The position numbers were made by a program, and so were the translations under genes. DNA of 64,000 bases from Desulfurococcales archaeon (GTDB lineage: Archaea > Thermoproteota > Thermoprotei_A > Sulfolobales > Desulfurococcaceae). Below are positions 1-64,000 of this stretch, piece after piece. The DNA lies in contig JALVYU010000007.1 in NCBI GenBank assembly GCA_027022365.1, forward strand, positions 32,001 to 96,000, in the 5' to 3' direction. The first letter of the stretch is position 1, and every line of letters starts with the position of its first letter. A model generated the notes under the pieces. That model saw nothing but the letters and a program-made list of their open reading frames with translations. It was not told the origin of the DNA and ran no database searches.

Positions 1-887
1 TGCCGAGACTACGGTTTGGGCCTGCAGGAAAACCGATCTCTTTTAAAAATATTGATCTTATCAGGATACCTGAAAAACTACGTGAGATGGGCCTAGATGC
101 GATGGAGTATGAAGCAGTGAGGGGGGTCAAAATAAATGAGGAAAAAGCCAAGCTATTCGGTGAGGAGGCGAGGAGAAACGATATTCTCCTTAGTTTGCAT
201 GCACCATACTTTATTAATCTGGCGAGCGCCAAGGAGAAAATAATTGAAAACAGTATCAGAAGGCTTAATGCATCTATACAAGCTGCTCACTGGATGGGAG
301 CCTATGTTGTAGTGTTTCATCCTGGATATTATAAGGACGCATCATCGCATGACGAGGCATTGAAACGAGTCATACAGAACCTCGAACCGGTGGTAGAGTT
401 TAGAAAAAGTATTGGAGCGAAAAATGTATGGCTAGGGCCTGAAACAACTGGTAAGATAACGCAGGTTGGAAGCCTAGATGAAGTGATCGAGATCTGTAGG
501 AACGTTGAAGGAACGAGGCCTGTGATTGATTGGGCGCATCTGCATGCAAGAAGTATGGGCGAACACATAACAAGCATCGACCATGTAATCAACGTGATTG
601 AGAAGATCGAGAAAGAACTGGGTACGTGGGCCGTCAAACCCCTCCATATGCACTTCTCTAGAATAGAATATGGAAAAGGAGGGGAACGCGTACACCATAT
701 ACTAGACGATACAGATTTCGGCCCCGAGTTCGAACACGTGTGTAGAGGGGTAGTCGAGACAGGCGTGGACGGTGTCTTTATCAGTGAGAGCCCCATATTA
801 GAAAAAGACGCGCTAGTGATGAAGAAGATCTGTATGGAAGTATGTGGTGTAAAGTGTTTTGCTAACGAGGCTAAGGAGAAAGGTTAA
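1..887 (+). CDS. nfo: Endonuclease IV-like (AP endonuclease 2) TIM-barrel protein; the ATG straddles the window edge
   Basis: Frame is open from the window start ((M)PRLRFGPAGKP...); HAPYFINL, VFHPG, PETTGK, DWAH, HMHFS and ESP metal motifs. Confidence 0.85.
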   Translation, partial: PRLRFGPAGKPISFKNIDLIRIPEKLREMGLDAMEYEAVRGVKINEEKAKLFGEEARRNDILLSLHAPYFINLASAKEKIIENSIRRLNASIQAAHWMGAYVVVFHPGYYKDASSHDEALKRVIQNLEPVVEFRKSIGAKNVWLGPETTGKITQVGSLDEVIEICRNVEGTRPVIDWAHLHARSMGEHITSIDHVINVIEKIEKELGTWAVKPLHMHFSRIEYGKGGERVHHILDDTDFGPEFEHVCRGVVETGVDGVFISESPILEKDALVMKKICMEVCGVKCFANEAKEKG

Positions 888-1452
888 GAAACTATTTGAG
901 ACTATAGCGGGGTTTCTCGCAGCTATAGGTATAGGCCCAAATACAATAACCATTTGTTCCCTTATCGTTTCTTCAACCGCTTTTCTCGCCATGTATTATT
1001 GGCATTCTATACCATTGTTCTTGGCAATGATACTTTTATCGGGCCTACTGGATGCACTTGATGGAGCCTTGGCAAGACTTACAGGCAAGACGACGCGTTT
1101 TGGCGCATTCTTAGATTCAACTATAGATAGGTTATCTGATACATTCTATATATTATCATACCTATCCCTCGGGGTAAACCCTCTACTTATAGGATTTCTC
1201 CTGTCTTTCTCGCTTCTTATCAGCTATACGCGGAGCAGAGCGGAGTCCCTCGGTATAAAAATGGAGGGAATAGGAATTATTGAGAGAGCTGAGAGGGTGT
1301 TATGGTTAGCGGGTACGGCGCTTCTTTATTATATAGGAAGAAGTGCCGTAACTATTTCTCTGGCCGTACTCTTACTGTTGTCTATCACAACTTTTATTCA
1401 AAGGATAAAACATGTTTACGACTCATTATCTCATAGCGCCGACAAATCATAG
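859..1452 (+). CDS. pgsA: CDP-alcohol phosphatidyltransferase (archaetidylinositol phosphate synthase-like)
   Basis: DALDGALAR...GAFLDSTIDR signature; hydrophobic helices. Confidence 0.85.
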   Translation: MLTRLRRKVKKLFETIAGFLAAIGIGPNTITICSLIVSSTAFLAMYYWHSIPLFLAMILLSGLLDALDGALARLTGKTTRFGAFLDSTIDRLSDTFYILSYLSLGVNPLLIGFLLSFSLLISYTRSRAESLGIKMEGIGIIERAERVLWLAGTALLYYIGRSAVTISLAVLLLLSITTFIQRIKHVYDSLSHSADKS

Positions 1453-3470
1453 TGGCCTGCAATCGGTAATGGTGTTCTGAACGTCACATATCCCATTCTA
1501 AGTGCATGGGTTTTGAGAAGCCCAACTCTATCGCTTGCCCTAAGAATAAGATCACGATACTCTCCTGGTATGTCTAGGCTGGGTAGCTGACTCTTATCCG
1601 TTCTCAATATGATCTTAGTATTGGACAGCTGTAGAATTATGTCGTGGACATCCTTTGGTGAATGTGTTGAGAATATGATGCCGAGCCTTCTGGCTCTTCC
1701 AAGCCTTGCAATCCTGTCGATCATTCCTGACACATGCTCTATGTATTCTTCCTTACCGCCTCCTCTCGATGGGAAAAACCTGTGTGCCTCATCCATGATT
1801 ATAATGACTGGCTGGGTAGCGATCCTTTTCCTAGACATTGTCAACTTCCATTCAAACACCTTGTTAAGTATTCTGAACGCAGCAATACTTATGATCTTGT
1901 CAGGATCAGAAGGGCTGTTCTCCTGGAGGTATTCTAGATCAACAACTATCGGGTATCCCTTCATCAGACCATGGTGTTTCTCAAGTATTAATCCTATTGA
2001 TGGTTCATGGAGGTACTTTTCCTCGCCAATACCTCCCGGAACACAGATATCGAACAAGCCAGTATCTATTAGAGAACCTATCTGTCTAAGCATGTTTTCA
2101 ATTGTAGACTTATGTATTGCGAGCTCCTTGATAAGCTCGATAACATATTCCTTGTTAGGATTCAGCACGGGGCCTTTGTGCGACGCGCCTGGTTTTTCGC
2201 GTAACCTGTATCTAGCCTCTTGTAATGCCTCGTATAACTCGCTGAGAGATTCAAGTTCAGCATTTTTGGATTTAAGATAATTGAGTAGCCTGAGCAGCCC
2301 ATCTTTAGCCTGCCTAGTGAAGTAAGGGTTAAGTGAGATGAAATCTCTGGGCGACATGTCCTTGAATCTGAATCCGTAGGGCACTATGAATAGCTCTATA
2401 TATTCTTTCTCATCTCCATAACTAACACCTATATTCATTTTCACTATACGTAGGGGTGTTCTTCCCGGTTCTTCGATAATTTCTATCTCCTCTACCCAGC
2501 TATTCCACCCCATTCTCTCAGCTATGGGCTCGTAGGTGGATTCATAGTATTCCTCCGCGATCATCTTGAGGAGCCTGGGCCAAGACACTTGCTCTTCATT
2601 AACTAGTCTCTCGACGAGATGACTTGTGATCGGTAGTATTATGACAAGGCCTCTAGGTCTACTGATGTTTTCAAGCGTCCTCTTAAGCATTCTTTCTTCG
2701 AGTTCCTTATCAATGCCCTCATAAAACTCCCATGTAGGTTTAAGGGGCAATGTGACGTAGTCGCGGTTAGGATCCATTATCAATAAACTTGTGCTCTGAT
2801 CGTTGAAATTATAATGGCTCGTGAACGCTGAGATCATGTTCTTGAGTAGAGTAGTTTTCCCCGAGCCAGTGGTTCCCAGTATGAGTGTGTGTTGATAGAA
2901 TGTTTTTAGAGGAACATATACTTGAACCGAAGCGCTGAATATCGGTCTATCTCCGGTTGTCACATATCCTATGAACACGCCTTTCGTTGGAAGACCTAGG
3001 ATCTTTTGGACTACGGCGGGGTCTCTCGGCATGATTACAGGTGATTGAGGCTCAATAACAGTATTCGATGCCTCGACAACCCCTGTCTCGACATTATATG
3101 TTAGGAGAGGTTTGCCGTAGATCCTAGTCTTGGTCAATAAGCCTGCGGGCTCTCTTTCCGGCATAGAGATGGTGAGATCGGGAAGATTAAGTTCTGCAAT
3201 GACATCTCTTCGCTCCACCTTAACTATCCTTATACTGGTAATAGCCAGAGTTTTGATATCGACAATTGCTAGAAAGTTGCCAGCACTAGCTATCTCTTGG
3301 AATTTCTTAAAATATACGTGTGGCTCAACATCGAAGACCACTAAGCCGCCTTCCTCTGATATGCTTGAAGGACTTGTGCGTGAAACCCAGCCTATGATCT
3401 CACCGTACTTCTCGGCGATAGATATGGCTTGTTGCATCCTCTGCCTTATGGATAGCAGCATGTCATCCAA
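1431..3470 (-). CDS. HerA/FtsK-family ATPase (HerA paralogue)
   Basis: N-terminal HAS-barrel-like region, Walker A GTTGSGKT, Walker B IIIMDEAH, RLGR arginine motif. Confidence 0.85.
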   Translation of the reverse strand: MDDMLLSIRQRMQQAISIAEKYGEIIGWVSRTSPSSISEEGGLVVFDVEPHVYFKKFQEIASAGNFLAIVDIKTLAITSIRIVKVERRDVIAELNLPDLTISMPEREPAGLLTKTRIYGKPLLTYNVETGVVEASNTVIEPQSPVIMPRDPAVVQKILGLPTKGVFIGYVTTGDRPIFSASVQVYVPLKTFYQHTLILGTTGSGKTTLLKNMISAFTSHYNFNDQSTSLLIMDPNRDYVTLPLKPTWEFYEGIDKELEERMLKRTLENISRPRGLVIILPITSHLVERLVNEEQVSWPRLLKMIAEEYYESTYEPIAERMGWNSWVEEIEIIEEPGRTPLRIVKMNIGVSYGDEKEYIELFIVPYGFRFKDMSPRDFISLNPYFTRQAKDGLLRLLNYLKSKNAELESLSELYEALQEARYRLREKPGASHKGPVLNPNKEYVIELIKELAIHKSTIENMLRQIGSLIDTGLFDICVPGGIGEEKYLHEPSIGLILEKHHGLMKGYPIVVDLEYLQENSPSDPDKIISIAAFRILNKVFEWKLTMSRKRIATQPVIIIMDEAHRFFPSRGGGKEEYIEHVSGMIDRIARLGRARRLGIIFSTHSPKDVHDIILQLSNTKIILRTDKSQLPSLDIPGEYRDLILRASDRVGLLKTHALRMGYVTFRTPLPIAGHYDLSAL

Positions 3471-4746
3471 TGAAGTATCCCTCTATCGAGCGCATCGAGT
3501 CATAGGTCAGGGGGACACCGTTATCTTCTAGTAGTCTTATAAAGTAGTTTGTAATCCCCCTAGATACATCTTTGGCTAGTTTATCGGCGATAAGGATTGA
3601 TAGAGGTATAACGGTTCCTGACAATAGTGAATCTATTAATGGCGGGGTACATGGATGGTCGTATGTTTTAAGAATAAATGAGAGATCATGCTCGAGAAAC
3701 TCTACTCTGTAGAAGCCGTAGGGCGCCACACCTGTATTAATAGCGTATCTATGTCTAGGGAGTCCAATATAGTATACGATCTTAGGGGGTATGTCTGCTA
3801 GTTCTTGCGGAGCCCCTATCTTGATGGGCCCTATTATGAACGGCTTAGCAGAGACGTTCTTAAATACTGAGCGAGTATACAGTATAAGGTAAGCCTGATC
3901 ATTTATTTTTGCTCCACCCGTCAGGCCCGCTGGATCAACACATGATAAAATATATGAGTTTTCAAGCCGTTTCACAATTCCATAAACGAGTGTATTTTTC
4001 TTCTTATGTCTAAGTATCTCGAGTCTTTCCTTGATCAGTGCTTTCCAGCTAGCAATATAATCGTCAACCCTCCCTCTGCTTGGTGGTTTCAGTGAAGAAT
4101 ACATACTTGCCAGTTTAGGCACTATGTAGATAGGCCCGTCGAGGAAAACAACGCTGCCGGATCCGCTACTTGTATTCATCAGAATCATAGAAAGTACATG
4201 GTTCTCAATGACTAGTCTAAGTTCATCTAGAGCAACATATCGATTATATGTTTCGTCGTATGGCGTTCCTGCAGGATTATGAGTCATTACGCATGGGTTC
4301 TTAAGGATTATATCATCGGGGCCGGAAAAGGGGATTATAACCATCCATTTACAATCCTGGCACAGCACGGGATCTTTTCCTATTATCCCCATAATTGACG
4401 GGCACTCGACTTTATCTCCATACCTATAGTTTACACCGACACCAAACCCCATTCCCATGAAAAAGAACGGAGATGTTATAGTTCGTGTACTACTGTCCAC
4501 ACCATAAATAGGTATGAAAGTATTATGTTTGCGGAGATCATCTACATCGATTATTTCAATTATATTGTCATCCAAAACCTGTATCTTATTATCATCAACG
4601 TACTCGATCCTCGCCTCAAATAGAGGTTGGGCTGTTTCTGATTCATCAACAAAGCGTGTCATTCGATTATTTCTTTTTACTAGACCTATTAGATCCTTTG
4701 CTATCCCGCTAAATATTCCGGTATCCATGGGTATCCCTAAAATCAC
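3463..4746 (-). CDS. NurA-family nuclease
   Basis: GVDSS, FLDGP and GIVKR motifs typical of NurA; overlaps the herA-like gene. Confidence 0.75.
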   Translation of the reverse strand: MILGIPMDTGIFSGIAKDLIGLVKRNNRMTRFVDESETAQPLFEARIEYVDDNKIQVLDDNIIEIIDVDDLRKHNTFIPIYGVDSSTRTITSPFFFMGMGFGVGVNYRYGDKVECPSIMGIIGKDPVLCQDCKWMVIIPFSGPDDIILKNPCVMTHNPAGTPYDETYNRYVALDELRLVIENHVLSMILMNTSSGSGSVVFLDGPIYIVPKLASMYSSLKPPSRGRVDDYIASWKALIKERLEILRHKKKNTLVYGIVKRLENSYILSCVDPAGLTGGAKINDQAYLILYTRSVFKNVSAKPFIIGPIKIGAPQELADIPPKIVYYIGLPRHRYAINTGVAPYGFYRVEFLEHDLSFILKTYDHPCTPPLIDSLLSGTVIPLSILIADKLAKDVSRGITNYFIRLLEDNGVPLTYDSMRSIEGYFIG

Positions 4747-4800
4747 TCAAATCAAGGTATCCCTATATATTCTGGCAGTGTTAATCATTTCTCGGATACG

Positions 4801-5526
4801 GTGTATTTGAGGATGCAGATAATCAGTACTATTAGGTTAGCAGGTGCAATATTCATAGTGGCATCATTAATGGCTGCATTCTATCTAGGCTCAATACTAG
4901 TCAACGACTACATGCCGATAATATCTGGTATTGTCAATCTTAAAGTGAGCTATAGAATACTTTCAGCATCCCTCTATAATCAAAATAGCTCAAATTTATA
5001 CTTCGAAATGATAGTGTCTCTTAACCCAAGTCTCAAACTGAATAATACAAGACTCATGATCGGGGGTTATGTATTCAATTGTTGGATGAATAACACCAAC
5101 AGCTATTTATGCTATGTAAATATATCATCAGAAGAAGTCTCGGGATCAACGAGGATCATATTTAGCGGAAGGCATATAGGGATTATTTCTTATAGTATTG
5201 AGAAAAACCTTACATGCATAAATAATATCCTTGATGAGGTGACACCAAGTATTTCGAACATATACTGTATATCGACCAATAATCATACGAAATATCTTTT
5301 AATCGAGATAAGTTCAAAATACTATTACACCGGAAGTTTTAAGATAAAATTCATATATACAAACTTGACACTAACTAAAGAGTTCAACATGACGATCCAG
5401 CCCAATACAACGTCTTTTCTCAAAATAAAGAGTGTTTGTACCGGTGAACTAATCAAGATCATACTCTATTATCCATTCAACTACACTAAGACATATGCGG
5501 TGGTGAAAAATGAGGAAAGCATCTAG
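4801..5526 (+). CDS. Hypothetical membrane-anchored/secreted protein
   Basis: N-terminal TM helix, Asn-rich with many N-x-S/T sequons, AT-rich. Confidence 0.6.
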   Translation: MYLRMQIISTIRLAGAIFIVASLMAAFYLGSILVNDYMPIISGIVNLKVSYRILSASLYNQNSSNLYFEMIVSLNPSLKLNNTRLMIGGYVFNCWMNNTNSYLCYVNISSEEVSGSTRIIFSGRHIGIISYSIEKNLTCINNILDEVTPSISNIYCISTNNHTKYLLIEISSKYYYTGSFKIKFIYTNLTLTKEFNMTIQPNTTSFLKIKSVCTGELIKIILYYPFNYTKTYAVVKNEESI

Positions 5527-5983
5527 AAATTCCTTTCTATTCTTGTTATTATCGCTGATTATTGTTGCATTATTACCGTTAATATCACTGGATTTTCCAT
5601 TGATAACGGGGCTTGTAAACTTACCTGCTCTATTATTCCAAGTAATCATATCCACGTTTATGATCGTTTCCTCCCTTATTATGTCATCAATTCTAATTTA
5701 TAGTGTAAGGAGTGTATTTGTTGAAATAATTCTAGCAGTAATCACAATGGTACTTGGTATTGTACGTGTTCTTATTGACCCTTTTGCCGAATACTCTATC
5801 GTAATAGACGGTCTTCATGTATACATCAATAATGATGTCTTGGTCGACGTGCTCCTATTAGTGATCATACTTTTTTATACTGGCTATATCTTATTAGACG
5901 TAACTAGAATTATTGAGAAGAGAAGTCTCGAGACCATATATAGGAGACGCAAGAAGATTGAACACTATATGAGAGAAAACTAG
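5510..5983 (+). CDS. Hypothetical integral membrane protein (~4 TM)
   Basis: Long hydrophobic runs; overlaps the previous gene. Confidence 0.6.
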   Translation: MRKASRNSFLFLLLSLIIVALLPLISLDFPLITGLVNLPALLFQVIISTFMIVSSLIMSSILIYSVRSVFVEIILAVITMVLGIVRVLIDPFAEYSIVIDGLHVYINNDVLVDVLLLVIILFYTGYILLDVTRIIEKRSLETIYRRRKKIEHYMREN

Positions 5984-5995
5984 CGGTGAACAATT

Positions 5996-7012
5996 TTGAC
6001 CAGGTATCCTAGAGTATTTATAGGAGGAGATTGGGACGCCGACGGAGTAGTGGCGGCAGCGCTGCTTGTTTACTCGCAGGAGAAACTCGGTAAATACCCT
6101 ATTGAGTCCAAGGCGATCGTTGATAGGAGACCAGTCGATCCTGAGAGGCTAAAGTTTATATTAAATGATATGCGTGCAGACTATGATCTAATGATCCTGC
6201 TGGATATCCCTTACACAAAATATATTCCCAACATCTTAAAGCTAATGAAAAGCCATTTCGGCGTCAAAAAGATAATCTACATAGATCATCATCTGTCAAC
6301 GATCTCAAATATCAAGAACCTGGAGAGTGTAATAGACGAGGTCATAGTAGACCACAAGATGCCCACAGCCGCAATAGTAGAGAAAATTCTGAGAGAACAC
6401 GGCATCGAACCGCATGCTAGGCTGAGAAGCTTCGTAGAAGTCGTGAAATACATGGACAGCGGAAGAAGAGTGCCTCAGAAGTACATGAAGTTATTCGAAA
6501 TGGCTTCTCTCTTCAGCAAGGCCTTAACGGTTATGCGTGATGAGAAAGTATGGGTGAAGATCGTCAACTGGCTAGCGACACCAGCCGCCCTGCCTATGCC
6601 CTTGGATCAAAAAATACTTAGCAAGGTTAGAGAGGCAATTGCTAGGCGCGACCAGGAGATAAAGGATATGGCTATAGATCTTGCAATGTCTGCGGAGAAG
6701 ATCGGTGAGATCAGATTTATTGATGCTAGGAGCAAGTGGAAGCATCGCGGCGGCACCGCTCTAGCTTCGAAAATAGCCTCAATCGTTAAGAGCCCTGTAG
6801 CGCTTCTTGTGACTACACGTAAAAACTATAGCTTGCTGATCATAAAAGCGTCTGGTGGTAAGGCTTATAGAATAGCGAAGTATCTAGTGGCCGAGGGCCT
6901 GGGCCACGATATTGCCGGTCATCCTAACCTTGCAATTGTAAGAGTTCCGAAAGACCCTGATCTCAAGAAACTAAAAGAGATGCTGCTGACGGCTCAGTAC
7001 TATACTCCCTAG
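5996..7012 (+). CDS. DHH-family phosphoesterase
   Basis: DWDADG, LLDIP and IDHH motifs, C-terminal GH; GGTGA SD before TTG. Confidence 0.8.
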   Translation: MTRYPRVFIGGDWDADGVVAAALLVYSQEKLGKYPIESKAIVDRRPVDPERLKFILNDMRADYDLMILLDIPYTKYIPNILKLMKSHFGVKKIIYIDHHLSTISNIKNLESVIDEVIVDHKMPTAAIVEKILREHGIEPHARLRSFVEVVKYMDSGRRVPQKYMKLFEMASLFSKALTVMRDEKVWVKIVNWLATPAALPMPLDQKILSKVREAIARRDQEIKDMAIDLAMSAEKIGEIRFIDARSKWKHRGGTALASKIASIVKSPVALLVTTRKNYSLLIIKASGGKAYRIAKYLVAEGLGHDIAGHPNLAIVRVPKDPDLKKLKEMLLTAQYYTP

Positions 7013-8316
7013 ACCCTATTTTCTAGGAACTCCCTATACTCTGCATATACTGGATCGTTTCTGATGCTTCGAAGCATTGGGGAGTTGTGTATTATCAGGT
7101 GCTCCCATCCACGAAGGCTCGGACAGATATAGCATCCTAGCCTGTAGAAGCCCTCCCCATATAGGGGGTTCAATGGTATGTTTCTATAGAGCATGTATAG
7201 CTGTAGTGTAAGTGTGGACCATTGTTTAAGTGGTGCGATCCGCGTATATTTCTCTGTAACAATAACCGGTGGGCGACGACTCCGCGCCTCAGACTCAACA
7301 TCTCTATCCCCGACAACAATCAAGCATCTAGACCCTCTGCAGAGATCGGCGTATTTTTTCTCGAGAGCGGATATTTTGAGCGCGGTGCACCATCTGTTAT
7401 TGGTCGTAGGGAATCCCTTCTCGCCGAGATGTTCTTTCAAACTGAGCTTTACTCTGTGGATATAAACCCCGAGTTTTTCCCCGAGGACTTCTATAAATTC
7501 TTTGTTCACAGGCATATCCACATCTATATCTACGAAGACACCCTCAACTCTACCCTTGTAGACCTTTTTCGCCAGGTACAATGCTGTTGCACTATCTTTA
7601 CCCCCACTAACAGGGACGATGACCCGCTCATAATCATTTGAGAACTTCTCTAGAAAGCTAACGACGATATTCTCTTCCTTTTCGAGGTACTCGATATTGT
7701 TCCGAACAAGATCATGTGGATCAATAGGAGACGGGTTTTCCCCGGAATACTTCGGGGATCCGATATTATCAGGTACTGATAGTATACCTTTAACCCCTGA
7801 AGCATCGATGATTAAGTGTTTTCCTCCGAGCATTCTAAGGGCGAGATAAGCTCCTTCACCCAAACCGATCTTTTTAGACACGCTCTTAGCTACATACAGT
7901 ATAAACAAATCCATATATGGCTCGGGATCAGGGATCAATAGTTTTGCCGTTCTACCTAGAACTATTTCTCCGTCCAAACAGCTAATTCTTAGCCTTTGAA
8001 GCGATCTGGCTTTCTCGAAAAACCATGCTAGATGCTCTATTCTAGTATTCCTCACTCTACTCCTATTAATGAGATATACGACATTGTTAAATCTATCGAC
8101 ATCCTTAACAAATTCATAGGTTTCTCGATCTCTTCTGCCCAGGAGAATGAAATTGTAGCATGTGTCCTTCAGAAGATCCTCTAATATGTGTTCTAATCGG
8201 CTAGTTCTGCCTCCTTTTAGCGTATTGATTGTTATCGGCCACTCCCTATAGAAGTGCTCAACCATAGACTCTACCGCGCCGGCATCGCTCCGCGACTTGA
8301 CTAATATCTGATACAT
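7009..8316 (-). CDS. PAPS reductase-family (PP-loop) protein
   Basis: SGGKDS PP-loop, RWCT, RLGCYICP. Confidence 0.85.
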   Translation of the reverse strand: MYQILVKSRSDAGAVESMVEHFYREWPITINTLKGGRTSRLEHILEDLLKDTCYNFILLGRRDRETYEFVKDVDRFNNVVYLINRSRVRNTRIEHLAWFFEKARSLQRLRISCLDGEIVLGRTAKLLIPDPEPYMDLFILYVAKSVSKKIGLGEGAYLALRMLGGKHLIIDASGVKGILSVPDNIGSPKYSGENPSPIDPHDLVRNNIEYLEKEENIVVSFLEKFSNDYERVIVPVSGGKDSATALYLAKKVYKGRVEGVFVDIDVDMPVNKEFIEVLGEKLGVYIHRVKLSLKEHLGEKGFPTTNNRWCTALKISALEKKYADLCRGSRCLIVVGDRDVESEARSRRPPVIVTEKYTRIAPLKQWSTLTLQLYMLYRNIPLNPLYGEGFYRLGCYICPSLRGWEHLIIHNSPMLRSIRNDPVYAEYREFLENRV

Positions 8317-8379
8317 TATGTTCCCCGCTCAGCAACCATAATTACGCTTATCCATAGCATAATATTATGAGGTGTTAGA

Positions 8380-9420
8380 GTGGTTACTATAGTTTCTTCA
8401 AAGGCATTTATGACTATGCATAAACCATGGTATGAGCATCCCGAAAATCCTGGGAGAATAGCAACGGTAGTTAATGCTGTTGAAAAGGTGGGATATGATG
8501 TACAGTGGGAAGAATATGTTCGAGACCAGGATGAAGGATTAAAGATAGCGGAGAAGATACATGTGAGAGGATACATCGATTATCTGAAAAGAACGAAGAA
8601 TAAGACGCCATGCGAACTAGATCCAGACACATATTTTGTTGATGACACATTAGAACTAGCGCTCTTTGCTTTAAACCTATCCTACGAAGCATCAATACAT
8701 GCACGACGAAGTAATGATATCTATCTTGTTCTGCTAAGACCGCCTGGACATCATGCTGGAAGAGCTGGGAAAGCAATGGGCGCTCCTACACAAGGTTTCT
8801 GTATTCTAAACAATGCGGCTGCGGCCACGATAAGCTTCCTGGAGCAGGGTTATCGACGAATAGCTGTTCTTGATGTTGACGTCCATTGTGGTAATGGTAC
8901 TGAGGAGATTTTCTATGAAAGAAATGATGTGTTAAATATTGATATTCATAGGGATCCAGCCGATTTCTATCCTTTCACATGTTTTCCTGAACAGATAGGC
9001 AAAGGTCGTGGGGAAGGGTATGCAGTAAACCTATTGCTTCCTCCTAGGGCCGGAGACGATATATTCTTGAAGTTCATAGAAATTGTAGAGACAATTGCCA
9101 CTTCCTATAACCCAGAGGCATTGGTGGTTTCTTTAGGACTCGATGGATATCTTGGTGATGGGCTCTCTGATACCCGTCTAACTAGTGCGTCATATCATTC
9201 GGTGGGTTCTCTTATCAAGAAACTTGGATTACCTACGGTGATCTTGCTTGAGGGAGGGTATTCAAGAGGATTAGAATACGGCGTCGATGCTTTCCTAGAC
9301 GGAATAAGTGGTCGTAGGATCAGGTTTAAGAGAAAAACCACAACACCTGTTTTGCTCCTTAAAGAATATCTAGGTACGGCGAGAGATATCATCAGAAGGA
9401 TTGGATGGCTAGAGAAGTGA
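8380..9420 (+). CDS. Histone deacetylase/AcuC-family deacetylase
   Basis: HPENPGR, RPPGHHA, GFC, DVDVHCGNGT, LEGGY. Confidence 0.9.
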   Translation: MVTIVSSKAFMTMHKPWYEHPENPGRIATVVNAVEKVGYDVQWEEYVRDQDEGLKIAEKIHVRGYIDYLKRTKNKTPCELDPDTYFVDDTLELALFALNLSYEASIHARRSNDIYLVLLRPPGHHAGRAGKAMGAPTQGFCILNNAAAATISFLEQGYRRIAVLDVDVHCGNGTEEIFYERNDVLNIDIHRDPADFYPFTCFPEQIGKGRGEGYAVNLLLPPRAGDDIFLKFIEIVETIATSYNPEALVVSLGLDGYLGDGLSDTRLTSASYHSVGSLIKKLGLPTVILLEGGYSRGLEYGVDAFLDGISGRRIRFKRKTTTPVLLLKEYLGTARDIIRRIGWLEK

Positions 9421-9426
9421 GTACGT

Positions 9427-9975
9427 ATGGTTGTTAATGATAGGGGAGAAGAGGTGGAGGCTAAGTACAGGATAACGTGCACGGTTGATAGTATTATGGA
9501 GAAGCTGCCCCGTCTTGGCGCTATCTATAAAGAAGCTGTTGATGAGGAAGACACTTATTTCCAGCACCCATGCAGGGATTTCTCAGAAACGGATGAAGCT
9601 CTACGCATTAGGCGCATGGTTAGGAATGGCCTTGAGAAATGGGTTTTAACGTATAAGGGCCCCAGACAAATGATCGGTGAGGTCAAGATACGTGAAGAAA
9701 TAGAGGCGGAACTACAAGATCCTGAGAAGTTCCGGAGAATACTTGAGAAACTAGGATTTATGGAAGTGGCAACTATTGCCAAGAAGCGGCTTGTATATAG
9801 CTATGATGGATGTGAGATTCTAATTGACCATGTAAACGGGCTGGGCAAGTTTTTGGAGATCGAATGTAAAGACCGTAATAAGATCGATATAATACGGAAA
9901 CCTCTAAGTAATTGTCTAGAACCAGTGTATAAAACATACCTAGAACTATATATGGAAAAAGGTGGCGATGTATGA
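9427..9975 (+). CDS. cyaB: CYTH-domain protein (class IV adenylate cyclase-like/triphosphate tunnel enzyme)
   Basis: EVEAK, DTYF, LRIR, TYKGP, REEIE, FLEIE. Confidence 0.85.
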   Translation: MVVNDRGEEVEAKYRITCTVDSIMEKLPRLGAIYKEAVDEEDTYFQHPCRDFSETDEALRIRRMVRNGLEKWVLTYKGPRQMIGEVKIREEIEAELQDPEKFRRILEKLGFMEVATIAKKRLVYSYDGCEILIDHVNGLGKFLEIECKDRNKIDIIRKPLSNCLEPVYKTYLELYMEKGGDV

Positions 9976-10460
9976 GTAGGGTTTTAAGCGTTGGAATAGG
10001 CGCTGTCGTGATAGATAAGGATAACAGGATCCTTTTGGTGAAACGGGGCCATCCCCCTGGCGAAGGTTATTGGGCTGTACCGGGTGGGCATCTCGAATAT
10101 GGAGAACACATTATTGAGGCCTGTCTCAGAGAGCTTGAAGAAGAGACGAGCATTAGGGGAATCCCACTGGGTGTCATATGGATTGACGAGATAATCCCTA
10201 ATGATTATCCCGGGTGCGATGAGCATTTTGTCCTAATAGACCTCCTAGTAGAACCACTCACAACTAAGGTCGTCCCGGGAAGCGATGCCGTCCAGGCAGG
10301 CTTCTACGAACTATCCGATCCACCCTCTCCGATAACCCCTCCTACTTCACGTTTAATACGTTTTATTAGGAAACACTTGGTTAGAGGAGAATATGTTATA
10401 GAAGCACTGAAGAAACATGTGCTTCCTTTACCCGGTGGACAAAAATGGAGTATTCAATAG
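9972..10460 (+). CDS. NUDIX hydrolase
   Basis: PGGHLEYGEHIIEACLRELEEETS Nudix box. Confidence 0.9.
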   Translation: MSRVLSVGIGAVVIDKDNRILLVKRGHPPGEGYWAVPGGHLEYGEHIIEACLRELEEETSIRGIPLGVIWIDEIIPNDYPGCDEHFVLIDLLVEPLTTKVVPGSDAVQAGFYELSDPPSPITPPTSRLIRFIRKHLVRGEYVIEALKKHVLPLPGGQKWSIQ

Positions 10461-11077
10461 GCCCTAGTCACAAGATCATATCAATAATATACAGGGATAG
10501 GATCAAGGAGCAAATGGAAAGGCTTGAGGAGCTCAGGGATCCCCACATAGTATATGTTACTGATCTAATCTCGTGTTCCCACAAGTACTTGTTACGGCGT
10601 AGTTTCCCGGAGCTAACAATTCATTTTGAACCCATAACAGTATTTGGTGATCTAATACATAAGGGGTTAGAAGCGTATCTCAGCGAGAAAGGATATGTTG
10701 TGGAAAAACCTATCGAGAAGACATATACTATAGATGACGAAAAATACATCCTTAAAGGAAGGGTTGACGCATACAATGAGGAAGAGGACATAGTAGTTGA
10801 AATAAAAAGCGGCAGAGGAAATCATAATCTCCCCAGAGAACACCATATACTCCAGCTACAGATCTATCTAAATATGCTCGATCTGGATAAAGGCGTCTTG
10901 ATCTACATTACCCCTGATAGGCTTCTCGAGTACAGTATTGATAGAACAGCCCTTGATATAGAGTCAATGCTTCGGGAACTAGTATATAATAGTGTGCATC
11001 CGAGATGGCAGTGGGAATGCAGGTATTGTATCTTCCAGCGTATATGCCCTTATAGATTACCGGAGCAGCCATCGTGA
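10445..11077 (+). CDS. cas4: Stand-alone Cas4-family Fe-S RecB nuclease
   Basis: N-terminal Cys (DLISC), GRVD, VEIKS, QLQIY, C-terminal CRYC-x5-CP. Confidence 0.85.
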   Translation: MEYSIGPSHKIISIIYRDRIKEQMERLEELRDPHIVYVTDLISCSHKYLLRRSFPELTIHFEPITVFGDLIHKGLEAYLSEKGYVVEKPIEKTYTIDDEKYILKGRVDAYNEEEDIVVEIKSGRGNHNLPREHHILQLQIYLNMLDLDKGVLIYITPDRLLEYSIDRTALDIESMLRELVYNSVHPRWQWECRYCIFQRICPYRLPEQPS

Positions 11078-11457
11078 TTACAACAATCACTAATCTCTAG
11101 CACTACTTGATCACCATCCTTTAGGCCGAGTTCTCTGCGTAGGTATTTATCGGAAATAATTTCCGCTATTCTTTCATCATGACGAGTTACAAGGGGGCGG
11201 ACAAGATAGACACTGATACCCTCCAGCTTAGCACAGTATACTAGGACTGGAGAGTACTCTGGCGACGGTGGATCTACAACGATGTATTTATGTTTTACTA
11301 TGAATTCTTTCAACGGCTTCTCTATTCTTAAATTAAGCGTTCCCGGGTAGGGGATTATGCCTATTTTTCTCTTGAACTGGCTCGAGTAAAGCCGAACATA
11401 TTTCCTGCCTTCCCCTAGCCCTGATACTATTGTTCCTTTAATGATTGTTTTGGCCAT
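11050..11457 (-). CDS. ribK: CTP-dependent riboflavin kinase (no HTH domain)
   Basis: SGLGEG, PYPGTLN, EIIS..LR..LGLKDGD. Confidence 0.85.
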   Translation of the reverse strand: MAKTIIKGTIVSGLGEGRKYVRLYSSQFKRKIGIIPYPGTLNLRIEKPLKEFIVKHKYIVVDPPSPEYSPVLVYCAKLEGISVYLVRPLVTRHDERIAEIISDKYLRRELGLKDGDQVVLEISDCCNHDGCSGNL

Positions 11458-11537
11458 GATCGCTTCTACCCATGAATAGCCCTGGCTCGGTATACAATGC
11501 CAATTATGAGAAACGATGTGCTTATGTAAAAAAGGGT

Positions 11538-13358
11538 TTAGCCAATAATTTCTTTGATAACTGGTACAACATAGTCCAAGCCAAGCTTCCTCAACGTCTC
11601 TTCACGCGGTACTCCATTCTCATTCCATCCACGCAACTCGTAGTAGAGGCTCAGCATTTTATCATATTTATTGATGTCGAGCTTAGCGCCTGTGAAGGGC
11701 CCCTTTGTCAGTGGGTGCTTGAACCACCTGATCGGTGGGTAATCCAGCGCCCTGTCCCACCATCCGTACTCTCTTATCCAGAACGCCCTGATGAGGTTGT
11801 ATATCCTGTCGCCTACAGTGTAGATGTCGTCAAGCGTGTACGTTACCCCCGTAATGTATGATAGCATCTTGGGGTAGTGTTCCAGATTTACACCAAGCTC
11901 CACCCATGGTAGACGACATGTCGTCAGCGACTCAAACATTCCTCCACGTACTCTTTGTAGGAACAATAGTTTCTCTACCTTGGCCCTATCGTAGCTAAAC
12001 CTGTCCATTTTTACCTCAAGGCCTATCAGCCAAGCATCTTTATGGTGGGCCCCGATCGGTGATGTACCGTATGCCAAGGCCATTCCCGGGGCTGTATGGC
12101 AATCATACGCTGATACTTCTAAGCCCTTGACATGGATCGCGAATTCTTCTGCTTCCTTGCCTAGATGCCTGGATAATGTTCTTACTCCTTCGGCTGCTAG
12201 GTAGCCTAAGCCCCTCCTATAGGCTGTATCGATGATTAGTTGTTTTGCCGCCTTATAGTCGCCCCAGCCGATCTTCTCGTCTATTAGTCCTCTGTCTGAG
12301 GCCTCCATGAGGAAGCCCAGAACATTGCCCATTGAGATAGTGTCTAGTCCGAGTTTGTCGCAGAGCTTGTTTAGCTCAGCCACTCTCCTTAGGTCGGGAA
12401 GCAGTATGTTGCTTCCGAGCATTGCTACGTTTTCGTAGTCGAGCTCGCTCTCCTCTCCTATGTCATCGATCACGACGTTTCCGCACTGCATGTTACAGTA
12501 TGGGCATCCTCTTCTCTTGATCTTGATCTTTTCCATCAAGTCGCCACTAATCCTGTCATAGTACTCCCATACGCCCTCCCTATAGTTCATTGTTGGGAGA
12601 ACGCTGTTCTCATTGCTCCAGTTAATCGTCATCATCGTGCCCTGCCTTACCCAGAAATCATAGCCTTCAGCTCTGAGGATCTCTTCATACGCTTTCTTGG
12701 CCTCTTCCCTTAGTTTCTCCGGATCCGCGACGCTTGGCTCCTTCGTACCCTTTATCACTATTGCTTTCAGCTTCTTGCTTCCCATGACTGCACCCATTCC
12801 CGGTCTTCCACCGCTTCTCCCCTTCATAGAGATCACTGTCGCATATCTTACAAGGTGCTCTCCCGCAGGCCCGATCAGAAGGATGCCCACGTTCTTGCCG
12901 TGCTCCTCGACTAGTTTGTCTTCCGCAGCGAATGTGTCGAGGCCCCAGAGATGCTCTGCGTCCCTGATCTCGACCTTGTCGTCCTCGATATAGATGTACA
13001 CGGGCTTCCTGGCCTTGCCCTCGATTACTATCGCGTCGTAACCTGCTTTCCTCAGGTGGACGCTAGCCATTGTACCAACGTTCCCGTCACCGTACCCGCC
13101 TGTTAACGGGCTCTTCGAAGCAACGATCATTTTACCGCTGCTCGGTAATGGCATTCCCGAGAGAGGCCCCACAGCAAATGCCAGTTTATTATATGGAGAG
13201 AAAGGATCAACTCCTCGCGGTAGCTCGTCCCATAGGATCTTGATGGCCAGGCCCCGGCCTCCTATGAAATCTTTGAGAATAGCAGGGTCGATGGCGGTGA
13301 TACTAGTTTTTTGCCTTGATAAATCTATGCGTAGAATCCTGCCACTCCATCCGTGCAT
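11538..13358 (-). CDS. Tungsten aldehyde:ferredoxin oxidoreductase-family protein
   Basis: [52 protein letters not shown]. Confidence 0.9.
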
Positions 13359-13449
13359 GGGTGTACACCAATTGAATATACCTATATATTCATGTATATA
13401 TTCGTAATGAAAGGAAGAATTAATAGCGTGTTATCCAGATCTTGTTCTG

Positions 13450-13504
13450 GATGATGAGTACTCCCCGGTTGGAGAAAAACGATGAAGATAATTCCTTTAG
13501 CTGA
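13450..13504 (+). ncRNA. Box C/D sRNA guiding 16S rRNA 2'-O-methylation
   Basis: C box ATGATGA 13451, guide GTACTCCCCGG, D' (T)TGGA, C' ACGATGA, guide AATTCCTTTAG, D box CTGA 13501-13504; guides complement conserved 16S CCUGGGGAGUAC and UUAAAGGAAUU. Confidence 0.85.
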
Positions 13505-13519
13505 CACCTATACAGGGAT

Positions 13520-14365
13520 GTGAGGAAAATGAGTTCAGGAGTAAGGGTTCTACTAAAGAATATACTTGTTCCTGAAGAGAATGAGTTCAAGAACATCTAC
13601 ATATACATTGATAACGACAAGATAGCCGACCTCGGCGAAAAAATACCGGTTGAATACGAGTTCGCCGAACTAGTCCTCGACTATAATAGCGAATACATAG
13701 CTTTTCCCGGCTTCAGTGTTCTTGTTTCACTCACGGACAGATACCCCGGCATTTATAAGACTAGTTCTATCGATAAGAAGGAGATAGTAAAAGCTGCTCT
13801 CTACGAGCTAGTTATGAACGGCGTAACATTGCCGATCATAATGGATAGGGATACGTCCATCGTTAAACATGCACTTAAGGAGGTAGAATTCCCGGCCATA
13901 CTTATTGAGGACAATGTAAAGGAGGACCAGAACAACGTTTATCTCAGCGGAATCAGGAGGGATGACGGCATATTGATCGGCGACACATTCTTCGGCTGGA
14001 CAGAGATATGTCGCCCGAACCATATACGTGATAACTGCAAGCTATTAGACCTCAGAGGCCTACACACCTATAATGTATCAGCTCTACTAAACATGAGCAG
14101 TAAAAACAGCATGGATACAGTGCTTGACGTGCTGTGGAGACCATATAAGGCTTTAGGGCTCGGCGATAAAAAACTAGCCAAAGGATCAAGAGCCGATATA
14201 GTTCTCTACAAAATATCTGAACCACCTAAACTAGTAACACCGAGGAACTACATGGATCTCCTCAGGTCAGGCTATAGCCCCGACACAGTGATAGTAGCTG
14301 GAGAATTATATATCGACAAGAATGAACCACTAATACTGCAGGCCCCAAGAATAAAGCTATGGTAG
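13520..14365 (+). CDS. Degenerate amidohydrolase-superfamily-like protein
   Basis: Beta-sandwich-like ends (IYIDNDKIADLG, AFPGF; LAKGSRADIV, TVIVAGE) but no HxH metal motif. Confidence 0.55.
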   Translation: MRKMSSGVRVLLKNILVPEENEFKNIYIYIDNDKIADLGEKIPVEYEFAELVLDYNSEYIAFPGFSVLVSLTDRYPGIYKTSSIDKKEIVKAALYELVMNGVTLPIIMDRDTSIVKHALKEVEFPAILIEDNVKEDQNNVYLSGIRRDDGILIGDTFFGWTEICRPNHIRDNCKLLDLRGLHTYNVSALLNMSSKNSMDTVLDVLWRPYKALGLGDKKLAKGSRADIVLYKISEPPKLVTPRNYMDLLRSGYSPDTVIVAGELYIDKNEPLILQAPRIKLW

Positions 14366-14372
14366 TAAACAG

Positions 14373-15266
14373 ATGCGTGCTGGGCAGATCTTCAATATAG
14401 CCATATTCAACCAGTTTATCGATAGCTTTACCAGGAAAGCCATGCTTCTCTCTAATCCACGTGATATAGATGAAGCGCTAAAGAACATTTACCTTTTATC
14501 CAATGTAATCTTCCCTTATAGCGATACGTTTCTTGTAAAAACACATCGCTATATGGAGAAATACCGTGAATACAGGCAATACTATGATAGGATCAGAGTC
14601 TTACTCCTAAATACTTCACAAGCTCTCGAGAAAAGGCTACGAGAAGAAATAGGTTTCCTCAAGGCGCAAGGTATAGAATCCATAATATCGAGAGTCATTT
14701 ACTTAATGGCAGTCCTGAACTGTGACGAATCATTATACAGAAGGTACTTGGACCCCTTAAAGATACAGAAAATACTCTCAGTCCCACCAACACCGTGGGC
14801 TCACCACTCCAAGATATTCGACTTTATAGCCGGAGATACACGCCTCAATATCATACCGGGTGGAATAATACAGTTATGGCCTTTAAAAGTCCTCCTTGAA
14901 GAACTAAATAGTAGAGGGGTATCTTCCCGAATATATCTGCCAGCAACAAGGCTCCTAGACTATATTAGTAATATCGATTACTTTGACGGTATAAATGACA
15001 AAGCCGAAATAGTAACCTATAACCCGGAAAAACTAAGAGAAATAATCACATACCTCGGGGAAAAACACGAACCAGTACTAGTATCAAATATGCTGGGAAT
15101 AGCATCAATCACAACACTACTGCATACAAAAGGCAAAACATACGATAATATATACCCCCTCTTCAACCCTATTGATACGAGGCTAGCACGATACCTAGTT
15201 CAAACACCATACATCATACCAGCAACAAGTATAGTTGAAACAATAAGGATCGACGCAGAGAAATAA
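14373..15266 (+). CDS. Hypothetical protein
   Basis: 297-aa ORF in an operon with the previous gene. Confidence 0.6.
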   Translation: MRAGQIFNIAIFNQFIDSFTRKAMLLSNPRDIDEALKNIYLLSNVIFPYSDTFLVKTHRYMEKYREYRQYYDRIRVLLLNTSQALEKRLREEIGFLKAQGIESIISRVIYLMAVLNCDESLYRRYLDPLKIQKILSVPPTPWAHHSKIFDFIAGDTRLNIIPGGIIQLWPLKVLLEELNSRGVSSRIYLPATRLLDYISNIDYFDGINDKAEIVTYNPEKLREIITYLGEKHEPVLVSNMLGIASITTLLHTKGKTYDNIYPLFNPIDTRLARYLVQTPYIIPATSIVETIRIDAEK

Positions 15267-15340
15267 TGGGCCCGGGGGGATTCGAACCCCCGACCTCCCG
15301 GTTATCAGCCGGGCGCTCCACCAGGCTGAGCTACGGGCCC
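15267..15340 (-). tRNA. tRNA-Ile(GAT), no encoded CCA
   Basis: Cloverleaf GGGCCCG...CCCGG CT GAT AA CCGGG...TTCGAAT...CGGGCCC A; TATA-like box at about 15382-15390. Confidence 0.95.
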
Positions 15341-15396
15341 ACGTATTCTTTTTCCGATTAGTGTTGTAACCGTGTTCTTAGTTTATAAATTTGTTT

Positions 15397-15457
15397 GGCC
15401 CTCCCGATAATATGTCTTCATCCCATGATCCGTTTATCCGCTGCCTGTCATCGGGCC
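15397..15457 (-). ncRNA. Possible second structured/C-D-like small RNA
   Basis: GGCCC/GGGCC terminal stem with CCGATGA, CGGA and GGGATGA box-like words; no target recognised. Confidence 0.3.
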
Positions 15458-15497
15458 CGTGTTAGAAGAATACGTAGATGAGCTAATAAGTATCATG

Positions 15498-15566
15498 GGT
15501 TGCCGGGTTGTTGCTACAATGGATCATCACTGCTCAGCCCGCCCATCGGCTCCATCCCCGGCAACC
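15498..15566 (-). ncRNA. Atypical box C/D-like sRNA closed by a 10-bp stem
   Basis: Perfect IR GGTTGCCGGG/CCCGGCAACC; internal CTGA-gca-GTGATGA; guides ATGGGCGGG and CCATTGTAGC complementary to recalled rRNA motifs. Confidence 0.6.
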
Positions 15567-15620
15567 AGTTAGTATCATTTATTTTTGCTTAATTTAACCT
15601 ATCTTTATGGATGTAAGTAC

Positions 15621-16439
15621 ATGGTGGTTGGTTTGAGTGGGCCTATAGTACTAATAACGGATTTCGGGTTAAAGGATCCCTATGTTGGCGTTATGAAGGG
15701 CGTTATAAAGACCATTAATCCTGAGGCACAGATAATAGATTTGACCCATAATGTGAGAAAGTTCGATATAAATGCAGCAGCCGTGATACTCCTAGTATCC
15801 GCCAAGTATTTCCCACGTGGTTCTATCTTTACTTGTGTTGTGGACCCTGGTGTAGGTAGCTCTAGGCGTGCAATCCTGATCGTCACGAAAAACTACTACT
15901 TGGTTGGTCCGGACAATGGATGTTTATCACTGCTTGCCGAGGAAGACGGAGTAATAGGGGTATATGATATATCAAGATCTCCATACAGGCTTCCAAGGGT
16001 TTCAGGCACCTTCCACGGTAGAGACGTATTTGCACCAATAGCGGCCTGGCTATCACGTGGTCTCAAACCAGAACAGCTCGGCGAACCGATCGATGACTAC
16101 GTGAAACTAGATATACAGAAACCGAGGGTATCAGGTAATATTATTGAGGGGATGATCATCTATATTGATCACTTCGGAAACATCATGAGCAATATAAGCC
16201 GTGAGCTCATCGAAAAAGTGGGCATAAGGCTTGGAGACACCATAAACGTACTCCTAGGCTCTAGAGGGTTCAAGTGCCCATACGTACGTAGCTTCAGTAA
16301 TGTTCCCGAAGGAGAGGTTGCATGCTATATTAACTCATGGGGATATTTCGAGATAGGAATTAACAAATCAAGTGCAGCGGAGCTCCTCAAAGTCGAAACC
16401 GGAGAGAAGATAAAAATCTACAAATACAATCCATCATAG
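15621..16439 (+). CDS. SAM hydroxide adenosyltransferase/chlorinase-fluorinase family (DUF62)
   Basis: TDFG, VVDPGVGSSR, GPDNG, TFHGRDVFAP, IDHFGN. Confidence 0.9.
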   Translation: MVVGLSGPIVLITDFGLKDPYVGVMKGVIKTINPEAQIIDLTHNVRKFDINAAAVILLVSAKYFPRGSIFTCVVDPGVGSSRRAILIVTKNYYLVGPDNGCLSLLAEEDGVIGVYDISRSPYRLPRVSGTFHGRDVFAPIAAWLSRGLKPEQLGEPIDDYVKLDIQKPRVSGNIIEGMIIYIDHFGNIMSNISRELIEKVGIRLGDTINVLLGSRGFKCPYVRSFSNVPEGEVACYINSWGYFEIGINKSSAAELLKVETGEKIKIYKYNPS

Positions 16440-16449
16440 GTGCACCTAC

Positions 16450-17226
16450 ATGTGCAGAATGATTATTGGTGTTTTTTCGCAGGATACAGAAGTGGGCGAG
16501 ATCACCCCGTTCATAGAGTCCTTAAGAGCGGCGGCAGAGCATGATCCTCTTTTAGTTCAATATACTAATGGTAGAAAAACAAGTCATTCCGATGGATGGG
16601 GTTATGTGATCATATCACCCAACTATATCGTTGAATATAAATCGTTAATGCCGATTTACATGGACGAGAAAGGATATAGCCAGCTGATCAATAGCCTCCA
16701 ATGGATAATAGAAATTAATGAAGCCTTCGCTTTCATGGCTCATGCAAGGCTTGCGTCACCCGAATATCGAAGAAGCCTAGTTGACACCCATCCTTTTCAC
16801 TTCTATACAGTTGACGATCATGATTCCTGGCTGGTTATGAACGGAACATTAACGAAAGAATGTATTAAGAACAAAAACAATAGATCCGACACATATAATC
16901 TAGTCAAAGATATCTCTAACGAGAAATTTGATGAAATACCGCGAAAAATACTTGAACAAATAATTAAGAATCCCGGTTGTGTTAGGGCAGGTCTTGCTAT
17001 AGGAATAATAGGTTTCAATACTTTAAACTCCTCTATCAGGGGTTATTTTGTATATTATACGAGAAAGGACAAAAACTGCCGAGGCTACTATGATTACTAT
17101 GATTTGAGACTCAATGAAAACTATATTATTATGAGCTCGACGGTTAAATACTACTTATCTAAAAAACACAGAGCAGTCGTTGACAAAGTAAATAGGATCA
17201 GGAGCCCTGCTATTATCAGGCTCTAA
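16450..17226 (+). CDS. Class II glutamine amidotransferase-like (Ntn) protein
   Basis: N-terminal MCRM, HSDGWG, HARLAS, THPF, NGT. Confidence 0.8.
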   Translation: MCRMIIGVFSQDTEVGEITPFIESLRAAAEHDPLLVQYTNGRKTSHSDGWGYVIISPNYIVEYKSLMPIYMDEKGYSQLINSLQWIIEINEAFAFMAHARLASPEYRRSLVDTHPFHFYTVDDHDSWLVMNGTLTKECIKNKNNRSDTYNLVKDISNEKFDEIPRKILEQIIKNPGCVRAGLAIGIIGFNTLNSSIRGYFVYYTRKDKNCRGYYDYYDLRLNENYIIMSSTVKYYLSKKHRAVVDKVNRIRSPAIIRL

Positions 17227-17382
17227 TTTGATGTCACTGTAATACCTTATTTTCGATAAACGTGGGACTTAGCATAATGTGTGGTATTATCTTGTAACTA
17301 CTGAATAGTACACCGTGGACATAATATATACTTATATTTATCGTAACATTGATATATAATAGGGTTTGGAAGGTGACTCTCT

Positions 17383-18438
17383 GTGTCGTCGCTAGTTTTT
17401 AAAAGAGTGGTAGTTTCGCCGCTCGAAATAGATAGAGTTAGATTAGGCCTAATCGATCTAGAAGAGATGATGAAGTATTTATCATTTGTGAAAAGTGTTA
17501 AAAAAGCGAAAGAAGGTGTTCTTGTCGAATTAAGCCTTAGAAAAGGTTTTACTAGATTCCGCGACGTACTATTGTTTCGTGTCGAACTACTGGATGACTA
17601 CGATGTAATGATTGAGGGCGTCGGTTCTAGCGTCGAGGTACGTATAACAGCGAGACTTCAGGTTCTATTTCCGGGAACAACTACGGTTAACCTCGAGATC
17701 GAGATATCAGGCGAAAACAGGAGGGTGTTGGGAGGACTTGTAAATAAGTTTGTCCAAGAACTTAGATCGTATCTAGGTAGGAACGGTCCTGTTGAACGCA
17801 AGTACAAGCCGGGTGAGAAAGAACCTGTTATTCTGAGAAAGCTTTTGGAGAGAGCTCGTAAAGAGGTTGAAGAAATAAGGGGGACTCCTACCGAGGCACG
17901 GCCTGAAGTTATGGCTGAGACTGTTCCAAGTATCGGTGAGACGACGCCTGTGCCAGCAATGGAAGAGACTAAGCCGATAGCAAAGGTCGAGGAAGGTGTA
18001 AAAACTGGCGCTGAGGCTAAGCCTGAAAAACCGGAAGAAGTAAGAGTAGCAAGAGTAGCTAAAGAGGTTAGACCTAATATCTCTATTGAAGAGGTGAGCT
18101 TAAAGCTTGCTGATCCAGTAACTGTTGCTCAGATCCTTTTTAATTCATCACTGCTAGTTGATTCAAAAACTGAGTCATTCAGCCTAGACGTAGTGAATAA
18201 CCTCCTTAGAGGCAAGGATCTGAGTAGTTATAAGTACATATATGTTACTGTTAAGAAGAGGGGATCACGTGATGAGGCAAAAATACTCCTAGATCCTAGA
18301 ATGAACATTATTGGTGCACATGTGATCACATCTTCAGGCGAAATATTCGGTCTCGACGCTATAGAAGAAGTGAGAAAATGGAGTAATGTTCCCCTTCTAC
18401 TACGTATTTGGGGGGTAACAGCCGATATACTTTCTTAG
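17383..18438 (+). CDS. Hypothetical two-domain protein with E/K/P-rich linker (N-terminal SRPBCC/CoxG-like, C-terminal PATAN/DUF2226-like)
   Basis: GGTGA SD before GTG; domain pattern read by eye. Confidence 0.55.
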   Translation: MSSLVFKRVVVSPLEIDRVRLGLIDLEEMMKYLSFVKSVKKAKEGVLVELSLRKGFTRFRDVLLFRVELLDDYDVMIEGVGSSVEVRITARLQVLFPGTTTVNLEIEISGENRRVLGGLVNKFVQELRSYLGRNGPVERKYKPGEKEPVILRKLLERARKEVEEIRGTPTEARPEVMAETVPSIGETTPVPAMEETKPIAKVEEGVKTGAEAKPEKPEEVRVARVAKEVRPNISIEEVSLKLADPVTVAQILFNSSLLVDSKTESFSLDVVNNLLRGKDLSSYKYIYVTVKKRGSRDEAKILLDPRMNIIGAHVITSSGEIFGLDAIEEVRKWSNVPLLLRIWGVTADILS

Positions 18439-18485
18439 CTGTTCCCCCAATATTTCTAATACCTTTGGGGTATCAGGTGATCAGG

Positions 18486-18899
18486 GTGGATAAGAAACCT
18501 CGAGGAGTTAAATTTGGGATATATCTGAGTGAGGAGCTGGATAAGGGGCTAAGAGAATGCATGAGATCGCTTGGGATTAAGAGTAGATCTCGAGCTATAC
18601 AGGAAGCTATACAGTTGTTTATTGCCGAGAACAAGTGGCGTTTAAAAGGTAGAGTAGCGGGTGTTATCGGTGTAATATATAATCATGATGTGCGTGGCGT
18701 AGACGAGAAACTTACCGATATTCAGCATGAGTATATAGAAGTAATTGTTGCAACTCTTCACGTCCACCTGACGAAGGAGAAATGCATGCTGGCTATACTC
18801 GTGAGGGGAGACTCACCTGTTATTAGAGAACTGGTTAGAAAAATAAATAGTGTTAAAGGCGTATTATTTGTGCGGCCCTTGCTTCTCGAAGCTACTTAA
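18486..18899 (+). CDS. nikR: NikR-like CopG/RHH transcriptional regulator
   Basis: RHH N-terminus (SRSRAIQEAI), YNH, QH, LHVHL...C; start moved to the SD-led GTG at 18486. Confidence 0.8.
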   Translation: MDKKPRGVKFGIYLSEELDKGLRECMRSLGIKSRSRAIQEAIQLFIAENKWRLKGRVAGVIGVIYNHDVRGVDEKLTDIQHEYIEVIVATLHVHLTKEKCMLAILVRGDSPVIRELVRKINSVKGVLFVRPLLLEAT

Positions 18900-19517
18900 C
18901 CTATCTAATACACAAAGAATAGGTCTAACGACATCGTGGAGGGATACAAACGGATAATTACCTTGTCCTAACATGTTGTTCTTCATAAGAGAATCTGATA
19001 TCATCGGTACATGAAAGAACACTCCTAATCTCCCCGTCTTCCAGCTCCATCTATATATATGGTAGGCTAATGCGTTACACAGATATGTCCCGGTGGACAG
19101 ACCTACAGTTATATCGTGGTTTATTTTTCTGCATTCTTCAATTACATGTACGGGATCAAAGATAGGCGTTCTAATGAGTGGTTCATCATTAAATAGTCTC
19201 TTGTACGGGTAGATTTTATGATCCGCATCGGGGATCCTGTAGCTGGCGATATTGATTGCTGCTGCCTCGAGTATGGGCACACGTGCCCCAGGATACATTC
19301 CAAGTCCAATAATTATGTCTGGCTGAATATTTCCTAATTCGTTTGAGAAAAAATTATGGACATCTGAGAGCGAAACCCTTAGAATTTTTACATAGACAGT
19401 GTTTCCACTAGTAGATAGTTTATTCTTTAGTTCTAGGGCGACATCAATACATGAATTGAATAGATAGCCATTATAGCTTCCGTATCCGAGGACAAGTATT
19501 TTCATCCCAACACCCAA
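18864..19517 (-). CDS. pcp: Pyroglutamyl-peptidase I
   Basis: E..A.N, GTYLCN, FFHVP catalytic triad. Confidence 0.85.
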   Translation of the reverse strand: MGVGMKILVLGYGSYNGYLFNSCIDVALELKNKLSTSGNTVYVKILRVSLSDVHNFFSNELGNIQPDIIIGLGMYPGARVPILEAAAINIASYRIPDADHKIYPYKRLFNDEPLIRTPIFDPVHVIEECRKINHDITVGLSTGTYLCNALAYHIYRWSWKTGRLGVFFHVPMISDSLMKNNMLGQGNYPFVSLHDVVRPILCVLDRLSSFEKQGPHK

Positions 19518-19531
19518 CGTTAAGTATAATA

Positions 19532-20227
19532 ATGTGTTATGATTCTAAAGGTTTGCAGGGCACAATGGATAGAAAGATCGTGGTAGTAGATAATCCGCTT
19601 ATCAAATCATATCTAACAATCCTTAGAAACACAAGGACTCAGCCGCCGTTCTTTAGAGAAATTATGGAGAAAATAGGCTTCTACATCGGATTTGAGATAG
19701 CAAAACTCCTGGATTGGAAGACAGTACAGGTAATAACACCGCTAGGACGGGCTAGGGGATTGACTATTTCGAGAGAGGTGGTTGCAGTCGGTATACTGGG
19801 AGCATCTCTTCCATTGTTATATGGCTTCGTAAAGTCAATGCCATGGGCTGGAATAGGATTAATAGCAGCGAGAAGAATAGAAGAACATAATAAGAATTAT
19901 CTGGATGTCGAAATATACTACACGAGATTGCCTAGAGATTTGCACAATAAAGTAGTGGTTCTTCTCGATCCCATGCTTGCCACTGGTCTAACACTAAAGA
20001 AATCTGTAGAACTGCTTAGTAGACTTGGCGCTTCTGATATTGTAGTGGCTTCGGTTATTGCTAGTAGAGAAGGCTTAGAGAAGCTTTCAAAGGAGAAGAG
20101 TGTAAAAGCCATAATTGTCTGTTCGGTCGACGAGAAACTCGATAAGAACTATTTCATTGTTCCAGGTCTCGGAGACGCTGGCGATCGAGCGCTGAGTGGA
20201 ACTCTTTCATTATTGGATATTCAATAA
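19532..20227 (+). CDS. upp: Uracil phosphoribosyltransferase
   Basis: DPMLATG, FIVPGLGDAGDR. Confidence 0.9.
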   Translation: MCYDSKGLQGTMDRKIVVVDNPLIKSYLTILRNTRTQPPFFREIMEKIGFYIGFEIAKLLDWKTVQVITPLGRARGLTISREVVAVGILGASLPLLYGFVKSMPWAGIGLIAARRIEEHNKNYLDVEIYYTRLPRDLHNKVVVLLDPMLATGLTLKKSVELLSRLGASDIVVASVIASREGLEKLSKEKSVKAIIVCSVDEKLDKNYFIVPGLGDAGDRALSGTLSLLDIQ

Positions 20228-20341
20228 GTATGTTGCAAAAACATAATTTTTTAACAGATCTGAATATAATTTATGCAAACTTTATAGTACCTTATTCAAT
20301 ACTTTTGTCAGTGTTTTGAACCTATATAAAGTATTTAATCT

Positions 20342-21320
20342 GGGTCTATAGTGCTAATAAAGAGATCAACAGGTGCAGGTAAGACGATATTTAGCGCTAA
20401 TGTTGCTAAGGAAGTTATCAAAGGATACGGTCAAAAAGTGGCATGGATAAGTCTTCTCCTTGAGCCGAATGATATGATGGATATATTTTCTAGCATATTA
20501 AGGGTTAATCTAGATGATTATATAAATTCCGGGCAACTCAAGTACTATGGATTTGAAATAGTGTCCGTTTCGACAGACGGATAATGATCTCTCAGCTCCT
20601 CAGTAATATAATTGACACTAATCGTCCAGATGGTATTTCGAAGGATCTTGGAAGTAATATAAATCATGAGGTAAGAATACCTACAGGAATCGTTGGGTTC
20701 GATGATATCTTGGGTGGAGGCCTTATTCGGGGAAATCAACGCTTCTTATAGATCCATTAGGAGTTGGTAAAACAATTCTAATGACGACTATGGCATAGAA
20801 TATGACTAGAGAAGGAGAGCATGTATATTATGTTAGCTTTGAGGAACCAGAGCAACAACTTGTAGAGACTCTCAGATTCTTGGGCTTCAATACGGAAGGA
20901 TTGAAAGGTGAACTAACGATACGCTCGATAAATCGAGAATTATTATTAATTCATTCTTCAGCATCATAGATCGAATAGTCGACCTCTCAAAATCGTTTGC
21001 CATATTTAGCGACGGACTATATAGTCTATGGAAGGGATTTTGGATATGGTTTTCATAGATATGTCAGAGACCTGATATACTATTCAAAGAGCTCAAATGC
21101 ATCCATGATGTTGTCGGTGATATACGAGAAGGGAGTTGAAGAGAAATTATATGTATGGCTAAGTATAATGTGTGATGGCATTATCGAAATGAACTTTTGT
21201 AGAGAAAAAATAGAGGTGTTAGAAGATTAATATGTTCGGGGAATGATGCTATTATCCCCGCCTCGGAAATACTTCGAGGTATTATTTGAGAATAAAAAGA
21301 AGTCTATCAGGATATTATAG
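20342..21320 (+). pseudogene. Fragmented double-domain KaiC/RecA-like ATPase
   Basis: Fragments STGAGKTIF; VRIPTGIVGFDDILGGGLIRG (20671); frameshift to PLGVGKTILMTTMA*NM..YYVSFEEP; LSIMCDGIIEM; several stops and frameshifts. Confidence 0.8.
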
Positions 21321-21581
21321 TATATGTAATATGATGAGAATGTATAGCATAACTACTATGATCTCTAGTAGTGCTAGTAGACCCAAGCCTCTCCGTTCTT
21401 TGCTCCTGATGTTTCTAACACATATTAAGGCGACGGATAATAATGGAGTCGCTATTATTATGTAGATCCCTAGCCAAAGTATAGTGGTGATTTCTGTTAG
21501 AATAGATATCGAAAGCCCTGCTACGAGAACGGCAAGTCCTGTTATGACTCCATATCTAAGTACATGGTGTGCCTCCACCAT
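21315..21581 (-). CDS. DUF1634-like small membrane protein
   Basis: LRYGV, GIYIIIATP; follows the TauE gene. Confidence 0.7.
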   Translation of the reverse strand: MVEAHHVLRYGVITGLAVLVAGLSISILTEITTILWLGIYIIIATPLLSVALICVRNIRSKERRGLGLLALLEIIVVMLYILIILHIL

Positions 21582-21591
21582 TTTGATTACC

Positions 21592-22377
21592 CTAGATAAT
21601 ATGTGTTGATGATATGATCAGTCTAATCGCCGCATAGAGTAGTATTAGGGCGAAAATAAGCCTTACAGTCCTCGGCTTTAGTTTTTCAAGGCGTCTTGCA
21701 CCGATATAGGCTCCTGGAATAATTCCCGACGCCAGCGCGGCGACAGCCAGTGGTTCAGGTATTCCCCTGGATACATAGACGATGCTCCCGCCAGTAGCTG
21801 TTAATCCTACCATGAAAGAACTTGTGGCTACGGCTGTTTTTATAGGAAGACCTAGTAGCCCGGCCATGATTGGTACCTTTAGTACTCCACCCCCTATTCC
21901 GAACATACCTGATAATATTCCGGCGAAAAAAGATACTAGTAGTGCGAGTGCCTTTGCAGCCCTCTTGGTTTTTCTCTTTACGGTTTCTCTTGTCTTCGAT
22001 GGCCTAAGAGCTTTTAAAAGCATTGATATGGACACGTATAGTAGTATGAAGCCTAGGCCGGTCTTAATTATTGTCGGTGGTATTGAAGTAGTTATGATGG
22101 CGCCAAGTATGGCGCCAACAGTGGTAATGGGCTCTAATGTTAATGCTGTCTTTAAATCCACTAGGTTATCCCTAAGATATTCGCTCGCGGCTATCGATGA
22201 AGTCACGATGATCGCAACTAGGCTTGTCGCTACAGCAACTCTTACATCGAATCCGAGCACAAGGATCATATATGGAACTATGAGGCTACCACCACCAATA
22301 CCGCTCATAGCCGAGATAAATCCTATGGCTAAAGCACCTAGAAACAGCAGGATGAGCGTCGTTACGGCTAACAACAA
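21592..22377 (-). CDS. Sulfite exporter TauE/SafE family
   Basis: Duplicated GIGGG..VP and AVATS motifs. Confidence 0.9.
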   Translation of the reverse strand: MLLAVTTLILLFLGALAIGFISAMSGIGGGSLIVPYMILVLGFDVRVAVATSLVAIIVTSSIAASEYLRDNLVDLKTALTLEPITTVGAILGAIITTSIPPTIIKTGLGFILLYVSISMLLKALRPSKTRETVKRKTKRAAKALALLVSFFAGILSGMFGIGGGVLKVPIMAGLLGLPIKTAVATSSFMVGLTATGGSIVYVSRGIPEPLAVAALASGIIPGAYIGARRLEKLKPRTVRLIFALILLYAAIRLIISSTHII

Positions 22378-22419
22378 TGTTCACCGGCTGGTTCTCCGAA
22401 CTATCTTAGGTTGCCCATG

Positions 22420-23538
22420 TTATCCCGCCTCTATGCCGAAAAGCATGGATGCTAGGGCGCCTATGCCGTATGTCACGATAGCTGAGCCTAGGCCGGATAA
22501 CACGAGTTCTATGACTTTTTTCTTGATAGCTAGTCCTGACGATATGGCAACTATAGTACCCGATACTGCGAGCATCGAGGCAGCCATGATGAAAGAAGAT
22601 ATTAGCGCACCTAGTATTGGTAAGCCGAGAAAATATGGTATAAGCGGCACAAAAGCACCTATAATATAAAATATTCCCGTGTAGAGGCTCGCTATTTTTG
22701 GATTCTCGAGAGCATCCTCAGTTATGCCATACTCTTCCTCAGCTATAATTTTACTTAGTATTTCGGGGTTTGAGCTTGCATCCCTGCTAATGTTTTCGAT
22801 CGCCTCTGCACTATAGCCTCTTTTGAGAAGATGTTTCTTGACTCTCTTGATCAATACGTTTGCCGCATATTTTGCTGCAAGCCTTATCCTTGTGAGGGCT
22901 CCCAGCTTCACGTCCCTCTGTGCCTTGACACTGATATAGGTTCCCACAGCCATTGAAAGAGCGCCTCCAATGCCGACGATGGAGCCTCCCAGCGCAACAT
23001 ATATTGGGTCGCCGTATGCGCCGGCAAGGCCTGCTGATACAGATAATATTTCAACTAGTCCGTCGTTCATACCAAGAATAGCGTCGCGTACATGAAGTAG
23101 GAATTCCTTTAATCTAGATTCTTCCTCTTCGAATTCCTCCTCGTGCACGAGCTCGTCTTCTAGGATCTTTCTGAGTTGTTTTCTCTCCTCTTCGGTTATT
23201 TCGGGTGAACCGAGAAGTTGTGAATAAGTTTTAATCGCGTTGTCTTCTTCTAGCTCAAGGATTTTGAGAGTTAGGCCGTAGCCGAGTATCCCAAATAACA
23301 TGATCTTTAATCTAAGAAGTATATTGCTGATCTTTATCCTATTGATATTTATTCCCCTTTTTTCAAGAAAGTTTCTCCAGAAATCAGCGTGTCTTTTCTC
23401 TATTTCGGCAAGCATTTGTAGTTTTTTGGATACCTTGGGGTTTTTGATACGCTTGGCTAATTCGCTATAAATAATGCTTGTTTCAACTTCGTCCCTGTAC
23501 ATGGTGATAGCTGTTTTTATTATCTCCTCTTTATTCAG
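22420..23538 (-). CDS. Rubrerythrin/ferritin-like-VIT1/CCC1 fusion iron transporter
   Basis: EKRH and DELVH diiron motifs; RDAILGMNDGL, GALSMAVG; start probably CTG at 23538 (first ATG at 23502). Confidence 0.85.
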   Translation of the reverse strand: MNKEEIIKTAITMYRDEVETSIIYSELAKRIKNPKVSKKLQMLAEIEKRHADFWRNFLEKRGININRIKISNILLRLKIMLFGILGYGLTLKILELEEDNAIKTYSQLLGSPEITEEERKQLRKILEDELVHEEEFEEEESRLKEFLLHVRDAILGMNDGLVEILSVSAGLAGAYGDPIYVALGGSIVGIGGALSMAVGTYISVKAQRDVKLGALTRIRLAAKYAANVLIKRVKKHLLKRGYSAEAIENISRDASSNPEILSKIIAEEEYGITEDALENPKIASLYTGIFYIIGAFVPLIPYFLGLPILGALISSFIMAASMLAVSGTIVAISSGLAIKKKVIELVLSGLGSAIVTYGIGALASMLFGIEAG

Positions 23539-23559
23539 GACAGATCACCATCTAATATG

Positions 23560-24780
23560 CTACGCGCTTATGATTCTCCCTAAGAACTCCTCTATTATGT
23601 TTTGTTGTAGTTTTGACCCAGCCTTTACACTTATAGTGTTTATTAGGGATAATGGTGTATTTTCTAGTTTCTTTTTGACAAGCGCTTTAGCAGCGTCTCC
23701 CCAACCATATACTGTTAATATTAGTGTGGGTTTCCTTGTCTTGATCTTCTTAATCAGGATATTTAATACGCTCTCTATACGTGGATGAATCGATGCTTCA
23801 TAATTGCTTATCCCTATAATCACGGCTTTGGAGGTATCAACATCCGTTAGAATCTCCGAGATCATTGACCGCTCTTTATCCGTGAACCTATGGGTCTTTA
23901 TAATATATCCGTGTTTTTCGAGGGAATTCTTAATAGTGTCAATTATTTCTTCTACGAAGCCATACATTGATGTATATATGATGGTTACTTTATGCTCATC
24001 GTACTTGCTTTGCGCAAAATCTTCATACGCATTAATTATTATGTCCGGGTTTTGTTTCCATATGAGGCCGTGGGCGGGGGCTATTATGGATGGTTTAATG
24101 CCTAGCTCATCCAGTTTTTTGATGGCAGGAATGACGTGGTTCCTGTAGCTCCCTATAACAGTTACCATGTATTTTCTCGCATAGATAAGATATTTTCTGA
24201 TCTCGTCTTCGCTTAGCTCCGTGTCGAATAACTTGCGCGGGATAGAATAGCCGCCAAATACATCACATGTTAAGAGAACGCCTCGTTCCTTAAGGAAGGT
24301 AACTATTGTTTCTGGCCAGTGAAGCCATGGAGTATGGATAAATAGTATGCGTTCGTCTCCAAGATCGATCTCCGCTTTATCCCTTGTAGGCACGAATTTT
24401 ATGTTGTTTAAACCATAGAAAGAACTAAGCATCGAGCGAGCCATTGGGTGTCCATATATCATTGGCTGTTTATTCATTTTCGACAGAAGCGCTGTTAGGG
24501 AGCCGGTATGATCGGGCTCCATATGGTGGACAACGATAATATCGATATCATTTATATCTATTATCCTCTCCAATGCTTCTAGGAATTCCTCAGCATAATC
24601 TCTCTTCCAACCATCGAATAAGACGACCTTATCCGGTAGGGTAAGAACGTATGAGTTATAAGTAATACCTTCAGGGATCTCCCATAGTCCCTCAAAGTAC
24701 TTCGTTGATAGATCATCAACTCTTAGTACGTAGAGGTCCCGTGCAACCTTGTCAATATGATAAACAGTCATTTCAACCAC
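23560..24780 (-). CDS. fprA: FprA/flavodiiron protein
   Basis: GITYNSY, HHMEPDH, LHWPET, APAHG, SMYG flavodoxin loop. Confidence 0.9.
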   Translation of the reverse strand: MVEMTVYHIDKVARDLYVLRVDDLSTKYFEGLWEIPEGITYNSYVLTLPDKVVLFDGWKRDYAEEFLEALERIIDINDIDIIVVHHMEPDHTGSLTALLSKMNKQPMIYGHPMARSMLSSFYGLNNIKFVPTRDKAEIDLGDERILFIHTPWLHWPETIVTFLKERGVLLTCDVFGGYSIPRKLFDTELSEDEIRKYLIYARKYMVTVIGSYRNHVIPAIKKLDELGIKPSIIAPAHGLIWKQNPDIIINAYEDFAQSKYDEHKVTIIYTSMYGFVEEIIDTIKNSLEKHGYIIKTHRFTDKERSMISEILTDVDTSKAVIIGISNYEASIHPRIESVLNILIKKIKTRKPTLILTVYGWGDAAKALVKKKLENTPLSLINTISVKAGSKLQQNIIEEFLGRIISA

Positions 24781-24950
24781 CTATCGCTATAGTATAATAA
24801 TTAGTCGATGTCCTAATATACCCGATTACCCTGATGATCCATCATGGAAGGAGAGAGATTATATATCCGGAAGGAAATTCTACATGTTGAAAAATCCATG
24901 TAATTATTTCCTGTTATTGGAGTCGAACACTGTCTTGGATACGGAAAGAA

Positions 24951-25029
24951 TGGTGCGGCGGCCGGGATTTGAACCCGGGATCTCCGGCTTGGAGGGCCGG
25001 CGTCCTAGTCCAGGCTAGACGACCGCCGC
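24951..25029 (-). tRNA. tRNA-Gly(TCC), CCA encoded, C at position 33
   Basis: GCGGCGG...CCGGC CC TCC AA GCCGG...TTCAAAT...CCGCCGC A CCA. Confidence 0.92.
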
Positions 25030-25237
25030 AGTGTTTTGAGCTGTATAGATTTGTAGGGCTGGATGGTTTTATAATACTTTTCTTCGTGTTATGATTTTGT
25101 TCGTATATGAGTATATTTTTATTTGAGATTTCCATCGTCATTTTATTTGTTTGAAATTAGAAAAATTATACAAAATTTTATAACAGAGTATTTGTATGTA
25201 TAACGTGTACATATAATGTCTCCATATCGATAATGAG

Positions 25238-25921
25238 ATGGGTGTAATGGAAAAAGAGCGGCGGAATCGCAACAAGATAGAGGTTATTGAGGCTATTTTA
25301 AGGTACATAGAGAAGGAAGGTAAAGCAAGAAAGACGAGAATACTCTATGCGGCTAATCTGAATACCCGTAGCCTTGAATCCATTCTTTCCGACCTTGTAA
25401 ATAATGGTGCGCTCGAAATTATAAATGATGGTCGAGACCGTAAAATGTACCGGATAACCCCTCGAGGAGCCCGTCTTTTAATGCTTATCACTAGGATCAG
25501 AAAGTTCATGAGAAACGAACACGCAACAACTAAAAAGCTTATAGATAATCTGAAGGAGTTCTGCAGAGAAATAGGAGCTGAAGGCGAATGCGTCGAGATA
25601 GAACAATCCACTAGGCTTGGAATAAGTGTCAGGGGACAAACCGCTAGAACTTATTTCATTGACCTGTATGTCAAGATAAATGAAAAAGAATATATCATAG
25701 GCTTTCTCTCAAAAGACGCAACGGAGCTAGAAATCCAGCAAATATTATCCTGGCTAATAATAGTCTCACTCGATACAGGCTATAGCGTCATACTATTTGT
25801 GTCCGAAGATAAACTCCTAAACCTTAGAAGATATCTCGACCATTTATTCGGTCTACTTGAATGTGAAAAATTCAGAAAACTTAAGGATAAATTCATCGTG
25901 AGAGAACTTCGGATCTTGTGA
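25238..25921 (+). CDS. Winged-helix regulator with a C-terminal restriction-endonuclease-like domain
   Basis: RNKIEVIEAIL..KTRILYAANLN...YRITPRG; C-terminal VRGQTARTYFID. Confidence 0.65.
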   Translation: MGVMEKERRNRNKIEVIEAILRYIEKEGKARKTRILYAANLNTRSLESILSDLVNNGALEIINDGRDRKMYRITPRGARLLMLITRIRKFMRNEHATTKKLIDNLKEFCREIGAEGECVEIEQSTRLGISVRGQTARTYFIDLYVKINEKEYIIGFLSKDATELEIQQILSWLIIVSLDTGYSVILFVSEDKLLNLRRYLDHLFGLLECEKFRKLKDKFIVRELRIL

Positions 25922-25939
25922 TCTTTGTTTCGATGTTGA

Positions 25940-26377
25940 ACTAGAATTATCAATTATGATGAATTAGATAAAATCATCAAGACAAGAACTGATAACACAA
26001 CGCTGTCTATAGAGAAGGATAACACAGCATACATACCAGGTAATACGACGATACTCGATATGGAGATAAACACAGTCTGGCTTCGTGAGAAAACTTTTTA
26101 CTCAACACTCGTATCTGCGACTATAATGCTTTCAGCTCTAGGCGCCACAGCGTATTACATGATCAGTAATGGTGACTACCATCCCGAGAAATTATTGGAG
26201 AAATATAAGTCCAGAATATTCTATGGTGGTAATTTTATTGATTATGATAATAAAGAGATCGTTAAGGTGGAGGGTATAAGAAATATAATTCGTGCGTCGG
26301 AACTTTATGGCGAGATCATAATATATGACCGTAATAGAAATCAATTAGTAGTAAACACAAGAAACAATGTAATGTAA
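25940..26377 (+). pseudogene. 5'-truncated membrane-protein remnant (DUF5305-like C-terminus)
   Basis: Frame is open for about 40 codons before ATG 26060 with no start; TM helix then EKYKSRI...IIIYD. Confidence 0.4.
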
Positions 26378-26420
26378 TAATCTATGAGAACAGCGAACTC
26401 AATAAAACTCTATGATATCC

Positions 26421-26702
26421 CTAAGCTTTGACATATATCGGGTTCCTCCCACCACTATACAGTTTTATCAACCCTTTTTCGGCAGCGGCTCTTAACAGTT
26501 TTCTCGCGGTACTAACCCTGATACTGTATGCTTGTGCAAGTTGATAAGGAGTTATAACCTTAAAGGAGCCACGCTTCAAGTCTCGCTCGAATCTTTTTAT
26601 TATGTCTCCTGTCACCTCGATCTGCGTCTCGAGAGACACTACCCTTTTTGTCTCCGTTGGTTCTTCTTTACGTCCTCTCTTTCCCCTGGCCATGTCAGTC
26701 AC
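26421..26702 (-). CDS. rps25e: 30S ribosomal protein S25e
   Basis: VITPYQLA..YSIRVSTARKLLR, basic. Confidence 0.9.
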   Translation of the reverse strand: MTDMARGKRGRKEEPTETKRVVSLETQIEVTGDIIKRFERDLKRGSFKVITPYQLAQAYSIRVSTARKLLRAAAEKGLIKLYSGGRNPIYVKA

Positions 26703-26755
26703 CTGGACTAGGGTTTTTGTGGTTATCGATATTTAAATTTGCGTGTCTATCCAAG

Positions 26756-27595
26756 CTAGTATGTGAATAAAGGTACAAGTAATGATGCTATAAGGCCTGA
26801 GAGATATATTCCGTCGAAAGTACCAGCGCCTCCAATACTTAGCATGGTCGCACCATAATGTTCGATAAACTTGTTTAATTCTTTGCCTAACCTAAGTATG
26901 TCTGCACCAATAAGGCTTCCCAATACTCCGCCAACGTATGCGACTGGTATGGCCATATATGATTCGTGGATCAATAGGGCTGTCATAACTACACTCGTTA
27001 AAGGTGGTAGGAACGCTGGAACAGCTATGCCTACGCCCGGTATTGCACGAGATGATACATAAGATATCATGGCCGTTACACTGACCACTATTAGAGAATA
27101 GATGAAAATCGGGGGAGAATCCATCGCCATTTTTAGCAACAACAATAAGCTCAGCCCTATAGGGATAATTGCGCCGCCGATATTGATGGCAAGAACAATC
27201 TCTTGTTTCACAACACGCGGAGTAACGACCGGAAAGGGGATGCCGAAGAAGTACACATATCTCTGCTCTAATATTATCATTTGTTTCCCTGTACTGATCC
27301 TCTTAATCACTATGTTGAAAGGGCTTAGAACAAGGCTTAGAAGAAAAATCAACGGCCCTAATACGAAAGCGGTCGGCCTCGATATTCCTAGAAGAGACGA
27401 TAAGTACCCGAAAACATATGGTGCCGAGACAAATAGGGGGAATAATAAGAACAGATAAAGTATGAACATCAAGGGGTGTGAGGGGAATGATATTATTACT
27501 TTCTTCTTGTGTTTTTTGTCCTTAAAGAAACTAGACGGTCCGGGCGCGAAACCCTCCTCATCCCTCCAAGGGTCTGGGGGAGTCATAATCTTCAT
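26756..27595 (-). CDS. DUF1614 membrane protein
   Basis: AINIGGAIIP, PGVGI, LIGADI, SIGGAGTFDGI. Confidence 0.85.
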   Translation of the reverse strand: MKIMTPPDPWRDEEGFAPGPSSFFKDKKHKKKVIISFPSHPLMFILYLFLLFPLFVSAPYVFGYLSSLLGISRPTAFVLGPLIFLLSLVLSPFNIVIKRISTGKQMIILEQRYVYFFGIPFPVVTPRVVKQEIVLAINIGGAIIPIGLSLLLLLKMAMDSPPIFIYSLIVVSVTAMISYVSSRAIPGVGIAVPAFLPPLTSVVMTALLIHESYMAIPVAYVGGVLGSLIGADILRLGKELNKFIEHYGATMLSIGGAGTFDGIYLSGLIASLLVPLFTY

Positions 27596-27670
27596 CCCGA
27601 CAACATCTATGATCTTTGTTCAGATATATACGCTATATGCGTTTTTATAGATTAATAATAATATGACATA

Positions 27671-29086
27671 GTGCCTCTAATGAGTCGGAGGTTAGTGGAA
27701 CTGTCATTTAAAAGGTATGATAAAGATACGTTGTTACATCATGTGGGCAATGTATTGATAGTTTTATCAATAGCAAATATTGTTCCCATAGTATTTGCTC
27801 TACTATTTGAGGAGTCGCTCGCCTTTAAGCTTCTAATGGTATTTGAAACAGTAATCATTTATGTTATTGGATACGTGTTATCGAGACGTTATCAGCCTGG
27901 CTCAGTAAGTCTGGTTGAGGCAATGACCATAATGGTTTTTGCATTTCTAATACCGCCTTTTATGATGTTATTTCCTCTCCTTACTAAGGGCGTGGATTTG
28001 ATTGACGCATTATTCGAGGGTGTATCGTCTATTACTACTACGGGGCTCTCGTGTTTACCTCCCTCACTCATAGATCCGACAGTGAATTTTATACGATCAT
28101 ATTATCAGTGGGTTGGTGGACTCGGAATAGCGTTTTTTACTTTAACTGTTCTGGTTCCCCCAGGATCAGCAGCTTACAATATTTATTTAGCCCACCTCGG
28201 TAAGGTCAGGATCAGTCCCTTGAGTAGGAAAAATGTTATTGAAATACTCAAGATATATTCCGTGCTCACTTTTTCGGCCTTTATCACATATTTGGTGTTC
28301 GGAATGAATATGTACTCAGCTGTAATTAATGCATTAACAACTGTTAGTACCGGGGGCTTTTCAACTTACGCTATTTTCCCATCGAATCTACTGCTGGCTG
28401 TCACATTATTCATGTTCGTAAGTGCTCAGCCGCTCGTTACATACTATATGCTCCTGAAATATAGGCGCAGAAGAATTTTTTCCTCACAACTAGTATCCTT
28501 TACTGTGGGCGTTTTGATCGGATCCATTATACTGTCTATGGTATCAGGTATACCACTTATGAAATCCATTTTTGAAACAGTATCGGCAGCCTCGACAACC
28601 GGGTACACGTCCTTTAATCTCGCTGATTCCGATGATTTAACTAGATTTGTCTTAGTGATCTTAATGTTGAGTGGTGCTTGTCTAGGAAGCACTGGTGGCG
28701 GTATTAAGCAACTAAGGATAATAATCCTTATAAAATCTTTCATCAGACACATTAAGCAGACATTGACGCCTAAGGGCACAATACTGCCTATTAAAGTCTC
28801 GGGAGAAATTATCCAAGACGATGATATTAAACTTGCATATAACCTATTGTTTATATATCTCCTGGTTCTTGTTATGAGTACATTAATCTTTACGATGTAT
28901 GGGTATAGTTTATCTAGTAGCTTGTTCGAGACAGCCTCCGCCCTAGCAACAACGGGCTTATCAGTAGGGCTATCATCATGGCAGTTAGCGGCTCCTCTAA
29001 AAATAGTTTTAATAATCGATATGTGGTTAGGGAGAGTCGAGATAATACCCTTCATTGTTGTTTTCTACAACTTATTCCATAAATAG
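27671..29086 (+). CDS. trkH: Trk potassium uptake membrane subunit
   Basis: TTTG, STGGF, STTGY, GSTGGGIK, TTGLS, GRVE. Confidence 0.9.
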   Translation: MPLMSRRLVELSFKRYDKDTLLHHVGNVLIVLSIANIVPIVFALLFEESLAFKLLMVFETVIIYVIGYVLSRRYQPGSVSLVEAMTIMVFAFLIPPFMMLFPLLTKGVDLIDALFEGVSSITTTGLSCLPPSLIDPTVNFIRSYYQWVGGLGIAFFTLTVLVPPGSAAYNIYLAHLGKVRISPLSRKNVIEILKIYSVLTFSAFITYLVFGMNMYSAVINALTTVSTGGFSTYAIFPSNLLLAVTLFMFVSAQPLVTYYMLLKYRRRRIFSSQLVSFTVGVLIGSIILSMVSGIPLMKSIFETVSAASTTGYTSFNLADSDDLTRFVLVILMLSGACLGSTGGGIKQLRIIILIKSFIRHIKQTLTPKGTILPIKVSGEIIQDDDIKLAYNLLFIYLLVLVMSTLIFTMYGYSLSSSLFETASALATTGLSVGLSSWQLAAPLKIVLIIDMWLGRVEIIPFIVVFYNLFHK

Positions 29087-29099
29087 GGTGTAAAACGAT

Positions 29100-29759
29100 A
29101 TGAAGGTCATTATAGCTGGTGGAGGAGACACGGGAGTCGAGCTGGCCGATGCATTGATAAGTGAGGGACATGAAGTAATAATTATCGAAAAAGACAAGCG
29201 CCGCGCGGAAGAATTAGCTGAAAAACTCGATTGTCTAGTAATTCACGGCAATGCGGCTCACCCTGATGTTCTCAAGGAGAGCGGTATAGGTGAAGCTGAC
29301 GCGCTCGTTGCTGTAACCGGTAATGATAGGGATAATGTCATAATATCACTTATAGCTAAGACCATGGGCGTCAAAAAAATAATAGCTGAAATAGAGGATC
29401 CAGGCTATAATGATCTATTGATCTATATGGGGATAAGCAATATCATAAACCCGAGCCGCCTCATATCATTCCAGGCATTATCAATGCTAAAGGACTTTAA
29501 CATACTCAATCTTTCGATAATACTAAGAGGAAACACCCGCCTCTTACCAATTAAGATCACTAGAAGCCTTGATGGTAAAAAACTGAAAGAACTCGATATA
29601 GACTTTGATAAGGCTAGACCAATACTTGTTCTGAGAGGAAACGAATCAATATTCGTAGATGAGAACACCACTATACGTTATAATGATACCGTACTTTTCC
29701 TCGTTAAACCACAGTACCAGGATGAACTTGTCAGAAAATTTGCTGAGGAGCAGAAATGA
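29100..29759 (+). CDS. trkA: Trk potassium uptake regulatory subunit
   Basis: IAGGGDTG Rossmann fold, RCK domains. Confidence 0.9.
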   Translation: MKVIIAGGGDTGVELADALISEGHEVIIIEKDKRRAEELAEKLDCLVIHGNAAHPDVLKESGIGEADALVAVTGNDRDNVIISLIAKTMGVKKIIAEIEDPGYNDLLIYMGISNIINPSRLISFQALSMLKDFNILNLSIILRGNTRLLPIKITRSLDGKKLKELDIDFDKARPILVLRGNESIFVDENTTIRYNDTVLFLVKPQYQDELVRKFAEEQK

Positions 29760-30256
29760 ACAGTAATAACCACGAGAGGGATCTAGTTTTAATAATAACA
29801 TGCAGAGCCGGGAGCGAGTATTGGTGCGAAGAAGAGATCGGTAATAGGATATTCCACAAGGATCCAAGTGTTCTTGTTCTAAAGACAAAATATCAAGGAC
29901 TTCTGCTAGTTTACTCAAAACTACATCCAGACACGGCTTACAAGTATGCAAAGAGCTACGAGTATGGTTTTGTTGAGAAAATAATCCCTGCCCATATCAT
30001 CATAAATGGTGTTGAACAATTCAATTTTGAAGACGCCAAGAAAATAATAGCCGAACTATTAGCGGAAAAACAACTGCCTACCAATGTAAAATTAAAGGTT
30101 AAAATAAGGGGGCGAAGAGGGTTGAGCCAGCATATATGGAGAGCCCTTATCAAAGCTATGAATGAACATGGTATACGCCACGATCCATCTTCTCATGTCT
30201 GTATACATGTGGAAGGAATAGATGATATGTTAGTAGTGGGGGTATGTGAGTGTTAG
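29756..30256 (+). CDS. THUMP-domain-like RNA-binding protein
   Basis: LIITC..G.E, GLLLV, KIRG motifs; upstream of cdc6. Confidence 0.55.
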   Translation: MNSNNHERDLVLIITCRAGSEYWCEEEIGNRIFHKDPSVLVLKTKYQGLLLVYSKLHPDTAYKYAKSYEYGFVEKIIPAHIIINGVEQFNFEDAKKIIAELLAEKQLPTNVKLKVKIRGRRGLSQHIWRALIKAMNEHGIRHDPSSHVCIHVEGIDDMLVVGVCEC

Positions 30257-30303
30257 TGTTATTTTTTATACTGTTAATGTAAATAGTAGAGTGAAAGTGC
30301 CGG

Positions 30304-31584
30304 GTGCCCGCCTTGAACATGGAGCATTCCAACGATAATGAGACATGGAGGATCATCGAGGAAGAACTCAGTAGACCGACAATATTTAAGAGCAGGGAAA
30401 GCCTCGCACCCGAGTATATTCCCGATAAATTACCTCATAGGGAGAAAGAAATTAAGCTCTTAGCATCAGCATTCAAACACCTGATCATATCCCCTGGTAG
30501 TTTTTCTCAAAGAGTCCTACTAGTAGGAGGTGTAGGTGTAGGAAAAACAGTTACTGCCAGAGTATTTGGTAGAGAGTTTGCTAGAATCGCGCGCCTAAAA
30601 GGGTATAATTTACGATATGTTCATGTTAATTGCCATAGGAATAGAACATTATATAACGTTGTGGCGGAGATAGCCCGTCAACTCGAGGTGCCTCTCCCCC
30701 AGAGAGGCTTATCGGTTAAGGAAATGTACGATGCAATACTCTGGCACTTAGAAGAAAACAATATCTACGCGATAATTGCTCTTGATGAGTTTCATTATTT
30801 TGCCAGTATAGCTGGAAGCGATGCAGTATACTTCATAGTTAGGACATACGATGATACGATCGCTTCTCTAAAGCGTCTAAACTTTATCTTTATATCACTC
30901 GATACTTCTAAGCTATCACTACTCGATCCATCTACCGAGAGTTATTTGTTGAAGCACATGATAAGATTAAAGCCCTACACTAGCGCCGAATTATATGATA
31001 TTCTCAAGTATAGATCGGAACAGGCCTTTTATCCGGGAGTAGTAGACGATGAGGTCCTGAAGTTTATTGCAGAGTATGAGGGTAGCGATAAAGGCGGAGG
31101 AGGAAACGCGAGGCATGCAATAGAGATCCTTCTCCTTGCGGGTGATGCGGCGGAGCGCGAAGGTAGTGATCGAGTGACCATTGAGCATGTCAGAAAGGCG
31201 ATCTCGAAGACTAGCAGAGAAATAATAAACATTTCAGAAACAATCCTATACAGCCCGTTACACGAATTGATGATACTGCTGGCCATTATCAGGCTTCTTA
31301 GACGAACCGGACAGACCTATGTTAAGATGGGCGATGTTGAGAGAGAATATGAAATAGTATGTGAAGAATTTGATCAGCAGCCACGCAGGCATACGCAAGT
31401 ATATGGATACATTATGAATCTGAAGAAAGCCAACGTCATAGATGCTAGAACAAGCGGTAAAGGCCTTAGAGGCAGAACAACACTAATAAGCATACATTAT
31501 GGTCCGTTGGATCTACTCGAACAATATGTAGTTGATCTTATACAGAAGAAAATTAGTATGAAGCATATGGGGAGGAGGAGATGA
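30304..31584 (+). CDS. cdc6: Orc1/Cdc6 replication initiator
   Basis: PEYIPDKLPHRE, GGVGVGKT, LDE, GNAR, C-terminal wHTH GLRGRT. Confidence 0.95.
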   Translation: MPALNMEHSNDNETWRIIEEELSRPTIFKSRESLAPEYIPDKLPHREKEIKLLASAFKHLIISPGSFSQRVLLVGGVGVGKTVTARVFGREFARIARLKGYNLRYVHVNCHRNRTLYNVVAEIARQLEVPLPQRGLSVKEMYDAILWHLEENNIYAIIALDEFHYFASIAGSDAVYFIVRTYDDTIASLKRLNFIFISLDTSKLSLLDPSTESYLLKHMIRLKPYTSAELYDILKYRSEQAFYPGVVDDEVLKFIAEYEGSDKGGGGNARHAIEILLLAGDAAEREGSDRVTIEHVRKAISKTSREIINISETILYSPLHELMILLAIIRLLRRTGQTYVKMGDVEREYEIVCEEFDQQPRRHTQVYGYIMNLKKANVIDARTSGKGLRGRTTLISIHYGPLDLLEQYVVDLIQKKISMKHMGRRR

Positions 31585-31772
31585 GAAGCAGTAGTGAGCA
31601 GATCATTATTGACACTCTACAAAAATATGGTGAGTTAAACATTACTCGCCTCGCTAGGATTACGGGCTTACATTATAGGGTATTGGTTAAGAAATTGCGT
31701 GAGTTACAGGAAAAGGGTGTTGTTGAGGAAAGAAGATTTGGGAGACTAAGATTGTTTAGACTCGTCAAGTGA
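31581..31772 (+). CDS. Small winged-helix protein
   Basis: GELNITRLARITGLH...GVVEERRFGR; ATGA coupling to cdc6. Confidence 0.75.
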   Translation: MRSSSEQIIIDTLQKYGELNITRLARITGLHYRVLVKKLRELQEKGVVEERRFGRLRLFRLVK

Positions 31773-31781
31773 GCGAAGCTT

Positions 31782-33053
31782 CTACTTTTTATATCGCCTA
31801 TAGTATTGCAATACCTCCCTGGCACTCGGTCCTGCAAGCCATTTAATCATTTCCTCAGTTAATCCATAGCCTATGGCTAATCTCGCAGCGTACTTAGGGT
31901 TTCTCTCGAATATTATCTTGATGAACGGTATAACATCGGTCTTGACTCTGTGCCTACTTGTCAATAATGCTGGGGCCAGTGCACGGGCTATTCCTTCTCT
32001 GATCTCTCTGCTTCGCTTGGTCTGTGCAAGCAACTGTAGTCTCTGTGGTGATCTAAACGCTTTCCAGCGGTACCTATATATCTTTCTTGCAAAGGCTACG
32101 CCTGGCCCCATCATTTCGAACACGTATGACAATAAACTCCAGGCGCCTGTTTTCTTTATTCTTCCGAGATATACATCTGCTCTACTTAGAGCTTCATAAG
32201 CTCTCCATATTTCTTCCGGATCATCATAGTATGTCGGTATGTGTTCGTTGATCCAGATCATCATGGTCTCATAATCTATGTCCGCCTGTGACACAGCATT
32301 TTTGGCTTGGAATATGTACTTCGCGTTAAAAAGATTCTTCAATGCCTCGAATGGCGCGTACTGTCTATTTCTGTATGTTGAAAGCATTCTTACAAGTTCG
32401 AGCGTTACCCTACCATAACCCTCGGCTATGGCTTGGAGATCATTAATAGCACTCCTCAAATCTCCCTCGCTGCGCTTAGCGATCTCTCTCAGTGCTTTTT
32501 CATCGCATTCAATTTTCTCTGAGGAGCAAATCTTTTTTAATGCGATGACAACATCTCGTTCACTAAGTCTCTTAAAAGGAATCATGAGCGAGACTTCACG
32601 AAGAGGTCTGAGCTTCTGATCCCATGGATTATTCGCGGTCATCACTACCGGATAGCGTGTCGTTTCAATTAGGTGCAGAATAGCATCTACAGCACCCCTA
32701 TCAGCCATACCGCTTATACCATCCACTTCGTCAAGCAATATTATCTTTCCACGAGCAAATAGACTTCTCTGAGTAGCGGCTATTTTCGCGATCCTTTCAA
32801 TATCTTGTTTTCTCCTGAAGTCACTAGCATTCATCTCAACTACTTCGAGCCCATTTTCCCTCGCAGCAGCTTCGACAAGGCTGGTTTTCCCGCATCCTGC
32901 CGGCCCATAGAGTAAGGCTGCCTTCTTAGAGGGTTTGCCCCTAAGCCATGATTCTAGCCATTGGAGGAAGGTCTTCTTAGCCTGGTCCTGATTTATGACG
33001 TCAGCTACTTTCTTTGGCCGGTATTTGATTATCCAGGGAAGTCTCTTGGTCAA
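31782..33053 (-). CDS. rfcL: Replication factor C large subunit
   Basis: [37 protein letters not shown]. Confidence 0.95.
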
Positions 33054-33061
33054 GGCTGTCG

Positions 33062-34057
33062 CTACACCTTAAGCTTCTTGCCTATAAATGCCAGTCTTGC
33101 CAAGAACGCGTTTAACTGTATCTCATCATCAGCCCCTTCTACGAGTCTGAACTGTATTTCTCCTGCTAGATCAGCTATGATGATTCTGTATTCGTCCGGT
33201 ATCTTTATTTCTTGGCTGAATACCTCTCTATGAATCTGTTTAATGACATCAACTCCGCTCAAACCATAGTTTATCATGAGCTGTCTAAGCTTGTTCCTCG
33301 CCTCGGTGAAGTTACCGGATAATGCGAGATTTATCATCTGACGTACTTCCCTAGGATGAGCTAGCCCTACTACTTTATATACGGCATCAACAGTTACTTT
33401 ACCGATCGCGGCCGCGGCTTGCAGTATATTTATAGCTCTCCTCATATCGCCTTCGCTTAATTCATATATTGCCTCCAGAGCCTCGATATCGTACTCGACT
33501 TTCTCCTGATCAGCAATCCATTTCAGCCTTGCTATAACGTCCTCTTTCTTCAGAGGGGTGAATCTGAACACTGCACATCTGCTCTGAATGGGCTCTATGA
33601 TCTTGCTGGGATAGTTTGCAATTAGAATAAATCTTGTAGTGGCTGTGTACATTTCCATTAGTCGTCTCAGTGCTTGCTGGGCATCTGATGTCATGTTGTC
33701 TGCTTCATCCAGTAGAACAATCTTGAACGGAATATTGCCTGGGATCTTCGTTCTTGCGAATTCTTTAACTTTGCTCCTTATAACATCTATTCCTCTCTCA
33801 TCGCTTGCATTTAATTCTAGCATGTACTGTCTATAATTCTCACCATAGAGATCATGTGCTAGACAATGTGCAGCGGTTGTTTTACCCGTGCCCGGTGGAC
33901 CAGCGAAAAGTAGATGAGGCATGTTTTTCTCCTGAACAAACTTCTTAAGCCTAGACACTATTTCTTCTTGATTAACGATCTCATCGAGTGAGCGAGGTCT
34001 ATATTTTTCGGCCCATAGTAGTTCTGCAAGGACTTTGTTCGAGCTCATAAATAACAC
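33062..34057 (-). CDS. rfcS: Replication factor C small subunit (no intein)
   Basis: [31 protein letters not shown]. Confidence 0.97.
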
Positions 34058-34149
34058 ACCTACTAGTGTTTCGGCTATCTCAAAATAATGTTATATGGGG
34101 TCTTCCTTAATAGTTATTTCAAAAATACAGTGGTTGGGGGACGACCATT

Positions 34150-34728
34150 TTGCAGGAGTCTTTATCGGCCCTTATAATTGAGCGTTCTCTTGGGATATTG
34201 AGGAGGGATTATGAGGAAGAAGAAGTTAAGGTTGAAATACTCAGTGACGTATCCCATATTTTTACAAATGAGGGATTTATAGATCTCTCTAAGGGCTCAG
34301 AATATACATTACCGAGATGGATTGCCCGGGTTCTAGAAAAACAAGGCGTTGTTAAAATAAAGGATGATACAATAGATCTAGAGAAACTATCTAAGATCGC
34401 ATATAACGAGGAGGCAACGCTTAAGAAGCCGCAGCTTGTTAAGCTACAGCCTCATTTCTATATGCTTGTCAGGGAAGAAATCGAGAATATTAAGAAACGA
34501 CTTCAAGAAAAACAAGATATAAATCTGCTTGATGATCTCAAGAAATACATTGATCTACTTTACACTATCGGAAGGATAAGATTGAGAAAAATAATCAACA
34601 CACTTCTTATGATAGAAGTTTCACAGGATTTTCTAGATAAGATGAGCATGGAGGAGAAACTCTTATACAGGATCCTTAGAGATTCGTTGTTGACCTGGGT
34701 GTCCGAGCTAGGTGTAGAAAAGATATAG
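34150..34728 (+). CDS. gins23: GINS23 subunit
   Basis: LPRWIA, HFY, RLRKI, EEK; directly upstream of mcm. Confidence 0.8.
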   Translation: MQESLSALIIERSLGILRRDYEEEEVKVEILSDVSHIFTNEGFIDLSKGSEYTLPRWIARVLEKQGVVKIKDDTIDLEKLSKIAYNEEATLKKPQLVKLQPHFYMLVREEIENIKKRLQEKQDINLLDDLKKYIDLLYTIGRIRLRKIINTLLMIEVSQDFLDKMSMEEKLLYRILRDSLLTWVSELGVEKI

Positions 34729-34739
34729 TTTATTGGACG

Positions 34740-37700
34740 GTGCTTATTCCTATGAGTTTTGATACGGAGATGTTTACGCAGGAAGTAGATGATCTTGTAA
34801 CCCGGTTTAAGAGATTTCTATGGGAATACATGGATCGCAAAACACGTAGCTTCAAATACCGTGAACGCTTATCGCAGATGGCGTTGATGAGCCAGAAGAG
34901 CCTCATCATAGATTTCGATGATATAACTCTTTTCGATAGGCGGCTCGCCCATATAATTGAGGATAATCCCGAGATAGCTCTTGATGCTGCTAGCCGGGCG
35001 ATCAAAGAGTTACTGCTTAAGGAAAACCCTGACTATGCCCAAGCTGTCGAGAAATTCTACCCCAGATTCAGGAATTTGTCACGTATAATAAGGGTAAGAG
35101 AACTCACAAGCGAGTATATCGGTAAAATGGTCGCTATCGAAGGAATATTAACTAGGCTCACAAGGGTCGAGGCAAAACTCGTCAAGGCAAGATATAAGCA
35201 CCTCGACCCAGAGTGCGGGGCCGAATTCGATTACCCCGAATACGGAGAAATGGGGGAACGGATAGAAAAGCCAGCGATATGCCCTATCTGTGGGAAAGGC
35301 GGAAAGTTCCAGTTACTACCAGACAAGTCAAAGTTCATTGATTGGCAGAAGATAGTAGTGCAGGAAAAACCCGAGGAGGTTCCACCCGGCCAAATACCAA
35401 GAAGCATAGAAGTTGTACTAACTGGCGACCTCGTCGATATCGCGAGGCCCGGAGACAGGATAACGATAACGGGGATCCTAAGAGTTATGCCTACAGCATC
35501 TATACAGAAAGCAGGCAGTAAGGCGGTCTTTTCCTTCTACATTGAGGCAAACTACGTGGATGTTCAGCAGAAAATACTCGAGGAAATAGAAATCACCCGT
35601 GAAGACGAGGAGAAAATCAGGGAAATGGCTCGGGATCCATGGATAAGAGAGAAGATAATTGCTAGTATAGCGCCATCAATATACGGTCATTGGAACATAA
35701 AAGAAGCCATAGCCCTCCAACTATTCGGCGGAGTACCCAAAATCCTCCCAGATGGGACTAGGATTCGTGGAGATATACATGTCCTATTAGTCGGGGATCC
35801 AGGTACTGCTAAATCACAGATGCTACAATACGCTGCAAGGCTTGCACCAAGAGGAATATACACTAGTGGAAAAGGCTCATCAGCCGCGGGCCTAACCGCT
35901 AGCGTACTACGTGATAAACACACTGGTGAGTGGTACCTTGAAGCAGGTGCCCTAGTCCTGGCCGATGGAGGCATCGCCGCTATAGATGAGATCGATAAGA
36001 TGAGAGAAGAAGACCGTAGCGCGATCCATGAAGCACTTGAACAACAAAGCTATCATCCAGACTTTGAGATCATGTTGGCCGATGGACGGCTCGTCAAAAT
36101 AGGGGAGTACGTTGATTTGCTCATGGAGAAAAACCCTGACAAGATATTACATGGCGGGGAAACCGATGTTCTTTTCGTGGACGACGTGTTTCTCGTAGGA
36201 TACGATCTCTATACTTATACACCGCTAATTGTAAGGGCGGACAGGATTAGTAGGCATGTCGCACCGAGAAAATTTGTAAAATTAAGGTTCAGCAATGGAC
36301 GCGAAATAGTAGTTACACCTGAACATCCTGTAATTGTGTTCTTAGATGGACGCATCACTGTATTACCTGCAGAGAAAATAGAGCCCAGCATGATTGTCCT
36401 TGGAGTCAAAAGATATCCCGTTCTTGCAGGAAATACTATACGTGTCAAAAGACTTATAGAGAAATACGGATTAGAGAGTGCATCCCTGCTAATTTTCAAG
36501 GTTTTGCTGGGTGAACTTACCCCGGAGGATATTGGAGAGCTAAAGGATCTTGGTATACTAAATGAAGATAATTTGATCAAGAACGAATTCTTGAATGAAT
36601 TGGTAACATCTGAGGAATTAATCCGTAGAATTATTACAATGCTCTTTACTCGAAAGGCGAATATTAGTGACTGTCTTGTCTCATTACAAGTAGATCATGT
36701 TTCGGCCCTATTAGTTCAGGAAATCTTGTGGAGACTGGGAATAAACAGTTTCATAGCCGATAGAGAACTAATTATATCGGGACCGAGAAGCCTCGAGAAA
36801 CTAGCACAATATATCATTGACGAGGAAACACGCTCACAGATACTAGGATCAAGCAAAACGTTAAAGGGCTATCCTGATTCATGGCTAGAAATAGTATACG
36901 CAGTTGCCGGCGGGCTAAAAGAACTTATAGGTCATGATCTGTTCAAGAGAATTATTGTAGGCGACATTTCTGAAACAATGCTGGAAACCATGATATCTGG
37001 CATACTTAATGATCTTGCCAAGACAATGGGAGATCTGAGGAGCCATTGTGTCCTAAAAGAAAACTATATGCTTCTTTTAACACTAACCGCTGGCCAGGAT
37101 ATCAGAAAGTTCTTCACAAAAATAAGTGATTCTCTCAACAAACTTAAAGAAGTACTGCTAGATATCGAGGAGAGGCTCGGAGAATCCAGTATACCACGGA
37201 TAGTGGTCGGTAAGGAAATAGTGGAGAATAAGGGCGTCAAGTGGGTATATGACATAACTATTGAGCCATACCACTTATTTGTCTCTCACGGCCTTGTCTT
37301 GCATAACACGATCAGTATTGCAAAGGCAGGAATAGTTGCTAGGTTGAATGCGCGGGCCTCCGTCCTTGCGGCCGGTAACCCCAAGTTTGGAAGATATGAT
37401 CCAAAGCAGTCTATAGGTCAAAACATTGATCTACCACCACCGATTCTCTCAAGATTCGATCTTATATTTATAATACAGGATATACCACATGAAAAGCGGG
37501 ACAGGATGCTGGCACGCCACATATTATCTGTCCACGGCAACGTGGAGAAAGCTAAGCCGGTGATAGAGCCTCAATTATTGAAGAAGTATATCAGCTATGC
37601 GAGAAGATATGTTAGGCCTCAGCTAACCCAAGAGGCTGTACATCTCCTCGAGGAATTCTTTGTATCGATGAGACGTGCTAGCGGTGTTTCAGAAGAAGCA

Positions 37701-38105
37701 CCAATAGCTATCACCGCGAGACAGTTAGAAGCACTTGTAAGGCTGAGCGAGGCTCATGCAAAAATGGCGCTAAAAAACAAGGTAACAATAGAGGATGCTG
37801 AAGAAGCTGTAAGACTCATGTACTATAGTCTACAAAGAGCAGGCATAGATGTAGAGACAGGCAGGATAGACATAGACACAATCATGGTTGGGACACCCCG
37901 CAGTAAGCAGGAACGTATGAAAGCCTTCATCCGATTCATTGACGAGATATTCGAAGAAACAGACGAGATCGAATACAAGGAGCTCGTGAGAAAAGCAATT
38001 GATAAAGGATTCGCAAGAGACTTCACAAACGAAATGCTGAGAAAACTCAAACGAGAAGGCACCATATATGAGCCGAAGCCCGGAGTGATCGCAAAGATAA
38101 AATGA
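34740..38105 (+). CDS. mcm: MCM replicative helicase containing an intein
   Basis: DWQK..VQE, GDPGTAKS, IDEIDKM, LSRFD, TARQLE. Confidence 0.97.
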   Translation: MLIPMSFDTEMFTQEVDDLVTRFKRFLWEYMDRKTRSFKYRERLSQMALMSQKSLIIDFDDITLFDRRLAHIIEDNPEIALDAASRAIKELLLKENPDYAQAVEKFYPRFRNLSRIIRVRELTSEYIGKMVAIEGILTRLTRVEAKLVKARYKHLDPECGAEFDYPEYGEMGERIEKPAICPICGKGGKFQLLPDKSKFIDWQKIVVQEKPEEVPPGQIPRSIEVVLTGDLVDIARPGDRITITGILRVMPTASIQKAGSKAVFSFYIEANYVDVQQKILEEIEITREDEEKIREMARDPWIREKIIASIAPSIYGHWNIKEAIALQLFGGVPKILPDGTRIRGDIHVLLVGDPGTAKSQMLQYAARLAPRGIYTSGKGSSAAGLTASVLRDKHTGEWYLEAGALVLADGGIAAIDEIDKMREEDRSAIHEALEQQSYHPDFEIMLADGRLVKIGEYVDLLMEKNPDKILHGGETDVLFVDDVFLVGYDLYTYTPLIVRADRISRHVAPRKFVKLRFSNGREIVVTPEHPVIVFLDGRITVLPAEKIEPSMIVLGVKRYPVLAGNTIRVKRLIEKYGLESASLLIFKVLLGELTPEDIGELKDLGILNEDNLIKNEFLNELVTSEELIRRIITMLFTRKANISDCLVSLQVDHVSALLVQEILWRLGINSFIADRELIISGPRSLEKLAQYIIDEETRSQILGSSKTLKGYPDSWLEIVYAVAGGLKELIGHDLFKRIIVGDISETMLETMISGILNDLAKTMGDLRSHCVLKENYMLLLTLTAGQDIRKFFTKISDSLNKLKEVLLDIEERLGESSIPRIVVGKEIVENKGVKWVYDITIEPYHLFVSHGLVLHNTISIAKAGIVARLNARASVLAAGNPKFGRYDPKQSIGQNIDLPPPILSRFDLIFIIQDIPHEKRDRMLARHILSVHGNVEKAKPVIEPQLLKKYISYARRYVRPQLTQEAVHLLEEFFVSMRRASGVSEEAPIAITARQLEALVRLSEAHAKMALKNKVTIEDAEEAVRLMYYSLQRAGIDVETGRIDIDTIMVGTPRSKQERMKAFIRFIDEIFEETDEIEYKELVRKAIDKGFARDFTNEMLRKLKREGTIYEPKPGVIAKIK
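36048..37307 (+). mobile_element. 420-aa intein in MCM with a degenerate homing endonuclease
   Basis: EQQ|SYHPDFEI...VTPEHP (block B)...WVYDITI..HLFVSHGLVLHN|TISIAKAG. Confidence 0.93.
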
Positions 38106-38126
38106 CTCTTTTTAACTCTATTAGCC

Positions 38127-38182
38127 TCGGTGGGGCGAAAGATTTTTCCTCACGAATCAGGGCTGGAACGCCTCTTCATCGG
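38127..38182 (-). ncRNA. Box C/D sRNA (two probable 16S rRNA targets)
   Basis: CCGATGA - GCGTTCCAGCC - CTGA - GTGAGGA - CTTTCGCCCC - CCGA; complements recalled crenarchaeal 16S GGCUGGAACGC and GGGGCGAAAG. Confidence 0.85.
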
Positions 38183-38261
38183 CCACATAAGATTAAAAAT
38201 CCCCCTACTCATAAACCTTACCAGAACTGTGGAGGTAATAAAATAAGGAGATGATACAGGA

Positions 38262-38525
38262 ATGCCGGAAGCGCCTCAGTATGTGATCAGGATAGGAGAT
38301 AAGGAAATAGAGATCAATCTTGAAACACTCAATATAATCAGAGAGTATCTCCATCGTCCAATGGGACTCGATGAGCTAGCCGAGAAGCTAGGCCTTGAAG
38401 GCTGGGATGAAGCCTATGAGCTCATAAAGAAGATACCTGCATGGATCATATGGACCCCGCCTACACTTTGGAAATACAGAGCCGGTTGGATAGAGAGAAG
38501 AGAGAAAGAAGCAGGATCAGCCTAA
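38262..38525 (+). CDS. Small conserved-type crenarchaeal protein (HTH-like)
   Basis: LDELAEKLGLEGWDEAYELIKKIPAWI; own promoter and SD. Confidence 0.7.
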   Translation: MPEAPQYVIRIGDKEIEINLETLNIIREYLHRPMGLDELAEKLGLEGWDEAYELIKKIPAWIIWTPPTLWKYRAGWIERREKEAGSA

Positions 38526-38666
38526 GGAAAAGAAGTAAAATTCCTTTTGTTTAATACCAGTACTTTCCTAATAATCCAATAAATACCGACTAATAAGCAG
38601 TGAGTCTGCTCTCCAACGAACGAGTTGCATCATTCATGATAACAAAAAGTAAAAAAGATAATGTGT

Positions 38667-39059
38667 TTATTCGCAGAACTCCTTTCCGTGGACTATCAGA
38701 TCCAATAGCTGCTTGACCCACTTGGGTCCGACAAACTTGTAGTACCTGAACTTCCCCGCCACTCTAACCTGCGCCAGACCACGCTCTCTCAGCAATGATA
38801 GGTGGTGGGATATCAAGCTCTGCTCCTTGCCAGTGATCTTCGTCAACATACATACTGGTAGTTCTTGCTGACTTATCAATGCTAGGATCTTTAGCCTTAA
38901 CGGATTTGCTAGAACCACGATAATATCAAGATACTTCTTTAGTTCCTCATCGCTCGGTATCTTGATCTCCTGGTCAAGCTTGTCCTGATAGAACTTCTCA
39001 AGCTCATCAAAACACTTCATGTCCTTTACGAGCTCCAATAGTTCTTTGATTTTTACCAT
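38667..39059 (-). CDS. ArsR/SmtB-family regulator
   Basis: LANPLRLKIL, VC, QSLISHHLSLL. Confidence 0.9.
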   Translation of the reverse strand: MVKIKELLELVKDMKCFDELEKFYQDKLDQEIKIPSDEELKKYLDIIVVLANPLRLKILALISQQELPVCMLTKITGKEQSLISHHLSLLRERGLAQVRVAGKFRYYKFVGPKWVKQLLDLIVHGKEFCE

Positions 39060-39250
39060 GTTGATTCACCCATGAGTTTCTTGTTCAACATATATAACTA
39101 CATGCATATAGTATTTCAACGTTATTAAATATATCTCCGAACATGTCTCCAGAGCTAATTGTTCTCGTCTACATAAATGATCCCATGAAAGGGTAAATAT
39201 TCCTAATCCTCTTAATGATACATAAATTTCTACTGAAAGAAATTGAGAAA

Positions 39251-39363
39251 TGGTGGGGCCGCCGGGATTTGAACCCGGGATCACCGGCGTTCTGTGACAC
39301 CAGGCTTGGCTAGGCGGGGTGTCCCCCCAGGCCGGCATCCTAGCCAAGCTAGACTACGGCCCC
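39251..39363 (-). tRNA. tRNA-Pro(GGG) with a 35-nt intron at 37/38 (39290-39324), CCA encoded
   Basis: GGGGCCG...CCGGC CT GGG G [intron] C GCCGG...CGGCCCC A CCA; BHB-like junction with GACACC/GGTGTC helix. Confidence 0.92.
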
Positions 39364-39489
39364 TTAACGCCCGTGAATTATTATAGACACGGATAGGGGG
39401 TTTATAGGTATTAGGCCCGTTCTCTGAATAATTAGGACTGAAAGTATCGGGGTGGGGTGTCTATATATAAGTTTTTTTCCTCGTAGTAC

Positions 39490-39615
39490 TTGTAATACCT
39501 ATTTAAATAAGGTTATACATTTTGATAATACCCACAGTAATACCACTCCATGATATTTTTAAATAACTGATTAAGGTATTACTAGGAGGCTTATCTAAGT
39601 ATGGTAATACCACTA
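39490..39615. promoter_or_regulatory. Cluster of GTAATACC boxes upstream of the Zn-ribbon gene
   Basis: GTAATACC at 39492, 39537 and 39604; ATAATACC at 39525; inverted GGTATTAC at 39575. Confidence 0.65.
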
Positions 39616-39639
39616 TAAAGACAAACTCGGTGAATATGT

Positions 39640-39930
39640 ATGCCGGTCAAATATGTGTGTCGTCATTGTGGGTATGTTTTGTGGGAATTTAACAAAGTAG
39701 GGCAGGACTATTTCGGCTTGCCCAGCCCTAGCGAAGTAATAAATGCGCATGGAGGTATATGCCCGAGATGCAAACATGATCTGCGTAGACCAAGTCTTAA
39801 AGACATTAAAATAAACATAGCGCGGAGAAGAAAGCCCTCAATATTAGACATTACCGTCCACAACTATACACTGGGTACTGGGCAGGAAGTCCTTCTTATA
39901 GCTCCCGATAAACCTGTTGGAATAGCTTGA
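39640..39930 (+). CDS. Small Zn-ribbon protein
   Basis: CRHC...CPRC; GGTGA SD. Confidence 0.8.
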   Translation: MPVKYVCRHCGYVLWEFNKVGQDYFGLPSPSEVINAHGGICPRCKHDLRRPSLKDIKINIARRRKPSILDITVHNYTLGTGQEVLLIAPDKPVGIA

Positions 39931-40708
39931 TAAGCCATAGATATACAGGCGTAGGGGAATATTTATACTTCCGCAACTTAACAATAACGTTTTCCCTATC
40001 TATCCCTAATAGTCTCCGGATGTATTCGCTATATTTTGAACGTATAAACAGATATGATGCTACCATTGTCAGATTATGTGGTAGCTTCCTAATTCTAGCG
40101 CTTTCCCAGTCCAGATAAACTGGTAAGTTATTTTGTGCCACAATGATGTGTCCGTACGGTCTGTTCAGCTCGGTATGATCTATTCCGAGAAGGTCGAAAA
40201 GATATGAAGCACTTAGTATTTTTGTCAGTATTTTGAACAAGTGCTTGGTATTATTTGTAGTTATGGTGTGTTCAATGAATTTTTCCAGACTAACCCCTCT
40301 AACGTACTCCATTCCTATGAAATCCTTTGACCAAAAATAAAGTATAGGTGTGTAGCCGGTTGATGATAGGTAATCTAACATAATCCCTTCATACTCGAGG
40401 CTTCTCCTCCTACTGTCAAGACGCCTTATCTTGAGAGCTACAGGTTGCCTCATATGTTCCAGACATGCTAGGACAACTATTGACGAATAACCTTTTCCGA
40501 TAATCCTCATGTTTTTCTCAATGAGTATCTCGCCATGGTTGAGAAAACCTATAACACCATGTTTTTGTATCTTGTTTATTCGCTTTACAAGTACTTCGCA
40601 TCTCTCCTCAGGATAACATAGTATTTTCTCGACATACGTGTCTGAGGGATCTACTCTATGCAATAATCCATCCAATAAGGTCTTTTCCTCACAAACGATT
40701 CTAGCCAA
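39896..40708 (-). CDS. Archaeal Ser/Thr protein kinase
   Basis: IGKGYSSIV, ALKIRR, MEYV, IDHTEL, LDWE. Confidence 0.8.
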   Translation of the reverse strand: MARIVCEEKTLLDGLLHRVDPSDTYVEKILCYPEERCEVLVKRINKIQKHGVIGFLNHGEILIEKNMRIIGKGYSSIVVLACLEHMRQPVALKIRRLDSRRRSLEYEGIMLDYLSSTGYTPILYFWSKDFIGMEYVRGVSLEKFIEHTITTNNTKHLFKILTKILSASYLFDLLGIDHTELNRPYGHIIVAQNNLPVYLDWESARIRKLPHNLTMVASYLFIRSKYSEYIRRLLGIDRENVIVKLRKYKYSPTPVYLWLIKLFQQVYREL

Positions 40709-42063
40709 TATAGTGCATCCTCCCTTAGCTCGTCAATATACTCGTCCAAAAGCTCTACTCGTGGCTGTAATCCTTTGAAATGAGGCGTAACAATATACTC
40801 CTTAGCACGTTCTACAAGTAGCTTTTTCGCATCCGAATATCTCCGCGTGGATAGGGACATTAGCTCACCCTTATCATTAATCCATGGACCAAAACTGTTT
40901 CTAGTAACATGGGATCTGATAAAGCTATGCACTCGTTTCAAACTATATGGTGATGGCCCATAGTATAATCTCGGGTATGGTTTAGAGCACTCGTCTATTT
41001 CAACAGCTATGATGGCCAGTTCTTTTTCGTCAGTCCACACATCTTGGTCGAACGGCATGAAGTCGAAGTTCTTCAGTACTTTTGACGCTCTATCAGCTAT
41101 TCTCTGAAGCTCCCCCCACAGAACATCCGGAGGCAGCTGTTCTTTAACTGGGAGAATAATAAGAATAATACATCTCCTTCTTATCTGTTCACGTAATAAA
41201 TCCTTATCAACTCCTCCCTTATCTGGCGGAAAGAAGTATTCAATCCTTGGATTCATAAGGTAGCAGTAACTAGCAATTTTCATAGTAATAACACTCTTCA
41301 GCGAAACAGCAGCGGCAACGTTCCGCCTTAGATCAACGGGATCAGGTACATACATTGGGCAGCCAGGATATCTTTTAACAAGCATAGAAAAAACATCATC
41401 GAATTCGTTGTGTCCCGATACATTTATCTTAACGGGAAGTTTCCAGTGCCTGGCCCCCCTCAATAGGTCTCTGAAGCCATCATAGGCTATTATGAGAAGC
41501 TCGCATAAGTAGCCAGAGAAGCCCCTTGTTTTTATCTCTGCACCGTATATTCCTAAGCTCTTCAAGAACTTCTTTAATAGTCTGACATGATCTTTCAGTT
41601 CATCTCTAAGGTGATCTCTAACATATTTTGTATGAAACGGCGTCCTATCAACTGCTGTCCTTATTTCTGAGGGATCATCTAGTTTGAAGGCTGGAACGAG
41701 ATCTACTTCAACACCATCAATTATAACCCTAACATAAGGGTGTTCCGCATATCTTATCGTGTATTTGTCGAGTTTCTCCGCGGCTTCAAGCAGTATTTTG
41801 AAGCCCTTTCCTTTGAGTTCATCAACACTCCAAGTCTTTGGGAAGAGAACGAAAACATCCATATCTCTTTCTCCGCTTAGCCAGGTATCATGCGCAATGC
41901 TCCCCTGCAGCGTGATCTCGGCTTCAACGCCGTATTTGTCAAGAATGGAAGAGATTGTTCTCCTAACTTTATCGAAAACTCTCCTCATCAAATCGTATTC
42001 GGACTTCTTAGGCTTAATCTGTTCTAAAACTCTTCTTTCGATACTTATTAGTGGCTCAGTCAA
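40651..42063 (-). CDS. cca: CCA-adding enzyme (class I)
   Basis: QGSIAHDTWL...DMDVF, YAEHPY, AVDRTPFH, GFSGYLCEL. Confidence 0.95.
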   Translation of the reverse strand: MTEPLISIERRVLEQIKPKKSEYDLMRRVFDKVRRTISSILDKYGVEAEITLQGSIAHDTWLSGERDMDVFVLFPKTWSVDELKGKGFKILLEAAEKLDKYTIRYAEHPYVRVIIDGVEVDLVPAFKLDDPSEIRTAVDRTPFHTKYVRDHLRDELKDHVRLLKKFLKSLGIYGAEIKTRGFSGYLCELLIIAYDGFRDLLRGARHWKLPVKINVSGHNEFDDVFSMLVKRYPGCPMYVPDPVDLRRNVAAAVSLKSVITMKIASYCYLMNPRIEYFFPPDKGGVDKDLLREQIRRRCIILIILPVKEQLPPDVLWGELQRIADRASKVLKNFDFMPFDQDVWTDEKELAIIAVEIDECSKPYPRLYYGPSPYSLKRVHSFIRSHVTRNSFGPWINDKGELMSLSTRRYSDAKKLLVERAKEYIVTPHFKGLQPRVELLDEYIDELREDALYWLESFVRKRPYWMDYCIE

Positions 42064-42629
42064 CTGGCCCGGACCTTGCAGACATTATTGTATATCGGTC
42101 CCTGAGGCGTCAATATGCTTCTCTTCAGTACTACCTCGTTTACCATGAATTCCCCGAAATCTTGATCTGCTATGGAGTCAATGATCTTAATTAATGATTG
42201 TATGTTTCTTCCGCTACGTACACGGGCAAGAGTTATGTGTGGTATGAACTTCTCCCTCTGGGGAGGAATATGTAATCTTCTCAATATCTTCTCTACATCA
42301 TCATGTAACCTTGAGAGCTCCTCTACTCCTTCATCAATTCCCGCCCATATCACGCGTGGCCTATGAATGGTCGGAAATACACCGATACCCTTAACCCGTA
42401 CCTTGAAGGGAGAGAATTTGAGTTCTTTCAAATAATCACATATCTCATAGACCAGACTTGAGGGTATCTCGCCTATGAAGCGTAAAGTTATATGCATGTT
42501 TTCGCGAGAAACAGGTTTAAGATCCGCCCTAGACTCCAATAGTAGGTCGCGTGCTCTGACGAGTTTCTCGAGAACGTCATCATTAGTAATATCGACCGCA
42601 ATAAATACTCTCATGTAATCTCTCGGCAA
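42060..42629 (-). CDS. thpR: RNA 2',3'-cyclic phosphodiesterase (2H family)
   Basis: Two HITL motifs. Confidence 0.92.
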   Translation of the reverse strand: MPRDYMRVFIAVDITNDDVLEKLVRARDLLLESRADLKPVSRENMHITLRFIGEIPSSLVYEICDYLKELKFSPFKVRVKGIGVFPTIHRPRVIWAGIDEGVEELSRLHDDVEKILRRLHIPPQREKFIPHITLARVRSGRNIQSLIKIIDSIADQDFGEFMVNEVVLKRSILTPQGPIYNNVCKVRAS

Positions 42630-42718
42630 AACCGCTCACCCTGCTCTTCACTTAAACCTTTAATACTTGTGGGAAACATTAAATTGGTTTCTCAAAAATC
42701 GTTGATTAGGGCTGTGGA

Positions 42719-43300
42719 ATGAATAGTATGTCGCGCAAAAAGCTTAGATTTCTCCTAGTTACGGGAATGCCGGGTGCTGGCAAGAGTATAGTGACCAACA
42801 TGGCTAGAGAGATAGGCATACCAACGTATTGTATGGGTGACGTTATAAGAGAGGAGACGATCAGGAAATACGGTAGTATAACGCCGGAGAACATTAGGAG
42901 CGTAGCCCAAGAACTACGCGAGAAATATGGCGATGATATTGTTGCTAGGAAGACGTTAGAGATGATTAAAGAAGAACAAGGCGTAATCGTTGTTGACGGA
43001 GTTAGGAGCCTTACGGAGGTAAACATATTCAAAACAGCCGGAGAATCAGTCGAAATAATAGCTGTTCATGCATCACCCAAGACTAGATTCAAGAGAATCA
43101 AGGAGAGACGGCGGCCTGGGGATCCGAAGACTTGGGAAGAATTCGTAAAACGTGATATGACGGAACTCGGTTTCGGAATAGGTAATGTTATTGCCTTGGC
43201 AGACTATATGATCGTAAACGAGGAGTCGATCGAGGAGACAAAGAAACAGGTGGTAAGAGTGTTAGAAAAGGTGCTCGGAGTTGATAAGGATATACGTTGA
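42719..43300 (+). CDS. P-loop nucleotide kinase (UPF0200/dephospho-CoA kinase-like)
   Basis: TGMPGAGKS, MGDVIR, DGVRS, RD..EL.FGIG. Confidence 0.8.
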   Translation: MNSMSRKKLRFLLVTGMPGAGKSIVTNMAREIGIPTYCMGDVIREETIRKYGSITPENIRSVAQELREKYGDDIVARKTLEMIKEEQGVIVVDGVRSLTEVNIFKTAGESVEIIAVHASPKTRFKRIKERRRPGDPKTWEEFVKRDMTELGFGIGNVIALADYMIVNEESIEETKKQVVRVLEKVLGVDKDIR

Positions 43301-43670
43301 GGCGCCACTCTATCCAACAGAAAACCCCGAGAAAGTCAGAAAAGCTATAAAGACATTCTACAATGGACAACTAGTCGAACGCGAAGGCCCCGGATACAAG
43401 ATAATATACGGTGAGTCTACAGAGCTTTCGTCCATTAAGCCCCTCTACGAAGCTATAAGGGCTTCACAAATTATTTCTGCAGTGAGATCATATCTTTATC
43501 GTAGGAAGCGTGGTAATAGAGTAGAGCTCTTGTTTCATAAGCAAGCCGCCTACATGGGTAAGATCTCATTGATAGATAATGAGCGTGAATCTCCTCTAGG
43601 TGCTATAAGGATAGTTATAGAAGCCGATGATATTAGGAACGTTATTGACTGGCTCGCCCCTAGGCTATAA
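43281..43670 (+). CDS. UPF0201/DUF54 RNA-binding protein
   Basis: PTENPEKV, HKQAAY, ESPLG, IDWLAP. Confidence 0.85.
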   Translation: MIRIYVEAPLYPTENPEKVRKAIKTFYNGQLVEREGPGYKIIYGESTELSSIKPLYEAIRASQIISAVRSYLYRRKRGNRVELLFHKQAAYMGKISLIDNERESPLGAIRIVIEADDIRNVIDWLAPRL

Positions 43671-44423
43671 GTATATGACCATTCTATCCTCGGCGACAAT
43701 AACGTTGCTGAATATTCTTGAGGCGTCCCTATATAGCTCTAAGGGATCATCATACCTTGCACTTATATGGGTTAGCACAAGCAGTTTTGCCTTAGCATTC
43801 ACAGCCGCCATAGCTGCATCGAGTGCTGTTGAATGGCCTTGGGCATGGGCTTCCTCGGCCATATCACTAGTGAATGTTGATTCATGAATTAATACGTCAA
43901 CATTCTTCGAGTTATCAACTATTGAATGACATGGTCTCGTATCGCCAGTATAGGTGATCCTCTTGTTGTTCTTTATAATATCAATAACATAACCGTAAGA
44001 TGATGGAATATGGTCAACTAAAAATGATGATACAGCGATCTTATCATCTCTGTAGACTGTTCCTTCATGTAATGGTTCGAAATACAGTGGAAAGTCTATG
44101 TTTAGCAGGCCTGAAGAAGCATAAGCGTTCAATATGTTTGATAGTTTCCCGGGCCCTATTATTAGGAGCTCTTTTTCTCTGCTCATTAGATGCATTGTCT
44201 GTAGGAGACCAAATATTCCGAGATAATGATCGCCGTGGAGATGGGTTACGAATATAGCCCTTATCTTGACGGGGCTCAACCCCATTTCCAACATAGTTTT
44301 TTGACATCCTTCCCCTATATCAAAGACGTATAAATTCGAATCTACTTTAATACAGATACAGGGAAGCATTCTTTTCATGGGGATCGCGGCGCCCGTTCCC
44401 AACATGAATATCTTTGTATTCAT
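43665..44423 (-). CDS. rnz: Ribonuclease Z (short form without exosite)
   Basis: LGTG..P, DIGEG, THLHGDH, GDTRP, HEST, THISARY. Confidence 0.85.
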   Translation of the reverse strand: MNTKIFMLGTGAAIPMKRMLPCICIKVDSNLYVFDIGEGCQKTMLEMGLSPVKIRAIFVTHLHGDHYLGIFGLLQTMHLMSREKELLIIGPGKLSNILNAYASSGLLNIDFPLYFEPLHEGTVYRDDKIAVSSFLVDHIPSSYGYVIDIIKNNKRITYTGDTRPCHSIVDNSKNVDVLIHESTFTSDMAEEAHAQGHSTALDAAMAAVNAKAKLLVLTHISARYDDPLELYRDASRIFSNVIVAEDRMVIYL

Positions 44424-45433
44424 GGCTTTTCAACTACATAAATCGTTCTTGTAAGCCCTCCGTGCACATACATGTATATCTTATCACGGAGTATTAGGCC
44501 GTAACTACATAGTGCTTCATCGATATTCTCATTGAAGTATGTCGGCGACATAAACACGAGATAGCCCCTCCTACGTAGCCATTCCGAGGCTTTCTCTATG
44601 AAACGCCTATATATAGAGAATGATTCTTTCCCGTGAGTACTTGCGGCTCTACCATACGGTGGATCAGTTGCTATACCATCAATATTTTGTAATTCAAGCT
44701 CTGTAGAGTCAGCTAGAAGAAGTGGTGCTGGCACATGATAGTACTTAAGGTTAGTTATACAACCATGTGAAATCTTCCAGTCAAGCTCTACACCTATACT
44801 CTTCAAACCCATATGGTGTGCTTCAAGCAGAATGCTCCCCGTCCCGGCGAACGGGTCGAGGATTGTTTCGCCTTCCTTAAGCCTCGCCAGGTTGATCAAA
44901 GCCCTAGAAAGCTTAACAGATAAGGCTATGCTTCTGAAAAACGGTCTTTTTGAAGGAGCACGATCCTCGTAGTTTTTAGCCCTATGCATGTAATTTAGAG
45001 CGACAGTTAGAACTAGATTACTCACTATATACGATAAAATTATTCGTTGGCTCCTCCTATCAAGTATGATGCCGATCTTCCTTATGATCATATTTCTCAG
45101 ATAATCTTGGCTTATATCGATAAATGATGATAACCGGATATATTTTATAGTATACCTGCCTGCTTCAATATGGTTTCGATCAATAAAAACATCCTTGGCG
45201 GGATCACTTAGATCTCCGATTGCAATTAATCTTCCAGCCTCTTTAATGTATCCAGCTCTTTCAACTACTTTCGTAAAAATACGATCATCCATATCGACTA
45301 TGCATAAGGAAGAAATGCATGATTCCGGATCGATTGCTTGTCCAGTATATGTCTCGGCGAGTGCAGATAACTCCTTAAAAGATAAAACCAGGTTAGAGGC
45401 ATCGAGTCTAAACACGTATTTCATGTTCTCCAC
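44420..45433 (-). CDS. tRNA (guanine10-N2) methyltransferase Trm11/TrmG10
   Basis: RPFF, LDPFAGTGS, TDPPYG. Confidence 0.85.
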   Translation of the reverse strand: MENMKYVFRLDASNLVLSFKELSALAETYTGQAIDPESCISSLCIVDMDDRIFTKVVERAGYIKEAGRLIAIGDLSDPAKDVFIDRNHIEAGRYTIKYIRLSSFIDISQDYLRNMIIRKIGIILDRRSQRIILSYIVSNLVLTVALNYMHRAKNYEDRAPSKRPFFRSIALSVKLSRALINLARLKEGETILDPFAGTGSILLEAHHMGLKSIGVELDWKISHGCITNLKYYHVPAPLLLADSTELELQNIDGIATDPPYGRAASTHGKESFSIYRRFIEKASEWLRRRGYLVFMSPTYFNENIDEALCSYGLILRDKIYMYVHGGLTRTIYVVEKP

Positions 45434-45446
45434 ATCTGATATCAGA

Positions 45447-46367
45447 TTAGCTGATTAAGGTATCAATAACCTCTTTAAGCCTAGGGATCACGTCCACGTA
45501 ACGGATAAAGTTATCATTAATTTTCTGAGCAAGGGTATTAGTAGCTATTATCATTTCAGCACCACTTCTTTTGATCTTATTTAGAGCGTCGCCGATTAGA
45601 AGAGCGTGTGACGCGGCAACATAGACTTTTCTAGCACCTTGTTCCAGCACTATCCTTGAGGCTTTGGCTATTGTTCCACCCGTACTGATGATATCGTCAA
45701 CTATGATCACGTCTCTGCTCTTGACGCTTAACCTCTTGGGCTTAATGGTTATCTCTCCCGTTATACGATCCCTGTGTTTCTCGAGATAATCGTATTCAAG
45801 GCCTAGCTTCTCGGCCGCGTAACGGGCTCTCCCAACAGCGCCTTTATCAGGTGCGAGGACGAGTGGATTGTTCATTAATTTAAGGGCTTCTCCTACGAGG
45901 AGATCACTAATAAGAACATTAACTGTATTACCCCTAAAATGCTCTAAAAGGTGTGGGGCATGTATATCGACAACAACTAATGTATCAGCATTTGACGATG
46001 ATAAAGATTTGATTACCGCTTCACCGCTGATGGCTTCACCGGGGAGGAACTCTTTGTCTTGTCTTGTATAGGCTAGGTATGGTACACACAATATTACCCT
46101 TTTAGGATTGTATCTCCTCACCGCATTCAGAAGAAACAATGTCTCGACAAACATATCGTTCTGACTTGGATACATTGTATTCAATAATACTGTCATTGAG
46201 CCCGAAATAATAGTTGGTTCTTCCAATCTTACATAGATCTCTCCATCGGGAAAACGCTTATACGCTAAGCCTACGTGATAGGCGCCTAACAAATCCGCTA
46301 GTTCCTTAGCTTCATCAGTATAGTTGTGGCCGCCAACAACAACTATTTTGCTTGACATATGCGACAC
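45447..46367 (-). CDS. prs: Ribose-phosphate pyrophosphokinase
   Basis: FPDGE, PYLAYTRQD, APDKG, VDDIISTGGT. Confidence 0.95.
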   Translation of the reverse strand: MSHMSSKIVVVGGHNYTDEAKELADLLGAYHVGLAYKRFPDGEIYVRLEEPTIISGSMTVLLNTMYPSQNDMFVETLFLLNAVRRYNPKRVILCVPYLAYTRQDKEFLPGEAISGEAVIKSLSSSNADTLVVVDIHAPHLLEHFRGNTVNVLISDLLVGEALKLMNNPLVLAPDKGAVGRARYAAEKLGLEYDYLEKHRDRITGEITIKPKRLSVKSRDVIIVDDIISTGGTIAKASRIVLEQGARKVYVAASHALLIGDALNKIKRSGAEMIIATNTLAQKINDNFIRYVDVIPRLKEVIDTLIS

Positions 46368-46455
46368 CCTACATTAGTGCTCGCTGAACTACATGTTTAG
46401 AGATAATAACCATGTATATCTAAAGATTTCCTAATAGAAGTGGAGGGAAAACGCC

Positions 46456-47529
46456 ATGTCTATAATTGACAGACCAGGTGCTAGGCTGGCGAGGTTTTGG
46501 GAAAGCTTGGAGGATAAAAAAGTCAGATGCAATCTTTGTCATAGGAGATGTATAATTGTCAACCACGCTTACGGAGCATGCGGTGTCAGGTATAATCATG
46601 AGGGGAAACTATACACACTTGTATACGGATTACTAACTGCAGCCAATCCTGATCCCATAGAGAAGAAACCATTAATGCATTTCAATCCAGGGGCCTATGT
46701 GTTCTCGATCTCAACGGCGGGATGTAATTTCTTCTGTAAGTTCTGCCAGAACTGGGTATTGAGTCAGACAAGAAGGGAGAGATTATTCGGTGAATTGTTC
46801 ACGCCGGAAGAAGTCGTCCACCAAGCAATAATCAATGGATGCCAGGGCATAAGCTACACATACAACGAGCCAACAATATTTTATGAGTTCATGTATGATG
46901 TTGCTCGGCTAGCGAAAAAGAAAGGATTATTCAATACCATGGTAACAAACGGGTACATGACGCCGGAAGCTATTGACGAGATAGGACCCTATATGGATGC
47001 AGCAACAGTAGATTTCAAGGGGGGAGGTAACAAGGAGTTTTACAAGAAATTCATAGGAGTCCTAGACCCAGAGCCTATATTCGAGTCGATCCTAGCCATG
47101 AAGGAGAAAGAATGGTGGATAGAAATAACAAATTTGGTTGTACCAGAGTATGGCGACAAAGAAGATGATATGCGGAGGCTTTCACGATGGATCGTTGAAA
47201 ATCTCGGCCCCGAAACCCCGTTCCACCTTCTCAGGTTTCATCCTCAATACGGGCTTTCAGACCTCTATCCCACACCTATTGAAACGCTTGAAAAGCTAGC
47301 GAAAATAGCCATGGAGGAAGGACTTAAACATGTATACTTAGGAAACGTGTGGGGGCATGAGCTCGAAAACACATACTGCCCTAATTGCGGGGCACTAGTG
47401 GTGAAACGGCGGGGCTTCTATATTCTCGAATGGAATCTAACAGAGGACTTCAGATGCAAGAAATGCGGATATAGGCTTAATTTCAGAGGACGTTTCTGGG
47501 GAACACATAAAGGGTTCTTCTTCATTTAA
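46456..47529 (+). CDS. amrS: AmmeMemoRadiSam radical SAM enzyme
   Basis: DPIEKKPL, GCNFFCKFCQNW, YTYNEP, C-terminal CPNC/CKKC. Confidence 0.9.
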   Translation: MSIIDRPGARLARFWESLEDKKVRCNLCHRRCIIVNHAYGACGVRYNHEGKLYTLVYGLLTAANPDPIEKKPLMHFNPGAYVFSISTAGCNFFCKFCQNWVLSQTRRERLFGELFTPEEVVHQAIINGCQGISYTYNEPTIFYEFMYDVARLAKKKGLFNTMVTNGYMTPEAIDEIGPYMDAATVDFKGGGNKEFYKKFIGVLDPEPIFESILAMKEKEWWIEITNLVVPEYGDKEDDMRRLSRWIVENLGPETPFHLLRFHPQYGLSDLYPTPIETLEKLAKIAMEEGLKHVYLGNVWGHELENTYCPNCGALVVKRRGFYILEWNLTEDFRCKKCGYRLNFRGRFWGTHKGFFFI

Positions 47530-47550
47530 TATCTGGTACTATATGGTTGT

Positions 47551-48348
47551 ATGGGGAAATACATGCCTTACTTCATAGTCGTACTTGGCACTGCTGGAAG
47601 CGGTAAGACAACATTGTCGGCTTCTCTCCAAGAATACCTGTCATCACATTCCCTAGATTCGAACATAGTGAATCTTGATCCTGCTGTTGAAAATCTGCCT
47701 TATAAGCCAGCCATAGATGTAAGAGAATATGTTGATGCACGTGACCTGATGAAAAAATACGGTCTAGGCCCTAACGGGGCTCTCGTCGCGGCTGCCGACA
47801 TGCTGGCTTTGAAAGCGGAAGAAATAAGCGAGGAGATATGGTCGCTTAAAACAAACTACATAATACTCGATACTCCTGGCCAGATGGAGATTTTCGCGTT
47901 CAGGGAGTCAGGCCCCATAGTTCTAAACACAATTGTTTCAACAGCGAAAGCTGTATCGCTGTTTCTAATAGACACATTATATGCTGCGAGCCCTTCTAAC
48001 TTCCTTTCAGCATTGCTGTTAGCTGCTAGTGCACAGGTTAGAATAAGTTTTCCCCAAGTTCTTGTCCTTACGAAAACCGATCTCGCCGAGGACTGGATGT
48101 TAGAAGAAATTAATAAGTATATGGAGGAACCAGAGTATCTAGCCCTTGCCGTTATGAGAGAGAAGAAGGGCAGGATCCTATGGGATGCTGAAGACGTACA
48201 GGTGATAGCAGAAAAAACGTTGACACATGATATGGTATTTGTATCATCTACCAATATGAGTGGAATTGATGATCTCTATGCTGTTATTCAGAGAGTTGTA
48301 GCTGGCGGAGAAGACTATTATACCGAGGAACCTTCACCCGTTCTCTAG
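47551..48348 (+). CDS. GPN-loop GTPase
   Basis: GTAGSGKT, NLDPA, LGPNG, DTPGQ, TKTD. Confidence 0.92.
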   Translation: MGKYMPYFIVVLGTAGSGKTTLSASLQEYLSSHSLDSNIVNLDPAVENLPYKPAIDVREYVDARDLMKKYGLGPNGALVAAADMLALKAEEISEEIWSLKTNYIILDTPGQMEIFAFRESGPIVLNTIVSTAKAVSLFLIDTLYAASPSNFLSALLLAASAQVRISFPQVLVLTKTDLAEDWMLEEINKYMEEPEYLALAVMREKKGRILWDAEDVQVIAEKTLTHDMVFVSSTNMSGIDDLYAVIQRVVAGGEDYYTEEPSPVL

Positions 48349-48457
48349 ATATTTGTTCGTATATTTTGTTAGGTTCTCCTAATACGTAATATTTTAATCT
48401 GAACATCAATGTAGAAACATCATGGATATCAATTGAATAGTTAAAGGTGATACTCTC

Positions 48458-49840
48458 TTGATCGAGAAGTTCTTCAATCCTAACAGTGTTGCCATAGTTG
48501 GTGCTTCCCCGAAGCCGGGCAAGGTTGGTAATGTCATCCTGGCAAACTTCAAGAAGAGATTCAAAGGCAGAATATATCCAGTCAATCCTAAGCATGAAGA
48601 GATTATGGGGCTTAAATGCTACCCGAGCATAAAAGATCTTCCTGAAACCCCGGATCTAGTAGTAATAGCGATACCTGCACCAAAGGTTCCACAAGTCCTA
48701 CGTGATGCTGGAGAAAAAGGAGTTAAAGCAACGATAATAATATCCGGAGGCTTCAGAGAGACAGGTACTGAAGAAGGAAAACGTCTTGAAGAAGAAATCG
48801 TAAAAATCTCGAGAAAATACGGTATAAGAATACTTGGCCCTAACTGTCTCGGAATATACGATAACTGGAGCGGCGTGGATACCTTCTTCTTACCAGACGA
48901 GAAAATGATGAGGCCACCAAAAGGTAAGATAAGCTTCATCAGCCAGAGCGGTGCATTCGCATCTGCTCTCCTCGACTGGATGGCTTACAGAAACATAGGG
49001 ATCTCTAGGGCAATAAGCTACGGTAACAAGATTGATGTCGATGATGTTGACCTTCTGGACTTTCTGGCTAATGACGATAAAACAGGCTTGATAATAATGT
49101 ATTTGGAAGGCCTAAAACCTGGCAGGGGACGATTATTCATCGAGAAAGCCAGGGAAGTGGTTCGGAAAAAACCGATCGTAATTTACAAGGCTGGTAAGAC
49201 GAGCAGGGGAAGCACTGCCGCTGCAAGCCATACAGCGGCGCTTGCCGGGAATTACTCTATTTATAAAGCAGCTATCAAACAAGCTGGATTAATAGAAGCC
49301 ATGAGCTTCGACGAGATCATGGATCTATCCAAGATCCTTCTAACACAGCCATTGATGAAAGGCAGAAAAGTATATGTCGTAACGGATGCTGGCGGTGTAG
49401 GAGTAATGCTGACAGATGCCCTCACAACAGAAGGTTTCATACTGCCTCGTTCGCCAGCTGACTTGAAAGAGGAGCTCCGTAAAGTATTGCCCCCACACTG
49501 TATTGTTGAGAACCCTATAGACTTGACTGGAGATACTGATGATGACAGATACAAGGTAGTACTTGATATATTGTTGCCAAGGGATGATGTTGATGCAGTA
49601 GTAGTGGGTGCTCTACCACAGGTTCCTGGTATAACCTCTAGGCTGGCCGACTACTTGGCTGAGGCAAGGAAATACGGTAAACCGATCATAGCGATATCGA
49701 TAGGTAGTAAAGAAGCGGAGAGATTTAAAGACTTGCTTGAAGATAAAGGGATACCAGTATTTGAATCCCCTGAGAGGGCGGCGAGAGCCCTCCGAGCACT
49801 GTATCTCTACTCCAAGATAAGAGGAGTTGCGAGGGAGTGA
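48458..49840 (+). CDS. acdA: ADP-forming acyl-CoA synthetase alpha subunit
   Basis: SVAIVGAS, GPNCLG, SQSGA, AASHT, NPIDL. Confidence 0.92.
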   Translation: MIEKFFNPNSVAIVGASPKPGKVGNVILANFKKRFKGRIYPVNPKHEEIMGLKCYPSIKDLPETPDLVVIAIPAPKVPQVLRDAGEKGVKATIIISGGFRETGTEEGKRLEEEIVKISRKYGIRILGPNCLGIYDNWSGVDTFFLPDEKMMRPPKGKISFISQSGAFASALLDWMAYRNIGISRAISYGNKIDVDDVDLLDFLANDDKTGLIIMYLEGLKPGRGRLFIEKAREVVRKKPIVIYKAGKTSRGSTAAASHTAALAGNYSIYKAAIKQAGLIEAMSFDEIMDLSKILLTQPLMKGRKVYVVTDAGGVGVMLTDALTTEGFILPRSPADLKEELRKVLPPHCIVENPIDLTGDTDDDRYKVVLDILLPRDDVDAVVVGALPQVPGITSRLADYLAEARKYGKPIIAISIGSKEAERFKDLLEDKGIPVFESPERAARALRALYLYSKIRGVARE

Positions 49841-49846
49841 TCTAAG

Positions 49847-50545
49847 ATGGTAGAGCCCAGAGAGATAATTCTAAACGCATTAAAGGAAAAAAGAAGAAAA
49901 CTCCTAGAACACGAAGCTCTAGAACTAATCAAAGCCTATGGGGCACCAATAGCTGATGCAGGGCTTGCAAAGACCCCAGAAGAGGCTGGCGAGCTAGCAG
50001 AGACGATGGGATTCCCAGTAGTCCTCAAGATCGTCAGTCCAGATATTAGCCATAAAAGCGATGTAGGCGGTGTCATAGTCGGTGTAAACTCGAAGGAGGA
50101 AGCAATAGAGGCAGCTAAAAAAATAATCGAGAACGTGTCAAAGAACGTGCCGAGCGCCCGTATAGCTGGCATTCTTGTACAGAAAATGGCTAAGAAAGGA
50201 CTCGAGATAATAGTCGGTGGACTAAGGGACAACATATTTGGTCCAGTGGTAATGTTCGGGCTAGGAGGAATATTCGTAGAAGTACTCAAAGATGTATCAT
50301 TCAGGATAGCGCCGATAAGTTATGAGGACGCCTATGAGATGATGAGAGAAATAAAGTCCGCTAAGCTTCTCGAGGGCTACCGTGGCCAGCCGCCTGTAGA
50401 CAAGAAGGCCATAGCAGACATAATAATCGCTGTCGCTAAGCTCCTAGAGGAAAACCCTGAGGTTGATTCGGTAGACTTAAATCCTGTAATTGCCTATCCA
50501 GATGGAGCAGTAGTCGTGGACGCTAGAGTGATACTGAAGCAGTAG
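49847..50545 (+). CDS. acdB: ADP-forming acyl-CoA synthetase beta subunit
   Basis: HKSDVGGV, FGLGGIFVE, DLNPV..VVDAR. Confidence 0.92.
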   Translation: MVEPREIILNALKEKRRKLLEHEALELIKAYGAPIADAGLAKTPEEAGELAETMGFPVVLKIVSPDISHKSDVGGVIVGVNSKEEAIEAAKKIIENVSKNVPSARIAGILVQKMAKKGLEIIVGGLRDNIFGPVVMFGLGGIFVEVLKDVSFRIAPISYEDAYEMMREIKSAKLLEGYRGQPPVDKKAIADIIIAVAKLLEENPEVDSVDLNPVIAYPDGAVVVDARVILKQ

Positions 50546-50553
50546 AGAAAGGT

Positions 50554-51483
50554 GTGGGTAATATCATGGAACAAAACAATGGCGGACAGAATTTTCAGCA
50601 ATTATTGGTACAAATAAGCAACCAGATCGGTGAAGTCAGAAACCAAATCAAATCTTTTAAAAACGAACGCGCAATTCTGATTTCCGAATTAAGGGATCTC
50701 AGGTCAGAAAGAAGAAAGTTAATCGAACAATTAAAAGAACTAAGGTCAAAACTAAAAGAGCTTAATATAAAGAGGCAAGAACTTATTGAAAAGATCAGAG
50801 AATTACGTAGCGAACGCAGAGAAAAGATCCAAGAGCTCCGCACTCTCTTGAATCTAGCGAGGGAAAAACGTGAACAGCTACAAATGCTAGATCAAGAGAT
50901 AAGGATGCCGATCTCGGCAATTAGAAGAGAAATAGAAAGACTTGAATGGATACAGCAGACCAGAATACTTTCTGTAGAAGAAGAAAACAGGATCATTAGA
51001 GAAATAGCGCGTCTTGAGGACCTATTAGAAAAAGCTCTGAAAGCCAAGCAGGAGAAGAAGGAATACATAGAGCTACGTGCTGAGCTAAAAGGATTAAGAC
51101 TAGTAATAAATGCTCTTACGAGAGAAATCAACGAATTAAGTAGCAAGATAAGCAAACTAGATGAAGAAAGAAATGCACTGAGAACAAGGATTAATGAGAT
51201 GAGCGAAAAGGTGGACGAGCTGAGCAAATCTATTGAAAAGAAACAAAAGCGTCTTGATGAGCTATCAGAGGAAATAAACAAGAGCGTGGCTGAGCTAAGG
51301 TCTCTTAGGGAAAAGTATCAAGAAATTCTAAGAGAAATAGAAAAAAGTAAGCTCAAGAAAATCCTAGAGGAGAAACGCCGTATAGTTGAAGAAAAGATAA
51401 AACGCGGTGAGAAGAGGCTAACACTCGAAGAACTAAAGATTCTGTATGGGGACGTTGAAGATATTTTCGATGATTCTAAATAA
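50554..51483 (+). CDS. Archaeal long coiled-coil protein (COG1340-like)
   Basis: Continuous heptads; IERLEWIQQT..LS.EEE and C-terminal GEKRLTLEEL. Confidence 0.75.
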   Translation: MGNIMEQNNGGQNFQQLLVQISNQIGEVRNQIKSFKNERAILISELRDLRSERRKLIEQLKELRSKLKELNIKRQELIEKIRELRSERREKIQELRTLLNLAREKREQLQMLDQEIRMPISAIRREIERLEWIQQTRILSVEEENRIIREIARLEDLLEKALKAKQEKKEYIELRAELKGLRLVINALTREINELSSKISKLDEERNALRTRINEMSEKVDELSKSIEKKQKRLDELSEEINKSVAELRSLREKYQEILREIEKSKLKKILEEKRRIVEEKIKRGEKRLTLEELKILYGDVEDIFDDSK

Positions 51484-51498
51484 ATAGTCCACAAAAAA

Positions 51499-52302
51499 CT
51501 ATCTGCCAAACCTTCTTTCTCTGTGCTGATAGTTTCTTATTGCTCTCCAGAAATCGATTTTCCTAAACTCCGGCCAGAAGACATCACAGAAATATAGCTC
51601 ACTATATGCTGACTGCCATAAGAGGAAATTACTTATTCTCACTTCCCCACTGGTTCTGATGATTAGATCTGGATCAGGGATTCCATCAGTATACAGATAA
51701 TGCGAGAATATCTCCTCGTTGATGTCATCGGGCTCAAGCTTGCCTTCCTTTATATCCCTGCCTATTCTTCTAACAGCGTTTATTATTTCGTCACGTCCAC
51801 CATAACATAATGCGATATTCAGCACGTGTTTATCATAATCTTTGGTTATTTGCTCTAATTTTCTGGCGAGATCTACTATATCTCTTGGAACAAGATCAAG
51901 TTTCCCAAAAACTCTGACGCGAACCTTATTTTCGTGAATTGCTTTCATATTCATGAGTTCCTGAAGACCCTTTCTAGCTAGTTCAAATAAGTGTTTTCTT
52001 TCTTCTTCAGGCCTGTAAAGACAGTTCTCACTGGACATAGCGTATATTGTTATTGCTTTAACATTTAGCTCGAGTATCCAGTTGATAACCTCTCTTATTC
52101 TTTCATACCCTATTTTATGCCCAAACATGGGATCCATTCCAAGCCTTCTAGCCCATCTCCTATTACCATCAGGGATTATTCCAATATGAATCGGAAACGG
52201 GCCGTCTTTTATCTGCATCCACAGAATTTTCTCATATAATTTGTAAACTGGTTTTGATATCACCTTGTAAATCTTGAAAAGCATTCCCTTAATCGTCTTC
52301 AT
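51499..52302 (-). CDS. uppS: cis-Polyprenyl diphosphate synthase
   Basis: HIGIIPDGNRRWA, RTSGE.RISNFLLWQ. Confidence 0.95.
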   Translation of the reverse strand: MKTIKGMLFKIYKVISKPVYKLYEKILWMQIKDGPFPIHIGIIPDGNRRWARRLGMDPMFGHKIGYERIREVINWILELNVKAITIYAMSSENCLYRPEEERKHLFELARKGLQELMNMKAIHENKVRVRVFGKLDLVPRDIVDLARKLEQITKDYDKHVLNIALCYGGRDEIINAVRRIGRDIKEGKLEPDDINEEIFSHYLYTDGIPDPDLIIRTSGEVRISNFLLWQSAYSELYFCDVFWPEFRKIDFWRAIRNYQHRERRFGR

Positions 52303-52423
52303 GATATATCCCTTGTTTGACGCTGAGAATCAAGTATTAATACCTATTAAATACTCAGTTTTACTCTACGAGTAGACCCCCATATAAATAGTTTGAATAA
52401 ACATATTGAACTAAGGGATTCCT

Positions 52424-53002
52424 ATGGGGGAGATAATTGATATATACGTTGGGACAGAAAATCCTGCGAAAATAATTGGTATTGAGAAAGCTTTTAGGCT
52501 CATAGGCGAGGCTAGAACATACACGGTTAGGATAGAAGGTCTTAAGCCACAGCCCATAGGAATTAATGAGATAGTTTACGGCGCGGTCAAACGGGCATAT
52601 CGGTCATATAAGAAGTGTTCATCGCCAGACTGTTTTGCAGTAGGATTAGAGGCCGGGATAATCGAGATAACTGATGATTATTGTCACAGCGGCCAAGTAG
52701 CTGTGATAATACATAGTGACAAATACAGTATAGGCACCAGTCTCTTCTTCCCACTGCCTCTAGATTATTGTAAAGAATTAGTCAGGGGGAGAGAACTAGC
52801 CGATATCATGGCTAGGGAATCAGGGCTAATGAGTATAAGGCGTAACATAGGTGCCATTGGCTACTACACATATGGGTACATCACTAGGATAGACCTAAGT
52901 TATCAAGCAACCTTATCAGCCCTTATACCCTTTATGAACCCAGAGAAGTTCTCAAAACTACCCAGTCTAGAAGAGCTGGAAGAAATCCTTAAAATACAAT
53001 AA
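52424..53002 (+). CDS. yjjX: Inosine/xanthosine triphosphatase (DUF84)
   Basis: VGTENPAK, PQP, GA..RA, GLEAG, GAIG. Confidence 0.85.
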   Translation: MGEIIDIYVGTENPAKIIGIEKAFRLIGEARTYTVRIEGLKPQPIGINEIVYGAVKRAYRSYKKCSSPDCFAVGLEAGIIEITDDYCHSGQVAVIIHSDKYSIGTSLFFPLPLDYCKELVRGRELADIMARESGLMSIRRNIGAIGYYTYGYITRIDLSYQATLSALIPFMNPEKFSKLPSLEELEEILKIQ

Positions 53003-53038
53003 ATACTAACCAACTCTAACTTAGGAGGTGTATAGATA

Positions 53039-53428
53039 ATGTCATGGTATCAGGGCAATGATTTAAAGAAGCCGACTGGCGGACGAAAGGTGATGGCACG
53101 TCTGAAGAGAAAATACGAATTGGGCAGACCACCGACAGAAACACAGCTCGGCCCGGTTGAAAAGCGCAGAATCATACGCGTTAGAGGAGGAAACATGAAG
53201 GTTAGACTCAAGAAAGCAGCGTACATAAACGTAGCTATACCGGGAGAGAGCAAGACCAGAAAACTAAGAATACTTGAGGTAGTCGAAACACCCTCAAATC
53301 CGCAGCTGGCTAGAAGAAACTACATAACTAAGGGAACTATTGTAAGGACGGAAATAGGACTGGTACGGGTCACCTCAAGGCCTGGCCAGGACGGTGTTCT
53401 TAACGGTATTCTGATAAAGAAAGAGTAA
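53039..53428 (+). CDS. rps8e: 30S ribosomal protein S8e
   Basis: [25 protein letters not shown]. Confidence 0.97.
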
Positions 53429-53529
53429 AAGACACTACTACATTGAGCCATACTCATTTATTTATTGGTTAAATGCTCTTTTATCTAAAACAATGTTTGA
53501 CGAAAATTAATGAATGATGGTGCCTTTAA

Positions 53530-53826
53530 ATGAGTCGTGAATACGAAGGAAAACGAATAGTTATCTATCCTAACTACATAGATTCTAGAAAAACACGGAA
53601 ACTGGGCCGAAAAATATCCCTCGCCGATGCAGTACCTAATCCTAACATAGATGAAATAGTTAGCGCCGCTGAGAACCTAGGACTAGAACCACAAGTTGAA
53701 AAGGCAAGCTATCCTCGTGAATGGTGGAGCACGGATGAACGAGTAGTTGTTATGAAGCGAGGTAGTAAGCTCAATACTCTCAGGCTTATTGCTTCTGAGA
53801 TTAAGCGTTTAAGAGAAAAGTACTAG
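53530..53826 (+). CDS. srp19: Signal recognition particle protein Srp19
   Basis: IYPNYIDS...GRKI..AV.NP, YPREW. Confidence 0.9.
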   Translation: MSREYEGKRIVIYPNYIDSRKTRKLGRKISLADAVPNPNIDEIVSAAENLGLEPQVEKASYPREWWSTDERVVVMKRGSKLNTLRLIASEIKRLREKY

Positions 53827-53829
53827 AGA

Positions 53830-54007
53830 TAGTAATACCTACTGGTATTAAATTCGTACTATTAAGGTAAGTATTCAATACAGTATTACTATCTGTTTTA
53901 ATCACACATTATAAGAAGCTAGTAATACCTATAATGAAAAGGTCGAGATTTTGAAGAGACCTTACCCTTAACTATCCTAGATTTAAAAGTAAATACCGGA
54001 GTATTAC
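53830..54007. promoter_or_regulatory. Cluster of GTAATACC/AGTATTAC boxes upstream of gar1-tfb
   Basis: TAGTAATACCTA at 53830 and 53920, GGTATTA at 53844, AGTATTAC at 53882 and 54000. Confidence 0.65.
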
Positions 54008-54023
54008 CTCCCCCCGGTGGATT

Positions 54024-54350
54024 TTGATGAAAAAACTAGGGTATGTAATAAGCAAGACCAAGGACGGTCTAATAATCGCCAAGAGCACGATCAAGGATCC
54101 ACGAAGGCTTGTGGGGCACATAGCTTACGATAAAGATCTTAAGAGAATAGGCAAAATTATAGACGTTATTGGCAGAGTTGACCAGCCATTTATAGTGATA
54201 AAGCCTGAATCAAAAGATGTTATCGAATTTATCGAAACAGGACCCGTGTATTATTACGTGGAGAAAAAAACTAGGAGGCTCCAGCGAAGGAAGGGCAGGA
54301 AAGCAAAGCGTAGAGGGGGGAGGGGGAGGCCCCGCTCACGTAGGGGGTAA
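54024..54350 (+). CDS. gar1: H/ACA RNP subunit Gar1
   Basis: IGKIIDVIGRVDQPF; Arg/Gly-rich tail. Confidence 0.85.
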   Translation: MMKKLGYVISKTKDGLIIAKSTIKDPRRLVGHIAYDKDLKRIGKIIDVIGRVDQPFIVIKPESKDVIEFIETGPVYYYVEKKTRRLQRRKGRKAKRRGGRGRPRSRRG

Positions 54351-54364
54351 GATTTTCTTGAACG

Positions 54365-55279
54365 GTGATAGCTTTGAAGTATGAGCACATCGATATGGTT
54401 TGCCCTTATTGTGGTAGCTCTTCGATAATATTTGATCCCGACTCTCACGAATATGTATGCACTAAATGTGGGGCAGTAATTGATGACCGTGTTATCGATG
54501 TTGGAAGAGATTACAGGTTTTTCGAAAACGAACTTGCTGTGAGAAGAACAAGTGGCGCATATACTAATAGGGTACATGATGGAGGGCTAGGTGCAACCAT
54601 TGTTGGCGGAATACGTACAACTAACAAAGAAACGATCAAGAAATGGAGAGAGATCAGGAGGATACAGAAGAAGGCACGAGTAACAAAAAAGGATCGGATA
54701 GTCGAGCGTGCCTTAAGACACTTGAATGACTATGTACGCTTACTAAAGCCTCCAAAGTATGTCGCGGAGACGGCTGGAAATATTCTTCAAAGAGCTGTCC
54801 AGGGTAAAAACTATAAAAACAAAACCCTCAAAATGATGGCAGCAGCATCAATATACCTTGCATACAAGGTACACGGAATATTTAAATCCGCCAAACTATT
54901 CGCTAAAGAAGCCGGCATATCTTATCGTGACCTATGGCATGCAGAGAAGAGAATACACCAGGCCGTAAGTGATATCAATAAGATGATCAAGAGAGACGAT
55001 CCCGCCTTCTTCGTACCCTATTTGACGCACAAATTAGGATTATCCGATAAAGCGAGGTTCCTATCTGCATATCTAATAAACTTATCGAAGAAATTAGAGT
55101 TAAACAACGGTAAGAGCGCTATAGGATTGGCTACCGCCGCTGTCTATGTGTCATCAATTCTATTAGATGAGAAGAAAACACAGCTTGAAGTTGCGAGCGC
55201 GGCGGAAGTAACAGATGTTACCATTAGAAACAGGTATAGTGACCTAATAGATAATCTAGATATAACTGTTGAACTATGA
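54365..55279 (+). CDS. tfb: Transcription initiation factor IIB paralogue (TFB2-type)
   Basis: CPYC..CTKC Zn ribbon, HD.GL, cyclin repeats, VTDVTIRNRY; divergent B-reader. Confidence 0.88.
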   Translation: MIALKYEHIDMVCPYCGSSSIIFDPDSHEYVCTKCGAVIDDRVIDVGRDYRFFENELAVRRTSGAYTNRVHDGGLGATIVGGIRTTNKETIKKWREIRRIQKKARVTKKDRIVERALRHLNDYVRLLKPPKYVAETAGNILQRAVQGKNYKNKTLKMMAAASIYLAYKVHGIFKSAKLFAKEAGISYRDLWHAEKRIHQAVSDINKMIKRDDPAFFVPYLTHKLGLSDKARFLSAYLINLSKKLELNNGKSAIGLATAAVYVSSILLDEKKTQLEVASAAEVTDVTIRNRYSDLIDNLDITVEL

Positions 55280-55497
55280 ATAACATGCTGGCCGATTGTT
55301 AATTATTAAATGACTGAATTTTATTTATTTGTTTGAATATTTTATGATATTATTTTTAACACTTCTAGTTCGGGGATTACACTGGGATAGAAATATATTC
55401 TTCTCGATTGAACTAATAACATGGTTAACCGGAATGGTGATACAAGATCAAATAATGTATGTTTTAACATGATACTAAGTTTGCTAAGGGGATAAGT

Positions 55498-55902
55498 TTG
55501 CAGAAAGAATTAACAGAACTCGATAAAAAAGTATACAAGTATGTGCTCTCCAAGGGCAAAGAAGGTATACCGCAGAATGTTCTCTGGAAAGAACTAAAAA
55601 TAACGAGTCGTGATGCCTCGAGGGTTCTCAAAAAGTTAGAGATGCTTGGATATGTTAAACGCGAACCAATAATATATGGTGGAAGAAGAACATACCGAGT
55701 TATTGCTATTCCGAAGCCTATAGAAACAAAGAAAAAACCTAGTATGCCCATTATCGATTTTCGCAAGTACTTTGACATACCATGTATGGTTTGCCCAAAC
55801 ATAGATAAATGTTATCAAGGAGGATACTTTGACCCAACTACGTGTGATTTATTGACGGAATGGATACAAATAGAGATATCGCGTAAAAAGGCTAAGACAT
55901 AG
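55498..55902 (+). CDS. TFE-beta/RPC34-like wHTH Fe-S protein
   Basis: GIPQNVLWK wHTH plus PCMVC..C..P..C; downstream of tfb. Confidence 0.8.
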   Translation: MQKELTELDKKVYKYVLSKGKEGIPQNVLWKELKITSRDASRVLKKLEMLGYVKREPIIYGGRRTYRVIAIPKPIETKKKPSMPIIDFRKYFDIPCMVCPNIDKCYQGGYFDPTTCDLLTEWIQIEISRKKAKT

Positions 55903-55920
55903 CATGTAATGTGTAATTCG

Positions 55921-57087
55921 TTAAAACATATTGATAATCTCTTCTATGGGTGCATCAGTCTTTATTCCCCTAGGGTCAAAATGTGTTCTTGTAGCGTAAT
56001 ACCCTTTATTATTGAGTTTTTCGATTAGATCATCGATCTTGGGCATATTTTTCTTAGCTCTACCAAACAGTATGTCGTATCTAATATATGGTGTCAGTAT
56101 TTTTGACTCGACAAGTAGATTATCAAGTATTTTAAGGGCCCTCTTGTCATAACCATGTATCTCCGTCAGCCTCCTTCTTATGTCAGGTAATTCGTCAGGA
56201 TCGGAGAGCCCGCAGATCCAGAGGGGGCCGAGCACAACTGGTTTTTGGCACCTCGTACATGTTTCTACGAGCTCTTTCGAATAACACCTTTCAAGGGTGT
56301 CTGGACAATATTGTATATATCCAATACAGCTATCTATTACTCGATAAGATTCTTGTCCACTGCGTTTGGCCTTAAATATCACGCGATAGTAGTGTTGATG
56401 ATAGTAGCTTAAAACAGGATAGAGCGCCAGGTCCTGGCTTGCAGCCCGTATTGCTATATTACCCGTTAGTATTCGTAATCCGAGCTCTTTCTCAAAATCT
56501 ACTTTATGGCATCTTACCCAGTATCTTCGTAGGGCCTTATTTCTGTGGCTACATGTTAGGGGTCCTGTATCAGTTGCTGTTACACCTATGAGGCCGTGTT
56601 TTGCTAGTGGTTTAAAAGCAGAATCTATAAATGGTACAGGAGAGCCGTACGGATCTATGTCTATAAAGTCAACTGGTATTCCCGTGAAGGTTAAATTGTT
56701 AAGGAGAGTGTTTGCCTCGTGATTCATGGGTAAAACCGAGTCTTCAACTTCATTTAAGACGATATTTCGTCGCATGTAGTAATACGCTATAGGATCTACA
56801 TCATTAACTATACCTTCACCACTAGATTCGAGAGCAAGTCTAATCCCTCTAACTCCGGTACCCGATAGAGGTTCGACGAAGAAGAAGTGTTTTCCGAGCA
56901 AGGTTTTTGTTACTGCCACCGTTATGTCTCTGTTCACCTTCATTATTGGGTTGTAGAATACGGGAGCCCATGAAGGCTCGTATTTCCCGTCGGGCCTGCG
57001 GTACAGTTTTGGATCTGGTATTATCAGTCTCGCTTTTCCTTCATTTATTATGGTTTCAAAGCCGTAAACTACGCTTTTGTTCTGCAA
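55921..57087 (-). CDS. trm1: tRNA (guanine26-N2) dimethyltransferase
   Basis: PVFYNP..NRD, SGTGVRGIR, DIDPYGSP, TATD, RTHF; start set at the SD-led TTG (ORF extends to 57135). Confidence 0.92.
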   Translation of the reverse strand: MQNKSVVYGFETIINEGKARLIIPDPKLYRRPDGKYEPSWAPVFYNPIMKVNRDITVAVTKTLLGKHFFFVEPLSGTGVRGIRLALESSGEGIVNDVDPIAYYYMRRNIVLNEVEDSVLPMNHEANTLLNNLTFTGIPVDFIDIDPYGSPVPFIDSAFKPLAKHGLIGVTATDTGPLTCSHRNKALRRYWVRCHKVDFEKELGLRILTGNIAIRAASQDLALYPVLSYYHQHYYRVIFKAKRSGQESYRVIDSCIGYIQYCPDTLERCYSKELVETCTRCQKPVVLGPLWICGLSDPDELPDIRRRLTEIHGYDKRALKILDNLLVESKILTPYIRYDILFGRAKKNMPKIDDLIEKLNNKGYYATRTHFDPRGIKTDAPIEEIINMF

Positions 57088-57631
57088 GATAATCTCTGAC
57101 CTCCATGTATACTTGTCTCGGCAGGTTTCTGCCAAGCATGTTCCTGTTCTCTATGGTAACTATATACTTCCTTACACGTCCTTTTAACCCAAGGGATTTC
57201 GGGTCAAGCCTGTAATGTACTACCAATATAAGTGGTTTATTCGAGTCTACGGCGTTTCTTAGTAGTCTTGTGAACACTGGTAATTTAAGCTCCATTGGCC
57301 CCACTTCATCTACTCCTATAACGTCTGCTTGACTGATCGCTCTAGTTAGCGCCTCCTCTATGAGTTCAGAGGCTTCGGATATGCATAAATAATAGGAACC
57401 TATCCTAGGCCCTCTACAAATGGCATCTTTCCTTGCAAGCCATGCTTCTCTGCCTGTGAATATATCAATTATTTTGAAACCAATCCTTCTTCCCCCTATT
57501 CTTACTTCGGGGGTTCTGATACCATCTACCTTTATTCCTTTCTCAAGAAGAAACTCGATTATTCTATTAAACAGGGTTGATTTACCTATGCCTGGACGTC
57601 CAGTTATTATGTATATGGGGCGTTCATCCAT
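57056..57631 (-). CDS. NTPase (THEP1/COG1618)
   Basis: ITGRPGIGKST, R.GF, VDEVGPMEL. Confidence 0.9.
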   Translation of the reverse strand: MDERPIYIITGRPGIGKSTLFNRIIEFLLEKGIKVDGIRTPEVRIGGRRIGFKIIDIFTGREAWLARKDAICRGPRIGSYYLCISEASELIEEALTRAISQADVIGVDEVGPMELKLPVFTRLLRNAVDSNKPLILVVHYRLDPKSLGLKGRVRKYIVTIENRNMLGRNLPRQVYMEVRDYLAEQKRSLRL

Positions 57632-57644
57632 CTCTTATTCACTG

Positions 57645-58553
57645 CTACTTATTCGATTCGAGTCTTTCCTTGAGCTTCCTAATATCGTCTCTATTCTCTA
57701 TAATGATATGCTCGGAGTCAATTATCCTTGATAATCGCTCGCTTTCTCTAACTTTTAACCGATATGCACGAGTATTTCTGGTCTTTAAGGTAATTGATAC
57801 AATGTTATTATTGCTTGATAATGCGAAGTCTACTGGTGTTCTCATGAACTTGTAGAATCTGTGTCCGCACTCCTTGGCTATACGGTGGACCTCCTCCTCA
57901 AGTTTATTGGTAGGGGCATCTTCCATTGTACGCGTTATTTCGGGCTTCAATATTTCGAGGGGCTCTAGAACATCTTCACCAAAAATTTCTGCGATTCTGA
58001 GGGCTGTCTCGATACTAACGCTTGTTCTTTTATGCTCGTAGTCATAAACAGCTTTTCTTGTGACCCCTATAAGGTCTGCGGCTTCGCCAAGACTATATCC
58101 TAGCTCCATTCTTCTCTTCCTGAATTTCTCGGGGCTTATTCTGACACTGTACACGCCATGTGACTTATAGACATATATTTTCTCATCCTTAAGGAGTACT
58201 TGCTCGAGAGTGTCGCTTCTTATCACGTTGACATTCATTCTCTTGTAGATAACATCGGGTTCGAGCTCGTTTTTTCCGTGTTTTTCTGCAATAATCAGTG
58301 ATGATGTCTTGTAAGCTTGCTGAGCTCTTTCAAGATCTTTGACCTCAACGTTTGAAACGCTGCGTGCATCGATAACTGTCTTAATGACTATCCTTAGATC
58401 ATCCCTTGCTCCGGTGATATCAATTGATCTTTGGTTCTGAGGATAAGTTAGTATTTCTACTCTAAACCCGGCTTTTTTGAGGGTTTTGACAATGTTTTCG
58501 ACGATTTCTTCAATTAATTTTTTATCATGCATAAAAAACACCTTGAAATTCAA
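57645..58553 (-). CDS. Cro/C1 HTH transcriptional regulator (COG1395-like)
   Basis: SIDI, RRMELGYSLG..A...GVTRKAVYDYE, TPVD; start may be ATG 58532. Confidence 0.8.
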   Translation of the reverse strand: MNFKVFFMHDKKLIEEIVENIVKTLKKAGFRVEILTYPQNQRSIDITGARDDLRIVIKTVIDARSVSNVEVKDLERAQQAYKTSSLIIAEKHGKNELEPDVIYKRMNVNVIRSDTLEQVLLKDEKIYVYKSHGVYSVRISPEKFRKRRMELGYSLGEAADLIGVTRKAVYDYEHKRTSVSIETALRIAEIFGEDVLEPLEILKPEITRTMEDAPTNKLEEEVHRIAKECGHRFYKFMRTPVDFALSSNNNIVSITLKTRNTRAYRLKVRESERLSRIIDSEHIIIENRDDIRKLKERLESNK

Positions 58554-58584
58554 GTAAATATCTTATCCTGTTATTGTATGATGA

Positions 58585-59289
58585 TTATTTCCTCTTATAT
58601 CTTGCATAGACCATTGCGTGGTCTCTATCATACGGTTCTAGGTGTATGACATCAATGATTTCGAATCCGCGCTCTTTTAACGTATTGATCTCTCTCTTGT
58701 ATACTTCGCTGGGCTCCTTAGTCACGTCTATGCTTCTAGCCTTAATGGCCAATAGTATGTAGCCTCCATCCTTTAGGAAGAAGTCAGCATTGTCAGCAAC
58801 GATTGTTGCTTGGTCAGGCTGCGCTACATCAGCATATATCCCGTCAACCATCTCTACTAAGTGCCTGTAGTTCTGTGGCTTACGCGCATCACCCAGTATG
58901 GGGTAGAGGTTTTTCCTTATGTCTGCTACTAGGATGAATTCTCTCATGACTCTTGGCGCGAACTCGACGCCATATATTCTGCCTTTTGGCCCAACTATGT
59001 CGGATACGTGGCTAGCAGTTGTTCCCGTGGCTACTCCTAGATAAAGGATTTTGTGGCCCTCCCGTATCGGCTGCTCTGCTAGGCCGTTTGCAAGCGCGCC
59101 CGCCAATTTGCTTCTATAGGTGTTCCATTCACGATATTCTACACCGTTGTATCTGAACAATCGTTCGCCATAAACTCTATGGCCCGGTACAAGGTTCTTT
59201 GTTGCAAGCTTTACGCTTCCATCTTCTAGTTCAACAATGTACACACCATAATATTTTTCATGAGGCCTAACCGATACGACCTGGGACAT
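58585..59289 (-). CDS. flpA: Fibrillarin
   Basis: VYGE, RSKL, LYLG..GTT.SH, DVAQP. Confidence 0.97.
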
Positions 59290-59303
59290 ACATTGTCACC
59301 TCC

Positions 59304-60557
59304 TTATCTTCTCCTTCTTCCTCTTCTCCTCCTACCTTTGCCCCTCTTCCTCGGGGGTCTAGGCCTAGAGGGTTTCTCTTCTTTCTTTCTGGCCGGCGGT
59401 TTCGCGTAAAGCTTCTTGATCTCCTCGATTCTCTTCTCGAGTTCTTCCTTCAGTTTATCTCCAATGAACCTACCTGTGAAGAAGTCGACCTTGGCTGCGA
59501 TGGCAAGTTTTGCAGCGAGCGCTCTCGCGATCTTACCGCGCTGCCATCTCGGACTTCTATGTATTGCCGGGTACTGAAATATCACGCCGTGCTTGGGTGG
59601 TTTACCACCTGTCCTCAGTGCTCTGAACAATGCTTTTTCTGCTCCTAACACCTGGATTGTGCTGGCAGGCATTTTCGCCAGGTTTTCGAGGCCGCCAGCT
59701 AGGCTTAGGAGCCTCGCACCCAGCTTGGGGCCTACGAGTGCCGTTATGTTTGGTGCAACCTCCTTCATTATGGCCTCTATGTATCCCTCGAGGGTCTCGC
59801 GGAGCTTGTAGAGTTCTAGTATGATGCCTGCAAGCGTCTTGATGTACTCTATGTCGAAGTCGCTTAGGTCTGCGCCCATGCTCTTCTTAGCCGCTTCAGC
59901 GATCTTCTCGGCTTTCTGTTCGCTGAACCCTAGCTTCATCAGGTTCTCTTTTGTTATGTTCATACGATGTCCTAGCTCGTAGACTATCTTCGCGTAGTCG
60001 AGATGTTCTCTGACCAGCTCATCGAGCTCGGGGAAGTGGAGGCTATACCATTCCCTAAGCCTTGCGACGTACAGGTTTATAGTCTTGTCTATATCGTCAA
60101 TAGTCCTTATGGCCTGAACAGCTAACATGTCACGCTTCTGTGCTGCACGCCTTAGTTTTCTCCTAGTAGTTTCAACGAGTATTTCATGTAATGTTGAGAA
60201 GAAGCTTTCTTCATCCACGGCGAAACCGTTCTCAACACCATATTTCGCTAGGTTCTCTCGTAGAATAATTGCGCCCTTGTGGGCAACCTGTACTTCGGGC
60301 TCCAGCCCCGCTTTTGACACGTGCTTACCGATCTCAGGGGTCTCCACGACGATATGGGTATATCCCTTCTCCTTCAGCTGCTCCAATACTTCTCTTAGCT
60401 GAGGAGTCTCGGCCCCCTCCTCGAGCCTGAGAAGATACTCCACGTTATCGTCGAGATTCTTTGGCGCAAGAGACTTTGCTACGACCTCTCCGTTCTCATC
60501 AAATGCAAATACGCCTACCACCGATTCAGCTAGATATGCCTTCTTCATCACAATCAC
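59304..60557 (-). CDS. nop5: Nop5 (Nop56/58)
   Basis: REWYSLHFPEL, PASTIQVLGAEKALF, PPKHG. Confidence 0.97.
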   Translation of the reverse strand: MIVMKKAYLAESVVGVFAFDENGEVVAKSLAPKNLDDNVEYLLRLEEGAETPQLREVLEQLKEKGYTHIVVETPEIGKHVSKAGLEPEVQVAHKGAIILRENLAKYGVENGFAVDEESFFSTLHEILVETTRRKLRRAAQKRDMLAVQAIRTIDDIDKTINLYVARLREWYSLHFPELDELVREHLDYAKIVYELGHRMNITKENLMKLGFSEQKAEKIAEAAKKSMGADLSDFDIEYIKTLAGIILELYKLRETLEGYIEAIMKEVAPNITALVGPKLGARLLSLAGGLENLAKMPASTIQVLGAEKALFRALRTGGKPPKHGVIFQYPAIHRSPRWQRGKIARALAAKLAIAAKVDFFTGRFIGDKLKEELEKRIEEIKKLYAKPPARKKEEKPSRPRPPRKRGKGRRRRGRRRR

Positions 60558-60703
60558 CAGACCTATATTGATCAGTAGGTTTTACTGGTTATTTAAACCC
60601 AGTTATAATGTATTCTAATACATTAATAATCCACCGCCACTTTAGAGATAAAAGATTTATATGGTATTAATCCAGAATAGCCAAAGCAGGAGGATGAAAA
60701 AAC

Positions 60704-60877
60704 ATGCCGAGCCACGGATCGCTTACAAAAGCTGGAAAGGTAAGGAGCCAGACACCGAAGATACCGCCTAAGCCTAAGAAGAACAAACCACCCAGGATGA
60801 GGAATAGATGGGAGTATGTACGTAGGGTGATCCTAGCGCCACAGCAAGTAGTGCGTGGTAGAAGGAGGAGAAGGTAG
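60704..60877 (+). CDS. rps30e: 30S ribosomal protein S30e (missing from the ORF track)
   Basis: Translated by hand: [35 protein letters not shown]...RRRRR*; GGAGG SD. Confidence 0.95.
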
Positions 60878-61063
60878 ACATAAAACAACTGGTTTACCTA
60901 TAGGGTAGTTTTAGGGCTTCTCTGGTCTGTTTTGAGATTTTTCTTAATCCAATGTCTCAGCACGTAGAATATTCTATCGTGCAATATAGTTGATAATTTC
61001 TGATATGATCAGAATTATTCTTAATACTATGCCTCCATACTCATTTACATCAGGTGTAGCGTA

Positions 61064-62422
61064 TTGAATAGTGTGGATGAAGCTTATCTGGGCTATAAAG
61101 GTAGAGTAGCCGGTATCCTTAAAAATATGGGCTTCGACGTTGGTGATCGGATAAAGATAGTTCGCGGCGATAGAGTATTTGAAGGAGTATTAATGCCGCG
61201 CGAAAAATTATATGGCTCTAGACCAATTGTAGTGATCAAGCTGGACAACGGCTACAATGTTGGTGTTAGAATAGATGAGACCACAAGGATAGAACTCGTT
61301 GAAAAGAAGAAACAACGTGTATACACAAAGCCTAAAATAGTTCAACGATCTGACCTGCCCCATGTCGCCTTTCTTAGTACGGGAGGCACAATTGTTTCAA
61401 AAGTCGATTACGAAACAGGCGCCGTGAAACCTGCATTGAGTGTTGAAGAACTACTTGAATGGGTGCCGGAAATAGGTGAGACAGCATACATTGATGCTAA
61501 GATCATACTAAACGTGTTCTCCGAAGACCTAACCCCTAGCCACTGGGCCCTTATAGCTGAGAAAGTATATGAGGAGTTCAAGAAAGGAAAAGCCGGTGTA
61601 GTGATCGCTCATGGAACCGACACCATGGGGTACACAGCCGCTGCACTCGCATTTGCCATAAGAAGAAAACCGGGCCCAATAGTATTTGTAGGTGCTCAGA
61701 GAAGCAGCGATAGACCCAGCACCGACTCGGCATTTAATCTTAAATCAGCTTTCCTGGTAGCAGCCCAGGCTGACATAGCGGAGTCAGTAGTCGTAATGCA
61801 TGGTGAAACAGGAGATACATATGCACTCGTGCACAGAGGTGTAAAAGTCAGGAAAATGCATACAAGTAGAAGAGACGCTTTCCAGTCAATAAATGATCTA
61901 CCTGTAGCGAGAGTTTTTCCAGACGAAAAGAAAATCGAGATCATTGGAAGAGTGTTGCATCGAAGGAGCAAAGACGGAGAACCCGTGCTAAGGAACAAGT
62001 TTGATGACAAGGTGGCTCTAATAAAGTTCTATCCGGGCATGCATCCGGACATATTCGAACACCTTATCGATGACGGCTACCACGGCATAGTAGTGGAGGG
62101 AACAGGGCTAGGCCATATAGCTAATAGGCTCATTCCTGTGCTCGAAAAAGCTCGGAAAGAGGGAGTTCCTGTGGTCATAACTAGCCAGTGCCTCTTCGGT
62201 AGAATAGACCTGTACGTATATAGTACGGGGCGTAGACTCATAGAAGCAGGAGTCATACCGGGTAGTGACATGTTGCCAGAAACGGCCTACGTAAAACTAT
62301 CATGGATTCTCGGTTCTCATACAACTGATTTGGATAAGGTAAGGGAGCTCATGCTGAAGAACTTCGAGGGAGAGATCAACCCGCGTCTAACCGTTAATCT
62401 ATACCCGAGGTGGATAATATGA
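61064..62422 (+). CDS. gatD: Glu-tRNA(Gln) amidotransferase subunit D
   Basis: [35 protein letters not shown]. Confidence 0.97.
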
Positions 62423-64000
62423 TCGATTACAAGACCCTAGGCCTCAAAGTAGGGCTTGAAATACATATACAGCTGGATACAAAGCATAAGCTGTTCTGCA
62501 ATTGTCCAACAAAACTAGTAGAGGAGGCATCGGAGGATAAGTTTGTTCGGGAACTAAGGCCAGCGAGAAGCGAGCTAGGAGAAGTGGATGAGGCCGCGCT
62601 CCTTGAGTGGAGGAAAGGGGTAAAATACCTCTACCACGCCCCTCGGCCATCTTCATGTCTTGTGGAAGCCGATGAGGAGCCTCCCCACGAAATTAACCGC
62701 GAGGCACTAGTAACTGCTCTCGCCGTAGCTAAGGCGCTCAACATGTATATTGTCGACGAGATACACGTTATGAGAAAAATAGTGATAGATGGAAGCAATA
62801 CGAGTGGGTTCCAGAGAACATCGATCATAGCGCTCGACGGCTATCTATATGATGGCGAGAAAAAGATAGGTATACAGACACTATGCCTCGAAGAAGACGC
62901 AGCTCGCAAAATATCTCAGAGCAAGGGATTCGTTGAATACAAGCTTGACAGGCTAGGTATACCGTTGATAGAAATCGCTACTGCTCCCGATATAAACGAT
63001 CCTGATGAGGCCGAAAGGGTAGCTTTCAAAATAGGGCAGCTTGTACGGCTAACAGGTAAGGCAAAGCGTGGCCTAGGAACAATAAGACAAGACCTAAACG
63101 TATCCATACGTGGCGGCGAAAAAATAGAGATCAAAGGAGTACAGCATCTTTACCTTATTAGCAAAGTCGTAGCATATGAGGCTCTTAGACAAAAAACACT
63201 GCTCGAAATAAGAGATGAACTTCAGAGAAGAGGGCTTACCCCGGAGGATATTGTCAGCGACTTTAAAGATGTATCCGAGATCTTTCGTGGCACGAAATCG
63301 AAGATCATACGCAGAGCTATACAGAGGAAGGATAGTGGTGTATACGCTGTAGTCCTGAGGGGATTCAAGGGCTTGCTGGGTCGTGAAGTACAGCCTGGTA
63401 GGCGCTTTGGAACAGAACTCGCGGACTATGCTCGTGTATGGGGAGGAGTAGGAGGAATATTCCATACAGACGAGCTACCAGCATATGGTATCACAGAGGA
63501 GGAAGTAGATAGGCTGTACGAAGTACTAGGCGCTGATAAAGAGAGAGACGCGATCGTCATAGTAGCTGATAGACGTGATAAGGCGGTCAAAGCCCTAGAA
63601 GCAGTAGTTATGAGGGCCAAGATGGCTTTCCAGGGAGTTCCTCCCGAAACACGTGCAGCGAATCCAGATGGAACGACAAAATATATGAGGCCAAGGCCTG
63701 GCTCGGCCAGGATGTATCCCGAAACAGACATACCGCCCGTACTGGTTGATGATAAGCTTCTCAGTGAAGCAGAAGAACTTGTGCCTGAGCCCTTCGATAA
63801 GAAGCTAGAGAGATATATCAAGGAGTATGGTCTCAGTAAAGAACTAGCAACCACGATACTAAACGATCTAAGGCTCGACCTGTTCGAAGCGCTAGTGGAG
63901 AAATACAGAGAATATGTGAGCCCGACACTTATAGCGTCAACAATAACTAATACGTTGAAAATGCTCAAAGGAGAAGGTGTACCCATCGAGAACATTGAGG
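62419..64000 (+). CDS. gatE: Glu-tRNA(Gln) amidotransferase subunit E (runs off the window; missing from the ORF track)
   Basis: ATG 62419: [52 protein letters not shown]. Confidence 0.97.

Follow-up and report, generated by a model that had tools for sequence, protein, structure and literature searches.

Complementarity between the intron and the D-arm of tRNA-Pro(GGG) in Desulfurococcaceae

The intron of the tRNA-Pro(GGG) gene described here carries in its loop an exact 11-nt complement of the D-arm of the same tRNA. Comparison of orthologous genes indicates that pairing between intron and D-arm is a feature of the Desulfurococcaceae, and the conserved pairing, together with matching changes on its two strands, suggests that the intron has a job in the unspliced RNA. 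The gene was found in a window (the whole stretch of DNA analysed, 64,000 nucleotides) from an archaeon of the order Desulfurococcales. All features described lie on the minus strand of this window and positions are those of the window; genera and families are referred to, where necessary, by working labels (g and f, respectively).

The tRNA-Pro(GGG) gene and its intron

The gene occupies positions 39251..39363, with a 113-nt precursor core and an encoded CCA, and its cloverleaf pairs were checked. The 5′ exon (39325..39363; tRNA nt 1–37) ends with the anticodon region, in which G34 G35 G36 are at 39328–39326 according to the pair check, and the 3′ exon (39251..39289) comprises tRNA nt 38–76. 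Between them lies a 35-nt intron (39290..39324) at the canonical position 37/38, which was identical in all 181 of the 181 orthologues parsed; tRNA-Pro(GGG) orthologues were present in 150 of 150 genomes of the order. Removal of the intron (39324–39290) joins the exons into a 5-bp anticodon stem with the loop CUGGGGC, and the pair check placed the splice-motif bulges, G36 G37 G(i1) and A A C38, as expected for such an intron. The central helix of the splice motif is formed by the intron strand CAG (39292..39294) and C32 U33 G34 (39330–39328), giving three Watson–Crick pairs with G35–A at the fourth position, while in most relatives this helix is CUGG/CCGG with four pairs. A relaxed splice motif of this kind is reported to be accepted by crenarchaeal enzymes (PMC3241643). 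By its position and by the restored anticodon arm the insert is classified as an archaeal endonuclease-spliced intron, its splicing being predicted. The gene was missed by ARAGORN at default settings and was found, mislabelled as tRNA-Ser(aga), when introns were allowed. The best Rfam match on the gene, tmRNA, scored 31.2 bits where the gathering score is 47, and was rejected as an artefact of tRNA-likeness.

The original prediction described the intron as a GACACC/GGUGUC stem with a 16-nt loop, and this is indeed the minimum-energy fold of the lone intron, although by energy it is unremarkable (−11 kcal/mol, z −1.66). The two strands of this outer helix, h′, are located at 39318..39323 (5′ strand) and 39296..39301 (3′ strand). 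The helix is kept by U–G and compensatory variants in relatives, GACACC/GGUGUC being replaced by GAUACC/GGUGUC, GAUAC/GUUGUC or GAUAC/GUUAUC, and the two genera of family f35 have GUCUCC/GGAGGC and GUAUCCCC/GGGGCAC in its place. A further element, CCCCG (39315..39319), is complementary to U33–G37 (39329–39325) and is conserved order-wide.

Directly 3′ of CCCCG, in the terminal loop of the hairpin, is the anti-D-arm motif CCUAGCCAAGC (39304..39314), for which conservation and covariation are described below. It is the exact complement of the D-arm segment GCUUGGCUAGG (39339..39349), which corresponds to tRNA G15–G23 and includes G18 and G19. The 11 Watson–Crick pairs claimed at the outset were confirmed; the run cannot be extended on either flank, and the two arms are only 24 nt apart. 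The accompanying estimate of a chance below 1e-3 also holds, a run of at least 11 being obtained in 79 of 100,000 shuffles when the whole intron was compared with both exons (~8e-4). When the loop was compared with the D region, a Watson–Crick run of at least 11 appeared in 5 of 200,000 mononucleotide shuffles (2.5e-5). The genome's intron-bearing tRNA genes, 21 of which were examined, yielded no run longer than the 11 nt found here, the next best having 6. In the 1.74 Mb genome the 11-mer target has, apart from the antisense copy in the intron itself, just two sites, namely the D-arm of tRNA-Pro(GGG) and that of tRNA-Pro(UGG), which has no intron; it is to these two tRNAs that the intron is complementary over 11 nt.

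Because the D-arm (CUAG-CYUGG-CUAG) comes close to being a palindrome, complementary runs arise more readily in shifted registers; the intron of g77, for example, pairs with nt 10–17a instead. A second possible partner for the core CCAGGC exists in species of the CCUGG type, where GCCUGG is also found in the anticodon region.

No anti-D signal was seen in 18 of the 21 introns (z above −2). The tRNA-Asn(GUU) intron seemed to provide a second case, its GCCUGGC matching the D-loop GCCAGGU (7 bp, z −3.65), and was rejected as a false positive: the matching segment is a strand of the splice motif and in 22 distinct Desulfurococcaceae sequences reads GCCUGG with either D-loop, CCAGG or CCUGG. The third low score (z −3.38) belonged to a tRNA-Gln-like gene (ARAGORN label 'Stop tta'), with a 4-nt Watson–Crick run in GC-rich sequence.

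Distribution and covariation of the pairing

In 9 of the 20 genera of Desulfurococcaceae the intron and the D-arm share a run of 10 bp or more, counting Watson–Crick and G–U pairs, shuffled introns giving a mean of 0.4 genera and a maximum of 3 (300 shuffles). With a threshold of 8 bp the number rose to 13 of 20, while 200 shuffles gave 3.0 on average and at most 8. At this threshold the pairing was absent from the remaining seven genera (g7, g10, g11, g12, g76, g83 and g85), and several members of g5 also showed no pairing between intron and D-arm. In the rest of the order 2 of 55 genera reached 10 bp, no more than expected by chance: shuffled introns did so in 0.66 genera on average, and in 42 of 300 rounds at least 2 genera were obtained. 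In a sample of the phylum covering other orders, three of 25 scorable tRNA-Pro(GGG) sequences stood out, all from f35 and with z −3.4 to −3.7; another five sequences of GGG type were outside the scored set. Pairing outside the Desulfurococcaceae is limited to isolated cases (two f8 genera in the order and f35 beyond it) that are not significant as a set, so that an enrichment there, which was considered, found no support in the shuffles or in the exchange of D-arms described below. The register of the pairing varies between lineages, from nt 15–25 in g1 to nt 10–17a in g77 and nt 12–19 in f35.

Where the D-loop differs between genera, the intron motif differs with it. CUUGG in the D-loop is accompanied by CCAAG in the introns of g1, g82 and g9, and CCUGG by CCAGG in g3 and g8 or, with one G–U pair, by CCGGG in g80. 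The D-loop variant GGCAGG is accompanied by CUGCC in g84 (9 Watson–Crick pairs) and by CCUGCC in genus g37 of f8, a case in which a one-base deletion is matched on both partners. A counter-example is the g8 genome L162, in which CCAAGG faces CCUGG with an A–C mismatch. In an alignment of 46 distinct Desulfurococcaceae sequences, which was fitted to the structure itself, 87.9% of the helix cells were paired, pair 17 being CG in 24 sequences, UA in 10, UG in 4 and other in 2; the CCCCG/U33–G37 helix was 89.8% paired, and the structure as a whole 93.8%, as compared with 39–60% when the partners were slid by 1–3 columns. A MAFFT alignment was left out of these counts because it misaligned the anti-D motif. 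Exchange of D-arms among sequences gave poorer pairing energies (n = 134, p = 0.0003), also with one sequence per genus (n = 66, p = 0.0098); for genera outside f1 the same test gave p = 0.14. Independent covariation events are few, since on the single-gene tree the U17–A state is confined to g82 and to (g9, g1) and corresponds to one or two events.

Several helices are long only when G–U pairs are counted (from 7 to 13 in g4, 7 to 11 in g80, 6 to 10 in g6, and 8 to 13 in g37 of f8). In a comparison of G–U with A–C, intended to tell RNA-level from DNA-level constraint, runs allowing A–C were overall as long as or longer than those allowing G–U (34 vs. 22 genera), and the C/A-rich composition of the motif alone favours G–U.

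The introns of g1, g82, g80, g3 and g9 are 82–94% identical, while their 80-nt flanks are 44–62% identical, as against 55 ± 3 for shuffled 80-mers, and the neighbouring CCA-adding enzyme is only 51–58% identical in protein. Judged from these identities, the whole tRNA-Pro(GGG) intron is under purifying selection. The comparison of orthologues favours a maintained RNA pairing within the Desulfurococcaceae, in partial support of the original prediction; orthologues from most of the order's other families showed no such conserved or compensatory complementarity.

Predicted folding of the precursor and a possible action in cis

Nearest-neighbour models, which leave out tertiary contacts, modifications and proteins and did not recover the cloverleaf even with the motif held unpaired, predicted for the precursor a minimum-energy fold containing the D-arm/loop helix, at −61.2 kcal/mol vs. 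−41.3 kcal/mol for the cloverleaf with the splice motif at 37 °C, and −14.6 vs. −3.7 kcal/mol at 85 °C. The fold of the whole precursor had a z of −3.23. The predicted probability of the D-arm/loop helix was 0.64 at 85 °C, between the values for 37 and 95 °C given below. Cultured relatives grow at about 80–92 °C. For the isolated duplex of intron and D-arm the predicted energy was −19.9 kcal/mol at 37 °C and −6.0 kcal/mol at 85 °C, from which a melting point in trans of about 71 °C (1 μM of each strand) was calculated.

In every lineage carrying it, the anti-D motif begins 0–3 nt after CCCC(G), and therefore the two helices are expected to stack. A linker of only 2 nt (CU) separates the motif from the 3′ strand of h′, so that the full 11-bp helix and an intact h′ would be mutually exclusive and the pairing should block the splice motif. 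There are accordingly two sets of mutually exclusive helices, each with comparative support: the D-arm/loop helix on the one hand, and h′ with the anticodon stem on the other. Why blocking of the splice motif would be favoured is not obvious, and this counts against an action in cis.

Our preferred explanation, held tentatively and at somewhat less than even confidence, is that the precursor pairs in cis, in competition with cloverleaf and splice motif, and that this pairing masks G18–G19 and gates folding or splicing. The antisense in the intron loop would pair with the D-arm of the unspliced precursor and the adjoining CCCCG with U33–G37, both together making one long interrupted helix that would replace the D-arm, the anticodon stem and the bulge–helix–bulge splice motif. 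The precursor would thus have two mutually exclusive folds. While in the antisense fold, it would lack both a formed D-loop (elbow) and formed splice sites; heat, proteins or the 3′ part of the molecule, which is transcribed later, would resolve this fold. The antisense fold could thereby delay or order splicing and elbow-dependent maturation. In the finished tRNA, G18 and G19 dock on the T-loop. The arguments for cis, namely the motif adjoining CCCCG, the melting point in trans and the helix-dominated predicted fold, are indirect. The helix may form in cells, act in cis and affect splicing or modification. A more specific version, which we consider rather doubtful, is that the intron serves as a built-in maturation gate, in which the loop and CCCCG would clamp the D-loop and the anticodon while elbow and splice motif wait for opening. 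With predicted occupancies of 0.99 at 37 °C and 0.33 at 95 °C for this helix, such a gate could be an RNA thermometer tying tRNA supply to temperature.

Alternative explanations and comparison with known systems

The original prediction offered, besides a cis switch, a box-less antisense or guide acting in trans and a trace of intron birth from tRNA sequence. Covariation within the family favours the former two jointly over a mere relic, and sequence comparison does not separate them from one another, covariation and intron conservation fitting trans as well as cis. If acting in trans, the spliced 35-nt intron, linear or circular, would bind the D-arms of tRNA-Pro(GGG) and tRNA-Pro(UGG), or of their precursors, and serve as chaperone, decoy or regulator; the restriction of the genomic target sites to these two D-arms agrees with this, and free tRNA introns acting by complementarity are reported from yeast. 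A circular tRNA-Pro intron has been reported as detected in Sulfolobus solfataricus (PMC3326292). That intron, judged from the f13 sequences, is without the anti-D motif. We think a trans action improbable: the melting point predicted for it is below the growth temperatures of the cultured relatives, loop–loop helices would be restricted to about 6–7 bp by the closure of the loop and the folding of the D-arm unless one partner opens, and the constant placement of the motif beside CCCC(G) would have no role. An origin without any function at the RNA level, by which an inverted DNA copy of the D-arm arose through replication template switching, was occasionally renewed by quasi-palindrome correction and decayed neutrally in many lineages, would account for the patchy distribution with frequent losses, the registers differing between lineages (g1, g77, f35), the perfect Watson–Crick arms found in several lineages, and the short distance of 24 nt between the arms. 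It too is judged unlikely, because neutral sequence would not stay 82–94% identical, beyond the arms and throughout the intron, in five genera with flanks at random level; moreover, several of the helices need G–U pairs, which are mismatches in DNA.

That the loop is conserved for some other reason, such as a protein site or a different RNA partner, and matches the D-arm as a side effect of near-palindromic words, draws some support from the tRNA-Asn intron, whose splice-motif strand is conserved whatever the D-loop and shows that coincidental anti-D matches do occur, and from the sense-like D-arm word AGCCUGGU, which is present in the intron as had been noticed at the outset. Unlike that of tRNA-Asn, however, the tRNA-Pro motif is situated in the loop, outside the splice motif; it varies in step with the D-loop, at the CUAG flanks and in the one-base deletion as well, and the 11-mer has no further site in the genome, all of which makes this explanation quite improbable. 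The word AGCCUGGU, like CGCCUAGCC, resembles D-arm words of other tRNAs, and the intron had for this reason been viewed as a possible sense copy of tRNA 5′ sequence. The resemblance follows from the palindromic D-arm, and the compensatory changes fit an antisense rather than a sense relationship, so that this reading was rejected and a mere relic is disfavoured; the intron may nevertheless have originated from tRNA-like sequence. A guide placing a D-loop modification enzyme on the precursor (e.g., for ribose methylation of G18), box-less or with a very degenerate C/D structure, would explain why the motif in g1, g82, g80 and g3 is followed by CUGG, one letter off box D′ (CUGA), with the fifth nucleotide upstream pairing with G18. 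Guide pairing with the D-loop is known in this order, since a box C/D sRNA of Sulfolobus acidocaldarius is reported to target G18 of tRNA-Gln (PMC7668247). Direct reading of the intron, however, revealed no box C (RUGAUGA) upstream of the guide and no UGAUGA or CUGA, and no C/D family matched it in Rfam (E ≤ 1), so that the absence of C/D boxes stated in the original prediction is borne out. In addition, an inserted base in g9 shifts the fifth position to U17a, and nothing box-like follows the motif in g8, g4, g5, g6, g84, f8 and f35. With boxes absent and the CUGG rule not conserved, a box C/D guide was rejected, and a modification guide of any kind appears highly unlikely.

The tRNA-Pro(GGG) intron can be set beside several known systems. 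The intron of archaeal pre-tRNA-Trp (Haloferax volcanii and others) is likewise a protein-spliced 37/38 intron antisense to its own exon; it is reported to act as a guide on the precursor and, once excised, to be circular and stable (PMC3326292). That guide carries all four boxes (C, D, C′, D′), operates in a complex of L7Ae, Nop5 and fibrillarin and targets C34 and U39, whereas the tRNA-Pro(GGG) intron has no boxes, targets the D-arm and offers 11 bp in a hairpin loop. The Sulfolobus tRNA-Gln G18 guide resembles it in pairing, within the same order, with the D-loop around G18 (PMC7668247), and differs in being a separate sRNA with boxes rather than a box-less antisense within the tRNA's own intron. 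The fitRNAs of yeast are reported to be excised tRNA introns acting via base complementarity as here, but they are eukaryotic, linear and directed at mRNAs, while the only genomic targets here are tRNA-Pro D-arms. In m1A58 formation on yeast tRNA-Tyr a conserved intron influences the distant elbow, with its T-loop/D-loop contact, although this system is eukaryotic and its authors propose an enzyme recognising the intron and not a pairing of intron and D-arm (PMC12168002). From ordinary crenarchaeal tRNA introns, with which it shares position 37/38, h′ and, in relaxed form, the central helix and two 3-nt bulges, the present intron differs in that conservation is usually of structure only, while here the loop sequence is kept across genera and matches an exon segment outside the splice motif. 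The splicing endonuclease is described as not requiring the mature tRNA body (PMC3241643). In the literature searched no description of the intron/D-arm pairing was found, and intron catalogues in supplements could hold a remark on it.

To our knowledge, the only archaeal tRNA intron whose role is well understood is that of tRNA-Trp, with its box C/D guide. The persistence of tRNA introns in archaea and eukaryotes is a long-standing question, to which a 2014 review finds no clear answers (PMC4090602). In the present case an ordinary-looking intron has a loop that is kept across genera with dissimilar neighbouring DNA and that tracks the D-arm of its own tRNA. The function of the tRNA-Pro(GGG) intron is now open to experiment, cultured carriers of the motif being found in Staphylothermus, Thermogladius and Desulfurococcus. 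If the pairing does gate folding or splicing, it would represent a form of cis control new to tRNA maturation and would provide a reason for the persistence of the intron.

The tRNA-Pro(GGG) gene, its intron and the D-arm complementarity

The tRNA-Pro(GGG) gene, whose 3′ CCA is encoded, lies at 39363–39251 on the minus strand and carries a 35-nt intron between G37 and C38 (39324–39290, minus strand). The gene was missed by ARAGORN with default settings and, when introns were allowed, was detected but labelled tRNA-Ser(aga); its parts were assigned by hand and then verified pair by pair. The acceptor stem comprises 7 bp, the T-arm is present, the D-stem is weak (G10–U25, U11–A24, C12–G23 and U13–G22) and the anticodon stem is CCGGC/GCCGG. 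The bulge-helix-bulge splice motif is of the usual type, with bulges G36 G37 G(i1) on the 5′ side (i1, intron nucleotide 1) and A A C38 on the 3′ side, and a central helix with CAG opposite C32 U33 G34 and A opposite G35. The outer intron helix (h′), GACACC/GGUGUC, encloses a 16-nt loop, as originally predicted. By its anatomy, the intron would fall among the ordinary endonuclease-spliced introns. Direct reading identified the word TATAATAAT at 39385–39377, 14–22 nt upstream of the gene, and a T-rich run 3′ of the CCA, which would be compatible with an archaeal promoter and terminator.

The claim that the loop holds a perfect 11-nt antisense to the D-arm was also borne out: the loop word at 39314–39304 (CCUAGCCAAGC, the anti-D motif) is the exact reverse complement of 39349–39339 (GCUUGGCUAGG, G15–G23 of the tRNA), and the match is not extendable. 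Watson–Crick runs of at least 11 nt were obtained in 5 of 200,000 shuffles for the loop against the D region, and in 79 of 100,000 when the entire intron was set against both exons. The next best run in the genome's 21 tRNA genes with introns was 6. The 11-mer has only three sites in the 1.74-Mb assembly, namely the intron antisense and the D-arms of tRNA-Pro(GGG) and of the intronless tRNA-Pro(UGG) (contig C26, 584826–584901), which are identical at the 11-mer. In two relatives (loci L185 of genus g76 and L187 of genus g9) the tRNA-Pro(UGG) gene is interrupted at a non-canonical position, 5′ of the anticodon, by an intron of some 33 nt; these introns are CUAG-rich, with short stretches matching the D-arm.

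The neighbours of the gene are an intein-bearing MCM helicase gene (34740–38105, plus strand, 1121 aa; the intein interrupts the P-loop domain and matches Pfam Intein_splicing at residues 500–856), a candidate box C/D sRNA (38125–38183, minus strand; Rfam sR47, 29.8 bits against a gathering score of 40, E 2.6e-4), an ArsR-type regulator (38667–39059, minus strand) and the CCA-adding enzyme gene (40651–42063, minus strand). The C, D′ and D words of the candidate sRNA are recognisable, and its guides gave no match to the tRNA-Pro D-arm. A distance of 1–2 kb separates the tRNA-Pro(GGG) gene from the CCA-adding enzyme gene here and in numerous relatives, among them family f35, which is outside the order; the tRNA gene described here has its own CCA encoded. 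Elsewhere in the assembly, the final 55 nt or so of an ARAGORN "tRNA-Arg" (C26:538287–538415) repeat the 3′ part of tRNA-Val(GAC) (C26:534247–534324), some 4 kb distant; the repeat resembles the duplicate of a tRNA 3′ half that an integrated element leaves behind. The tRNA-Met at 4385–4457 of contig C1 stands apart from every other tRNA in the assembly by its lower G+C and different D-loop, and may belong to a contaminant contig of this metagenome-assembled genome.

Distribution of the pairing and covariation of the partners

A DNA search gave a match in all 201 genomes of the order; the best match was fetched from 150 of them, and every one was a tRNA-Pro(GGG) gene interrupted at 37/38 by an intron. 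For the Desulfurococcaceae (63 genomes), 37 further loci yielded 31 more tRNA-Pro(GGG) genes, the other six being one locus truncated at a contig end, three other tRNAs and two tRNA-Pro(UGG). The final set held 181 sequences, 158 distinct combinations and 75 genera, 20 of them in the Desulfurococcaceae. Among named records the same exon–intron junction was found in Desulfurococcaceae (Thermogladius and Staphylothermus; MAGs and genomes). In five loci of family f3 (L051, L059, L108, L112 and L148) the gene has an extra insert of about 20 nt in the interval between the anticodon stem and the T-arm, and its 37/38 intron is short.

Complementarity between the D-arm and the intron is maintained within the Desulfurococcaceae. 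Runs of at least 10 bp (G–U allowed) were present in 9 of the 20 genera (shuffled introns: mean 0.4, maximum 3, 300 shuffles) and runs of at least 8 bp in 13 (mean 3.0, maximum 8, 200 shuffles); pairing was absent in genera g7, g10, g11, g12, g76, g83 and g85 and in several g5 members. In an order-wide sample of 66 genera, the duplex energy reached z ≤ −2 against the D-arm in 9 (g1, g3, g4, g6, g8 and g9 of the Desulfurococcaceae, and g74, g37 and g48 of families f5, f8 and f11, respectively), and against the T-arm, as a control, in only 2. The signal outside the Desulfurococcaceae is weak: in the rest of the order, 2 of 55 genera had a run of at least 10 bp (shuffled mean 0.66), and 42 of 300 shuffles did as well. 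In f8, pairing was found in 4 of 4 g37 genomes (nearly identical sequences), 1 of 2 of g19 and 0 of 2 of g33. From other orders of the phylum 40 loci were fetched, and among the 25 scorable tRNA-Pro(GGG) sequences only f35 is conspicuous, with z between −3.4 and −3.7 in all 3 of its genomes, which represent two genera; the f35 loop word ACCAAGCUAGG is conserved while the h′ stem covaries.

The D-arm and intron partners change together, in few events. CUUGG in the D-arm is paired with CCAAG in g1, g82 and g9, and likewise in f11 g48, f8 g19 and f35; CCUGG is paired with CCAGG in g3, g8, g5 and g6, and with CCGGG (one G–U) in g80 and g4. The D-loop GGCAGG, which lacks U20a, is paired with CUGCC in g84 (9 Watson–Crick pairs) and with CCUGCC in f8 g37, which amounts to a matching deletion on both sides. 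In g77 the complementarity is shifted to nt 10–17a (CAGGCUAGAC, 10 pairs), a shift of register made easy by the near-palindromic D-arm. One g8 genome, with CCAAGG facing CCUGG, is a counter-example. When all 46 distinct family sequences were aligned by means of a covariance model that includes the helix, 87.9% of helix cells were paired (93.8% for the whole structure, 39–60% for slid partners), in an alignment that, being structure-fitted, leans towards the helix; the pair at nt 17 was CG in 24, UA in 10, UG in 4 and unpaired in 2. Random dealing of D-arms among the sequences raised the summed pairing energy (n = 134 distinct, p = 0.0003), with p = 0.0098 for one sequence per genus (n = 66), 0.026 for Desulfurococcaceae genera (n = 11), 0.14 for non-family genera (n = 55) and 0.48 for introns shorter than 25 nt (n = 26). 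In a rapid tree computed from the adjacent CCA-adding enzyme alone, with SH-aLRT support only and many open forks, a single clade of 23 rows (support 95), together with g84, takes in the motif-bearing genera, and U17–A in g82 and in (g9, g1) counts as one or two events. The covariation expected under the original prediction was recovered as matched changes in the Desulfurococcaceae, and is lacking in most other families of the order.

The tRNA-Asn intron, tried as another anti-D case, was rejected: its GCCUGG is constant in the family with D-loop CCAGG or CCUGG and is a splice-motif strand, so that complementarity alone is insufficient. Unlike this word, the tRNA-Pro motif sits in the loop and varies with the D-arm. 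In CCUGG-type species GCCUGG also occurs in the anticodon region, giving two possible partners for the core CCAGGC; of these, the D-arm is indicated by the flanking CUAG words and by the CUUGG/CCAAG state. In many family members (L188–L217) the tRNA-Asn(GUU) intron (here C26:460695–460796, L190) has a T-loop-like word GGGUUCGA followed by a D-arm-like word AGCCUGGCAGAG, the latter being the splice-motif strand.

Identity to the CCA-adding enzyme of the source genome is as low as 51–58% in g9, g80, g3 and g82, and the 80-nt flanks of the tRNA gene show 44–62% identity where both are complete (shuffled 80-mers 55 ± 3), yet introns of g1, g82, g80, g3 and g9 are at 82–94% identity in 10 of 10 pairs. 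Since the splice motif needs structure only, this conservation implies that the loop sequence itself is constrained, and its few changes preserve pairing. The conserved position beside the CCA-adding enzyme gene speaks for vertical descent.

Predicted fold and possible roles of the pairing

In nearest-neighbour folding, the minimum-energy precursor fold includes the helix. Its energy was −61.2 kcal/mol at 37 °C, against −41.3 for cloverleaf plus splice motif (helix pair probability 0.99), and −14.6 against −3.7 kcal/mol at 85 °C (0.64), the probability falling to 0.33 at 95 °C; such models take no account of tertiary contacts, modifications or proteins, and the cloverleaf failed to appear in them even when the motif was kept from pairing. 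The whole precursor fold had z = −3.23. The helix is predicted to stack on a hairpin of U33–G37 (anticodon plus G37) with the complementary CCCCG (39315–39319, minus strand) preceding the motif, which, where present, starts 0–3 nt after CCCC(G). CCCC(G/A) lies 5–7 nt into the intron in nearly all orthologues inspected (L001–L187), even in 16-nt introns with almost no outer helix, and is a second partner on offer to the anticodon besides the splice-motif central helix. The predicted fold consumes both h′ and the anticodon stem and thereby abolishes the splice motif; judging from pseudoknot geometry, a pseudoknot combining the helix with h′ is sterically unlikely because only CU links the motif to the h′ 3′ strand, and a linker of 2 nt would probably not reach across 11 bp. 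Six or more D-arm/intron pairs were in the minimum-energy fold of 6 of the 20 Desulfurococcaceae genera and 4 of the 55 others at 37 °C, and of 8 and 3, respectively, at 85 °C.

Cultured relatives grow at about 80–92 °C, and the melting point of the duplex in trans was estimated at about 71 °C (1 µM each strand, arithmetic from duplex energies); together with the features of the fold, this favours pairing in cis. We tentatively propose, as a possibility somewhat short of an even chance, that the loop would pair in cis with the D-arm, mask G18 and G19, and compete with the splice motif, and so might gate folding or splicing. Action of the free or circular intron in trans is unlikely. For Sulfolobus solfataricus a tRNA-Pro intron in circular form has been recorded (PMC3326292), but Sulfolobaceae introns are without the motif. 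An inverted repeat at the DNA level, with no RNA role, is improbable to a like degree, as the whole intron is conserved and the helices are G–U-rich. Conservation of the loop for some other reason is quite doubtful, and a guide for D-loop modification is highly improbable; in four genera CUGG after the motif would make G18 the partner in the fifth pair, but box C is absent and the CUGG rule fails in the remaining genera.

Full-text literature searches, covering main texts, returned no description of intron/D-arm pairing. Among the nearest described cases are the tRNA-Trp intron, with a box C/D guide inside it; a box C/D sRNA reported to act on G18 of tRNA-Gln in Sulfolobus (PMC7668247); yeast free tRNA introns, which reportedly act by complementarity; and yeast tRNA-Tyr, whose intron is required for m1A58 (PMC12168002). 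As judged by sequence comparison, the new element is a conserved intron loop that is complementary to a part of the exon lying beyond the splice motif.
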